Part shown: positions 1 to 64,000 of the stretch, piece after piece
Layout: each line of letters begins with the position of its first letter
Position numbering within the stretch: position 1 is the stretch's first letter
Assembly: GCA_030265395.1 (NCBI GenBank)
Contig: JARFYF010000094.1
Span: forward strand, 63,512,842-63,576,841
Direction: 5' to 3'
Source of the DNA: Rhina ancylostomus
Lineage: Eukaryota
Length of the DNA: 64,000 nucleotides
Notes under the pieces: generated by a model
Told to the model about the DNA's origin: nothing
The model's database searches: none
The model's input: only the letters and a program-made list of their open reading frames with translations
Program-made: the position numbers and the translations under genes

Positions 1-1700
1 TGTAGATGCTTTCGAGGGCTGGGAGTGATGTGCCCGTGATATATTGGGCTTAATCCATTACTCTCTGCAGCTTCCATTTTGAATGTTTAAGGATCAGGGA
101 TTCCCACAAGTCAATGAGAATGTTATACTGTACATTTTCACGAAGGTTTTGAGAATGACCTTGAATATTTTCCCCTGACACAGCTGGGAATAGAGTGTCC
201 ATTTTGGAAGTCTGCTGTTGGACATGCAAATGGCAAGGCCTGCCCGTTGGAGGTGATAAGTGCAATGAGAGCCCCATTGATGCTGCTGTTGGTGTCAATG
301 TATTGGAAGACATTGCTGAGGTAGCATTGGTGGCACCTCTCCATTACTATGAGGTGCCTGCTATAGGTAGTCCATGGTTCAGAAGTATGCAGGAAGACGG
401 GCATCGCTGTTGTCTGGTACACCATAAGCTTTGTGTGTATTTGAAGTTCGTGATCTTCAAACACCTTTTTACTCAGCTGGCCAAAGGCTTTGCTGGCACG
501 CTGGAAGTGATGGTGAACTTCATCAGTGTTTGCCTTGGCTGTGAGTTGGCTCCTGAGACAGGAGAAAAGGTCCACATCTTCCAGGGTCTTAAGGTAAGTC
601 TTTGCTGTCAGAGGGCGATGTTGTTCATCAGGGGAGAGGACTTTTTGTTTTGTGGATGTAAAGGACAAGGTCTCTTCCTGAATCAGCAGTAACTTGGAGT
701 TCAGCTTCCCAATTGCAAATGTAGTTGTCAACTACATACTGGGACTCGATGAGTTGAGTTGGGATGGCCTTGGTTTTGGAGTGGATGTGACGTAAGTTGA
801 ACAGTTTCCCTTTGGCCTATAGATTAGCTTCACTCCAGCAGGAAGCATGTTGAGACTGAGATGCAAGAGAGAAACAAGTTACCATGGGCAGCCACATTTG
901 AGAAGGATGCTCATATGTATGTGTTGATGGTGGTGCTTGCACTTTTCTTGGAATTGATGCCCAGAGATGATCATGGCCATCCAGATGGATGGAATCCACA
1001 TTGTGATTTGGATAGCAGTTCTTCAGCTACTAGTAGGAGGCAGTTGAGGAGGATCCTGGTGATGACTTTCCCTATGATGAGCAGTGGGGAGACCCTTCTG
1101 TATTTGCTGCAGTCTGGCTTCTCTCCTTTCATGACGATGGTTATGGTGTCTCTGAGGTTCCTGGCATGTCCCCCTCTTCAATGGTATGGGAGATGAGGCA
1201 TGAATTTGTGACTGAAGTCCATCTCTGTTCAAGAACTTTGCAGTGGATTAGCTCTGAAATCTCCTGGTCCTTCTCATTCTCTCAGTCCTGGTGTTTTCTG
1301 GTAGAGAAACCTTGAATCTCTGCACTGGTGCTAACTTGGGGTGGTCCAGGTGCTGGGAACACTGACTCCTGTTAGTTGGGTGTTGTCAGGTAGTCTGTGA
1401 GGTGCTGTCTAAGAAAAGCTTTCTTTACAGGGTCCTTGAGACCATTCGCATTGATTTCTCTTGCAGTGGTGCTTGTGTTGCCGTCATTGTTTTTGGGCCG
1501 GGCTAACGGGGATAAGGGAATGAATTGTCAATCTTTACTCTGCCTTATTCAGTCGTTCTCCAGATGCAGCTCAAGGAATTGCTTCGAGGATGGTCTGAAG
1601 GTTTGTGTGAATTGATGTGTGTTTTGCTCCAAGATATGTGAAAAGGATGCGATTCATGTGAAACAAGCACCCGAGAGGATTCTGTGCTGCTAGGACTGGG
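1..1700 (-). mobile_element. Decayed RTE-clade LINE (RT domain and C-terminal region)
   Basis: ORF 138..731(-) reads LEDVDLFSCLRSQLTAKANTDEVHHHFQRASKAFGQLSKKVFED...TKLMVYQ...SEPWTTYSRH, typical of the RTE RT thumb. Upstream minus-strand frames give QCGF../QEKC-like motifs. It contains frameshifts and stops. Confidence 0.85.
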
Positions 1701-4700
1701 CTAGCATCCTGTTGTGCTTAAGTGAAAACAGAACCTAGGACAAATTGAGTTGTGTAAGTTTGAGTTATCAACACCCCCCGGGAGCTGAGCTTCTCTGTGG
1801 CTGGTACGTGAATGTCCCTGATCATCAGCTACCTTATCATCCTTGAACACTTTCAGTTGCTTGAAACGGCTATAAATCGCAATTCTCCTTGAAGTAGCAC
1901 ATCCAGATCGTATATTGTTACGTCTGCCGCCAAGTAGGTTAAGGTCGTTGAATGAGATGAGGGTGTTAAAGTTCTCCTGTGAGTGATGCATGCCAAGAAG
2001 CAGATTTTATTCTGTGTTTGATGCATTTATTTTGCCTTCCTAGACAGTAGCGAAGACCTCAGGCAGACTCCAGAAGACTTTTACCAGAATAACTTTGGAA
2101 TTAGTGTCATTTTTTTGTGTGCCAGCTTGGCTCAGCTGCTGGAACTGCTGCCTTTGAAGCAGGAGGCTTTGCGCAAAGTATATGTACCCAGGACTCGAAA
2201 TGTGGAATGTCTCAAACTCGCCTAACTCCATGCTGAGTGTGCATACTACACCCTCTTAGTCACTTCCCTTTCTTGCTCCCATTCCGTATTTGTTTCTTTG
2301 TCCCTCCATCACTCTCTGTCTCCACCTCCATGTCCCTCCCTTTTTCTGATTTTCCCTCTTTCTCTCTGTTCCTCACTCCCCCGACCCCGCCNNNNNNNNN
2401 NNNNNNNNNNNNNNNNNNNNNNNNNNNNNNNNNNNNNNNNNNNNNNNNNNNNNNNNNNNNNNNNNNNNNNNNNNNNNNNNNNNNNNNNNNNNNNNNNNNN
2501 NNNNNNNNNNNNNNNNNNNNNNNNNNNAGATGATTCCATGCCTGTTACAGAGCATGTTTAAATTTCTTCACTTTGATTTAAATAGAAGGAAAATGAAGCA
2601 GGCACTGCAACTCACCTGGGATTCTCTTTGTGCTTTTCCACTCTAAGTTCCAGCCAGGCAATGCAAAATGTCCAGGCAATCACGGTACAAATTCTACTTC
2701 TTTATCTCCTCCTTAACACATGGTTGTCAGTGACATTGTGCACTGGTATTTTGAGACCATCTCATGGGCGTTAGTAAAGTGTGGTTAAAGTGTCTGCTGC
2801 AGCCCACTTAAATGGCCACTTTGTTAAATTAGGAAGCACTTGTGTTACAAACAGCCATGATTATACATCCTGTGTTGTATAGTTTAACGGTGAAAGTCAA
2901 TGTTTCCCATTTGCAGGCTATAAACAGTTAAAGACTGAGCAATTGCAAGTCCATCTCTGCATCTACTTCATACTTTTGAATCAAATATACCTCCACTTAG
3001 GCCGCAGTCTCCTGCTGAGTGGGTTTCTCAGCATCAAAATAAACACCAGATTTGCTGAGGCTGACAAGTAGACTTTGAGTTTGCCACTGACTGCATGAGA
3101 TCCTTTGGGTTGTGAGTCAGCATCACAAGCCCAGCTTGTAAATCAATATAAGAACAGATTTACTTTCAAATTGGGTTTTACAGACACAAAAGACAGCTGT
3201 GCATTATACAGGAAATTGCTGATGCTAGGGGAACGCTCCAGTTGAGAGGAGGGGAAGCGCTCATGTCTCTGAAAACATAATTATGGGTGTCATTTTCAGA
3301 CATCCTTTATGATCTACAACTGTCACTACTCAGCATCTAATTCCATGTTGTGAAACCTATTGTATGAACTCCATGTGCGCTGCAGAGTGTGTAAATTCCT
3401 TGATGTACCAATTAGGAGAATATGGGTGAGGTGGGCCGCAAGTCATGGAAATGCGGTGTGGTTCTACCTGTTGCCTTGGATATCGGTGCACTCTTGAATA
3501 GCGTTGGCAGCTTTGGACTCAGAATCGGAAGTGATGGTAATTTTTGTGCATTAAGTTGTTCAGAAGTGGAACGTGCTGTGTAAAATGGTGGTGGTCACAA
3601 ATGAAGCTTTAAATGGAAAATGGGGATACTTTCTTGCAAAAGAACAATTTGCAGCAAAAGAAGGAGTTGCCAAGGTCCTTCCTGGAAGTTACTGGATAAC
3701 TCTTGCAGAGAGTGGGCACTGCCTTGTGTAGTACTGACTTTCCATGTGGATTGCATCACTGTGTCAGTGCTTGTGAAAAGACAAGAGGTTTGTAACTCGC
3801 AGCAAGATGTGGGTTAACTGAATTAATTGCCAGTTACATATGGATTAGTAATACACTCCTGACTGTTGTATTCTGTGTGTTCATTACTGGTCTAAGCAAG
3901 TGCAGTCCAACCGGTGTGACATTATATGAGCCAAATGGACAGGATGGGCTGCTTTCACTGTCAGTTCAGTCTGATGTCTAATGACCTGTTACATCTTCAT
4001 CTGTTCATACCCAAGTTGGGAAACAACATAATGTTGCCCCTGCCTGTATGTTAGAAATATTCTGTGTTTAAAAGGTTTTGTCAATCAGTTAGATATATGC
4101 ATTCATCACAGGAGTGTTATTCATGCAGGAGAGAGGTGTTCATTTTGAGAGCATCAAGATGCCAAATTTTCCATGCATTGGGTTCAAGTGCTGAAACCTT
4201 GGCAAGTGACTCTTCTGTGTTACCTGTGGCATTAATGTCACTTTGCAGCAGAACTTGCATTTTTTTTATAGTCTGCAATATGTCATGCACCATTTTATAT
4301 GCACTTGGTGCACATGTGTATTCATTCGGTGTCCAAACAGTGCCATTTGTCAGGAATGGTTTAAAAGATTTTGTGAAAATACATCCACATGTTCCTCTTT
4401 CATTTTAATATATTTTGGCCCCTACCAATTAAAATTGCTATGGGATAATAATGGGCGCATTTTGAAATTTTCATTTCAAATATTAAGTCTGCAGTAATTT
4501 TGACTGCCCTTGTGCTTGTGTCTTATTTTGTGCTGAACTTCCAGCCAGCACAGGAACTACTGTGAAAATCCACTCAGTACTTTGGTGGTGCCGGACTTGT
4601 AGATTTTTCCAGACCGTTGGTTGTTATTGCTATTAAACGTGGCACTCTTTTAATTCATATTTTAATTAGAATGTGCAGTATTATAATAAACTTTCCACTG

Positions 4701-4889
4701 AACCAGTTAAGTTAAAGGGAGCCTAGGTATAGGCTCAGTGATTGGAACTGGAGTGTGGGAACTAAGCTCCAGTGAGTTGACAGGGAGTGCGGGAACTGTG
4801 ACCTCGGTGATGGAGAAATTAGTGTGGCAAGCGTTACCTGGTGCAGCAATTGCTGAAATATTGGGATTTCCAAATTGTCAGAGTGTGGA

Positions 4890-5285
4890 TTTATTGGATT
4901 TTTGCTGTATTCAAATTCGTCTTTGTTGGGCCCACAAGAGCTTTTGCTTGGCTATGTTTTTCATCTTTCCTTCTCCTCTGCTATCTTCTCTTAGTTTTTC
5001 ATATTTGTCTTCCAGATCTGCCTTCTGACTCCTTTTCACCTCCATTTATCTTGTGGCAGCATCCACTATACCATCTGATGAGTATACGCTCTCCTTGTTA
5101 TCATGGGTTCCTCTCATTCATCTCTCCCTTGCTCCCAACCTCCCTCCTCACTGGAATCTCCAGAAGTTACCAGCTATGATGAAGACTCATCAACCTGAAA
5201 TGTTACAATGCTGTCTCTCTCCACTGACACTGCCTGGTGTGCAGATTTCCAGTGCCTTCAGTGGATTGCTTTGATTCTCAGTTTA
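4890..5285 (+). mobile_element. Old Penelope-like pLTR fragment with degenerate hammerhead core
   Basis: atgatgaagactcatcaacctgaaatgtt...ctctctccactgacactgcctg...atttccag resembles the other pLTR copies in the window. Confidence 0.45.
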
Positions 5286-5934
5286 TTGAGCAGTTGGGTT
5301 GCTAAAGCTATCCTCTTGTGTCCAAACTTGGAACTTGGCCAGGGTTCCTGAAAGTAACTAGAATGCAACTGGTGCCTATCAGAAGAAAAGATCCAGAATT
5401 TACTCAGTTTTAATGACCTGCCTGCATTCATTGTTAGACTGCTACATGAATCATGATAGACAAGGTAGTTGAGGGTTCTGCAGTCTGTGAAGCTGTATGC
5501 TGAAATGAGAAGTCACCTCCAGGGCAAGAGAAATAACAAAAGCACCCACTTTATGGCTCTTTGAAACTATGACAACCACATCACTAGAAATTTGATCATT
5601 AAAGGCATTCTTGGTTCTCTCCGTGGACTGACTTTCTTTGTACAAGGGATCTTTTCTAAAACCCAGCTGGGGGCATAACTGTTGTTGAGAATGAGGTTGC
5701 TGCCAGACTCCTGGCTGGCTCCTGAACAAAACAGTAATGAGATGGAACTTTGTTCTTTGAGTTTTTATTTCATAGTGTTGGCAAAAGCATTGTAGAGGCA
5801 GACCACTTGAGTTCAAAAGCCCTGTTGCCTGGTGAGGTGGTGTTATCCCCATTACGACGGCTGAGCCTCACACCTGGTTCAGAGTTCACCCTGAAGTGGC
5901 TCCTTCCTCGGTCCTGAAAAGCTCACCTGAGAGT

Positions 5935-6050
5935 GATTTAAAAACAAAAAGTGCTGGTGATACTCAGCAGGCCAGGTCCCATCTTTTGGAGAGAGAAAGA
6001 GGTTGAGATGGAGTTGATGTTTTTGATCAGTGAGCTCTTACCATAGATGA
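5935..6050 (-). mobile_element. Old Penelope-like pLTR fragment
   Basis: aaaacaaaaagtgctggtgatactcagcaggccaggtcccatc matches the shared pLTR motif ATGCTGGA..ACTCAGCAGGTCAGGCAGCATC. Confidence 0.55.
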
Positions 6051-6574
6051 ATTTGTTTGACGGTTGATTTACATTGTGGGATTGTTGGTGCGAGGAACTC
6101 TGGATGTGGGTTGAGTATGGCTCTGGATCCAGCCTACCTGGACTGCAGAACACAGTCCAAAACATCGGCTATTGCTTTTATGCTAAAGTCTGATGATAAA
6201 CGTTTGGTTCCTTGCTTTGCTTAGTGTTGTAGGAAGCCTTCCTTGCATAGTGTTCCCAGCTTTTACCAACATACTGAACGTGGAGCTNNNNNNNNNNNNN
6301 NNNNNNNNNNNNNNNNNNNNNNNNNNNNNNNNNNNNNNNNNNNNNNNNNNNNNNNNNNNNNNNNNNNNNNNNNNNNNNNNNNNNNNNTACTGAACGTGGA
6401 GCTGGCAGACTGGCATCCATTGTGCATGCCCATTGTTTACTATCATGGCCCCTTCAAGAATTGCCCATTACTTTTCTGGGCAGCAAAGTTACTTCCCTTC
6501 ATTTACTTTTGAGGTTGGGGTTGACCTAGTCTCCAATAGAAGATAAAAGTTAAAGTTATCAAATGGAAATAAGA

Positions 6575-6985
6575 AATACTGGCATTCATAATGTACCTTT
6601 CATCATTCCAGTGAGTTCTGAAAGAAGTATGATCACTGGTGCAATGTAGGAAATGTAATCGTCATTTATGGCACGGTACTTTCCCACAACTGGCAATGGA
6701 GCCAAGTGATCCAATAACCTGTTTCAGGTATTTGATGAGGTGTAAATGCTGGCCCGAACATTGGGAGAAACCCCAGCCCAGTTCCCTTTGAGTAGTATTG
6801 TGCAATGTTTTATATACACCTGAGGTTTGGGCCTCACTTAGTTTTTTTCTGACCATCCTGCACTTCCTTGGCACTGCCCTGTGAGGAGTACCTGGAGGAG
6901 TGCTCGGTTCTCAGGAATGGCAGTATAATCTGTGAGCTGACTCAGAGGGAAGCATATGTTTTCATCTGAATCACAACTGACGCTT
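6575..6985 (-). mobile_element. Deu-domain SINE (SacSINE1-like) with L2-derived tail
   Basis: Reverse complement resembles the copies at 29062-29495 and 47605-48046: tRNA-like head near ctgactcagagg, central Deu-like block, L2-type tail. Confidence 0.6.
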
Positions 6986-7337
6986 AACGCCTTCATTTGC
7001 AACACTTGAAGTGGTTGCGAAAGATTTAATTGATGACAGGTCTGTGTTTGTGAATATGTTGCAGTATTTTTAAAGGGGCCACTATCAGTATGTGTTTGGC
7101 ATCACTGCCTGGCTTGTTTACAAACTCTCTGCCCTGCCATAATTCTCAGTGAAATGTGTATCACCTGCACAGGTCATTGTGGGGACCAAACTGGAGTTCA
7201 GTTTTTCACCTGAAACACAGAAGTACCACGGTTTGCATTTACAGGTGTGATGAGTGACTCAAAGGAATATCCCAGGTGATTTCTTAAAGTTATATCTTGT
7301 CTTGTTTCTCACTGGCAGCAGCATCTGCCTTAAAGCT

Positions 7338-7965
7338 GTAGAACAGTATAGCACATGATGTCAGTCTACTAATCCCATCTGCCTGCACATGGTCTGTATC
7401 CCTCTATTCCCTGCCTGTTCATGTGTATCTCTAAATGCTTCCTAAATGTTGCAATCATATGTGCTTCCACCATCTACCTTTGTAGCACATTCCAGTCGCC
7501 TGCTGTGTGTATGGGGGGGAGGAAAAAGAAGTGCCTGGGAGTAAATGTCAAATGACACTACCCTATCTATATCTCATAATTTTATATACTTTCTGTCAGG
7601 GTACCCCTCAACCTCCAATGCTCCAGAGAAAACAAACCAAGTTTGTCCAATCTGTCCTTATAGTTAATACACTCCAATCCAGGCAACATCCTGGTGAACC
7701 TCTACTGCATCCTCTCCAAAGTGTACACATCTTTCTTATAGTGTGGCAATCAGAACTGCGCACAATATTTCAAATGTGCCGAACCAAAGTTTTGTATAGC
7801 AGCAACATGACTTCCCAAATTTTATCATCTGGTGAAGGGAAGAATGTCACGTGCCTTCCTTGCCACCCTATCCACATGTTGCCACGATCAGGGAGTTGTG
7901 GACTTGTACTTCTAGATCCTTCTGTCTATCAATGCTCCTTGGGGTCCTACTTTGACCTCCCAAAA
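7338..7965 (-). mobile_element. CR1 LINE 3' portion (segment 1)
   Basis: CR1 3' UTR plus caggcaacatcctggtgaacctctactgcatcctctcc (minus strand: ERMQ.RFTRMLPGLE) and gaactgcgcacaatatt (YCAQF). Confidence 0.85.
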
Positions 7966-8322
7966 TTTAATTTTTTAAATTTTATTTACAGCATGGTAAC
8001 AGGCCCTTCTGGCCCAACAAGTCCGTGCCGCCCATTTTAAACCCCAAATTAACCTANNNNNNNNNNNNNNNNNNNNNNNNNNNNNNNNNNNNNNNNNNNN
8101 NNNNNNNNNNNNNNNNNNNNNNNNNNNNNNNNNNNNNNNNNNNNNNNNNNNNNNNNTAACCTACCCGTATGTCTTTAGACTGTGGGAGGAAACCGGGGCA
8201 CCCAGAGAAAACCCATGCAGATACGGGAGAAAGTACAAACTCATTACAGACAGCGATGGGAATCGAACCCCGATTGCTGGCGCTGTAATAGCATTGTGCT
8301 AACTGCTACGCTACCGTGCTGC
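7966..8322 (-). mobile_element. tRNA-derived V-SINE (HE1-like) inserted into CR1
   Basis: Minus strand shows A box GGTAGCGTAGCAGTTAGC, B box GGTTCGATTCCC, V core GGTTTCCTCCCACAGTCTAAAGAC, a CR1-like tail and an A-rich end. It interrupts contiguous CR1 sequence (ctcccaaaa|...|atcaccttacac). Confidence 0.85.
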
Positions 8323-8945
8323 ATCACCTTACACTTGCCTGGATTAAATTCCATTTGCTATTTCTCCGCCCAAATTTCTAACTGATGAATATCCTGATGT
8401 ATCCTTTGACAATCTTCTTTAGTATCCCATAACTCCACCAATTTTTATGTTGTCTGCAAAATTACTGATCAGATGCTTACATTTTCATCTATTATATATA
8501 TTACCAACAACAGAGATTCCAGCACAGATCCTTGCAGAACACCATTGGCCACAGACCGCCAATCAGAAAAACACATCTCTACCATTCCACTCTTGTGTCA
8601 ATGACCAAGTCAATTTTGGATTCACTTTACCATGGATACCCTGTGAATTAATCTACTGGACAGCCCTACCATGAGGGAACTTGAATGTTTTACAGAACTC
8701 CATTTGGGTAACATCCACTGCCCTACCCTCATCAATCATCTTTGGCTAAGGAGGATACAAAGATCTTTGTCAAAGCCTCAGCAAACTCCTCCCTTACCTC
8801 CCTCAGTATCCTGCGATAGATCTCATCAGGCCCTGGATAGTTATCCATCTTAATGTTTTTCAAGACACCCACCATCACCACCTTCTTCATATCAACATGC
8901 CCTAGAATATGAACCTACTGTACCTCTACTAATCTGACCATCATC
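8323..8945 (-). mobile_element. CR1 LINE RT region (segment 2)
   Basis: Continues segment 1. tgtctgcaaaattactgat reads ISNFAD on the minus strand. Confidence 0.8.
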
Positions 8946-9269
8946 CAGGTAATGCTGTTGTTGTTCAGGCAGTTAGGTGCTTCTCTTAAATTTTCAAGGA
9001 AGGCATTGATGGCTATATGTAATTGACCTGCTCAAACATGAGGATTTTGTTTAAACTTCTACTGGTGTAGGTCCAGCTCAGAAAGATGAGCCTCTGTCAG
9101 ATGAGGACCTTTTTTTTTTGTCTGAAGAAGCTGCATACTTGGGAGAAATTTTTAAAAGTTGCAAATGAGAGTGAAGAAAAAAGGTTTGATATCTAGACAT
9201 GGTAGTGATGGAAAAGGTAGAATTGTTCAGGGTATTTACTTTTTAATTTTCTCAAATTCTCCTTATAAT

Positions 9270-9590
9270 ATGAAAAGAGCCCATTCAGCTGAGTCAATGC
9301 TGGCTCGTATGTTAATCCCATTCCCCCACTTTTTTACCTGTAACGTGTTCTTTCACATTCCTATCAACTCCCCCAATTCTCCTCCTACCCACCTATATTA
9401 ATTTACAATAACCAATTAAACTATCAACCAGCATGTCTTTGCGATGTGGAAGGAAATGGAGCCCTTGGGGAAAATCTACACGATCACAAGGAGAACATGC
9501 AAACTCTACACAGCTCCAGAGAACACGATTGAGCCCAAGTCGCTGGAACTGTGAAGTGGCAACTCAACCTGCTGCTGCTCCACCTGCTTG
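9270..9590 (-). mobile_element. Older V-SINE
   Basis: atgtctttgcgatgtggaaggaaatggag and ggagaacatgcaaactc are degenerate V-domain motifs. Confidence 0.7.
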
Positions 9591-9777
9591 GGGGCAAAGA
9601 GAGAGTCCTGTTGTAATGAGCTTGAATGGCTAAATGACCTTTGCTCATCTCCTGACTTTTCCATGAGTTCCTGTATTAATTATTCCCAGTGATTGCTAGC
9701 ACTGGTGTCAGACCTGCTCATGATACAAGTGGCTGTTCCAGAAGTTGTTCAACATTCCAAACATTTGTAATTGCTAA

Positions 9778-10030
9778 ATGGTTTATTATTGTCACATGTA
9801 TTTTGGTATTGTGAAAAACTTTGTTTTGCATGCCCTCCATCACCACTACATCAGTGCATTGGGGGTAGTACAAGGGAAAAGCAATAACAGAATGCAGAAT
9901 ATAGTGTTAGAGTTACAAAGAAAGTGCAGTGCAGGCAGACAATAAGGTGCAAGGCCATCATTAGGTAGATTATGAGATCAGAAGTTCATCTTATCATACA
10001 AGAGGTCCGTTCAATAGTCTTATAACAGTG
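9778..10030 (-). mobile_element. Rex/Babar-type LINE 3' UTR fragment
   Basis: Homologous to 34785-35030 and 59455-59590 (ttattgtcac...ttgttttgcatgcc...acagaatgcagaat...agtgcagtgcagg). The clade assignment is by recognition. Confidence 0.6.
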
Positions 10031-10849
10031 TCCAAAAGTCCCACAATTATAATAAAAATAAAAAAAACTCATGTCCAGCTTGATACAAGCGGCACTTGAC
10101 ACAGCGTTAGAAGGCACTTGTTTTATCTTTCCTGTATGTCGGGCATGTGCTTCTGAAGAGTTAAACAGCCTATCAGAAAGGTCACACCTTGATGCAAGGT
10201 CTCAGATAGAAAAATGGTGTGTGTGTTGCTCATTTATTTTTAAATACAGACATGAACACAACTGAGAGTTTCATTCTAACTAGAGAGCTAATGGAGCTTG
10301 GCCTCAGTGGACTGAATGCTGTAACTGGGAAACAGCTGTTATGTGTCTGAGAGAAAATTAGTTAGCTCAGAGCATCCCATTTAAATCAGTGCGTCTGGGA
10401 GTTTTGGCACTTCCTCATCTTTGAAACTTTTTCAACATCTGCCAGAACTTTTATTTTGTTTCATAAGTATGATGTGTATCCAAGTAATACAGTAAAAGTG
10501 TTTATGAGTCAACCTATCTTTCAATCTCTTTAATACTTCCCTTGCTGCACTGAATTTTACAACATCAGCTAGGTCAGTGGCAACAGTGGTTTCACTGTCC
10601 CCTGAAGTGGAGTTGACAGAGTTGTAGGTTCTCTGCTGGCATTTTGATTATGGTTATAACTGCAAGTTCCATCTCCATAACGTTGCCGAAATCCACCCCT
10701 TCCTCTGCTTCCTTGTCTGTGGAAAGGAGAGGGTGGCATTTGCATTAGGAGTAGACCATTTTTTTTCCTCCTTATAAACTCAATCAGCTAACTATGAAAC
10801 TCAGAAGATTCAATTTTGACCTCAGCCCCTTCCCTCTTGTGCATTAATT

Positions 10850-11100
10850 TAATTTTTTTTTAAGTTTTACTTGCAGTGTGGTAACAGGCCCTTCCGGCCC
10901 AATGAGTCCACCCCGCCCATTTAAACCCATGTTAACTTACCCGTACGTCTTTAGAATGTGGGAGGAAACCGGAGCACCCGGAGGAAACCCACACAGACAT
11001 GGGAGAAAGTACAATCTCCATACAGACGGCGACGGGAATTGAACCCTGATCACTGGTGCTGTAATAGCGTCACGCTAACCACTGCACTACCGTGCCGCCC
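10850..11100 (-). mobile_element. Full-length young V-SINE (same family as 7966-8322)
   Basis: Minus strand 5' GGGCGGCACGGTAGTGCAGTGGTTAGCG (A box), GGTTCAATTCCC (B box), V core, CR1-like tail, A-rich end. Confidence 0.9.
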
Positions 11101-11229
11101 TATTAAGAACTACTGGAATAAAGAAAAGTTGATTGGAATCCATCGTCTATCTATTTATTTACAGTATGGGAGGCCAGCGAGGAGTATGTTGAAACAGTCG
11201 AGCCTTGAAGAGAGTTTTGGCAGTAGAAT

Positions 11230-13260
11230 ACAGTAGGTGAGTTGAGGACAGGTAATACTCTGGAGGTGGTAATAAGCATACAATGGCATGGGTGTGTGTT
11301 CCAAAAATCACCTTGCTATCTTGCAAATAGTCTAGTTTAAGGCACTGGCCAGGCAGAGGGATGGATTTGGTGGAATGACATTTGTGGCGGGGATTAAGAA
11401 AATGGATTTGGTCCTCACAGTGTGTAGTCATCAAGACAGATTGTTTCTTAAGGCGGCCGACAATTTGGAGACAGTGGAGGAGTCAGGAGAGCTGGTTACA
11501 AGACAGAACAGTACAGGTACAGAAACTGATGCTGTGTTTTTGGATGATGCTGTCGAAGGCAGGATGTGGATGAGTCGCAGTAGAAGGATGTGTTTATGTA
11601 CATGGGGGACACTGAAGGTGATGGCAAAGGAACGGGAAGAGAATTATTGCTGGGGATTCACTGGGTATGACAGGTTAGATAGGAATGGAAAGAGACTTTC
11701 CATGCAACTCACCAATGTGAACAGGCATTGGAGAACGATGGTGTGGCCAGTTATGTCACAGATTTTAGGCAAGTTGAGAAGGAACAAGAGAGATGGATTA
11801 GCTTTGCCCTGGTCATATGAGACGTCATTAGTGACTTGGATAAGTACCATATTGGTTGTATGGCATTGGCAGAAACTTGATTGGAGGCACTCAAGGAACG
11901 ATTGACAAGGAAATGGGAGGATGCAACTTTTTCAAAGGCATTCATTCTTTTTACGGACTTTGGAGTGGTACGAGAAATTGGAGATGGGGCAATATTTTGT
12001 CAGAAAGCAGGTCAGAGATGGTTTGTTTTTTTTGTGTGGAGAATGGTCAGGCTGAGAAGCACCAATATCAGCTAATATGTTCAGCAGGGAGGAACATTGC
12101 ATGATCAACAGTTTGGTAAGAGTAGGATTGAGGGAAAAGGAGTTGGATCCCGTGGAAGGGAGTTGGGCTGGAAGGTCATGAATGATGAGAGTTTAGGGTT
12201 AGGTGAGGGGGACTCTCAGGAGTTTGGCCCTGTGGGTTGGAAAAGGAAGAGCAGTGGAAGAGTCTGCAGAATGGATNNNNNNNNNNNNNNNNNNNNNNNN
12301 NNNNNNNNNNNNNNNNNNNNNNNNNNNNNNNNNNNNNNNNNNNNNNNNNNNNNNNNNNNNNATTTGTTGTTTTGCAGCAGTAGTACAGTGCAGACACATA
12401 AAATAATGATAAATTACAAAAATAAATAGTGTTTCTTTAAAAAAAAGAGGAATAATGAGGTAGTGTTCATGGACCGTTCAGAAATGTGATGGTGGAGGGG
12501 AAGAAGCTGTTACTGAATCACTGAGTGTGGGTCTTCAGGCTCCCTGTATCTCATCCCTGATGGTAGTAATGAGAAGAGGGCATCTCCCAGATGGTGAGGG
12601 TCCTTAATGATAGACACTTCCTTCTTGACGCACCGCCTCTTGAACATGTTCTCGATGTTGGGGAGGGTTGTTTCCGTGATGGACGACTGAGTCTGTAACC
12701 CTCTGCAGCCTCTTGCAATCCAGTGTATTGGAGACTCCCTACCAGGCAGAATGCAACCAACCAGAATGCTCTCCATGATGCATCTGTAGAAATTTGTAAA
12801 AGTCTTTGGTGAATCTCCTAATGGAGTAGAGCTGCTGACGTGCCTTCTTCATGATTGCATTAATGTGTTGGGCCCAGGTTAGATCCTCCGAGATGTTGAT
12901 GCCCAGGAACTTGAAGCTGTTCACCCTTTCCACTGCTGACCCTTTAATGAAGATTGGTGTGTGTTCTCCCGACTTCCCCTTCCTGAAGACCTCAGTCATA
13001 GTGATGAACACCCATGAGTTCTCCACACTTTTACTTAAAAGCGAAGGTGGTGGAATAAGGGAGAACCCTTCAAGAAAATGGTTTCTAGCAGGGAGAGAAG
13101 TTTGGCATCATCTGTTATTTTTGGTTGATCCTGGAATAATGAATGGGTTTGGTATTGAGAGAAGGGCTGTACTCAGAGGGTGTGGGTGGGTAGGCCTGGT
13201 GGTGGAGAGGGGATTGAGCAGTTAAGATCAGAGAGAAGAATAGTTTTAGTGAAAACCAGG
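11230..13260 (-). mobile_element. Decayed L2 LINE RT region, interrupted at about 12277-13000 by a gap and a Rex/Babar insertion
   Basis: Minus-strand ORF 11644..11850 VLIQVTND...SLLFLLNLPKICDITGHTIVLQCL is a degenerate L2 RT motif (LxxVTND...LLDLSAAFDTVDH). An HYSRI motif lies near 13130. Confidence 0.7.
12362..12990 (-). mobile_element. Rex1/Babar LINE 3' end
   Basis: GEHTPIFIKGSAVERVNSFKFLGINISEDLTWAQHINAIMKKARQQLY and IIKDPHHLGDALFSLLPSGMRYR are Rex/Babar RT C-terminal motifs. Confidence 0.9.
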
Positions 13261-13879
13261 ACATGGTAGATGGAGGTAATGTTGTGATTGAGCAAATCTG
13301 TACCTCCAGAAATATGGTGAATGAAGAGAGTTGACATTTTGAAATGTTAATTATATGATACACAATTACTGGATTATGTTTTGGTCATCTTGTATGTATT
13401 CTGTATTAAATCAATTTTAATTGATTTATTTTGAGATACGAAAGAGATGGGAGATGAAGATGCAGACTTTGGGAAGAAAAGGGAGATATAAGTTTGAGAA
13501 AGAAAAACACATGGGGCACGGACTGAAATTGGAGAGCAAGAGAAGCAAAGATAGATGGGGGAAGTGAAAGAGAAACCAGAGGGAGAAATTGCTGACCTAA
13601 TAATGAATGATTAGATGCAGAGAGATGTTATTTGACACCAAGAGAGTAACGGCACAGAGAAAGATAGGTCGGCAGGCAGACGGAGCCACGAAGGGAACAG
13701 GATGTGCGACTGGATAAAGTGGAAGCGGCACATTCACAGAGGAGCAAAGAGATGAGAGGACAAATATTAGGATGGAATGTAGTACAGATAAATCTAAATA
13801 TTCCAGCGACAAAGGCAAAGAGGTTGTGAAAGGTAAACAAATTGCTGGATTGAAGGATTAAGGTGCGGACCCCTGATTA

Positions 13880-14320
13880 CAGAAGGCACATATCTATGAG
13901 CCATGTGAGGAGTGTGATGGGATGTTCTCCACTTGCTTGTATAAATGCAGTTCCAACAACACTTGAANNNNNNNNNNNNNNNNNNNNNCAGCCCCAGGCA
14001 CGATCCTAAATATTTATTCCCTCTACCACTGACAACTTGCTGCAGTGTTTTACCATCTGCAAGTTGCACAGCAGTGATTTGCCGAGGTAGCTTTGACAGG
14101 ACCTGCCAAACCCACAAACTCCATTTTGCTGATAGAGGGACAAAGGTAGGTTTGTGCATCTGGGATGGAAAATGGATCAATGGACTTTCATCTTCTCCCA
14201 ACAGCGTTGTGGGAGATGCTTCGCCCCAAGAATTCCAGCAGTCATACAAGACGGCTCATTTCCACCTTTCAGTAGCCACGTGGAATGGGCATTTCCAGCT
14301 GCCTTTGTCAATGACACCAC
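13880..14320 (+). mobile_element. Old CR1-type LINE 3' fragment (family shared with 43440-44085)
   Basis: cccaacagcgttgtgggagatgcttc matches the reverse complement of gaaggtactcccacagtgctg at about 43485. Confidence 0.6.
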
Positions 14321-16120
14321 CATCCCATCAAATAACACAAAATGCAGGGAAGCTCCAATTAAGAGAAGGACCTGAAACAATCAAGGGCAGAGGGACAAAT
14401 ATCCAGAAAATATGGAGAAGAAGCACATTGGAAAAAAGGCAGTGTGCTCTGCAGATGCTGAGATCAATTGCAGTCACTTCTGGAAATAGAGGTGAGATGC
14501 ATTGACACATCGGAGAAATTCATACATTGCAGTGAAGTAAAATTACCAAGGCAAACAACATCTTTGAGAAAGAGACTCTTGTGGGGAACTCGCAACAAAA
14601 CCATTAATATGACCCTGAGCACTCACTGTGCGCCGAAAAAACAGTTCTAAAATTACTGAGCCATATAAAATTGCAGATTTTAATTACTCCATACATACTG
14701 AATTAATCTGCAACCAGATAGGGTGCTCCACAAATAAGACCATGACCCTACTCTCCAGTTCAAAATTGAGAAAATAAGTATCCATGATCCACAGACTAAT
14801 TGGAGAGGTGGGAGACTTGGATTTTAATGCCAGTTGAATTTTCCTCTATTTGCAAGGAAATTGGGAGCAAGAACTCTATGTTTGAAAGGGTTTTAGCAAG
14901 GGGCAATCAGAAAAGTCAGGCGAGGAAGTCGAGCACAGTGGAATATAAGTGAATTCTCCAGTGTGCTACAGTATCATCCACAACTGACGTGTAAAGGCGG
15001 CCCCGTATTTATCACTGCAAGTGAAAAGGAGAAGCATTGACAGCAATTCATTATGGTACCTCTTTGAGTATGCGTGCCTTCTCCGTTGAAGCTGCTTATT
15101 CAGTGGTGTTGTGTTCTGAAATTCTGGAATATGAGTTCTAACACCACTAACCCCACTGCACACTTAACAATGTGGGATCAGCATCTTTAATTACTGGACA
15201 CTTTTAGCAAATGTGATCTTCCCGTCGAAACTCTAACAGTGACTTTGCTTCAAAAATATTTAATTAATGCAAGAAATCTCCAAAACATTCTGAAGTCATG
15301 ATATGCAATATAAGTACATTCTTTTCTTTCAACGTATGTTTTTAAAAAAAAGTTAAGCTTTTTTTCCTCAGTTTTATCTTGCCTTTATATGCCAAAAAAA
15401 TGGCTGAATGTGGATGTACAGGCCTCTTACCATTGGCTGCATTCATAACATAAATTCCTTGCACTGAACACACTGGCCCTTGGGAGCTTGAATTTTCATA
15501 GGATCTTGGAGCTATGTGTCCACAAATGTGCACTTTGATTAGAGGAATTAGTGCCCGGATTTCTAATCAAAGAATCGGTCCCCAATTTGCTTTGAATTAG
15601 TTCAGACCTTGTGTGTGGAAACCAAGAGCAACAGCACTTTTATGTGTTCAATCTCTGAAGGCACTTAGTGCAATAATTAAATTCTGTTGGCAGCCTAAGA
15701 TGGGGTAAAAGGGGGAGAGATTAAAATTTGTGTTTAAAGTAAGCCAGCAGAAAATTTAGCCTGATTTTTAAGTTTTTAACCAGCACCGTTATTCTACCTG
15801 TACATCAGGCAAATTAAGAAATGGAAATGTATTCCATTATTTGAAGCAGGTGACTGAAGTTGGCTCTTGGCCAGCAGAACTCCTGCGAGACCGGGGAGGA
15901 GGCTGGAGATGATGTTGAGGGCAAGGTTTCAATGTAACAGCTTGTTGAATAATGAATTGGTTCAAGAACAGCCCAAGTTCAGGAGCTACTTGTAACCATA
16001 ATTCCTCTGTTTCTGCAAGCTACTGATTTATCTTGCAGGTAAGGAAAGAGGGAATGGAAAATGACTAAAAACATAATCTTCCAATTACTAATTTGGCAAT
16101 AAGCAATCCATTTTTCTCAA

Positions 16121-16122
<2 letters not shown>

Positions 16123-16166
<44 letters not shown>
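16123..16166 (+). repeat. (GA)22 microsatellite
   Basis: Read directly. Confidence 0.97.
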
Positions 16167-16170
<4 letters not shown>

Positions 16171-17149
16171 TGATTCCCGTGGGATTTATTGAACTTCTGC
16201 CTGCTAATGTCGGTGAACTGGAAGTGTTTGAAAATCAGCTTTAACTTTAAGTCATTATTGAAACTTTGAAATGGCAGTGCTCAAATCGCACTCTATTTCT
16301 ACTTCAGCTGAGGTGCTGATATTTTAATAACCGTGCCTCGTCTGTGTATTGATTAACAGCCACAGCATCACAAAATTCTTGGGGAAAGGACTTTCTCTTG
16401 TAACCCCGTCACTCAGGCTGAAGATGAGTCTGCCCGTGAGTTGACATAGTCCAGTACCCCATTGGCTGAAGAATTGACTTGTTGTCAGGTCTCCCAAGTT
16501 CAAGGATCTTTTGGACAAGGTAATTCAGGAAGCTTTGGACATGAGCTATGATATTTCAAAAACACCTCTCCTTATTTTGCTTTATCCATCCCACTGGAAT
16601 TAATACTTTTCCAATTTCTTCACATGGCATATAATTTGTCGATACCCACTTCACGTCATCTGGGTGAGCAAGCATGTGCTTGCTCACATGAGTAGGGTTT
16701 GGGAATGTAAGAAGTGTTAGTTACAGTGTTGTTCTCCTGATTAAATCTAGCTGAAGTACTTGACATTTCCTCCACTAGAATTGGTGAGCAGATCAAATTC
16801 TGAGCAAGAATGCCTGCTGTTTTCTTTTCATATTTCAGTCGGGCTCTTGCCCCCATTTGTTCTGATCATCATTTGCATTTCTCTCATCGGTGACATTTGT
16901 GGAGAGAAACAGCAGATGGAATCTGTCAGAATGACACATTGAATTAAGGTCAACCATATTCATGATTTGTAAGTGTGCTTTAACTCCTGTTTTTCAGTTC
17001 AGCTATATCCCTATTTCTCTTGTCTGTAAAGGGGCTGAATTATAGGTCTCTCCCACTCTTCACTCTTTGCCACCTGCAGAGGGAACTGTGGTCCAAAGAC
17101 CGTGTCATTGGTATTAAAACCACATCCCTATTTCATGTTTCCTTATAAC

Positions 17150-17358
17150 ATGAGAGGCCATTCAGTCCATTAGTCTATGCTTGTTCTGAAAGCCATCCAC
17201 CCCCCAAATTAATTTTTCCTGCAACCTGTTGTCCCTTTCTATTCCCATCACATATGCACCACCCATCCCAATTTCCACTACTCACCTACACATGAAGGGA
17301 AGTTTACAGTGGCCAATTAATCTACTGGCTCACAGGTTTTTAGGATGTGGGAGGAGAC
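17150..17358 (-). mobile_element. Partial V-SINE
   Basis: tttacagtggccaattaatctac...ttttaggatgtgggagga is the V core region. Confidence 0.6.
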
Positions 17359-17359
17359 A

Positions 17360-17760
17360 CCCTGTTCAATTGCAACAAAACCACCCTGTTTTTAAACTCC
17401 AACCCCTTTGGAATGAAGGCCAAAATGCCATTTGCCTTCTGAACTACTTGTTGGACCTGCCTGGAAGCTGTCTGTGATTCATGCANNNNNNNNNNNNNNN
17501 NNNNNNNNNNNNNNNNNNNNNNNNNNNNNNNNNNNNNNNNNNNNNNNNNNNNNNNNNNNNNNNNNNNNNNNNNNNNNNNNNNNNNGAACTACTTGTTGGA
17601 CCTGCCTGGAAGCTTTCTGTGATTCATGCACTAGAACACCTAGATCCCTCTGCACTTCACGCACTAGCAATTTCTCACCATTTCGAGAATAATCTTCCTT
17701 TTGATTTCTCTTACCAAAGTGCATGACCTCACACTTCCCTACATTGAATTTCCCACCTAT
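17360..17760 (-). mobile_element. CR1 LINE RT fragment
   Basis: FNVGKCEVMHFGKRNQKEDY...VQRDLGVLVHESQKASRQVQQVV. Confidence 0.9.
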
Positions 17761-18339
17761 CTGGTCTCTAGCTTGAGAGAATTTTGCATACCTGGCCAAG
17801 TGGGCAACCAGTGGTAGTTTGTTTATGGTTTATGCAGAGAATTTCTGGAAGTTATTTCATGTAATTCAATGGAGATTGTTGCAGGCTTAATTTCTGAGAA
17901 TTCAGTGTTCCAAGCTGATCAAAGTTTTTCTTATGAAAAGGTTAGCAAATTTTTGAATAAAACATTTGTATTATGTGTTTATTCAAAGTTGCTTTAATTA
18001 TATAAGTATTAAAATAAATTGAATGAAATATAATTGTTGTGTGAAAGTGCTGTTGCAGTTGGTGTGAAAGTACTAGTTTAACATTAAGCAGTGAATACTC
18101 CCTCTTTGTTGTCATAATGTCACACAAACACATCAGGAAATCATTGGCAAAATAAGAAAAGCTAAGACCTCGTGCAACACCGAGGAGTCAGAACAAAAGC
18201 CTTGCATCGATGGGTTGTACAGCTGACTTCATGCCGCCCATGCCATTGTCAGTTTGGAATACCAGTTTCTTCAGCTGGCAGCCATCAGTGCAAAGGTTCA
18301 ACAGTCAGATCAAGGTTCCCTTGCCTGGAATGTAAAGAC

Positions 18340-18670
18340 ATTAAGGAGTCTGAGGAGAGAGGGAGAATTTGGTCTTGAGGGAAAGTGGCAGATTGAATCA
18401 ATATGTATTCATTGTGGGGAAGTGTGAGGTTGTGCACTTCTGTTAGAGAAATCAAAAGGTAGATTATCATCTGAATGGAGAGAGACTGCAAATGAGTGAA
18501 GTGTAGAGAGTTCTAGGTGTGCTACTGCTTGAATCACAAAAAGCTAGCAGAACAAGAAGGCAAACAGCATTTTGGCCTTCATTGCAAAGGGGTTGCTGCA
18601 TTGATTATACTGAATGGCAGAGCAGGCTCAAAGGGCTGAATGGCCCCTCCTCCTATTTTCCCATGTTTTC
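18340..18670 (+). mobile_element. CR1 LINE fragment
   Basis: aagtgtgaggttgtgcacttc...ctaggtgtgcta...gaatcacaaaaagctagc followed by the CR1 tail agagcaggctcaaagggctgaatggcccctcctcct. Confidence 0.75.
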
Positions 18671-19182
18671 TGTGTTAACTTGCACGGTGTTTGTTGCGTT
18701 TTGCAAAGGCCCACTTCAGCAGTGATGCAATAACCCTACATTTTTTTGGAGCAGGCACTGTCCCATAAGTTTCATTTCTTTCTTCCATCATCGTCATGAG
18801 TTATTTTGGGAACACAAAGGGCAGGAAATGCAGGATGCTGAATGACAAATACTATCTACTTATGAAATATAAGCATAAAGAAATTGAGGGAATGACAGAG
18901 AAGGAAATGGGTTGGATTAGGGTCAACTTACCTTCAGATGAAAAGATTGGATTGAAGGAGAAACAAAATTGGCATTGAAGGAGTATGAAGCTCCTTGTTA
19001 ACAGACAGCTACATCCAGGCCCAAATCTTGAGGCAGCTTTTTTCCTGTTTACAACATAAATCTTACCACTTTGTTTTGTAGGTTGTGCAGTGGTTGCACG
19101 GCTCACGGTGGAGTAGTACATACTGTCCAGTAAGTGCATCCCTGCTTCAATGCATTATGTTTTTTTTAACAGCATTCTAACA

Positions 19183-19642
19183 ATGATTGCACTGGAGTAG
19201 GTGCAGAGGAGATTCACCAGAATGATGCCTGGGATGGGGAGTTTTAGTTGTGTGGAGAGACTGGATAGGCTGGGATTGTTTTATTTGGAGTGGAAAAGGC
19301 TGAAGGATGACCCAATTAAGGTATCCAAAATTACGAGGGGCATACTTAGGGAAGATAGACAGAAACTTTTCCCCTTGGCAGAAGAGTCTATCACCAGAGG
19401 TCAAGGCTTAAAGGTAGGGGGTAGGAGATTTTGAGGAAGAATTTTTCTTTTGTCCAGAGAGTGGTTGAAACCTAGAACTTACCACCATGAATAGTGGAGA
19501 CAGAGGATCTCTCAATGAGCATATGAATCTCCAGTGCATCGAAGGCTGCAGGCCAAATGCTGAAAAATGGGATCAGTAAGCTCTGTACAGATAGCCAGCA
19601 TGGGCACAGTGAGCTGAAGAGTCTGTTTCTGTTCTGTATGAC
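19183..19642 (+). mobile_element. CR1 LINE 3' end
   Basis: VQRRFTRMMPGMGSFSCVERLDRLGLFYLEWKRLKDD...LFPLAEESITRGQGLKV, then the 3' UTR. Confidence 0.9.
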
Positions 19643-21385
19643 AGAGTTGGCTACCAAGGCTCACTTGTGAAAATAGTGGCCAATAGTGTTTGGAGCCAAT
19701 GGATTGTCCCCTGGCAAGAGAGTCATGATCTTTTACACAGGAAACCAAAAAAAACACAAAGGAAATAAGTAAAATTGCATAGATAATTATTTGGCATTGA
19801 ATAGAACTGATTATCATTCAAGTCACTGCAGAGGGTTGAGCCTCATTAAATGGAGTGTTGAATTTTATTGTGTGGGAGAGGGAGAGTTATTTACTTGGGT
19901 TTCTTGGCCCAACATCCTAAATCTAGCACGGTGGCCATCAGCTGTGTAGTTTCTCACTCATGATTGACTAGGCACTGAAAGCATTAAGTTAACTGAAGCA
20001 GAGTGCAGAACTATCTTTAAAAATTCATAGCTATTGGCTGGTGTGAATTAACCGTCACGTTGCATTGGGAAAGTGGGAAAATTACAACCAGGGTCATCTG
20101 CAGGGCAATCAGATTCTGCTTCAGTTGGCCAAGGGGATTTTTTTTCCAATAAAGCAGTAACACAACGGAAACTTTCTTCCTATAACTCTCTGCCTCTTAC
20201 TCTTACTCCTTCTGTTGTTCCCCCATCTTATTGCATTCAGCTTTGGCTTTCTCTGTCGCTGTGTCTCATACACTTTCCCTAGTCACCGTGATTCTTCAAA
20301 TCTTTGTGTCAGCCTCTATCACTCCAAACCTGCCTGACATTTGCTTATGTGCCTCTCTTTGGAACATGGATTGCCTGACGATGTTATGTTGTAAGGCATT
20401 AAATACTCTTGCAGTGCACAGTAAAATCCTCACCAACTTGTAAGAATCTTTGGCTCACTACCACTCGAGATGGAGAAAGGGTCTTTGGGATGGCACTAAG
20501 CACAAGAAGCAGGCAGTAGCCATTAGCAGTGAAAGGAGCACTCTCACTGTATGCCATTATATGTTGAAAAGTTTCATTCTATTACATTTATTTATCTTAC
20601 ATGGTTTTCTTGTTTAAAAAAAACGTTATTTCCTCATCAGAATAAGATTGGAATTTTGTTTCATTGCTACATTGGGTTAATTTTAGGTCCAGTAAGTAAG
20701 GCATTCAGTGTAATGCTGTCCAGAATCTGCTGCTGGTGTCAACTTTTCCGAGGCACAGGCCCTGCTACAAGGCCTGATTTAATCCTATCTATATCTCCTC
20801 ACTCTAGACTTTTAAATCACTGAAAACTTCCTTTACTACTCGATCAAAGGGCTTCATAAAATTAAGCACCTCAAAATAAAAGCCTTGCCTTGGTTGCCTC
20901 TCAAAGAATAAAAGGAGCCAAGGTGAGGCGAGGAAATCTCCCTATTGTCCTTGTAGACCTACTATCCACTGTGCTTTCTTTTCAGTTGTTGCCAAATTGT
21001 TCATTTGAGTCATTAAAGAATTGCTTTAAGATTGCATTCACCTTAATAATTGCTTCATCAAAATCACTTTTTAACATCTACCCTTGACTGAAAAGAAAAA
21101 CTGACCTGCAGTAGTTTTTGAAAGAATCATGTCTGTAGAAGGTGCAGTTACTCAAGAGGAGAGAAAATGAAAAATTGTCATTAGGTGTCAATTTTAGATT
21201 TAGTGCATTTTTGCAGCCTTTTCAAGGGTTTGCAAGAACTATTATTTTTCATCAGGGTAGTTCTTCAAGTGACACAGGTTATTGGGTTGTAAAAACTCTA
21301 CTTGATTGTTTTTATAAACTCAAGGAAATTTGAGGTTATTAATAGTGATTCAGTTGGCTGAGCTGCTACCACCTTAAATAGTACC

Positions 21386-21670
21386 TCAGGGTTGAGGATA
21401 ATTTGCTTGCTCTGTAGTTGTGAGGCAGTTGAAAGGTCCTGTGTGGGTTCCCTGGACTCTGCCACAGGTGGGGAAGGAGCTGCAGGACAGCAGGGATGAC
21501 TGAGTCATTTGGAATGTTGTGTGAATGGCCTCCGTGTAGCTCTGAAGTTGAGACTCAAGGTGGTCGGTGCCTTTTTGGATATTTCTTCTCCATTTTGAGT
21601 GGTCAGGCGCCGGGGATTCCTGTGTCAGTGACATTACATATTGTCACTGTAGAGGAACATCAGGAGGCTG
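21386..21670 (-). mobile_element. RTE LINE extreme 3' end
   Basis: ORF 21386..21634(-): DHSKWRRNIQKG...FPTCGRVQGTHTGPFNCL, a decayed CxxC..H C-terminal finger of RTE elements. Confidence 0.7.
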
Positions 21671-21914
21671 GCATTGGTTCATCTATCTTGCCAATGTACT
21701 TGGGAGAGTTTTGCAGAGATAACCTTGGCTAACTAGAGGAACTGAGATCCGATGTGAGAGTTTCCAGCACTTGGAAAACCATACCACAAGAGGATCATGC
21801 CAGAANNNNNNNNNNCCTCTTATTGTGTGGAGCTTAATATTTTGTTCCTCAACTGCATTTCTCTTAATCCAGCTAAATTCCTGTCTTTAATCCATAGTCT
21901 AATAATTTACCTTA

Positions 21915-22010
21915 ATAGAAAATGCTGGAAACACTCAGCGGGTGAACAGCATCTGTGGAGAAAAAAACAGGATTAATGTTCCAGGTTAAAGATCCTTAAT
22001 TAGAATGACT
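21915..22010 (-). mobile_element. Old Penelope-like pLTR fragment
   Basis: agaaaatgctggaaacactcagcgggtgaacagcatctgtggag. Confidence 0.65.
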
Positions 22011-23410
22011 CTTTCTCTAAAAATTTTCTTCCAGCACTCTTTTCCTCAGGTGCTCTCTTGTCCATGGAGGCAATAATGAACTTCATGATCAGTATTTGCT
22101 TTCATAGAGTGGTGGCTCCCAAGATATAGGATTGATCCACAATATGCAGGGTCTCAATGTTGAGCTTTATTGTCAGTGGGTGGTGTTGTTTAGCAGTCCA
22201 GGTTGGTGGAGGGCATTTATTTTGTGGATGTGAAGTATGAGACTATCTTCTCGTGTGCTTCAAGCGAGTGAGCTGATGATAAATTGGAGCACTGCCTTCA
22301 AACATGTACACATGCAAGCATTGTCTGCGTATTGCTGCTGGATGACTGAAGTTGTGTGATCTTAGTTGATTAGTTCTACTCCGGTGGGGAGCTGTTGGAG
22401 CTGAGGTACAACTTTGCAGTGAGAAAGATTGCCAATAGTTTCGAGATTTCATCAGAACCTTGTTTAACACCAGTCTGCACTGACATTGGATCTGTCGTCC
22501 ACCCACTGATTAAGATCATGGCTTGCATGTCATTGTGGAGCAGAAGTAAGATGGAGACAAATTGTTATGAGTGGCTGAATTTGAGAATAATGCTCCTTAG
22601 TGCTTCTCAAAAGTTTTAAAAAAAAGATAGATATGGTGGTTAATGGTGCATTTTGTATTTATGTCGCAGCTGACATGTGACAGAGATTGAACAATGCTGC
22701 TAGATTGGTTTAGGCCTTCATTGGTTGGGTTCTTTGTACTTGAAATGCAATTGAATGAATAATCACATGTCTGTAATTAAATGCACTTAATACCCTTTCA
22801 ATTGCAATTTTGCTTGTAGTGCAGGTTTTTTTTACATTCTTGAAGATACAACTATAACATTCCTTGCCATTCTATATAGTACTATTTCTGCTCCAATACT
22901 TTATTCCGCTCTGCTTCACGTTAACAATTTCCCCATGCACACTGAGGTGCCTTTTGTTCCTTTGTACTGTCCTGTAAAGGATAACATGGTAACTCGATCA
23001 GCCTGAGATTTTACCTACTGCTTTCAGCTTGTAACATTTTAAGTGTAATCCCATCATATCCCCTTGTTGACAGATAATGTGTACTGTATTTACCAGGCCA
23101 TGTATTGGTTTGGCAGTTGTCCAACATCGTCTAAACGTAAAGTTTTCTGTGGAGCACTCGCTGATAACGATTGATTTTTTTTCTTTCAGGTTGAAAGCTT
23201 TGGACTATTGGACATAGTGTTTTGGTGGCAGAGGAGTAAGGATAGGGGAAATCTTTCTCATCCCGCAGCTAAGCATTTCTGACGTTGGCAGTTTGACCTC
23301 AGCTGAGACTTGAATCTCTCAATGTCATCTGTAGCTACGGCTAGTGAAGTTGCTGTGGACTTTCGGTTTTCACATTAACTTCTGGTTTTAAATGCAGAAT
23401 TTTTTTTTTT

Positions 23411-23530
23411 GGAGACACGAGACTGCATATACTGGAATCTGGAGTCACAAACAAAACACTGGATGATCTCAGCAGGTCGGGCAGCATCTATGGAGGGAAG
23501 CACAGTCTACGTTTTGGGTCAAAACCTGAG
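23411..23530 (-). mobile_element. Penelope-like pLTR fragment truncated within the hammerhead
   Basis: ggagacacgagactgc...ctcagcaggtcgggcagcatctatggaggg...cagtctacgttttgggtc. Confidence 0.8.
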
Positions 23531-25759
23531 ATCCATTTCACTCAGCATTGTGAATGTTCTTTTGGAGTTGCTTGTGTTCCTTCAAGTGCCCGAACTGACC
23601 GTGCTGATGAACCATGGCCTTCCTAAAGTGAAATGCTGGTGGTGAATAATTTTGTACTTATTTGGAGATCTGCAGTATATCATCACCTTGAGGCCAGGTA
23701 GAGAAGGGGTAATTAATAGTCAAATCATAAATAATCAGTCCTGTGTTGTTGGCTATCTTTTATCCTTTGTTGACATCCCCTTTGAGAAATCTCACCCATT
23801 GGTCTTGTAAATCTTCAATTCCACTGTGGACAGAAAAGGACGTTGGCAAATTTTCATGAAGAATGTGCCACTTTATAAGATATAAAATGTATGGTGGTTA
23901 GTGTAGGCTTCATTGGCTCACAGGTTAACCAATGCCAGCAGATGGAAATGTGAAATATTAAGGAAAGTGCTGCTGGCCATTAAAGAATAAATAACCAATA
24001 CATACTAGACACCCTATTTATAATTTGGTTGTCATGTTATGATTTGATTATCAGTGATCCTTTCTTTACCAGCTCATGCAAGGTCTTAAGCATTATCATG
24101 GACACCACATGTTTCTCCTCCAGGGCCACCTAAATCCAGACAATGGCCTGGTCCAGTGTATGCCACCAATCCAATCTACAGCTGGATGCTTTGGCCAGGC
24201 AGGTTCTCCAATGTATCCACCTTCCTCTCAGCTGGTGTCAAAAGCTATTGGTATAAAGCAGCAAAGGCTGACTTTCCTTTCAGCTGTTGGGTAGCTTTTA
24301 CTATTAATGTTTCCCTTTCTGGACCCCATCCTAATCACTACTTAGACTGATTTAGTGCCGCAACATTATTTATGTCTACCCAGGCTTTGGTTACATGCCT
24401 CACCTGCACTGAACACCATTCAATGCCATACGTTAGGGTTATATTAGTACACATCTCTGGTATGGGGAGTGTCAACATTTGATTGAAGGCAGAAGTCCTG
24501 GCAAGCAGAGACCCAGTTGCAGAGATGTACAACCACTTGGGACCAGCTGCTCACATTTAGATCAGTGAGAGTTGAGTTTGATTGACCACCTGTTTGATGG
24601 ATCTGCAGTGCCTTTGTTATCCTTCAGGTAGGGGGTGTCGCATTAAGATTTCAAGTTGACAGCAGGCTAACTGTGCTTGTTATTGGCTGTAATACTGTAA
24701 TGTAAATGCACCTTAAGCGCTTCACAAACAAAGCAACAGAGCAGCTGGTAGACAGGATTTAGCTTTCTCTCTGCCATTCGCTGCTCTGTTTGTTTCCATT
24801 CAACCACCTGACATTTTGTGGCCGGCATGCAGTTACCTTCTGTTTTAATTAGTTAACTGCCTCTGTGTTACTGGATCATGTTTAATTCCTTTCTAAGATT
24901 CATTTNNNNNNNNNNNNNNNNNNNNNNNNNNNNNNNNNNNNNNNNNNNNNNNNNNNNNNNNNNNNNNNNNNNNNNNNNNNNNNNNNNNNNNNNNNNNNNN
25001 NNNNNATTTCCTCCAGTTGAATTTTAAATCGCTGGTTATTCATTGCAAAGGGATACTTAAGTTTGGGCATGTCCAGGGTTTTAACTTGCCAAGTGACAGG
25101 AAGGTGATCACAAGCTGAGTTCGGAACTGTGCGCTCTCTTTCTGCTGGTGGCCACTTGATCACTTAGATAAGCAAAAAGCAATGGCAAAAGCTTTAAATA
25201 CAGAGGCAGAATAAATGTGATGTGCCTGAATGACTCGATTTGCATGGAGTTCAATTCGCGGTCAAGAAGAACCTTTTAGTTCTGTTTAGCATAATACATT
25301 TGTGGCCTTATGTAAGGGTGAATTAGATTCAAGCATGCACATTACAACTATCAAAAGAAATAATGAGCATTTATATGGTGTCTTTTATATCCTTCGGCAT
25401 CCCAGAGGTCATTTTGGCCAATGTGATAATATTGAAGCACAGTTACCATTTTAATGCTGGGAAGTATAGCATTTAGTTTCCACAACAGCCATGGAATAAC
25501 TTGTGTCAGATACTGACATAACAGACAGGGAAAGACCTACTGGCCCATGTCACCTGTGCCATATGGTTGAATGTTTAAAATAGAATTGTTGGGATGTGGG
25601 TATTACTGACAAAGCCAGTATTTATTGCCCTTGTCTTGGATTTGCAATATATGGTTAGCACCCCAACCCCCCCCCCACCCCCTTCTCAATTGNNNNNNNN
25701 NNNNNNNNNNNNNNNNNNNNNNNNNNNNNNNNNNNNNNNNNNNNNNNNNNNNNNNNNNN

Positions 25760-26045
25760 AAGGACCCTCACCACTGGGGACATGCCCTCTTCTCATTACT
25801 ACCCTCGGGGAGGAGGTACAGAAGCCTGAAGACCCACACTCAACGTTTCAGAAACAGCTTCCCCTCCACAATCAGATTTCTGAATGGTCAATGAACCCAT
25901 GAACTGTGCCTTGTTATTCCTTTTTCTTTTGCACTATTTATTTATTTTTGTAAATCATAGCAATTTTATGTTTTTGCACTGTACTGCTGCTGCAAATCAA
26001 CACATTTCATGTCATACAAGACAGTGATAATAAATCTGATTCTGC
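25760..26045 (+). mobile_element. Rex/Babar LINE 3' end
   Basis: KDPHHWGHALFSLLPSGRRYRSLKTHTQRFRNSFP followed by a 3' UTR ending aataaatctgattctg. Confidence 0.9.
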
Positions 26046-26384
26046 AAATCTGCGAAATGTCTTCTTCTCATCAAAGCAAATTGGAGAGACCATTGTGGCC
26101 CTCGTCACGGTTCCTCACCTTTTTCTGAAACAAGGAGATCTCCTCCACCATGGACAGTGCTCAAGACAAAGAAGACACAGAACCATTAACTGAGTGCTTG
26201 TTGTGGGATTATTATTGGTCAGGACACCGGGATCACGGCTGTCCTCTGCAGTGAAATTCGTGATAAAGCCCCTGTCCAATGTGATTTTGGCTTGGAAAGA
26301 TGATGACTATGCCTGGCAGCTGACCATTTTCTTGTTGTCTGGCACAGGTTATCATAATGCCAGGCAACAAGTGACTTGCTCGGT

Positions 26385-26832
26385 TCCCATTGGATTGTTG
26401 CCCATTTCTGGGTACCACACTTTAGGAAAGATGCCAACACATTGGAGAGGGTGCAGAGGAGATGCATTAAAATTTCACCAAGGATGAAGGCCATTATCTA
26501 TGTGGAGGAATCTGAGAAGCCATTCTCCTTGGGGCAGAGAAGATTAAGAGCAGATTTTATTGAGATGTTTAAAAGCCTGAAGGGTTTTGATAGAGTTGAT
26601 GAGGCAAAACTGCTTCCATTGGCAGGCGTGTTTGAAGAGGACACAGACTTAATATAATTGGCAAAGGAATTGTTAGGGAGGCGGAGTATTTTTTATTATT
26701 GTTATGATCCTGAATGCACTTCCTTCAAAGTAGATGGAAGCTGATTCAATAATAGTCGGCAGGGATTTGGATTAATATGTGAAAATAAAATTGTTGAGTG
26801 CAAATGGAAAAGAGCAGGGCAGTGGGATTTGT
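26385..26832 (+). mobile_element. CR1 LINE 3' fragment
   Basis: HFWVPHFRKDANTLERVQRR...FSLGQRRLRADFIEMFKSLKGFDRVD. Confidence 0.85.
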
Positions 26833-26837
26833 TAGTG

Positions 26838-27015
26838 AGCGACAATCTGCTGGAAGTACTCAGTGGGTCGAACAGTATCTGTGGGAGTAGAGGAATTGTC
26901 GACATTTCTGGTAGAAGCACTGCGTCAGGACTCACAGATGCTGCTCGGCTGGTTGAGTCCTTCCAGCAGATTGTTTGTTGCTCCGGGTTCCAGCATCTGC
27001 AGTCTCTTGTGTCTG
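26838..27015. mobile_element. Penelope-like inverted pLTR pair with minus-strand hammerhead relic (26898-26932)
   Basis: acaatctgctggaagtactcag...tctgtg is mirrored by cacagatgctg...ttccagcagattgt. The minus strand reads AGTC-CTGACGC-A-...-GAAA-T-GTC-GAC. Confidence 0.8.
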
Positions 27016-27721
27016 CATTTTGATTAGTTTGTTGCCTCAGACAGATGAGCCTCATGAACCAGTTGAGTTTTACCACCGAGTGTGATCAGTGGTGTCCTGT
27101 TCTCTTGTCGACCCTTTTGCCATGTGCACTGGCTGTGTTGTTCTTTCAAGCAAGTTTATTTTAGTAGCCTTTTACCAATTTTATTTATAGGTAAATGTAC
27201 AGGTTATCTGCAACCCTATTCCCCTATTCATTTAGAGGGAGTGAACCAATTTCAGATGTTGCTAATTGAATTGTTGCCAGTATCCAAGATCCATTGCACT
27301 GCCCTTTCTCTGATGAGATGCAGTTTGATGTGTTCTGTGTCTGGGGGTGAGTTAACTTTGCAACATCTCCTTGTTAATTTAGCTAGCGGAGGAGGAAAGA
27401 TACTCAGTGGGGGTTGTCCTATCAGACGATGAGCGATAATGTGATTAGTAGTAATTTGTCTCACACCAGCAGTTCTTCCACAGGCTCTTTGTAATCAAAT
27501 TATTCAGCACATCCCAGTTTTAGGACATGATAACCAATGTATCACCAAAGGTAGCATAGAATCAGCTGGGTGACTGTGGAGTGAGAGCATGCAGAATTCC
27601 AATTAATAAGACAATTAATTGACAATTGAGATGGCTTAACAATTAAGCAAATGGCAACACTTCCTTCATGGCTTTCAGCAAAATATATGGGCTTGAAACG
27701 GGGTCAACAACTCCAAGGGTT

Positions 27722-28400
27722 AAAGAGTCATACAGCATGGAAACAGGCCCTTTGGCCCAAGTTGTCCATGCCGACCAAGATGCCCACCTAAGGTAGTCCC
27801 ATTTATCCGCATTTGACCCATATCCGTCCAAACCTGATGCAGGGTTTCAACCTGAAATGTCAAAGTTCCTTTCCTCCCACAGATGCTGCTCAACCTGCTA
27901 AGTTCCTCGAGCAGATTGTTTGTTGCTTCCTCTAAAGTTTCCTATCCATGAACCTGTCCAAATATCTTTTAAATGTTGCCATTGTACCTGTTTCAACCAC
28001 TTGCTCTGGTAGCTCATTCCACATATGTGCCACCCTCTGTGTGGAAGAGATTTGCCCTCATTCCTATTACATCTTTTGCCCCTCAGCTGAACCTATGGCC
28101 TCTAGTTCTTGATTCTCCAACGCTGGGGAAAAAGACTGTGTGCATTCACCCTATCTATGCCCCTCGTGTCTCTCAGTCTCCTATGCTCCAAGGAATAAAG
28201 TCCTAACCTGCCCATCCTCTCCCTGGACAACTATGGAGTGAGAGCATGCAGAAATTCAATTAATAAAACAATTAATTGACTATTGAGATGGTTCCCTCAA
28301 GTCCTGGAAACATGCTCTTAAATTTTTTCTGCACTCTTTCCAGCTTAATGGCATCTTTCCTCTAGCAGGGTGACCAAAACTGAAGACAATACCCCAGTAA
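27722..28400 (-). mobile_element. CR1 LINE 3' end, interrupted by a pLTR (27831-27928) and a templated insert (28223-28291)
   Basis: Tail gagtcatacagcatggaaacaggccctttggccc. ttctgcactctttccagcttaatggcatctttcct reads RKDAIKLERVQK on the minus strand. Confidence 0.85.
27831..27928 (+). mobile_element. Penelope-like pLTR with hammerhead-like core (CUGAUGCA variant)
   Basis: CTGATGC-A-GGGT-TTCA-ACCT-GAAA-T-GTC followed by cccacagatgctgctcaacctgctaagttcc. Confidence 0.75.
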
Positions 28401-28864
28401 GGGTTAGTTTTAGATTGCTCTCTTTTTCCAATCTGTGGTAGGATAGGAGGGCTTTGCACAGAACTGGATAAGAAGATCTCCATTCATGCTGTGTACCAGA
28501 CCAAACGAACAACCAATTAGTCAAGGGCCATCTGATCCCAGGGGTCTTCTGAATGGTAAAGGCAGAAGCAAACCCTTAACTGTGGGCCAATGGAGTCAAA
28601 TCCAACCCAACAAGGTGGGTTTATGCCAAAATAGTGAGATGCTCCAATCTCTTAGAAACTTGTGAGGGGATTCTGTGTGTCCCTAATGTTGCCTGCTTGC
28701 TTTGGGGCTTCCAGCTTTTTATCCACACTGTAGAATGCCACTTCTATCAGCAGCTTTAAAACTTAAGGTATAGGTGGTGGTGAGTGTAAAACCGGTTCAG
28801 ATATCACATAATCAAGCCATGAATTGTAATCGAAGTGCAAAAGTCAGTCAAGACTCTGTAGGTT

Positions 28865-29062
28865 ATAAAACAGCAAATGCTGGAAGCACTCAGCAGGTCA
28901 GGGAGCATCTGTGGAAGGAGGAGACCCAGTGTTTTAGGTCAAAAGTGCTTCATGGACCCTGAAGGTTCTTTCTCCAAATACTGCCTGAACAGCAGTGTAT
29001 TTCCAGCATTTCTGTTTTTTTTTATTTCAGGTGTCCACCATCTGCAGTTTTTTTTTGATTTT
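28865..29062. mobile_element. Old Penelope-like inverted pLTR pair
   Basis: aaacagcaaatgctggaagcactcagcaggtcagg is mirrored by ctgcctgaac...atttccagcatttctgttt. Confidence 0.7.
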
Positions 29063-29495
29063 CAGTGACTCTGTAGGTAGCATTCTTGACATTGAGTCAG
29101 AAGATACGCACAAAAGGTTAGGCTGGTGGTATTCTTTTCAGGTGGGGTGTTAAACAAAAGACCCAGTCTAACCTGGTGGACAAAAATGTTCCCTTGGCAA
29201 TATCTTAAAGAAGACNNNNNNNNNNNNNNNNNNNNNNNNNNNNNNNNNNNNNNNNNNNNNNNNNNNNNNNNNNNNNNNNNNNNNNNNNNNNNNNNNNNNN
29301 NNNNNNNNNNNNNNNATATCATAAAGAAGACCAGATGCGTTTTCTTCAGTGACTTGACCAATATATCTCCCTCCGGTCATTGCTGCCACGTATCCTACTT
29401 TGCAATGGTGACTGTACTTCAGAATTGCTTCATTGGCTGCGAAATGTTTTGAGCTGAACTGAATTTGGGAAAAGTGGTTTAAATACAATTCCTAT
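29062..29495 (+). mobile_element. Deu-domain SINE (SacSINE1-like)
   Basis: Head ggtagcattcttgacattgagtcagaag. Body ctacattacaacagtgactacacttc-like (ctactttgcaatggtgactgtacttcag) and ttcattggctg. L2-type tail. Confidence 0.6.
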
Positions 29496-30844
29496 TGCCT
29501 AATGGTCTACGCCTACACTGGCAACATTTGGCAGTCATGGGGCTGTCACGGGTGGTGACCCTGAGTGCGTCCTCACAAGTGAATGTAAGCTTTAGTTGTC
29601 CGATGCTGTGAGGTTTGCACTATTGCCAGTCAGTTCAGCCATGGAAAACAGTAAACTTTGTGGAGGCATAAACTGTCTTTGCTCAAGCTTTGCACAATTC
29701 GGCAGATGTGTGTTTGGGGAGGGGCAGACATGTTTCTCAGCATCAGGCTTGAACCCTGCCTTTTTGTCTCTTGGATAAGACAAAAGAATGGATTGTAAAG
29801 GAGTTTTCAGATCAGTTTACATCTCCTCCCCCAACTCTCACCAGAAAAATGTTCTGCTCAGGGTTGCATGATTAGCCCCTCTCATTTTACAGCTTAGCTA
29901 TTACTTGAAGTCCATCGGCTGTGAGTTTAACGTGGCAGTAAATGTTCTGTCCTTCTTGATGGGTTATGATGTAGCAGCACTGAAAAAAATTCCTAAACAA
30001 AAGTGATTTTTATGCTGGATTGACTATAATCCAGCAGTATGTTGCCTCACACTTGAGGGTGGTGTCTGCCTGCACTTAAAATGCCTGTCCTGATGTACAG
30101 CGGAGGTTAGGAGATCTTTGTGATACTGTTTGATGTGTTCTGTGTCCAGGGGTCAGTTAATTATGCAGCATCTCCCTTTTAATATAGCCAGTGGAGGAGG
30201 GAAGTGACTCAGTGGGGATCGTCAAGCAGGGGAGAAGAGAAAAGCATGATCTAGAACTGCAGTTGGCACCTCGGCTTCAGCAGGAGTTTTGTAAACTTAA
30301 ACAGAGCAGCAGCATCATCTCACCAAAACAGTATCTGCTCAGCTGTTGGAAATAAAGATTGATTCAGCTACACAGGGCCAAGTTATTTAAACATAATACT
30401 TTATTGCTTTGTACTGTCTGTCAAAAGAGAGTCACAAAAGAAATCAAAACGGGTAAGAACTGAAGAAGAATTCACAAATATTGTCGACTTTATAACATCT
30501 GTCCCAATATGTATCTGATCAGCATTGAAGTGCAGATCATTAAGTATTGTAGGGCATCTCTAGTACTTCATGGCACTGTTTACTTGTACCTGAGAAAGCT
30601 CATGAATATCTCCAAGAAAACTAATGTTGTTCTGCCATGTGCTGCAGTATATTCCACAAGAGCAAATAAGTTGGTCCTGACCTGATCTCCCTTCTGCTCA
30701 TGAATGTCCACCTGAACTCCTGGCTGGTCACTGCACTTCCTCACCACTTGAAAGCTGGTCTCGGACTCTTCTGGGTCTTGTTTCCGTGTCCCATGCTGTC
30801 ATCTGTCTAGCCATTATCCAGTTCCACCCCTTAGTCCTGCTCAG

Positions 30845-31095
30845 AAAATGAGAAAGAACAGGGAAGAGAAAGGATTCAGTGAGATGAGAGATCCCCTCAC
30901 CCTCCACTGCTCCAGATCAAACAATCCCAAACTCTCCTGATAGACCCTGCCTTCTAATCCAGGCAGCATCCTGGTGAACCTCTTCTGCACCCTTTCCATA
31001 GCCTCCATATCCTTCATATAAATGGGGCAACCATTTATTGAATGCAATACTCCGTATGTGGCCAAACCAGAGTTTTATAAAGCTGCAATATAAAA
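30845..31095 (-). mobile_element. CR1 LINE fragment
   Basis: KDMEAMERVQKRFTRMLPGLEG...LGLFDLEQWRVRGSL. Confidence 0.85.
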
Positions 31096-32110
31096 CCGTT
31101 TCAAAGTAGTGAAACACATTATTGTCAGAGCCTAGGATGTACACTTCACCATGGTTTCCTTCTCCTCACTCTTTCACCACTCCCCTTCACCCCTTTCTTT
31201 CCTGTAGCTTGCTGTTATCTTCCTGACTTTGTGTTTGACAAGCAGAAGATCCTTATCTTTGTCCATTATACAGCCCATATTATATCTATGCACCTGTTGC
31301 TTTCAATCTATGCCTTGCCCAGAGGCAACTCCAGCAATCCAGATAAACAATCAGCATGGATCAAAGGAAAACAGACAATTGACTCACACATCTTGCTCTG
31401 CGTTAACATAATTAAAGGAGTATGAATTATTTTCTGGGGAAAATGGTACACTTTATGTAATTTTGCTTCCATCTGTGTATCAGCACCTGCTGCAGGTACA
31501 TCAGTGGAAAATGTGTCAAAACACATCACTGTGTTACTAACAGATAACATCATTGGCAGGACATGTAACTTCTCTGGTTCTTCATTCTGCTTGGATAAAG
31601 TTTTCAAACTTCCCTATTAAAGCTTCTCTTGTGGTAGAAGACCTCAATCAGCAAATGGGACCAGACCTGGAATCCACCATGAATCTATTAATTGCCCCTG
31701 CTTTGTGGTTGCAGCCAAAGCTTTGGATGAGTGGGAATGCGGGGGATGCCTCTCTTGGTGGGAAGGTTTGCAATGTTTTGTTTTCCCTTCACTAAGCTGT
31801 ATTGGCGACTGGATCTGTTTGTGATGTATTTGATAAAATGTAAATATTTTATCTGTCGTGAGGCTACAAAGAAGCAAAGAGTTCTCTATTCAGTCAGATC
31901 TAACCAGGGAATAGCATCTTATCTTCTGGTTAGGTGTGTCAATTTCAACAGTTTCAGATAATAAGCCTTTCCAGACTGTGTAAGAACTAGCCAGTTCTGA
32001 TGAAAAGCCAGAGAGACAAGAGATATTGCAGGTGCTGGGAATCTGGAACCACACACATAAAATGCTGGAGGAACTCAGCAGGTCAGGCAGCATCTATGGA
32101 GGGAAATAAA

Positions 32111-32148
32111 CAGTTGGCGTTTCGGGTCGAGACCCTTCATCAGGACTG
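32111..32148 (-). ncRNA. Minimal hammerhead motif with mutated cleavage triplet
   Basis: Minus strand CAGTC CTGATGA A GGGT-CTCG-ACCC GAAA C GCC AACTG. Stem II is perfect, but GUC has become GCC. Confidence 0.7.
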
Positions 32149-32382
32149 GACTGGTTGAAGAGCTGGACAGCAGCAGAGATCACGGGGGAGCAGTGAGAGA
32201 GGGCCTCACAGAACTCCTGTCGAAGAGAGGAGGAAATCTTCTTCAGGGCAGGCATACCTTGAAGAGACTTCGCAGTAGAGCAGCAAAATGGAGAGACAAG
32301 AGATTTTGCAGATGCTGGAATCTGGAGCAACAGACACAAAATGCTGGAAGAACTCAGCAGGTCAGGCAGCATCTATGTAGTC

Positions 32383-32420
32383 CAGTCCTGATGAAGCGTC
32401 TCGACCCGAAACGTTGACTG
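32383..32420 (+). ncRNA. Minimal type I hammerhead ribozyme motif (best-preserved copy)
   Basis: CAGTC (stem I) CTGATGA A GCGT-CTCG-ACCC (stem II, one mismatch) GAAA C GTT GACTG (stem I'). Stem III is the loopless palindrome ACGT. Predicted cut after 32415. Confidence 0.8.
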
Positions 32421-32973
32421 TTTATTTCCCTCTATAGATGCTGCCTGACCCGCTGAGTTCCTCCAGCATTTTGCGTGTGCTGATGAAGAGCCATCAACCT
32501 TTACTGGAAGCTCAATTTCTTTTTTTCTCTCTTTGCACTGATGCTGTCTGACCTGTTGGATAGTTTTAGCATGGTTTCTTGTATCAGAATTCCAAAACCT
32601 GCCCTACATCTCATAGTTCCAATATTGTGTTAATATTGTTCGCTCTCTCTTCCCCCACTCTACGTCTTCATTCATCTCCTTCTACATCCCTCGACCAGAA
32701 AGATCAATTACAATCAAGAAGCCTTCGTTGCTTCTCTCAGCCTGCATCACCACCATTTGTCCCACTTAGTTTATTTTGACACCCTATTGCAGACATTTCT
32801 TTTGTTCTCACCGCCACATTCTCATCTCTGCAACTTAAAACATGTCTGAGCAAGGGCAGTGACTCCACGGATGCAGCCCAACTTGCAAAGCATTTCCATC
32901 ATTTATTGCCTTCAGTTGCTGGATGAGCCTGATTCTGTCCGCCCTGTACCGAAGCTTACTTTCCTTTGTAATG

Positions 32974-33200
32974 TAACACACAAAATGCTGGAGAAACTCA
33001 GCGGGTTAGGCAGCATCTCTTGAGGGAAATGGATAGTCGACATTTTGGGTTGAGACCCTTCATCAGGACTGGAAAGAAAGACGGGAGAGCGGGTTGGGGG
33101 GGCCAAGTGGGTGGAGCAAGAGCTGGCAGGTGATAGGTGGATCCAGGTGAGAAGGGGAAGATAGGCAAGTGGAGGAGGGGGAGAGTGGGTAATGCCTGAT
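32974..33200 (-). mobile_element. Penelope-like 3' end with hammerhead relic (33035-33070)
   Basis: Minus strand AGTC CTGATGA A GGGT-CTCA-ACCC AAAA T GTC GACT, preceded by a pyrimidine-rich 3' UTR. Confidence 0.8.
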
Positions 33201-34784
33201 TGTATTGTTTTCACTGGCACCTCTGCTGAAATCGGCTCATTTGACACTCATTACGTGGTCTGCGAGGCTCTATCACACTGCGTGCCATGCATTGACACTT
33301 AAATCCATGTGTTTGCATTGTTCTCCATCGTTGAATCCCTCAATTAAATCTTTGGCTATTCGCCATATCCAGACATCAATATTTTGCAAGAATTTGAGGG
33401 AGGTTTTAAACACAAATGGAAAAAAAATGCATAAAATGAATGCAGTCTATACTTGGAGAACTTTGAGAAACAATGGAAGCTTTCTGCAGGTTAGATAATA
33501 GAGTTCAGTACAGGATAAATTACTTGCCAACGCAATTAGATAATGTGATGCCTGTGTTGGTGGGAGTTCCAAGTAATTTGCTACAACAAATTTGCTGTCT
33601 ATTTACAGTATTTGTTCTTTTTCACTGGAATAGTTTAACAATTTAGTTACTGAATAGATTCTCCTTGGGGATTATCAAATGCAATAAACGTAATGTAGAA
33701 TAGGATAATGAGGAGCTGTCTTTCCCATGGTAAAGTTGTGTATAAAACTGCCTTTGTGATGGTACAAGCAGTGCTATCATAGTTGTGCACCTGGCCCCAC
33801 ACAAAGTTGGCCAAATGAGTTTTGGCCAAGAAACTTTAACTCACCTCATGTCATTTTGAAATAAATTTACAGAAGTTTAAAGTCCACCTAAGTAACCTTT
33901 CTAAACCAAACAAATTTTTCCATTGCTTGCTGTTTCTCACAGCCTGTTTTTCTTTACATTTTTTTTGCACTGTGTCTGGCAGGCTTTAATGTAGATGTGG
34001 ACAAAAGCCCTTTACAGGATTGCTTCACAGAGTTATAAAAGAGGTTGGTTTCAATGAGATCAGATGGTGGTGATAAGTAGTGTCTAAATCCACTGAATAT
34101 GTGTTGGATAGATTGCAAAGATGTGGATAATGTGATCAAAGGATTTTTAGTTAAACTGGGTTTTTTTGCATTACTTAACAATTTTTAAAAAATTTTCATT
34201 CAAATCCATGGCTTAAAGTTTTTTATTGCTGGTTGCAAGAGGGACTGTTAGTAAGATCCTATTACCACAAAATGAATGAATCTTATTCTATGCCATGTCA
34301 GAGATGCTGACATATTCTTTTAGCTGAAACCTTATATGAGCTTTTAAATATACACTGTATTAGGGTAGCTTCGATGCTGTTTGATGTACTATACAACTTC
34401 CCACACATCCTTATCTTCCAACCTAATAAGCAGTGATGTTTTTTTGTTTGATGAAATGTGACCTCTTAAGTATTATGAGGGGATTCTTAATACTGCTGTA
34501 CATGAATCAAAGTTGATTAACACTCCCCATCTCCTGCAAAGCAATCAATATGGTAGCACTTTGTAAACCTCTGGCTGCCTATTCTTTATCTCAATGCAAA
34601 AATAAATTTGGAATTCATATTCAGCTGGAATATTCTTGTAAAGACAGAGTGTCTCCATATATTAGGTTGTTTGAGAGTTTGGCATTGGCCATTAACCAAG
34701 AGGGCCTGGTTTCATATGTAGATTGGATGGAGTCACTTTAAGTACCTCCTTGTGCGATGGCATTGGCTAATCATGCAAAAGGTC

Positions 34785-35030
34785 AAATTGGAACTTTTTT
34801 TTATTGTCACGTGTGACTGGGATGCAGTGAAAAGTTTTTGTTTGCATGTCATCCAGACATATCATTCTGTACATAAGTGCATAGAGGTAGTGAAAAGGAA
34901 AACAGAATGCAGAATTTAGTGTTACATTGCAGAAAAAATGCAGTGCAGGGAGACAAATAAAGTGCAAGGGTCACGATGTGGAAGATTGGAAGATCAAGAG
35001 TTCACCTTTTAGTGTATAAGCGTATAATTT
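34785..35030 (-). mobile_element. Rex/Babar-type 3' UTR fragment
   Basis: Homologous to 9778-10030. Confidence 0.6.
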
Positions 35031-35559
35031 TTAGCACTTGCTTTCTGCTTCTGCATTTGTGGATCAAGATGAATGGCCTTACCTGCTCCTTCCCTCCACT
35101 GCTGTCAATAGTTGTTGCCACAGAGAATTCAAAACCTTGTGTGCACAATGGGCTGAAATTTCTTGTCTTGGTGGGCACAGTGAGAAATTCCTGTGCATGG
35201 CATCTAATTGAATTTCATCTGGCTGAGCAGAACTTGCAGCTAAGGCAAAGAAAGAATCAAAAAAAACCAAAATATTGGGAAGGGAGGGGCTTTAGAGAAG
35301 GAAGCAGAACTCCAGAAACGTCTCTGAATTTGGGAGAAAAGGAAGGAGGTCACCTCAATGACCAAGGGAGAGATGTGGCATGCCAAGATAGGAGCTGAAA
35401 GAAAGGAGCAGGGTGAATGGGAAGGGGAGAACAAAGAACTGAGAAATGAAGAGCACCAGAATGAATTCACGGAGGCTACAATGGCACCGTTGCAGGACAG
35501 TTGGTTGTGTGTGGGTTGTAGTTGGAAACAGAAGATCATAGAACCAGGAAAGCAAAGGA

Positions 35560-35730
35560 GGTAAAGGGCTGAAAAGGGAGCTGGGGGAACAGGCAGTGAG
35601 CTGTAAAAGGGGCCGGGGGAACAGATGGCAAGATGAAGAGAACCCGGGTGAACATGCAGAGAGGGGAAGAGAACCCGAGTGAACATGCAAAGGTGAAGCC
35701 TGGCAGGGTGAATACAGAAAGGTGAGGAGA
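35560..35730 (+). repeat. Degenerate purine-rich tandem repeat, about 30-32 bp unit, about 5 copies
   Basis: gaagagaacccgggtgaacatgcag / gaagagaacccgagtgaacatgcaa plus flanking variants ...ggggaaca..., ...gggtgaatac.... Confidence 0.7.
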
Positions 35731-38409
35731 CACTGCTGATTAGATTTTGCTTGATATCTGCATTTCCTGTTATGTGGTCATAATGATACATGAAATAAGA
35801 CAGCGACAACAAAAAAAAAACTGCTCTTAATTCAGCACTAGTTACGTCGTAACCTGGTAAATTTAATGCGAGGAGCCAGAGAATGGCTGACGTGGGAAAC
35901 TGAAAATATCACACTGATGCATAAGGGGTTTCTAGTCTGAGGTTTGGCTGAGGCTCATTATTGAGCAGATTCAAGAAGGGGTGGTAACTGGATATACTCT
36001 TTCTGACCTCGGAATGCTCATTGCTGGCATTCAGCATTCAAAATAAGGAAACATTCCATTCCTCAATTCTAACCCTGCCAGCCTTGACAAGCTCAAAGAA
36101 AAAGATTTCTTGGAGGTGAATTGCGCACAGAAAAATGGATAGTTTGAAGAAACTGTTCTGTTTTTAACAAACCAGCAAACGTGGTCAAGCCTCAAGTACT
36201 AGACTCTGTAGACCAGCAGCCCTCTATCGACAATCTATTTATCATTCCCTACAGCAGTGGATCAGAAATCCCCATAACACTTGAATATTATGTGGCAATT
36301 GTTCAAATCATAGGTAGTCCAATCCAGATCTTTCACACTGATTTGGAAAATGCACCTTCTGCACAGCTGGTTGTATATTCTGCTTATTTGTGACCTTTAG
36401 ATGCTCTTCCTGAATTTCAGATGCTTGTATTCTTTTTGTTGTGGGTGCTGATTGAATTGAAAATAGGTATTTGAGGAGAGTTATTTATCTCAAAAACTGG
36501 TTGAAATTTGTCATACTTAATAAAGGGTGTGTGAGAATGCAGCACTCTGCAAGTGACTTGGGAAGGACATAGTTACATCACTGTTTGATGGAGTCCTCAG
36601 AATAACCTTTCGTGACATGGTGAACTCTTTTAACAAATGTCAAAATCTCTAATGTAGTATTGGATGTGATACATAGGTTTTGTTTTGAAAGAAAAATAAT
36701 CTTTCTTCAGGGTCCAAAGTAATGATGGAAATTCACTTGGAAAGCTGTAATGGGATTCCTACTGGCACTTTAATTAAAGGTGTTCACAGGCTCCTGCTAG
36801 TGTGTTCAAGTCAACTGTCTCCTCAGGAAACTGTTCCAAAAATAACATTGGCTTTCCACACTAAACCGAGCCGTGAAGAGTAAAGGAAGCCGGATCACTG
36901 ACTGTGGTTATGGATGTGCTCTGTGTTTCATTCCTTTCCTTATTTCTTAGCCAGTTCCTCTGAAACCAAGCAAGGATTTGTGCTGATGGATGGGCTGCAA
37001 ATGAAATCGTCATCTGCAGCAACATTGTTTTCCACAGTATACTCTCAAGCAAAATGTGACCTCCACTGTAGGAGAACTTAACAGATTCTGCATTACGGTT
37101 GAAAGAAGCGTCAGCCAGTTGAAACATTTGGAGCTTTTTATTACTTTTGTTCACTGATTCACACCACCACCAAATTATTGGACTTTGTGGTATGGTAACA
37201 GGGGAAAAATTGCTTCAGAATGTGTTTTTTTTAACAGGATCTGCATAGTGACTGCTTAGTATTTCAGCTTGAGGAGGGCACTAAAACATGCAAGAAAGTG
37301 AATGCAGTGGCCTTTTCTGAGTGTTTGGCGGCTGTCATTGGTGAACAATGTAAACATAAGCAGTCCATTATTACATCTTTCACTCATGAGAGCACAGTCA
37401 AAATATACCATCAATTCATGAAATTTATGCTGCATTTGGCAGTAAAATATAAACCTTTACCTTTAACAAAGCTGTCATAGTTCATACAAACATTTTGTGT
37501 GTGTTTGTGGGTGTATGCATTGTTCAGTCAAGGTCATTTTAAAGGCTGTTGAAAAATCTAAACGCTGTTTCAGGTCATTGTGCAGGCTGTAGCATTGCTC
37601 GGGAAATGGGTACAAATAGGCGTCAACATAAGGACATGCAAAATAATCAGACTGATGTTACAACTGACTGACTTGCCTTCCACTGGTGTTAGTTCAAGAA
37701 CCACTGTGCTAATTAGGAAGAAAACTTTGCTTTATTATTTTTTATTTCCCGAAAGCCCTCTGCAAAACAAGATAGTAAAGTCCCTTTTTGAATAAAACTA
37801 GAACACTGTTTTATTGTGACCCAGCTTTCTTCACAAAGCACACATCTCTTCCCTCCACTGACCACAGCTGGATTATTGATTGGTTCCTCCTCTGGGTGAT
37901 TCCACTCGTATCTGTTGAAGTGAGTAATAGTGACAAAGGGGAATACAGGTCTGTGTGGAATCAGTGGTTTGCAGCATAGAAGGAGACCATTTGATTCTTT
38001 TGTCCATTCTGCCTAAATTGGAGTTAGAGGGTAATCCTGTTTCTGGCTCTCAGGTTATCCATCTTAAATGCTTTTCCTGGGATATATTTAAAAGTGAGGA
38101 AGGCCTCTGCCTTCACCACCCTTTCAGATGCATGCAACTCTTTGCAGTTTCTGAGGTAACGGCCAGTACAATCTAATTACCACAGGCAAACTGGGCAGGA
38201 GAAAATCAAGCAAACCGCGCTTCTGCCCCCTTGTCAGTGACATGTGGCAGGCGGGAATGTCTGGTGAGCCGCCACATTGGCTGTGGTGCCCGCAACAAAT
38301 GGAACAGTCTGATGATGTTTGCTGACTTGAGACTTGATTAAGAGCTACCTGACTGAGGTACCAAGAGGCCACAAGTGAAAGAACCTCACTGGCGACCTGG
38401 GAGTGAAAT

Positions 38410-38748
38410 AGGCGTGGGGACAATCGAGCTGTGTCCCAGCTCCAGGGATCTGGGTTCAGTTCAGATCTCTGGTGCTGTTTGTGTGGAGTTTGCATGTTCT
38501 CTCTCTGACTGTGTGGATTTCCCTCTCGCTGCTCCAGCTTCCTGCTGCATCGCCAAAGACGTGTGGGTTAGTAGGGTAATTGGCCACTGTAAATTGTTGC
38601 CAATGTGCAGGTGAGGGTAGTGGTAGAATCTGGGGGATATTGATGGGAATGTGGGAAGAAAAGGAAGAGATTAGTGTTTATGCATGCTTGATGGTTGGCA
38701 TGGTCTTGGTGGCCAAAGGGCCTATTTCCATGCTGTATGAATCTATCA
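38410..38748 (+). mobile_element. V-SINE
   Basis: B-box-like ctgggttcagttc, gtgtggagtttgcatgttctc, ccaaagacgtg, and CR1-like tail ggccaaagggcctatttccatgctgtatga. Confidence 0.8.
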
Positions 38749-38774
38749 CTAAAGTCATATCGTCAAGGTTATAC

Positions 38775-39016
38775 ATCAGGCTCTTTGGCCCAACTCGTCC
38801 ATGTCAATCAAGATGAATATCTGAACTAGTCCCATTTGCCAGCATTTGGCCCTAGTTTTCTACATGTTTTCTGTCCATGTACCTGTTTAAATGTATTTTG
38901 AACATTATAATTGCACCATTCCCTCTGGCAGCTCAATCCATATAGCCACCAGCCTCTGCGTCAAAAAGTTTCCCCTCGGGTCCCTTTTAAATCTTTCCCC
39001 TCTCACCTTAAATCTT
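38775..39016 (-). mobile_element. CR1 LINE 3' end
   Basis: FKVRGERFKRDPRGNFLTQRLVAIWIELPEG plus 3' UTR. Confidence 0.85.
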
Positions 39017-39439
39017 TGTGAAGTAGGATAACATAACAAAGAACTATACCTTACTGAGCATGGGAAGCAGTTGAGAGAGTGTGTTGGGGAGAAAGGAATA
39101 ATGATAAAACTGTTGGGTGGGAGGGGCAAAGCCAGTGAATCAGTTGTGCTGAATGGCCTGGTTCAGTGTGATATGTTCTATCTGATGTCACATAATATTT
39201 TATTTCACTTCAGTGAAAGGTCTCCGAGTGGAGATCACAGAGCATCAATTTTGCTCATTGATTATCTTTTGGATGGAATTTTATCTCCCATCTCCAAAGT
39301 CTATTCATTTTGCTAATTGCATTGTAATCTGGTGATTTTCAGGGTGAGCCCATCAGACTTCTAGNNNNNNNNNNNNNNNNNNNNNNNNNNNNNNNNATAA
39401 AATAGTTTAACTGTATCTCCATAACAGGCTTAGGATTTT

Positions 39440-39716
39440 AGAATCAGAATTATGTTTATTATCACTGACTTATATGACGAGAAATTTGTTGTTCTGCGGC
39501 AGCAGTAGGCTGCAAAGACATGAAAATTATTATAAATTACAAAATAAATAAGTAGTGCAAAACAAAGAATAACGAGGTAGTGTTCTTAGGTTCATAGGCC
39601 GTTCAAAATTCTGATGGCAGAGGGGAAGAAGCTGTTCCTGAAACATTGAGTGTGGGTCTTCAGGCTCCTGCAGCTCCTCCCCAATCGTAGTAATGTGAAG
39701 AGGGCATGTCCTGGAT
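39440..39716 (-). mobile_element. Rex/Babar LINE 3' end
   Basis: Homologous to 12362-12600 and to the reverse complement of 25760-26045. Confidence 0.85.
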
Positions 39717-40309
39717 GTTTTTTCAGCATGAAGGAATACAAAAAGATCAACATTTTTTCCCTCCATCATTGGAATTATTACATGGGAAATCTTCCATGGA
39801 AATTAAGCATGAGCTAGTTTGGGCCAGTTGGCTGGTGGTCCTGTGTAACACAATTTAGGACAAAGGCCTGGAGCACCTCCCTCCAATTGGGCAGAGCTTC
39901 AAACCAATGGAACCTGAATTGAGAATGTTGCAGAAGTTGACCCAGAATTTCCATTTGAGACAATATTGAGCCTGCATTTTGAAAAGGTGATGAAAAGTCT
40001 CCACCCTAAAACTTTCACCCTGTTTCTCTCTTCACAAATGCTGCTGATACATTTGAGTGTTTCCAGCTTTCCCTTTTTTGGTGTTGATATTGTCAATTTT
40101 TTCTTCCAAGTTTCACTAACCAGTGTCTCTCCATGGCCTCTAGTAAGTGAATGTTCTCTTTTAGCTGTTAAATTTGGCAGGCTGTTGTTCTCCACTGCAG
40201 AAGGTGCTGAGAAGATTGCAAACCATTGGCACCTAATACCATTCAATATCTCAGTCCATTGTGTATGCTCACACAGGACGTTCTAAAATAACGCAGAGAA
40301 TGTTGTAAG

Positions 40310-40420
40310 CTCATAAATTCTAATGTATTTCTTTTTCTCTTTTTCTTCTCGGTCCCTCTTGATGGTTGCTGATCTTCCTCAATGTTATATGCTGTTTTCA
40401 TCTTCATCTTTCAGGTAAGC
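40310..40420 (+). promoter_or_regulatory. Candidate recursive splice site (3' splice site abutting a 5' splice site), AG 40413-40414 / GT 40415-40416
   Basis: ttttcatcttcatctttcAG|GTAAGC. No AG between 40310 and 40412. Branch-like TTCTAAT at 40318-40324 and GCTGAT at 40368-40373. Long pyrimidine tract at 40328-40360. Confidence 0.6.
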
Positions 40421-43400
40421 TTGACTCAAGTCTGATGCAGAAAAAGTCACACTATATATGAACAAAATATCATTATTTTAAAGCCTCAGATGGCATCTTA
40501 ACATAATTGTGCTTAAATGGCACAAGATATCCTTGCACGAAGACCCAAATATCTGTCTACCCTCCACTCCCAAGCTCCTAAATGCTTCCACATGAGACAT
40601 AGTTCTTCAGTGGTGGTTTTCTTCCAGTATCTCATTCATCTGGCTTTTACCCTGGCTCAGATGGCGAGAGCAGGCCAACTATCTAAAAATATGGATAGTC
40701 ATTGGCACAACAGAGCAGTTCACTCACTTTCACACAAGCATGTTCCAGTAAGGGACCCTCGTTGATTTGTCCCTCCCTGACATATAAGCACTGTGACATG
40801 CTACTGCTGCCAATTAACTCTACAATGATTGAACATGACATTGATCTTACGTGTGTTGTCCAGAAATGATAACTACATTCTATGTCAATGGCTTCAGTTT
40901 TTAACATGGTCAATTTTAGCTCAAAAATATATTTGAACTTGTATGGGGAAAGCTACCTTAACAAAAACATTTACGTGGTTATTTTGGGTATGTGTTGTCT
41001 GCATCTCATGTTTAATGTATTTTTAATGTGTTTTCAAGAATTTACATTCACACTTAAAGCTTTTGTGTATTTTCATTGCATGCCGTAGGAGGAACATATT
41101 AAAATATATTTTGTGATTTTCCTAAATGCATTGCAAGCTTAAAGGTTGAAACAATCTGGTTCTGGTTGCAATGGCTGATTTTATTTTAGGAAATCAGAAT
41201 TTACCATTTTAATGAAGAGCGGGAGAGAAAGGGATATCAATTGTGTTGAGAAACCTATCTATGGTGTCACGTCTGTGTCTTTAACGAGATGATATCCTTG
41301 ATCATTTTTCATTATTATGCATTCAATCTTGTGTGCTAAAACCGTAAGGGAAGAAACTTGCCTTTGGATGCAGTTGGCAGTCTCGTCTTTTTTACCTGGA
41401 GTTCTCTTTTCTGTCCAAACTCATTTGTATATTGTTTATCATAGAATCTGTCTGCAAATATTACAAGGGTGTTGTGTTTTAAAATGTAATGCTTTCTAAA
41501 AAAAACAAAATAGTTGTAGAAATTCTTTGATTATACAGTATTTAAGAATGATAATTTTGGAAGTTTGGCTAATACACTGGAAATAGATTTTATCACCAAA
41601 AAAGATAATTTTATTATCTGTGCATCAATCCACCATCTTTGAGTAACCAAGTGTTAAGCGTTTGAAAATTACACAAATGCAGAATTATTTGCTACCTACA
41701 TTTGTGTACAATTGTCAGTTTCTGAATTAAGACAAAATAGTCCTCAGAAGCTTTGAGAAAGAGTCTCTTGCTTTTTTTCAATTTGGAAAGGCCTGTGAAC
41801 AAGTGCAATCAGTGATAATTCCACTTGAGCTTGGAGTGAGGCCAGTTGTGTGGGCAGTGCCACCTTTCGTTCATTTTATTTTGGACAAGTTCTTACAATT
41901 GTAGGAGCTTAATTTCAAATTCCCTAATTGAAATCATTAAATTTTCATGTTCAAAATTCTGCAAACTTTGGGCAAATTTCAGATGAACTGTGAGGAAAAT
42001 TTCAGGGTAAGCTCTCCTTCTTTCTATAAAAATCTCTTTTCACAACATATTGGTACTCCAGCACTTCATTGTTCACCGGTATCAATCATGCCATCCAAAG
42101 GGTCATCTACACAGTCAGGAGTTAAGATGTTCTCGGCTGGTAATGCTAAACATGCACTTGGCATCCAAAATTCAGTTTCACTGACTACAATGCCTGATCA
42201 CTATTATTATTGACTTTATTGCTACTAACTGAGGGCATATTTCATAGCAATGATTTCTTTCAGAAGCTGGAGATCCTCTTTACAGAGAACAAACTAACCA
42301 GCAAATACAAAAAGAATCTAGAAAGAGTTCTTCATCTCCTTTGTCGAAACAACTAAACCGTAATTATATAATGTTTTGACAGCAGCCTACTGTTTCATCC
42401 ACTGCTGCATCTCATCCAGGAATGCCAGCATTAGACGTCTGCTGCTTTATTGCCATTTCCACTTATCCTTTCCACCCTGATGGCTGTCATTCTTGTCTCT
42501 TATCTATCCTGTTGGTGATTGCAGCTCCCTCTGGCTCTGTATTCATTTCGGATAAACTTTCACCTTTCCACCTTTGGATCTATTTGCGTTCTGAAAAGGT
42601 CTGCATTTTAAATGTCTTACCTGTCTTTTCAAATTTGCTTAAACCTGCGATGCATTTCCACCACTTCCTGTGTTTCCTTTAGATTTGCTGCAGTTACATT
42701 TTTTTTCTCTTAATTTCTGAAGAAGTAGTTGTTACCCAAGAGATTGTAGATTTTTCTCATCACTTTTGTTTTATGCGATGGAAGGACTTTCTGAGGACAA
42801 TATGGCAACTTCAATGCCTGAGTGAAGGGGAGGACAGAAAGGAAACCAGAAATTGGCTTTCATTGTAGATATAATTGCATGTTAAAAAGAAAATAATTAT
42901 ATACATGAAATTGTCAAGAAAGCAAGTGTCACAATGATGAAAACATATTGCCACTTGTGCTCTGAAGCAAACAATAAATTCACATTCCATTTCTACCCAA
43001 GGAGTGCATGCAGAACAGTGTTTGGCTTCATAGATATACCTGTGTTGTAGTAGTTACAGCTTTTGCGGCTGCATGTAGAGGTCATTCAGGATGCCCTGTA
43101 TTGCCTTAACTTCAGGTTGTGATGTTAAGTAGTAATCAAGTTAACAAGTAGTAATCTCTCTGTATGATCAGTGTGGCCTCACTTTGAGTGTGAAGTGGCA
43201 TTCTAGCCAGGCAGTGGGAAGTCACTTCTGAGAAAGGTGTAGAGTCAGGGGATGGGACTGATCAGAATGCTATGAGAGCCAGCATAAACTCAATGGGCTG
43301 AATGGCATTCCAAGTCAAAAAGNNNNNNNNNNNNNNNNNNNNNNNNNNNNNNNNNNNNNNNNNNNNNNNNNNNNNNNNNNNNNNNNNNNNNNNNNNNNNN

Positions 43401-43439
43401 NNNNNNNNNNNNNNNNNNNNNNGGAATATGAAACATATA

Positions 43440-44085
43440 CAGATGGTGGTGAGCTCTTCCTTGAACTGTTGCAACCTATCTGGTGAAGGTACTCCCACAG
43501 TGCTGCTGCTTGGCAGTGCCATGTTTTGGACCCATTGATGATGATGAACTGGTGAGATATTTCCAAGATGGGATTGTATATGACTAAGAAGGGAAACAGC
43601 TGTTGGTGGTGTTGCCACGTCCCCGAAAGCCTGAAAACCTCAGTGGTAGAGATTATGGATTTGAGAGGTGCTGTCAGAGTGGCTGGGGTGAGTAACTACG
43701 GTGCATTTTTGTAGATGGTACACTCCATAGCCTTGGTGTCTGGGCTGAAGATGGTGAATGTTCAGTGCGATGTATGTGGTACCAGTGAAGCGGACTGCTT
43801 TGTCCTGGATGGTGTCACGCTTCCTGAGTGTTGCTGGAGTTGCTCACCAATTTTGTGGCCTGTAGATGCTAGAGAATCTTTGTTGTTGTTAGAGTAAGCC
43901 ACTCTCCAAAGAATGCCCAGCCTTTGATCTGCATTTGTATCCATGGTATTTATTAGGATGGTCCACTTACGTTTCCTGTCAGGGTTTGCCCCCATTAGTT
44001 GATGGTTGCAGTTCTGGTAATGATAATGTTGAGGATGGTTTGTTGAAGGCGCTTTTGTTGGAGATAATTGGTGGCTGGCATTTGT
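43440..44085 (-). mobile_element. CR1-type LINE 3' region
   Basis: Minus-strand ADQRLGILWRV...QLQQHS motifs and tail ggtggtgagctcttccttgaactg. Confidence 0.7.
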
Positions 44086-44114
44086 GAACATAAGAGCATA
44101 AGTAGACACCCAGC

Positions 44115-44538
44115 TCCTCTTTCCCAGGGCACCAATGCTCAAGACAAGAGGGCATGGGTTTAAGGTTACGGGTGGGAAGTTCAGGGGAGATGTCAGAGGG
44201 AGGTGTTTCACCCAGAGAGTGGTTAGTGCATGGAATGTGCTGCCTGGGGTGGTGGTGGAGGCAGATACATTGGGCAGGTTCAAGAGATTGTTGGATAGNN
44301 NNNNNNNNNNNNNNNNNNNNNNNNNNNNNNNNNNNNNNNNNNNNNNNNNNNNNNNNNNNNNNNNNNNNNNNNNNNNNNNNNNNNNNNNNNNNNNNNNNGA
44401 TTGTTGGATAGGCATATGGAGGAATGTGGGATAGAGGGACATGTGGGAGGAAAGGGTTAGATAGTGTGAGGTGTGATTTGATGGACGGCACAACATGGTG
44501 GGCAGAGGGGCTTGTATTGTGCTGTATTGTTCTATGGT
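44115..44538 (+). mobile_element. Young CR1 LINE 3' end
   Basis: MLKTRGHGFKVTGGKFRGDVRGRCFTQRVVSAWNVLPGVVVEADTLGRFKRLLD plus 3' UTR. Confidence 0.92.
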
Positions 44539-45609
44539 ACTTATCAGTTGACTTGGTCTTGCTAAATACAAGTATGATATTAATTGTGTTGATACTGTGA
44601 TTACTCTCTGGCCTTTTCTTGGAGCTTAAAAATTGATGTCAGTGACCATGTTTCCACATTGAGGAAGACCAGCATGTGATTCAGCTCCTTAGTTACAATA
44701 CAGTGAGTACTGCAATGACATTTCTCTTGCTCTCCATTCTAAATCTGCCAGTTTTAATTTTCTGTGCACAATCCATTGTTCCTGTCTCCTCATCCAGTGT
44801 AAACCATCTGATTCTAGCTGTCCTTTCTCAATTTTAAATATTTCTTCTTATTGATTTGCAACCTGAATGTTATAATGAAAAAGTCCAATTTTTCTGTTAC
44901 TTGTACGTGTATTATTTTGTAGACTGAATCTATGTTGTTTTCTCTCTCTGAAGCCTCTTTTTCCTTTTTCTCAAAGTATCTAGAGACCTGCAAAGTCTAT
45001 CTAATGCTTTACGTGGGCTTGCCATTACCAGCTAGCTTTTGGATGCTGTATAGCTGTCTGTCTTTTTGATTGGCATTGGCTTAGCCAATCAGAAGGTGTC
45101 TGCCTCATACATTCTGAAACCCAATCCCATGTATCTTGTGTCAGTTGTATCCACACCTGCAGTAGAGTGGAGCAGGTAACAAGTTCATTCAGACCTTCAC
45201 TTCCAGGGGTTTTGCAAGTGAAAGCCTCACAAATTTATATGCAAGCTATATACATATGTCACTCAGACTGTGGTACAGTTTTAACCAGGAGCCTGAATGA
45301 TAGGCATTCCTGTCAGGAAGAATCAGATAGGGCCTGCACAACCCAAAGCAAAGAACCTCCAATCTCCAGCAATAAGATCAAAGCAATTAGAAGAATTTAC
45401 AATACCTGTTTAAAGAAAATAAAACTGACAACCTGCTCTGAACCACACAGGCATGCAGTGGCATTTCTCATGCATCTGTTCTAAATGTTTTGCACGGCCC
45501 CTTGATCATGGCCATTCAAAAATTACAAACTGTCTCCTGTCTTTTAATAATATTAAACATTTCTATCTTCTTGTCTGCAGTTTTAAAGTTCACAAGTTCA
45601 AAAGTAGTT

Positions 45610-45960
45610 TTCTTTTTCCTCTGGAGTGTCGGAGGCTGAGGTGAGAGATGATAGAAGTTTATAAAATTATGAGAGGCATAGAGTGGAGAGTCAGAATGTT
45701 TTTTCCAGGGTAGAAATGTCAAATACTAGTGGGCATAGCTTTAAAGTGAGAGGGCGAAAGTTTGTTTTTACACAGTGAGTAGTAGGTGCCTCATGCGGGC
45801 TGCCAGGGGTGTTAGTGGAAGCAGATACGATAGTGGGATTTGAGAGGCTATTAGAGGGAATGAAGGGATTTGAATCATGTGCATGCAGAATAGATTTAGT
45901 TTAATTTGGCATTGTGTTTGGCACTGATATCATGGGCCGAAGGGCCTGGACTGTGTTCTA
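45610..45960 (+). mobile_element. CR1 LINE 3' end
   Basis: LECRRLR...IEVYKIMRGI... and tail gggccgaagggcctg. Confidence 0.85.
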
Positions 45961-46649
45961 ACAACAGAAACATGTTGCTGACTACAGTCACTCCTGATGT
46001 ATGCTAAGTTCTCGTTTGGTTCTGAAGAAGGACCCTGTGGTATTCCTTACCAACAATTCTGTTGTAATTTAGTTTAATTTAATTCAATTTTGTGTAATTT
46101 AATCTGTGGACAGTGACTAATTGTTATAAACATTTGCTGTGTGATTGTGTTGATATAAGAAAAATGACCCAAGTAAACCCTTTCTTGTCCTTGTTGCAAC
46201 CATTTTACAATATGATAAATGGACAGTTCAGGGTACACCCAGCAGATGTCTGCCAGCTAGCCCAAATACTATTATTACATAGGGCTTGTCATACTTGAAG
46301 TCTGACTCTAGGTTTTCCCCAATTTATGGATGTTTGATTTATGAATTTTCATATAATGTGATTAATTTTTTGGGGCATTATGACAATTTTTCATCATAAC
46401 AAACATGACCATGGACTTCACCAAAATACCCATTATGCATTTTCTAGCTTTTTTGCTTTACAAAAGCTCACTTAATGAAACATTTTATAGGAAGGCACCT
46501 CTTTCGTTAACTGAAGAATGACTTTATACAGTTGAAGATTGGTGTTCTGTTATGATGATATTAATAGCTATGCAAAAGTAGGCTGCATTTATAATTACAG
46601 GCAAAGTGATGTTGAGAGTTTGCCTTCTGTGGCTAAGTTTTCACAGATG

Positions 46650-46980
46650 GGTTGGGTTTTCATTCTGTGTTCATTGGTCACTCCAGTAGCTGGGATACAA
46701 TCTTGACTGAAACCAGTGAGGGAGTATTATGTTATCAAACAGTGCTACTCTTTTGATGAAAGTCTGTCTTTCCTCTTGGATGAATTCATGGAATGAGTCA
46801 TAGAAGACGAGGGAAGCCTTCCCTGGTGCATGGCACTGTTTATCTCTCAACCAACATCATCACAGTGATTATTTATTTCATTGCTGTTTGTGGAATCTTG
46901 CTCAACACACATTTGGCTGTATTTTTCTTTTGTTATCCTATATTCCAATAGTGCCTGCATTTCAAATGTTCATTAGGGGA
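46650..46980 (+). mobile_element. Deu-domain SINE, degenerate
   Basis: tttatctctcaaccaacatcatc...attgctgtttgtggaatcttgct...tttggctg, similar to 47605-48046. Confidence 0.6.
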
Positions 46981-47604
46981 TAGAACCTAAGAAACAGGAG
47001 CAGGAATGCGCCCCACAACCCCTCGAGCTAGCTCTGTCATCCGGTAAGACCTTGGCCTCAGTTTCACTTTCTTGCCTGATCCTCTTAAAACCTGACTCCC
47101 CTTTTTTTCATTTACCATGTCCCAGGGAACGTGTAGGGACTATATAAATGTAAGCCTTTCTTTTATACTGGTAGAGCATTAATAGTGTGAACTCCAGCTA
47201 AGTGTGGAATCCAGGTCTCACCTTTGGAGACCAGGATGCCCCGAGGAAGAAAATATTAATCTGCCATTTTTGGAAGCAGAGACACTAAATGCCTTGCACA
47301 GATTTGGCTTTAGCCAATAGCTTAAACCACTTTGCACCAAGATAAAACCTTTAGTTGTAATTCTACTGATCTGATTGTCACAGAGATGGTGAACTTGAAC
47401 AACCCTCCAGCAAAAGTTCCAACCCAATTCTCCGGAAAGGCTAATGACACAAACCTTGTGACTTGTTAGAGAAGGTGGGTGCATTGTCATTTGGACTCAA
47501 TATCCCCAAAGACTTCAGTTACACTCTTAACTATTGTAAGCCTGAGGGGAAAACAGAAAGCAGGTAACACAAAAGAAATTGGAGTCTGCATTGTGTTCTT
47601 TACA

Positions 47605-48046
47605 TCTGGCTACGGTTCAACTGATAGTACTCTTGCCTCTGAGTCAAAAGCTTCTGAGTTCAAGTCTCACTCGAGTGTGCTTGGACTGACAGGAGTGCAG
47701 CACCGGGGGAATACTGCACTCTCAGAGGTGATGTTTCTTGGAAGAACCATTAAACTCTCGCTCCTTCAGCTCTCTCGGATGGATGTAAAAGACCTTGGGT
47801 CTCTCTCTGAAAGTGAGATGAACATTTGTCCCTGGTCTCCTGGCCAATACTTATCCCTCAACTGACATTTTAAAAAAAACAAATCATCTGGTCCCTAGCA
47901 AACTTCTATTTGTGGGAACTTGCGATGTGTAAATTGGCAGTTACTTATCCTATTTTACAACAGTGACTACACATCAGAGATAGTTATTAATTGTAAAGTG
48001 CAACTGAACATACAGAAAGGGACGTGAAAGGTTCAGTATAAATGCA
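47605..48046 (+). mobile_element. Deu-domain SINE (SacSINE1-like), near full length
   Basis: tRNA-like head (ggctacggttcaactgatagtactcttgcctctgagtcaaaag...gagttcaagtctcact), central block, L2-like tail gtgaaaggttcagtataaatgca. Confidence 0.75.
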
Positions 48047-48496
48047 TTATTCTTTTTTGCTTGATTGAATGGACTTGGGTATTTTGACCATTGACCTACA
48101 AATTCCTTCCTCTTTGGCCTTGTTTTCTGTAAATCTGTTTCTGAAGGTCAGTGGCATGATTTTCAGTTTCTTTGTGAAAAGACCATTGTTTATTTGTTGC
48201 ATCCCTACAAGTTCCCAGACAGCAAGTTCTCTTCCCACATACGGCTGCCTCATATTTCACTGGATTCAAACTGCAGCCTGGTCCTTTCGTATTGCCCTTC
48301 AGACCTCACCTCCCATTGTGTTGCTTTCGGCTGTGTGAGAACAATGTCCCAAATTTAGGGTGGTCCTGAATCAAGGATTGTACAGAGTCCACCCTGTTTG
48401 CTGCAAGCCTTTAAATCTCAGCGCGTCAACCATATTATTTTGACATGTTTTTCCTCTTTCCATTCGGATCAAGGGAGCATGACCCAGCCATTCCTG

Positions 48497-48680
48497 GGAA
48501 TCTGAAACAAGAACAGAAAATGCCACAATACTCAGCAGGTCAGGCAGCATCTGTGAAAGACAAACCCAGACACCTTTGATGTGAATCGTGTTCTCCACTT
48601 CCTCAGATTCTTTCTTCTCCCCCGCCCTGCTGAATATTTTTAGTGTTTTCTGTTCTCTATTCAGATTTGCAGCATTTCAA
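48497..48680. mobile_element. Old Penelope-like inverted pLTR pair
   Basis: aatctgaaacaagaacagaaaatgcc...ctcagcaggtcaggcagcatc is mirrored by ctgctgaatat...gttttctgttctctattcagatt. Confidence 0.7.
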
Positions 48681-50319
48681 AGGAACTCTCCCGGTATTTG
48701 TCCCTCACTGTCTCTCTGTCTGTGAAGCCCCATGAAACACATCATCTGAGCCAGCATGAGGCACACTGAGGCTCAGAAGAGAGCTGAGGCAACTTGGTGG
48801 AACAGGTAACACTGCCTGCAGAGCTTCTCTGGCAGTGCCTCAAGGTACTGGCCAGCTGCAAGTGCCGGCCATCCCTCCATTTGGGAACCCCACCTTCAAT
48901 TTGGCAATGGGTCTCCAGCTTGGGACAAGGATGGACAAGATTTAGTTGGACTGTGTTTGTGTCAGTGTCAGAAGAACCAGTTTCAGGGTAAATCTCAAGG
49001 CTACAAGACCACAAAGATGAAACACTATTTGGAACAACAGAACTACAGCTCTAATCAACTCCTGGATACGCCCTGTCTGATCTTCATTAAGTGACTTCAG
49101 TAACTCCACTTTTTTTCCTGCTTGGATTAGTCCCTCTCTGTTATCTGGCAAACACTTTGGACTGATACGTTTCTAGTTCCTTGGGCCTTGTTAACTGGAA
49201 TCTTAATTTCCCCTCATTTTTTCCATGTTATTATTTTCTTTTGTAGTCTTAGAAACGCTTCCTTTATTTTAAGTTCTTTTTGTCATTAACAATTTTCTGA
49301 ACAGTTCTCAATTTGTATCCTTTCTAAAGCTCCTATTGAAACTTTATGTACATTGACTTCTTGCAAACTGTTGTCAACAACTTAAGAGTATTTCACAGTC
49401 TTTTAATTCTCAGGGTTAATTTCTCAAGATTAATCACCTTGTCTGCTATCCTCTATTTTCTCAATTATATGTAAACCTGTTCCATTTAGCTATTGCTTCT
49501 ACCCCTTTATCAGTCCTTGCTCCTCTGAATTCTGAGCAGAATCTCCTATAATTCACTGCCTACCATATAATCATTTAATGTTCCTTTTTCTCTGTCTTTC
49601 CCTTTCGTGTTTTGTTCTCTCTGACCTTCCGATCACTGCTTCTTGGCTATTCGCCTATAAGACATCACACGATTAATGTTCTTGGTCAGTATCCGATCAA
49701 GTGCAACTTCATTTCTCCACCCTCACTGATGTGTTATTTAATGTTTGTAGACCTCACCAAGTACAGATTTCACCTGCTCTGTTCCCAACTAGTATAATTC
49801 AAATTCCATTAGACGTTAGGGTCATTAAACTCCACCCTCTTACCACCACCACTGGCTCCTTAATAAAGCATGACTTTTGCTGGATGTCTTCCTTGATTCT
49901 CTGTGGAATACAAATCACTGTCTGGCAGGCTGCAGCAAATTCCCATCCGCAGTTTCTCTGTTTTCCTCATTTAATTAAATCCAGAGTGATTCAGCCTCCC
50001 TTGAGTCCTCTTTCAAGTCCTGAACTTAATGTTTTCCTTTATACATAACGTGACTCCTCCTCCTACACACTGACATTTATTGCTTCCGAACGATAACACA
50101 CCCATCCAGCACCATGTCCCATTCCTGCTCTTGGCCACTTGGTTTCTATGTACTTCAGGCACCAAAAGCCCTCTTTCTAAATTTGCCAGTTTTGCTGTTG
50201 CCGGAAATCAAAATGTTTTTCTGACAGTCACTTTTCCTTTTAAACTGAGTCTTCCAAATTCTAGCCACCCTTTCTGTTTCCAGGAAAATGTACAGAGCTC
50301 CTGTTGTGATATCAACACT

Positions 50320-50562
50320 CGGGTCACCATCTCTGGATAATTTCCTGGGGTTCTTAATCATGTGATTCCTCATCTTCAAACACCTCTGCCAGTCAAAAAG
50401 CCATTTCCTCTACTCTAATATTTTGAAAATTAATGAGGTTCAACAGGATAAAAACCATTAATATCCTGATGATTTTTCTCATCAATTGCTTGCTGCGGTG
50501 TTCAGGGGATTTGTCCTTAATTCCTGGAAACTCCAGGACATTCCTGAAGGATTACTAAACCG
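50320..50562. mobile_element. Possible degenerate hAT-type MITE
   Basis: Left end gggtcaccatctctgga and right end taattcctggaaactccaggacattcctgaaggattactaaacc resemble decayed AGGGTTGCCAAC-type termini. Recognition only. Confidence 0.35.
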
Positions 50563-50949
50563 TCAGCTCATTTGCTCCAGTTGTCTCTGTAATGACGCTG
50601 TGATACATCATCATCTTATGATTAAATCATGGTAGCTCAGTGGGCCAAATGCTGCAGCTGTGGAAAAGTTTGTGTTATGGGATGTGGGCAGCATTTATTG
50701 TCCATTCCTCAGCGGGTTCCTACTCCTTACTTTGCATGCGAACCTGGGAATGCCTTGCTGTCGGCTTTCTCTTCCAAGGCTTGAGTTGCAATATCGAAGC
50801 AGCTGGATTTTGAGCCTTCAGGTAGCACCTAGTGTTAGCCTGACAAAATGGCAGGAAATCCTCCAGTGAATAATTCTAGCCGATATTTAATTTTTAAAAA
50901 ATTGAAGTTTTTTTCTTGAAAAAAATCCTTAGTGATCGTGACTGTGTTA

Positions 50950-51743
50950 AACTGGCCCCCCTTCTCCATCTAAACTACCTCCGGTCTTTGACCACACCAT
51001 CCTGCCCCAAAACCTCTCTACATTGTTAACAGGCTGAAACTCCACTCATCTAGTTCAGTCATATTGGTGAATCACCCACTTTGTCTTCTCTTTCTGTTCC
51101 CAACAACATTTCTCTTGGAATTGCCCAAGAATCCATCCTTGGGTCCCTGCCTCAGCCCCTCTGCTGCTGAAGCTGTCATCTCTGCCTTTGTTATCTCTGG
51201 ACTTGATTGTCCCAATGCTTCCTTGGTTGCTGTCTTGCCTTTCCTGCTCAGTCCCCACTGCCCATAACATAGCCTCCCTGATCCACGTGGGCTCCTGATC
51301 CAGCAGTGTCACAATTCTAGAATATTCACTCTCAACCACGCCCTGACCTCACACAGCTTCTTCCAGCCCTCTGACCATGTAAGGTCTCTGTAATCCTCCA
51401 AATCTTAACTGTCATCCATTTAAGTTGCTCCACCATTGACAGCCATTCAATCAGCTGCCTAAATTCTAAAGTTTGAAGTACCCCTCACTTAACTCTCTTT
51501 CCTCCTTCAGACCTATCAATTTATCCAAACTATTTGTCATCTGACCCAGTGGATCCTTATGAATTGACAATCAGTTTTTAATATAGCTCCTGCAAAGTGT
51601 CTTGGAACATTGCAATACAAGATAAGGTTAATAAAGAGAAATGCATGAACTGTGGGTCCTGTAACAAGTTTAAGACATTGATACATGCCAGTGCAACCCA
51701 AACCTAGTGGTGCTGTATAAATGAAGGTTGTTGGATAGTTACA
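50950..51743 (+). mobile_element. Decayed L2 LINE 3' half including tail
   Basis: tttgaccacaccatcctg (DHTIL), ccaagaatccatccttgg (PQxSILG), gctgctgaagctgtcatctctgcctttgttatctctggacttgat (AAEAVISAFVISGLD), tail ctcctgcaaagtgtcttgg...tgctgtataaatgaaggttgttg. Confidence 0.75.
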
Positions 51744-51853
51744 GGTGGAACCACCATCAGCTGTTGGGTTTGGGTTGACTGGCATGTATCAATGTCTTAA
51801 ATTTGTTACAGAACCCACAGTTCATGTATTTCTCCTTATTGATCTCGTATTGC
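51612..51853. repeat. Long inverted repeat (arms about 51630-51704 and 51767-51840, extendable to 51612/51853)
   Basis: aataaagagaaatgcatgaactgtgggtcctgtaacaagtttaagacattgatacatgccagtgcaacccaaacc versus the reverse complement of ggtttgggttgactggcatgtatcaatgtcttaaatttgttacagaacccacagttcatgtatttctccttatt: 4 mismatches and 1 indel by eye. Confidence 0.95.
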
Positions 51854-53432
51854 TAGGGCTAGGCAGAGACTAACTGTTAAGCCATAGGGAGAGGTACTAA
51901 GTTTTAAATGTACCTGGGCACTCACGGGATCTGAGCTGGCAATTTGGGAAAACCGTCATGGTTTCAGGGAGTTTGGAGCAAACAGGGTTANNNNNNNNNN
52001 CTATGTACCTGGTGTTTTGTGGCTAGGTGTGTGCTTGCTTGGTAGGAGACTCTAACTCAAGTAACTGGGGAAGTTTCTGAAAACAAAGGGGAAATTCAAT
52101 GTCAGAAGTGCACAATTGTTTGCCTCCCAACAAATCAAAATCAGTGTTTGAGTGAATTTCACAGTGCAACTCTTGTTACTTTAATGTTCCAGTGCATTAA
52201 ACTTCGAAACCGGTGCTGACTTGTGCTATGCTGAGAAAAGTTTTGCCCCTTAGGTAATTTCTTTTAGAAAGATTTAAAAATAAAATACAACAAGCCATTT
52301 AAGACCTTTTTTAATCAAATTTAATCAAATTCACAGTCTGCAATCTAACTGAGTGGGAAGTTTTTGATTCTCCGAGCACTAAATGTTTGAAAGCACAAAT
52401 GTGTTCGTATCATGCTATTGTGTGTTGCTGCTCACAGGACAGCATCATTTGTTCTCCTCCCTCTGCCTCCCACTCCCTTTGCTGCCGATTCCATAGAAGT
52501 CGTCATTGTGTAGTCTACTTTAGAGTTGGACGTGCACTAGGAGCCCATCAACTGGGATTTTTTTTTCCGCTTGGTCATTCAGAGTAGGGTCTTAATGTGC
52601 CATGAAAGCAGTTTCAGCCCTTGGCCTCTTTCTCAGCCAGCAGGAGTGCTATCTAGACCAAACTCCCCGCTGTGAGATTGGCACTAATGGTGCGATCAGT
52701 TAAGTTCAGAATCAGCCAAAATTTTATTTTTCATCTGAATAGTGTGCCATCGAAACAAGAGCAGACCTGACAGCTGTATTGGGCCGTTCAAATTCCTTCA
52801 GAAGGGATTTGAGGATAGACTGCAGGTTTGAACAAAAAACCTTTTGAAACTGCACAAGATCTAGGAGATAGAATGCCTTTTCTCGTCACAAGAAATGCAA
52901 TGGCTTTAAATCTGTGAGAGTAGTAACAGCCGCCCAATGGCTGTTGTTAACGCGACTGAAATGCTGGGAGGCAAATATTAGCTGCTCTTTGATGCTGTTT
53001 TAGCTTTTAACAGGAGCTACAGAATAGTTTCAGTCCCAAGGGTTAAAAGTATAACATTTTAATTCTTAAGTGTGTTTAATATTAAAAGAATACATTATTT
53101 ATGGTGGCATTGGGATGTATGGGCAAACTGTTAAACACAACCACTTAATTCACAGACATTTTTTTCTTTGACCCTTTGGCCTCCCTCTCTTGTGGATCAG
53201 TATTGATGCCCCATCTGTTATGTTGGCTGAGATCAGGTAACTTCGAGCCCAGGGAATAAATCTGTGACTCTGCCATTCTATATAACTCAGATACTGCTTG
53301 GGGCCAACTGTTTGAGACAGAGGGGAAGTTGGTAGTCACTGTGGTGGGGTGGGAGGGGAGGAGGAGGTGGGCGACAGGGTAAAGGAAAATGGTACCACCC
53401 GTTGACGGGCAGAGAACAAGAAATTCAAAATA

Positions 53433-53753
53433 TAGGGACTCCCCAGGTTACGGATGACCTGCCTTATGGAAATCTGGCGCTGCCCAAATTCTCCCATACA
53501 TCTTTGAAGTATTTTTCAAGATAATGATAATAAAATGTTTTCCGGTGTTTGTTAATAACTGGATAGAGTATATATTCCATTAGTTTAATTATATTTTGGG
53601 TAAATATTCAATGAAATGAAAGAATTATAGCAAGCATATGCAGAGTGACACGATATGGGTTGCTATAGAAAACAGACATTTCCAATTCATGAAGAAATCA
53701 GCTTGCCAACAGTTCTCAGGAACGGAACATCTGCATCACCTGGGCACTGTCTG
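53433..53753. mobile_element. Tc1/mariner (Tigger-like) non-autonomous element
   Basis: Imperfect TIRs tagggactccccaggttacg and catcacctgggcactgtctg, with TA on the left side. Confidence 0.5.
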
Positions 53754-54885
53754 TCATTAAAATGAGAGGTTTTATAGTGAAAGTTCTGCCTCCCCTAACC
53801 TTTTTAAGCTCTCACCCTGATTTTAGCTATTCAAAAAAAAATCTGAAGTTGTGGCTGTGTCTGGGACATGGTTAAATGCACCAACGTGTTGTTTTTCTTT
53901 CTACTTTCCTTAAAAGACGACGTGCGAGTCCAGAAAGTGAGATTTGGCAGATTGTTCCATCACACGTTTCAGACTGTTGAAGCGTCACAACTAAAAAGCC
54001 TTCTGTGAGGAAATGCTTTGCCAAGTAACATGGGTATCAGAAGGCTTGAGAATCTCTGCTTGATGTTTAAAGAGCAATGCACACGTGTGCATATTCAGAG
54101 AAGTACAATCATGTGCATGCATACACCAAGCACATACATGCGCACGCCTTTGTACTAATATGTACAGACATGCACATATACAGTACACTTGCCGCAATAT
54201 ACAACCAGCCCGACAATGACTCCTTGGAGCTTGATGAATTTTTTGGATATTTTGTACACATTCAGCACATTTTGTGAGTAAGAGTGAGAGAGTGGGCTGG
54301 TTTTAAACACATTCAATATGTTGTACGGTGAAGAGAAAAGATCATTGTNNNNNNNNNNNNNNNNNNNNNNNNNNNNNNNNNNNNNNNNNNNNNNNNNNNN
54401 NNNNNNNNNNNNNNNNNNNNNNNNNNNNNNNNNNNNNNNNNNNNNNNNNNNNNNNNNNNNNNNNNNNNNNNNNNNNNNNNNNNNNNNNNNNNNNNNNNNN
54501 NNNNNNNNNNNNNNNNNNNNNNNNNNNNNNNNNNNNNNNNNNNNNNNNNNNNNNNNNNNNNNNNNNNNNNNNNNNNNNNNNNNNNNNNNNNNNNNNNNNN
54601 NNNNNNNNNNNNNNNNNNNNNNNNNNNNNNNNNNNNNNNNNNNNNNNNNNNNNNNNNNNNNNNNNNNNNNNNNNNNNNNNNNNNNNNNNNNNNNNNNNNN
54701 NNNNNNNNNNNNNNNNNNNNNNNNNNNNNNNNNNNNNNNNNNNNNNNNNNNNNNNNNNNNNNNNNNNNNNNNNNNNNNNNNNNNNNNNNNNNNNNNNNNN
54801 NNNNNNNNNNNACAATCCATACGTGGATTGCAGTGACAGTCACAGTTATTGTTTCTCATCCATCGACAGAGAAAACAAGCAGGCT

Positions 54886-54888
<3 letters not shown>

Positions 54889-54922
<34 letters not shown>

Positions 54923-54953
54923 CTTCTGTCTCTTTCTCCCTCTCTCTCTCTCT
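54889..54953 (+). repeat. (CT)n microsatellite with imperfect extension
   Basis: Read directly. Confidence 0.95.
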
Positions 54954-55299
54954 TGTAAACTAGTCCGTAACAGTAATACAGAAATCAAAAAAAAAACCTG
55001 CAAATGTTGGAAAAACTCAGCTATTCAGGGAAGCGCACAGGCCGGAAACATTGAATGTTTCCCTTTTCCCACAAGCAGTCTGACTTGCTGAGTTTTTCCA
55101 ACATTTTCTCTTTTTGAATAACAATAATAGTTAAATTCACAATTTATATTTTGGTGATAGAAAGTTCTTGCAAGACAACCAGTGTTGGTCTCCAATTATA
55201 CAAATGTGTTATTCCATGATCTTCCTGATACTTAGTCTCATTGTGTTGCTGCCAACAGGTGGAAGGTACAGACCCAAATTTGGCTGGTCACTTACTTGT

Positions 55300-55628
55300 T
55301 ACGAAACATTGCCATCAGATCCATGCCAGCTCTTCACAGAGCAAATCCCATCAGTCCCATTCCTCTTTCCTTATTTCCTTCTCACCCTACAAATTATCTC
55401 TCTCATGTAGCAACGTCTCTTTTGATTTTTAGTGCACTTAGCTCCACTAATAATAACTTAGAGTGGCCAACTAACCTGCCATTATGTCTTTGCAATGTTG
55501 GGGGGAGACCAACGTGGTCCCAAGGAGAATGTGTGAAGTCTACCACAAGACGGCGTCCAGGGTCAGGATCAAACCCATGTCCCTGGAGCTGTAGGGCAGC
55601 AGGGAAAACTGCCATGCCACCATGCCAT
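55300..55628 (-). mobile_element. V-SINE
   Basis: agtggccaactaacctgcc, atgtctttgcaatgttgggg, ggagaatgtgtgaagtc, gtcaggatcaaaccc (B box on the minus strand). Confidence 0.7.
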
Positions 55629-55786
55629 TAATGAACACTCTTCAGAATGAATCCTTGGTTGTCTGGGTAAACGGTACAGAGAAGCTAATTTGCTGGAGGA
55701 TGTATTCCCTTTCATTAGGGTACTCTAAACAAGTAATGTACAAAAAGTAAGTATTGCACATGATGTCAATCCAGACCATAAACATG

Positions 55787-55920
55787 AGTCCAGATGAAGC
55801 ATCTCGACCCAAAATGTCAACTGTCTATGTCCCTCCACAGGCGCTGCCTGACCCTCCGAGATCCTCCAGTGTCTCGTTTGTTGTTACAGATTTCAGCATC
55901 TGCAGTCTCTTGTGTGTCCA
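55787..55920 (+). mobile_element. Penelope-like pLTR with degenerate hammerhead
   Basis: AGTC CAGATGA A GCAT-CTCG-ACCC AAAA T GTC AACT ...cagcatctgcagtctcttgtgt. Confidence 0.75.
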
Positions 55921-57937
55921 GTCTGTGAATCAATCATATTAGAAATACTCTTCAGGTCAGTCAGCATCCGAGAAGTGAGAAACACAGGTATATAGGTGAC
56001 CTTTTATCTGTTGAAAGGACTTGGACCTGAAGTGTTAAGTTTATTACTTTCTGCTCAGCAGTGTAAGTTCTAATTTCCGAATGAGGATAACCAGCAAAGT
56101 TCCAAGGCACTTGAGACCATGCCGGTGGTGTTTCCACCAACTTTGCCACTTGCTGCATTCACTCCACTTGCTTGTTTGTGCTAGTTGCTTCTTAATTTGA
56201 AATCTCAGGCCAATAATAATTTTTTGTAGATGCCAGGATGCAAATTTAATAAGCTCAGTAAAATTTAAAATCCAATAGCAGCAGCAGCAGATTTTTCTCA
56301 AGCCTTTTGCAGCATAAATTATCCCAACAAGGTAGAACTTTTTGGCCCTGAGGCAATAGGGTATGGCGGTAATAAAAAAGCAAAATATGACACATTTTTA
56401 AAGATTGCCACTAAATAATTGGTTTCATTAGCACTCCTAGAAAATAATCCTGTTACTGTAGCCCAATGAAAGAGTGACCCGTGCCTGTTGTCAAATTAAG
56501 TAGATTTTTGAGGTTTTTCAGTAAGAGTATACCAGTGTGATTGAAGCATTTGCTTTTCTCATCTATCAAACTGCAGCAAGATGACGTCTCTTTAAGAGCA
56601 GTCAGTCACTTGTGCCAGGATCTAGGGACTACAGAAACACCGGTGATTACATTCACCCATTGCTGTCAGTTGCCATTTTTCTCCTCTCTTCAAATGTAAA
56701 TTCTGTGCTTTGTTTAAATCCAAATTGTTTCTCCCCATTGCCATTGTGGTGAATCAATTTAAAGTGGTTATACCCATTGAGATTCCCTGTAGGGTTCAAT
56801 TCGACAACCAATCAAAGAAAGAACGTATATCAACCAGAAGTAGTCAGTGATCTCTATTTCCCACCTGTCTACAAACAGTCCCACTCCCACCCTCATTTCT
56901 TTAACTAACTAACAGGTAGAGCAGCAGGATGTCCACGTTACAGGAGTTTTTCTGCTGAGAATTCTGATCCCTTTTCGCTTATTCCTGGTGTCTTGTGGTT
57001 CTTCCTACTTAGTAAATTTGGCATTCCTTTAAGTACAGAGCTCCTCGATCTTGCATCGAGATCAGTGCAACCCAGGAAAATTTATTTGTCTTTATCCTTG
57101 GTCATAGCTTGAGATGGGTAAAACCACATTCCAAGTAAGATTTAACATCTTTAAATACACAGTGGCAAAGGAGACTGCTTGGAACAGCACTCTTATCTTC
57201 TCTCATCTCTTCGGCCACGTTTAATATCCAGTTAAGATGAAAAAGCATGTTTCTCTTTATTCTTGAGCAGCAGGGGCCGAGGTTATTAACATACTGATGT
57301 TTGTGACTCATACCCCCAAGAGTCTCCAGTCTCTGACTTGGTTCTTGAGTGATATTTATGGAGTTCCATTAACTGTTTTTACCTCTTTTTTTATGTCCCT
57401 TTGGTCCCTGGTTTCTATTAAGATATAAAGCCTTTGCTCTTAAAATAGTGACTTTGAGGCTTCAGTTACAACAGCATAAATGCACAAAGGATCTGGTGCC
57501 TGTAACTGCCTTAGCAGCAGGTATAGACCTTACAGGGCTGCATATCTGTCCCTCAGCTGACGATCAGAGGCCATGTTTCAAGGTGACAGTCAAAATGCAA
57601 TCTTGTTGGAAAACTGAGCAGGTCAGGCAGAGCTTGTGGAGAGTGAAACTGAGTTAGCATCTCATCTGGATGACTGTTCATCCAAACTGGGAAGATAATG
57701 GTGACACTATCAGTTTTAAGCATGCACAGAGGCATGAACCAAACTGTGATAGAAGAAGGCACAACTAACAAATTGTGGTCCAAAACAAAAGTGGGTGATA
57801 GAGGAGTATGTAGATGTTAAGTTTGGAGGAGAAATTACCCATTTCTACCCTGCTCTCTCTTTCACTGGGTCTATCTCTGACTATTCCCTTTTTTCTGGAT
57901 TCCTTCATCTGATGGGATAGCTTAGCAACCGACGTCT

Positions 57938-58125
57938 ATGAGAATCATGGAGTTGTACAGCATAGAAACAGGCTCTTTGGCCTGCCACCTCTGTAGACCA
58001 TCATGCCAATCTATACTGATCGCACTTGCCTGCATTAATTCCAAACTGCTCCATGCCCTGCTTATTCATCTGTTAAGATACTTCTTAAATCTTGTCACTG
58101 TTACTGCCTCCATCACCTCCTTTAT
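57938..58125 (-). mobile_element. CR1 3' tail
   Basis: gagttgtacagcatagaaacaggctctttggcc...cttcttaaat...gcctccatcacctcc. Confidence 0.7.
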
Positions 58126-58169
58126 AAGCCAACAAATTCCCCACAGCGAGCAGATCAATTTAGGAGTCA

Positions 58170-58364
58170 GCAGAAAACAAGCTGCTGGAGGAACTCTGCA
58201 GGTCAGGCAGCATCTGTGGAGGCAAAGGGTCAAGGCCCTTCATCAGCACACCACGACCCAAAACATCTGTGATCCCTTTGTCCCCCAGGGGCTGCTTGAT
58301 CCACTGAGTTCCTCCAGCGGTTTCTTTACTCCAAATTACAGCATCTGCAGTCTCTTGTGTCTCA
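58170..58364. mobile_element. Penelope-like inverted pLTR pair
   Basis: gctgctggaggaactctgcaggtcaggcagc...cccttcatcag is mirrored by gctgcttgatccactgagttcctccagcg. Confidence 0.8.
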
Positions 58365-59249
58365 AACTTCGGACTCAGTTGGGCATGCGCAAAATAAAAG
58401 AAACCTTATGTTATCTTTGACCTCCAAAATAGTCCGAGAATACCAGGTAGGTTTGGCCGAGGCAAGTAGAGCATCGTGCTCCCACATCTACCAGTGAATG
58501 ATTCAAGTGCATCTTGAGGTAAGTGGGGCTGATAGGTTTACAGAGATGCCAGCTTTCTAATTAGGTCCCGGTGACTGTTATTCTCATTCGGAAAATAACA
58601 TATGAAGTGACTTGGATTTGTCAGTGGGTGACAATCTGGACATTCAACTGGGGATTTGCATTGATTTTTATCTGAACCCATATGTACCATAGTTGTATGT
58701 TTCCAGCTTTAAATGACCCTTAAAGTTCTTCAGAAATTCCAATGATTAAAGCCAATTCCCTTATCTAGTAATGTTTTTGTGTCAAAGGGGGAGATAATAT
58801 TATTAAGCATCAATGCCAGTTGAGCTGTTTTTCTTGGATAAAGAAACACATGTACAGTCCATCTCCACTGGTTCTCAATTACATGTTTTCCAAAGGTGTT
58901 CACAACCCAGCTTATGGCAATCATTTCAGTGGGTTGTTTTTTCAATTTTTGTTCCAGAATGTGGGTGTTGTTGCCAAGCTCAGTATTTATTGCTCATAAC
59001 TATTTGCCTTTGCGAAGTATTGTTGCAGAGGGTGTCAAGACCATGTGCCAACACATGGCATTAAGTGTGGATCTGAGGATGTGAAGAGAACAATGCCTCG
59101 AGAGATGTTGGACAGCTTAAACTAATCCTGGGAGGGTTTGAATTGCAAAGGATGGGATTTCAGTTGGAATCCATGTGGGATGAATTGAAGCTGGAGACAT
59201 TTGTAAGGAAATGGATGTGGTTGTGGAAATGTCTTGGGAAACAGAAACC

Positions 59250-59370
59250 AAGCAGAGGGTCTTTGACCTGAATCTGTTCCCCTTCCTACAGATGTGCCCT
59301 GACCACTGAGTATTTCCAGCATTTTCTGTTTTTTATTATTTTAGATTTTCAGCATATGCAGTTTTTTTTT
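59250..59370 (+). mobile_element. Old Penelope-like pLTR fragment
   Basis: agggtctttgacctgaa...acagatgtgccctgaccactgagtatttccagcattttctgtt. Confidence 0.65.
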
Positions 59371-59454
59371 ATTTTCTTGCCCTTGAGAAGATGGTGGTAT
59401 GCTGCCTTCTTGAACCTCAGTTGTCCTTTTGCTCCTTCTGTCTCGGTGTTGGAG

Positions 59455-59590
59455 GTGGTAATAGGTTTACTGTTGCTACCTGAACTGAGATTCAGTGAAA
59501 AGCTTTTGTTTGCATGCCATTGCAGACAGATCATGCCATACATAATACATCAAGGTAGTACAAAAAGGTAAACTAAAATAGAATGCAAGA
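59455..59590 (-). mobile_element. Rex/Babar-type 3' UTR fragment
   Basis: cagtgaaaagcttttgtttgcatgcc...cagatcatgccatacata, as at 34826-34876. Confidence 0.6.
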
Positions 59591-61209
59591 TTAGAGAAGG
59601 TAGGTTAAAGGATTCTCATCTGCTACAGAGTTGATTTGGGGATAAACCAGTTTGAACATGGAATGCAAGTACCTCCATGTATACCTGTACAGTGTACAGC
59701 ACCAAATGAGACTGTTTGTCCCATTAGGCCTCCAATTGATTTTTGAAGCCAAATTTTTCAAAAAAAAACAAATTTAGATCCAACTTTCAACTTGCTCCAT
59801 TGTTATTGTGAAACCCAATAGATGTTTGACTTCTGTGAAATCTCTTTTGTGAAACCTCTGGCATGGCTTCTGCACAGACAGCACATGCTGACAGTATTTT
59901 CAGGCTTGTTCATTCTTTATTTCTGCCTTGTTTTCTTTATTTTACCTCTAGTCTTTTTGCCAGAGTGTTTTCCTGTTCCTTGGATCTGTTTACAGAGAGA
60001 GCAACAGACTTCTGGATGTCATTTCTCACATAGTTGATTGGCAGTCAAAAGGCTGCTGTTTACCAAACTGCCCTTATGTTTGAGAGAGGTAGAAATCTAC
60101 CGCTTGACCCTGGGTGGAAAATGAGTAGGTTACGTATTGAGTGTTTAAGATCAGCTGTGTTGTTGCCCTAGTGTACAGATTTGTCACAAGCCAAAAAATA
60201 CATTCGCTGGTGCTTCAACATTACTGAGTTGCTACCAAACTAACAGAGTATTGGTACACTGCATTAATAAATGATCCAACATGATCACCCAGCAGCATTC
60301 AACTATTACCAAAAGTGTATTGATTGGAAGATGGAGACAAAAGCAGTTTTTTTAAGTGCCAGAACATGATAGTCACAGTAAAATCTGTGATTAATGCAGG
60401 GGGCTCTGCGACACTCTACACATTCAAACTCTCAACACTTCCAACAGCATCTGAATGCTGTTAGGCTATTCTGTGGAAAGTCCTTTCCTGGAATATTTCT
60501 GTCTTTTACAACTTGGAGTCAGTTCCTTGTTTTTTTGGATTGAAAGTGCACAGTTTGGTTGCAGTATGAAGCTTTGCATGTCCAAACACAGCCAAATTCC
60601 AGTGTGGTGAAGCCTGAAATGTGTGCGTGCTTGTATGAGTGTGTTTGTGGATTGGATTAATCATTAGCAGTGGGCCTGATGTATGCAGGGCATGTGTTGG
60701 AGGAGTGCTGGAATTAGGTTAGATTTTTCAATGCTAGAGTTTCTGTAGTCTTGTTTTCATAGGGATGATTTCAATTTGAATGCAAATGTTAGCACTTTTG
60801 AAGCTACAAAGCTGTGTGTTTATGGTCTTTGCATAAAATGAGGCAGAGTTTTATAGTCTGATCACAGAGCATTACTGCAGAATATGGTCTTGTGCAGTTT
60901 TCATGCACTGAGGAGAAACTCTGAAGTCCTCTGTTGCAAATCTAGAAATTGCTTTTTTTCTTGCCTCAAGCAAAAGGACATGCTGAAGGAACTTTGAGCA
61001 AGATCATTGGAGCACTTACTGCATTGTCCCTCACCGGTTTTCTCTGTCTCGTTTCGGAAAGCATCATCAACTTGCTCGGGCAATGGGTGCCTCCTGGTGC
61101 CCCTCTTACAATGAGAGCCAACCTCATTAAAGTAATAGCCATGTGGGCCCCAACCTTCTATAGCCAGTCAGCATAGTTTTAAGAAAGGGAAATAATAATA
61201 AAACCAGTT

Positions 61210-62098
61210 GGAATTTACCCTTTATGTGATAAACTGGGTAAGTAAAAGGGAACCAGTGGATGTGGCATATTTGGATTTGACAAAATTCTTGAAAGGGGTA
61301 CCTCACATTAGATTATTACACAAGATGAGTGGTTATAGGATTGGGCCTACCACATGAGCATGGATTGAGGATTGACTAAGGGAAAGAAAGCACAATACTC
61401 AGAATGATGAGCTGTAACTGGTGGTGTGGCTCAAAGATCAGTATTCGGGTCTCAGCTGTTTACCGTCAGTTTGAAAGCTGAGTAGAGAGAACTGAGTGAA
61501 CTATGTCATGTTCACATACAATACTCAACTAGATGGTAAATTAATCTGTGACAATATAAATTGGTTGGAAACTGTTATAGTTGAAGTGATTGGAGAGGAC
61601 GGTGGCTTATGGAGCTGTAACATGGATAAGTGTGAAATTACTTTGATAGGATGGATAGTAAAAACAGAATGCTGTTTTAATAGGTGAGAGGCTGGCAAGT
61701 TCAAGGATTTAGAGTTGTCCTTGTGCATCAATCACAGAAAATTAACATGCAGGCACTGCAAGCAGTTCAGGAGAATTGAAATATAAGATTAGAGAAGCCT
61801 TGTTGCGATAGTGTAGGATTGTGCAGTGGATGTACATGGGGTGCCACACTGAGTTTTGACCCTCACAAGTTTGAGGCAGCAGTTGTGCTATTGCCGTACA
61901 GGTATGTGGAACAAGCTGTCAGAGGCTGTAGAGGCAGGTACAGTTACAACATTTAAAAGACATTTGGACACGGTTAGGAAAGGTTTAGGGGAATATGGGC
62001 CAAACATAAGCAAATGGGGCTAACTCGGGTAGACAACTTGATCGGCACGGATGAGTTGGGCCGAAGGGCCTGTTTCCATGCAGTGTAACTCTATGACT
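61210..62098 (+). mobile_element. CR1 LINE fragments (decayed RT at 61210-61810, younger 3' end at 61900-62098)
   Basis: PVDVAYLD-like ccagtggatgtggcatatttggattt, ggtggtgtggctcaaagatcagtattcgggtctcag (xGVxQxSVxG), tail gggccgaagggcctgtttccatgcagtgtaactctatgact. Confidence 0.75.
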
Positions 62099-62549
62099 CC
62101 ACATTCTCCCTGGTTTTTACGTAAGGAAATTCTTATGAATTGAATATTGGATTTATTAACAACTTTTACTTTCAATCTCTCTAGTTCTGTATTTCCTTCA
62201 TGCGCATTATGTTCTGTGCCTAACGTCATCCTGAAGAACACCAAGAGATAACCTTTCATATTTTGCTAGCTAAAGCCCAGCCACTCCTCATTGATCTGTG
62301 TTTACTTCTGTTTCATTGGGTGGGAGAGTGGTATTTCAGAACAAACCACAAATTTGCATTAAACAATAAAAGACGAGGGATTGAAATTGTACTGTATAAC
62401 TTGCTTACTCTCCTATATTGTTTACACTGCAACTGGTTTTTATTGGGGGTGAGGGGATGTGGGGGGCGGGGGTTGGAGGGAGTTTACTTGTATGTTAACA
62501 TGAGGAGTTTAACACTGGCCAGCTAGTTAACACCAGAATCTGAAGCACA

Positions 62550-63230
62550 AAGTGACACTGGAGTACAAACATCCCTTAACCAATGTAACAGTGGTTCTAG
62601 GGTAAAAGCAATACATCATTTCCTATGCAATGGTGGATATAGACTCTCATTCTGGAGTACAATTGATGCACCATAACCCAACTTAAAAGTGGTTATGAAC
62701 TACCTTACTGTTATATATACATTGTATCTGTGATTACATATGCACATATGGGAGAATAACCAATACCTGATACCGAATATAACAGCAGTTACAACCTGCA
62801 TTCTAGAGTACAGTTAGGAATCCACACTATTATACCGTGTTTATAGATACCTATTCAAGAGTACAACTAAATCCCATGCCTAATGGAACAGTCATCACAG
62901 GGTCCCAACCATCATCCTATACTCAGTGCAATCGTGGTTACAGATTCCATTTTGGAATATAGTGAATACCCCATACCCGACTTCCACGATGGAGTAAAAT
63001 TAACATTTCATACCTGCATGACAGTGGGTTGTACCTTTTCATACTTGGGTATAACCAACATCCCATATGCAATGCAACAGATGTTATAGACTCCCATATG
63101 GTCAACCCTCCCTCCATCCCCAGTGTAATAATTTCCCACATAGCAATGCAATCAATACCCCGGACCCAATGGAACAACAGTTATACATCCATATGAGAGT
63201 ATAATCAACCTCACCGTAGCCCAGATAACA
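62550..63230 (+). repeat. Highly degenerate tandem repeat, about 55 bp unit
   Basis: Recurring GAGTA-like words at about 62561, 62655, 62752, 62806, 62860, 62954, 62992, 63047 and 63197. Each is followed by variants of ACCAACATCCCATACCCAATG.AACAG..GTTATAGA. Confidence 0.6.
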
Positions 63231-63329
63231 TAGGCTACTGATGTTCTTCTAGCAGTATTGCTGGAGGGGGCCAAGCTTCTTTGGGAATAGGAACCTGGCA
63301 CATGAACACCAATGATTCACGTAGGGCTA

Positions 63330-63780
63330 GGTGCTGCAAGTAACGAAGAAAGCCAATAGAATATCAGTGTTTATTGTCAGGGGATCTGATTGCAAAAGTA
63401 GGAAGTTTATGCTTCANNNNNNNNNNNNNNNNNNNNNNNNNNNNNNNNNNNNNNNNNNNNNNNNNNNNNNNNNNNNNNNNNNNNNNNNNNNNNNNNNNNN
63501 NNNNNNNNNNNNNNNNGCAAAAGTAGGAAGTTTATGCTTCAGTTACATAAGACATTGGGGAGACCATACTGTGTACAATACTGGTCTCCTTCATGTAAGG
63601 AAGGATGTAAATATGATGGATACAGTTCAAAGGTTTCTTACACTGCTACTTGGAATGGGCAGGATTGTCTTGTGAAGAAAAGTTCGACAGGCTCAGCTTG
63701 TTATCTGCTGGAGTTTAGGAGAATGAGAGGGGAACTTGATTGAAACATGTCAGATTTGAGGGATTTGAACAGGGAGGATC
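63330..63780 (+). mobile_element. CR1 LINE fragment
   Basis: MLQLHKTLGRPYCVQYWSP, RKDVNMMDTVQR, LLEFRRMRGELD. Confidence 0.85.
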
Positions 63781-63910
63781 GGAGACACAAGACACTGCAG
63801 GTGCCAAAATCTAGAGCAAAAAACAAACTGCTGAAGGAACTGATGCAGGGTGACAGCCCAAAATGTCGACTATCCCCCTTGCCTCCACAGATGCTGCTTG
63901 ACCCACAGTT
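63781..63910. mobile_element. Penelope-like inverted pLTR inserted into CR1, with + strand hammerhead relic at 63840-63870 (CUGAUGCA variant)
   Basis: ggagacacaagacactgcagg...ctgctgaaggaa | CTGATGC A GGG-TGACAG-CCC AAAA T GTC GAC...ccacagatgctgcttgaccc. CR1 resumes near 63918. Confidence 0.75.
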
Positions 63911-64000
63911 TGCCTTTTTGAACAGGGAGGGTATTTCTATTGTGGGAGAATCTTGAACTCGGGTCTGTAGTTTTAAACAATCGTTTTAGACCAAAGCAAG

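Follow-up and report, generated by a model that had tools for sequence, protein, structure and literature searches.

A candidate recursive splice site in the 266-kb HS6ST1 intron of the ray-like fish Rhina ancylostomus

The window analyzed here is a stretch of 64,000 nucleotides on contig JARFYF010000094.1 of Rhina ancylostomus (hereafter C94; window span C94:63,512,842-63,576,841). The whole of it (window positions 1 to 64000, + strand) lies in the long intron between both coding exons of HS6ST1, on the combined evidence of tblastn, Pfam, homolog names, tree placement, and strand skew. Stingray and skate HS6ST1 queries (tblastn) place the coding part of exon 1, comprising residues 1 to 173, at C94:63,441,581 to approximately 63,442,101 and the start of exon 2 at C94:63,708,400, both outside the window. 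Exon 1 is 111 kb upstream of the motif discussed below (C94:63,553,255|6), and a Pfam profile search returned a PF03567 (Sulfotransfer_2) match 155 kb downstream of it, both on the + strand. A + strand host intron had been proposed from a sequence-only reading of this DNA, and HS6ST1 exons 1 and 2 indeed flank the site in that orientation. At the protein level, exon 2 shares 97% identity with the HS6ST1 proteins of Hemitrygon akajei and Amblyraja radiata, 88% with Callorhinchus entries, and 68 to 69% with bird HS6ST3. It sides with HS6ST1 (support, 100/99) in an 18-row tree in which HS6ST2 was not represented. HS6ST3 was rejected as host on the identity values (68% versus 97%) and on this placement, and PDE4 was rejected with 7 of 7 PF18100 matches located on scaffolds other than C94.

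The HS6ST1 intron measures approximately 266.3 kb, or 266,298 nt if exon 1 stops at the first base of an adjoining run of 292 N, within which the last base and the donor of exon 1 fall. In total, approximately 25.7 kb of the intron is N. The site divides it into 111,154 and 155,144 nt and is situated on the sense strand, deep in an intron of >50 kb that directly follows the first coding exon. The T>A skew amounts to 0.047 in one segment of the intron and 0.036 in the other (0.011 upstream and 0.048 downstream), consistent with + strand transcription through the intron. We also observe a CpG island at exon 1, and a further, nonrepeat CpG island 35 kb past exon 2 (C94:63,743,600-63,744,600), which is probably the promoter of a neighboring gene. 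Within the window, two frames on the - strand (138 to 731 and 12739 to 13107) resemble degenerate LINE reverse-transcriptase fragments, judged by inspection.

No HS6ST2 or HS6ST3 locus was recovered from the genome, with Pfam profile and protein searches returning only HS6ST1, and an HS6ST3-like protein is present in Callorhinchus. Assembly gaps, limits of the search, or true loss could account for the missing loci. Five of the eight inspected HS6ST3-type proteins are fragments whose first residues lie at or slightly before R|xFYYIT (R|NFYYIT), matching the start of exon 2; read from protein entries rather than gene models, this suggests that the vertebrate HS6ST paralogs may share the intron position.

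The motif itself has the form of a fused 3' and 5' splice site, with a pyrimidine tract followed by YAG|GTRAG at 40414|40415. The junction reads ...tgctgttttcatcttcatctttcAG|GTAAGC, with AG at 40413 to 40414 and GT from 40415 (CAG|GTAAGC). Upstream of it extends an AG-free zone of 103 nt (40310 to 40412, + strand) with 75% C+T, the preceding AG being at 40308 to 40309; 26 of 15,558 intron AGs have an equally pyrimidine-rich 100-nt stretch upstream. The zone contains a distal branch-point candidate, TTCTAAT (40318 to 40324, + strand; A at 40323, 91 nt upstream of the AG), a distal pyrimidine tract of 33 nt with one GG inside (40328 to 40360, + strand), and a proximal branch-point candidate, CTGAT (40369 to 40373, + strand; A at 40372, 42 nt upstream). 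Branch points usually lie 10 to 60 nt away, as given in the available part of PMC10156609, and A 40372 falls inside that range; the distal TTCTAAT is thus not required. The proximal tract with its CAG (40395 to 40414, + strand) is the predicted recursive 3' splice site, with an acceptor score of 8.0 compared with 5.3 for the true exon 2 acceptor and a rank of 50 among 15,953 intron AGs. It carries TT at positions -5/-6. GTAAGC (40415 to 40420, + strand) is the intron half of the predicted rebuilt 5' splice site, based on sequence and scoring. The sequence-only reading had reported the AG|GT junction, the AG-free zone, TTCTAAT, and the 33-nt tract, and all are present as described. Its statement that the DNA is repeat free holds for the site itself, but a short remnant of a high-copy interspersed repeat is found at approximately 39988 to 40067. 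The site is single copy (one genomic match for a 271-bp stretch, and one match for a 25-mer allowing up to two mismatches), and a repeat origin was rejected. No Rfam match was found in 39700 to 41500.

Sites were ranked with splice scores from generic splice matrices, not with MaxEntScan. The candidate ranks first among 940 sense-strand AG|GT sites in the HS6ST1 intron, with a score of 11.8. The runner-up (C94:63,617,864, + strand; score, 10.7) combines a very strong acceptor with a weak donor, GTTAGG, and is possibly a cryptic exon start or a minor recursive site. Among 2,264 local control sites from the antisense strand and the flanks, the best reached 8.4. Both strands of a further 600 kb, taken from two PDE4 genes, contained 4,421 sites, 1 of which reached 11.75, so that in the pooled controls 1 of 6,685 sites scores as high as the candidate. 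This single site (score, 12.0) is antisense, has a weak donor, and looks repeat derived: it lies in a look-alike copy of the repeat at 39988 to 40067, carrying a pyrimidine tract and CAG|GT, and is the only control site to outscore the candidate. This repeat may thus act as a seed of cryptic acceptors.

One of the two PDE4 regions, 400 kb upstream in a PDE4D-like gene, was intended as a positive control. There, the best sense site scored 9.5 and none reached 10 or more, with the 12.0 site on the antisense strand; the score is consequently not validated as a classifier. We take this gene to be PDE4D-like from its residues and from its poorer match to PDE4B than that of the gene on scaffold C63. 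Two of its sense-strand sites are candidates for counterparts of the mammalian PDE4D recursive sites, namely, C52:49,548,914 (- strand; score, 9.5), a T-rich acceptor followed by GTAAGT approximately 200 kb upstream of a UCR exon, and C52:49,511,709 (- strand; score, 7.9). In the second control, 200 kb in PDE4B, the best sense score was 8.4, at C63:38,785,042 (- strand), where CAG|GTAAGT follows a 49-nt AG-free zone; PDE4B does not appear in the mouse RS list as given in the available part of PMC8797253.

Taken singly, the features of the motif are unremarkable, and only their combination stands out. AGGTAAG occurs 8 times in the window versus 7.2 expected, a loose recursive splice (RS) pattern occurs 6 times versus 5.7 expected, and 12 AG-free zones on the + strand of the window are longer than 103 nt. 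Markov simulations of the host intron, of order 3 and order 5 (48 Mb each), yield 0.085 to 0.090 sites of equal total score per intron, falling to 0.03 to 0.05 when both halves have to be strong and to 0 to 0.015 when an AG-free zone of at least 60 nt is added. Extrapolated to both strands of the whole genome, the simulations give approximately 1,600 chance sites of equal score, so the motif alone is not convincing.

The family in which the motif resides has been linked to recursive splicing before. A study of 1.15 billion reads of cortex nuclear RNA identified 20 mouse RS sites, two of them in Hs6st3 and Hs6st2, according to the available part of PMC8797253. Its Table S4 gives the Hs6st3 site at chr14:119,537,650 (202 junction reads; rebuilt donor, CAG|GTAAGT) and the Hs6st2 site at chrX:51,473,339 (26 junction reads; rebuilt donor, CAG|GTAAGG). 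The downstream donors of these two sites are weak (MaxEnt, -1.4 and -5.5, respectively), and the RS-exons have 0 downstream-junction reads (PMC8797253, same part). Mouse Hs6st1 is not among the 20 sites listed in the S1/S4 tables of that study. HS6ST3 also figures among the eight human RS genes given in the accessible section of a review, which credits Duff 2015 (PMC8758631). In the fly, FBgn0038755 is Hs6st (PMC5303223, in the part available), and a supplement of PMC6110457 lists three high-confidence ratchet points in its 68-kb intron (3R:15,764,178-15,831,956). A search of mostly open-access literature found recursive splicing described neither for HS6ST1 nor for any cartilaginous fish. The strings HS6ST1/2/3 and AUTS2 are absent from the PMC10156609 supplements, as far as available; since HS6ST3 is missing there too, this carries no information.

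The candidate resembles mammalian HS6ST3/Hs6st2 in several respects: it belongs to the same gene family, occupies a long 5' intron whose upstream exon terminates in AG (presumed here), joins a pyrimidine tract to AG|GTAAG with a predicted strong rebuilt donor and a weak downstream donor, and splits the intron into two pieces of >100 kb each. Unlike those sites, it lies in the paralog HS6ST1 of a ray-like fish and is a candidate known from sequence alone, and its donor is GTAAGC where mouse Hs6st3 and Hs6st2 have GTAAGT and GTAAGG; mouse Cadm2 site 2 has GTAAGC as well. More broadly, vertebrate hosts of RS-sites or RS-exons include CADM1, CADM2, ANK3, OPCML, NCAM1, PDE4D, ROBO2, and HS6ST3, as well as mouse Lsamp, Ntm, Cdh4, Kcnip1, and Hs6st2, and the locus shares with them YAG|GTAAG, a first-type intron of >51 kb, and a predicted premature stop on RS-exon retention. 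HS6ST1 here spans approximately 268 kb between its coding ends, and the mouse hosts are described as >294 kb and brain specific in the available part of PMC8797253. By its sequence and position, the site is thus a probable member of the vertebrate RS-sites. As in Drosophila Hs6st, a fused AG|GT lies in a long intron of the same gene family with TT at -5/-6, which is found in 196 of 197 fly sites (10.1101/006163, in its available part and for flies only); unlike the fly gene, with three sites approximately 8 to 20 kb apart, HS6ST1 has one candidate site here.

Each splicing step set out here is a prediction. As the gene is transcribed, the pyrimidine tract with the CAG ending at 40414 would serve as a 3' splice site, whose recognition probably involves exon definition across a weak cryptic RS-exon, and exon 1 would be joined to 40415. 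Exon 1 ends in phase 2: it supplies two bases of a conserved Arg codon, A (seen) and G (presumed), and exon 2 supplies the final G. The exon 1 end (GA seen, final G presumed) together with GTAAGC would rebuild a strong 5' splice site, GAG|GTAAGC, of approximately 6.7 bits, a value that depends on the generic matrices and on a last exon 1 base hidden in the N run. Within 500 nt downstream, the only positively scoring donor is CCA|GTAAGG at 40748 (+333), with 2.7 bits, which would delimit a possible cryptic RS-exon of 333 nt (40415 to 40747, + strand; boundary speculative). At 6.7 versus 2.7 bits, the rebuilt donor should win over the weak downstream donor and splice to exon 2, the RS-exon being skipped, in line with the model of exon definition and donor competition described in the available part of PMC5126111. 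The intron would thereby come out as a 111-kb and a 155-kb piece, with no trace left in the mature mRNA. If the RS-exon were retained, the frame entered from exon 1 reads Arg and then stop (in-frame TAA, 40416 to 40418), so that a TAA one codon past the junction would cut the enzyme short and probably expose the transcript to decay; retention of mammalian RS-exons likewise gives a premature stop (PMC5126111, same part).

For conservation, seven runs from four organisms, none recorded as RNA, cover part of 40100 to 40800. We compared four of the seven; these are assembled contigs without joints, from relatives diverged by approximately 2 to 7%. In organism B, 10 of 566 letters differ across the site, compared with 39 of 1,388 farther downstream. 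The count for organism D is 171 letter differences plus 81 gap letters over approximately 2,370, with deletions of 1 nt near 40337 (in one of its two runs) and 10 nt at 40504. Differences shared by B and D were counted among the best 40 of 188 difference rows, on the assumption that these include all shared rows. Within these best 40 rows, B and D share 26 differences in 1,857 comparable bases and 0 in 323 covered bp around the site. This is the longest stretch free of shared differences among the same 40 of 188 rows (permutation P = 0.044; analytic P = 0.06), the next longest being a gap of 254 bp at a featureless place. At the same time, organism D keeps approximately 3 of 65 words versus approximately 6 expected under a flat 7% divergence, and an ultraconserved block at the site is therefore absent. 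Related species thus lend the site weak support, and relatives this close do not bear on the gnathostome-ancestor age put forward in the sequence-only reading.

What the motif does can be read in several ways, and by itself it is not decisive. Established are the motif itself, the gene and strand that host it, its place in the intron, its rank, and the reading frame; we consider it likely that this is a recursive splice site that would let the 266-kb HS6ST1 intron leave in two pieces, as suggested by its sequence and setting. The earlier proposal of a good recursive-site candidate in a long vertebrate intron is borne out to the extent that a fused motif does lie inside such an intron. The published sites in mouse Hs6st3 and Hs6st2 and in fly Hs6st raise the odds of a real site: with a prior near one half that this HS6ST1 intron carries one, which is our own estimate, and a chance rate of approximately 0.05 to 0.09, a real site is the likelier reading. 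A motif arisen by chance, with no splicing role and conspicuous because it was picked as best looking, is an unlikely explanation. The simulated rate of equal-scoring sites per intron and the one higher-scoring control speak for it, as do the chance-level frequency of AG-free zones and AGGTAAG taken alone, the marginal conservation, the rarity of recursive splicing (<0.06% of long introns in mouse brain, in the available part of PMC8797253), and the fact that the sequence-only reading had selected on the motif itself. Against a chance origin stand its place on the sense strand of a family with published RS sites in three other members, the much lower simulated rate once both strong halves and the long pyrimidine zone are required together, and the run across the site free of substitutions shared by B and D, again among the best 40 of 188 difference rows.

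Two further readings would make the motif part of an exon, and we regard both as improbable. GTAAGC might be the ordinary donor of a stop-containing poison exon, e.g., 40201 to 40414 (214 nt), whose end may or may not also see secondary recursive use. In favor of this reading, CAG|GTAAGC makes a strong donor, a cryptic acceptor at 40181 to 40200 (+ strand; score, 5.3) is on par with the true exon 2 acceptor (5.25), and weaker acceptors end at 40110, 40143, and 40276, with an early stop from each. Yet approximately 250 intron AGs score as high as the acceptor at 40200, and the final 100 nt of such an exon would be 74% pyrimidine, free of AG, and furnished with branch-like motifs, which is the anatomy of an acceptor; moreover, three shared substitutions fall at 40184 to 40279 and none at 40280 to 40530, among the best 40 of 188 difference rows. 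Less probable still is that a genuine exon, alternative or terminal, starts at 40415 with the AG as its acceptor and is retained in some transcripts to reduce enzyme output. The strong acceptor, the possible donor at +333, and the immediate in-frame stop are compatible with such an exon, whereas the rebuilt donor far exceeds the downstream one and the mouse Hs6st2 and Hs6st3 RS-exons lack downstream-junction reads in the part of PMC8797253 cited above. As for the suggestion that the site is the ortholog of an AUTS2 recursive site and the window an auts2-family intron, its probability is close to nil. The flanking exons found on C94 are HS6ST1 exons 1 and 2, which refutes it barring gross misassembly of C94. 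Of 22 candidates scored, 8 matched the Auts2 domain, and every one of these lies on scaffold C54 or C46, none on C94. AUTS2 is likewise absent from the eight human RS genes named in the available section of the review (PMC8758631) and from the 20 mouse sites in the S1/S4 tables available from PMC8797253, and no relevant paper on recursive splicing in AUTS2 was found in mostly open-access literature. The genome holds two genes of the family comprising AUTS2, FBRSL1, and FBRS, at C54:23.08-23.10 Mb (+ strand) and C46:35.68-35.69 Mb (- strand).

To our knowledge, well-supported vertebrate recursive sites number only a few dozen, nearly all of them mammalian. The mechanism of recursive splicing is already known; what would be new here are the HS6ST1 paralog and the cartilaginous fish host. 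Whether recursive sites are necessary is still debated, as noted in the available part of 10.1101/2025.08.14.666599.

HS6ST1, HS6ST2, and HS6ST3 are ohnologs from the vertebrate genome duplications; a search of mostly open-access literature returned no paper on their ohnology. The human HS6ST1 intron is much shorter than the one described here. Homology with the HS6ST2 and HS6ST3 sites would place the origin of the candidate before the vertebrate whole-genome duplications. It is conceivable, although we hold it doubtful, that recursive splicing of the long HS6ST intron has such an early origin, the site being kept by HS6ST2 and HS6ST3 in mammals and by HS6ST1 in cartilaginous fishes and lost from mammalian HS6ST1 as its intron shrank. 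If this were true, with fly Hs6st also recursive, the family would constitute a natural experiment on intron length versus site gain and loss over >500 million years. An HS6ST1 site in a cartilaginous fish would complete the three-paralog HS6ST set, and such a set would offer a direct test of whether ancient sites are lost with shrinking introns or new ones arise with intron growth.
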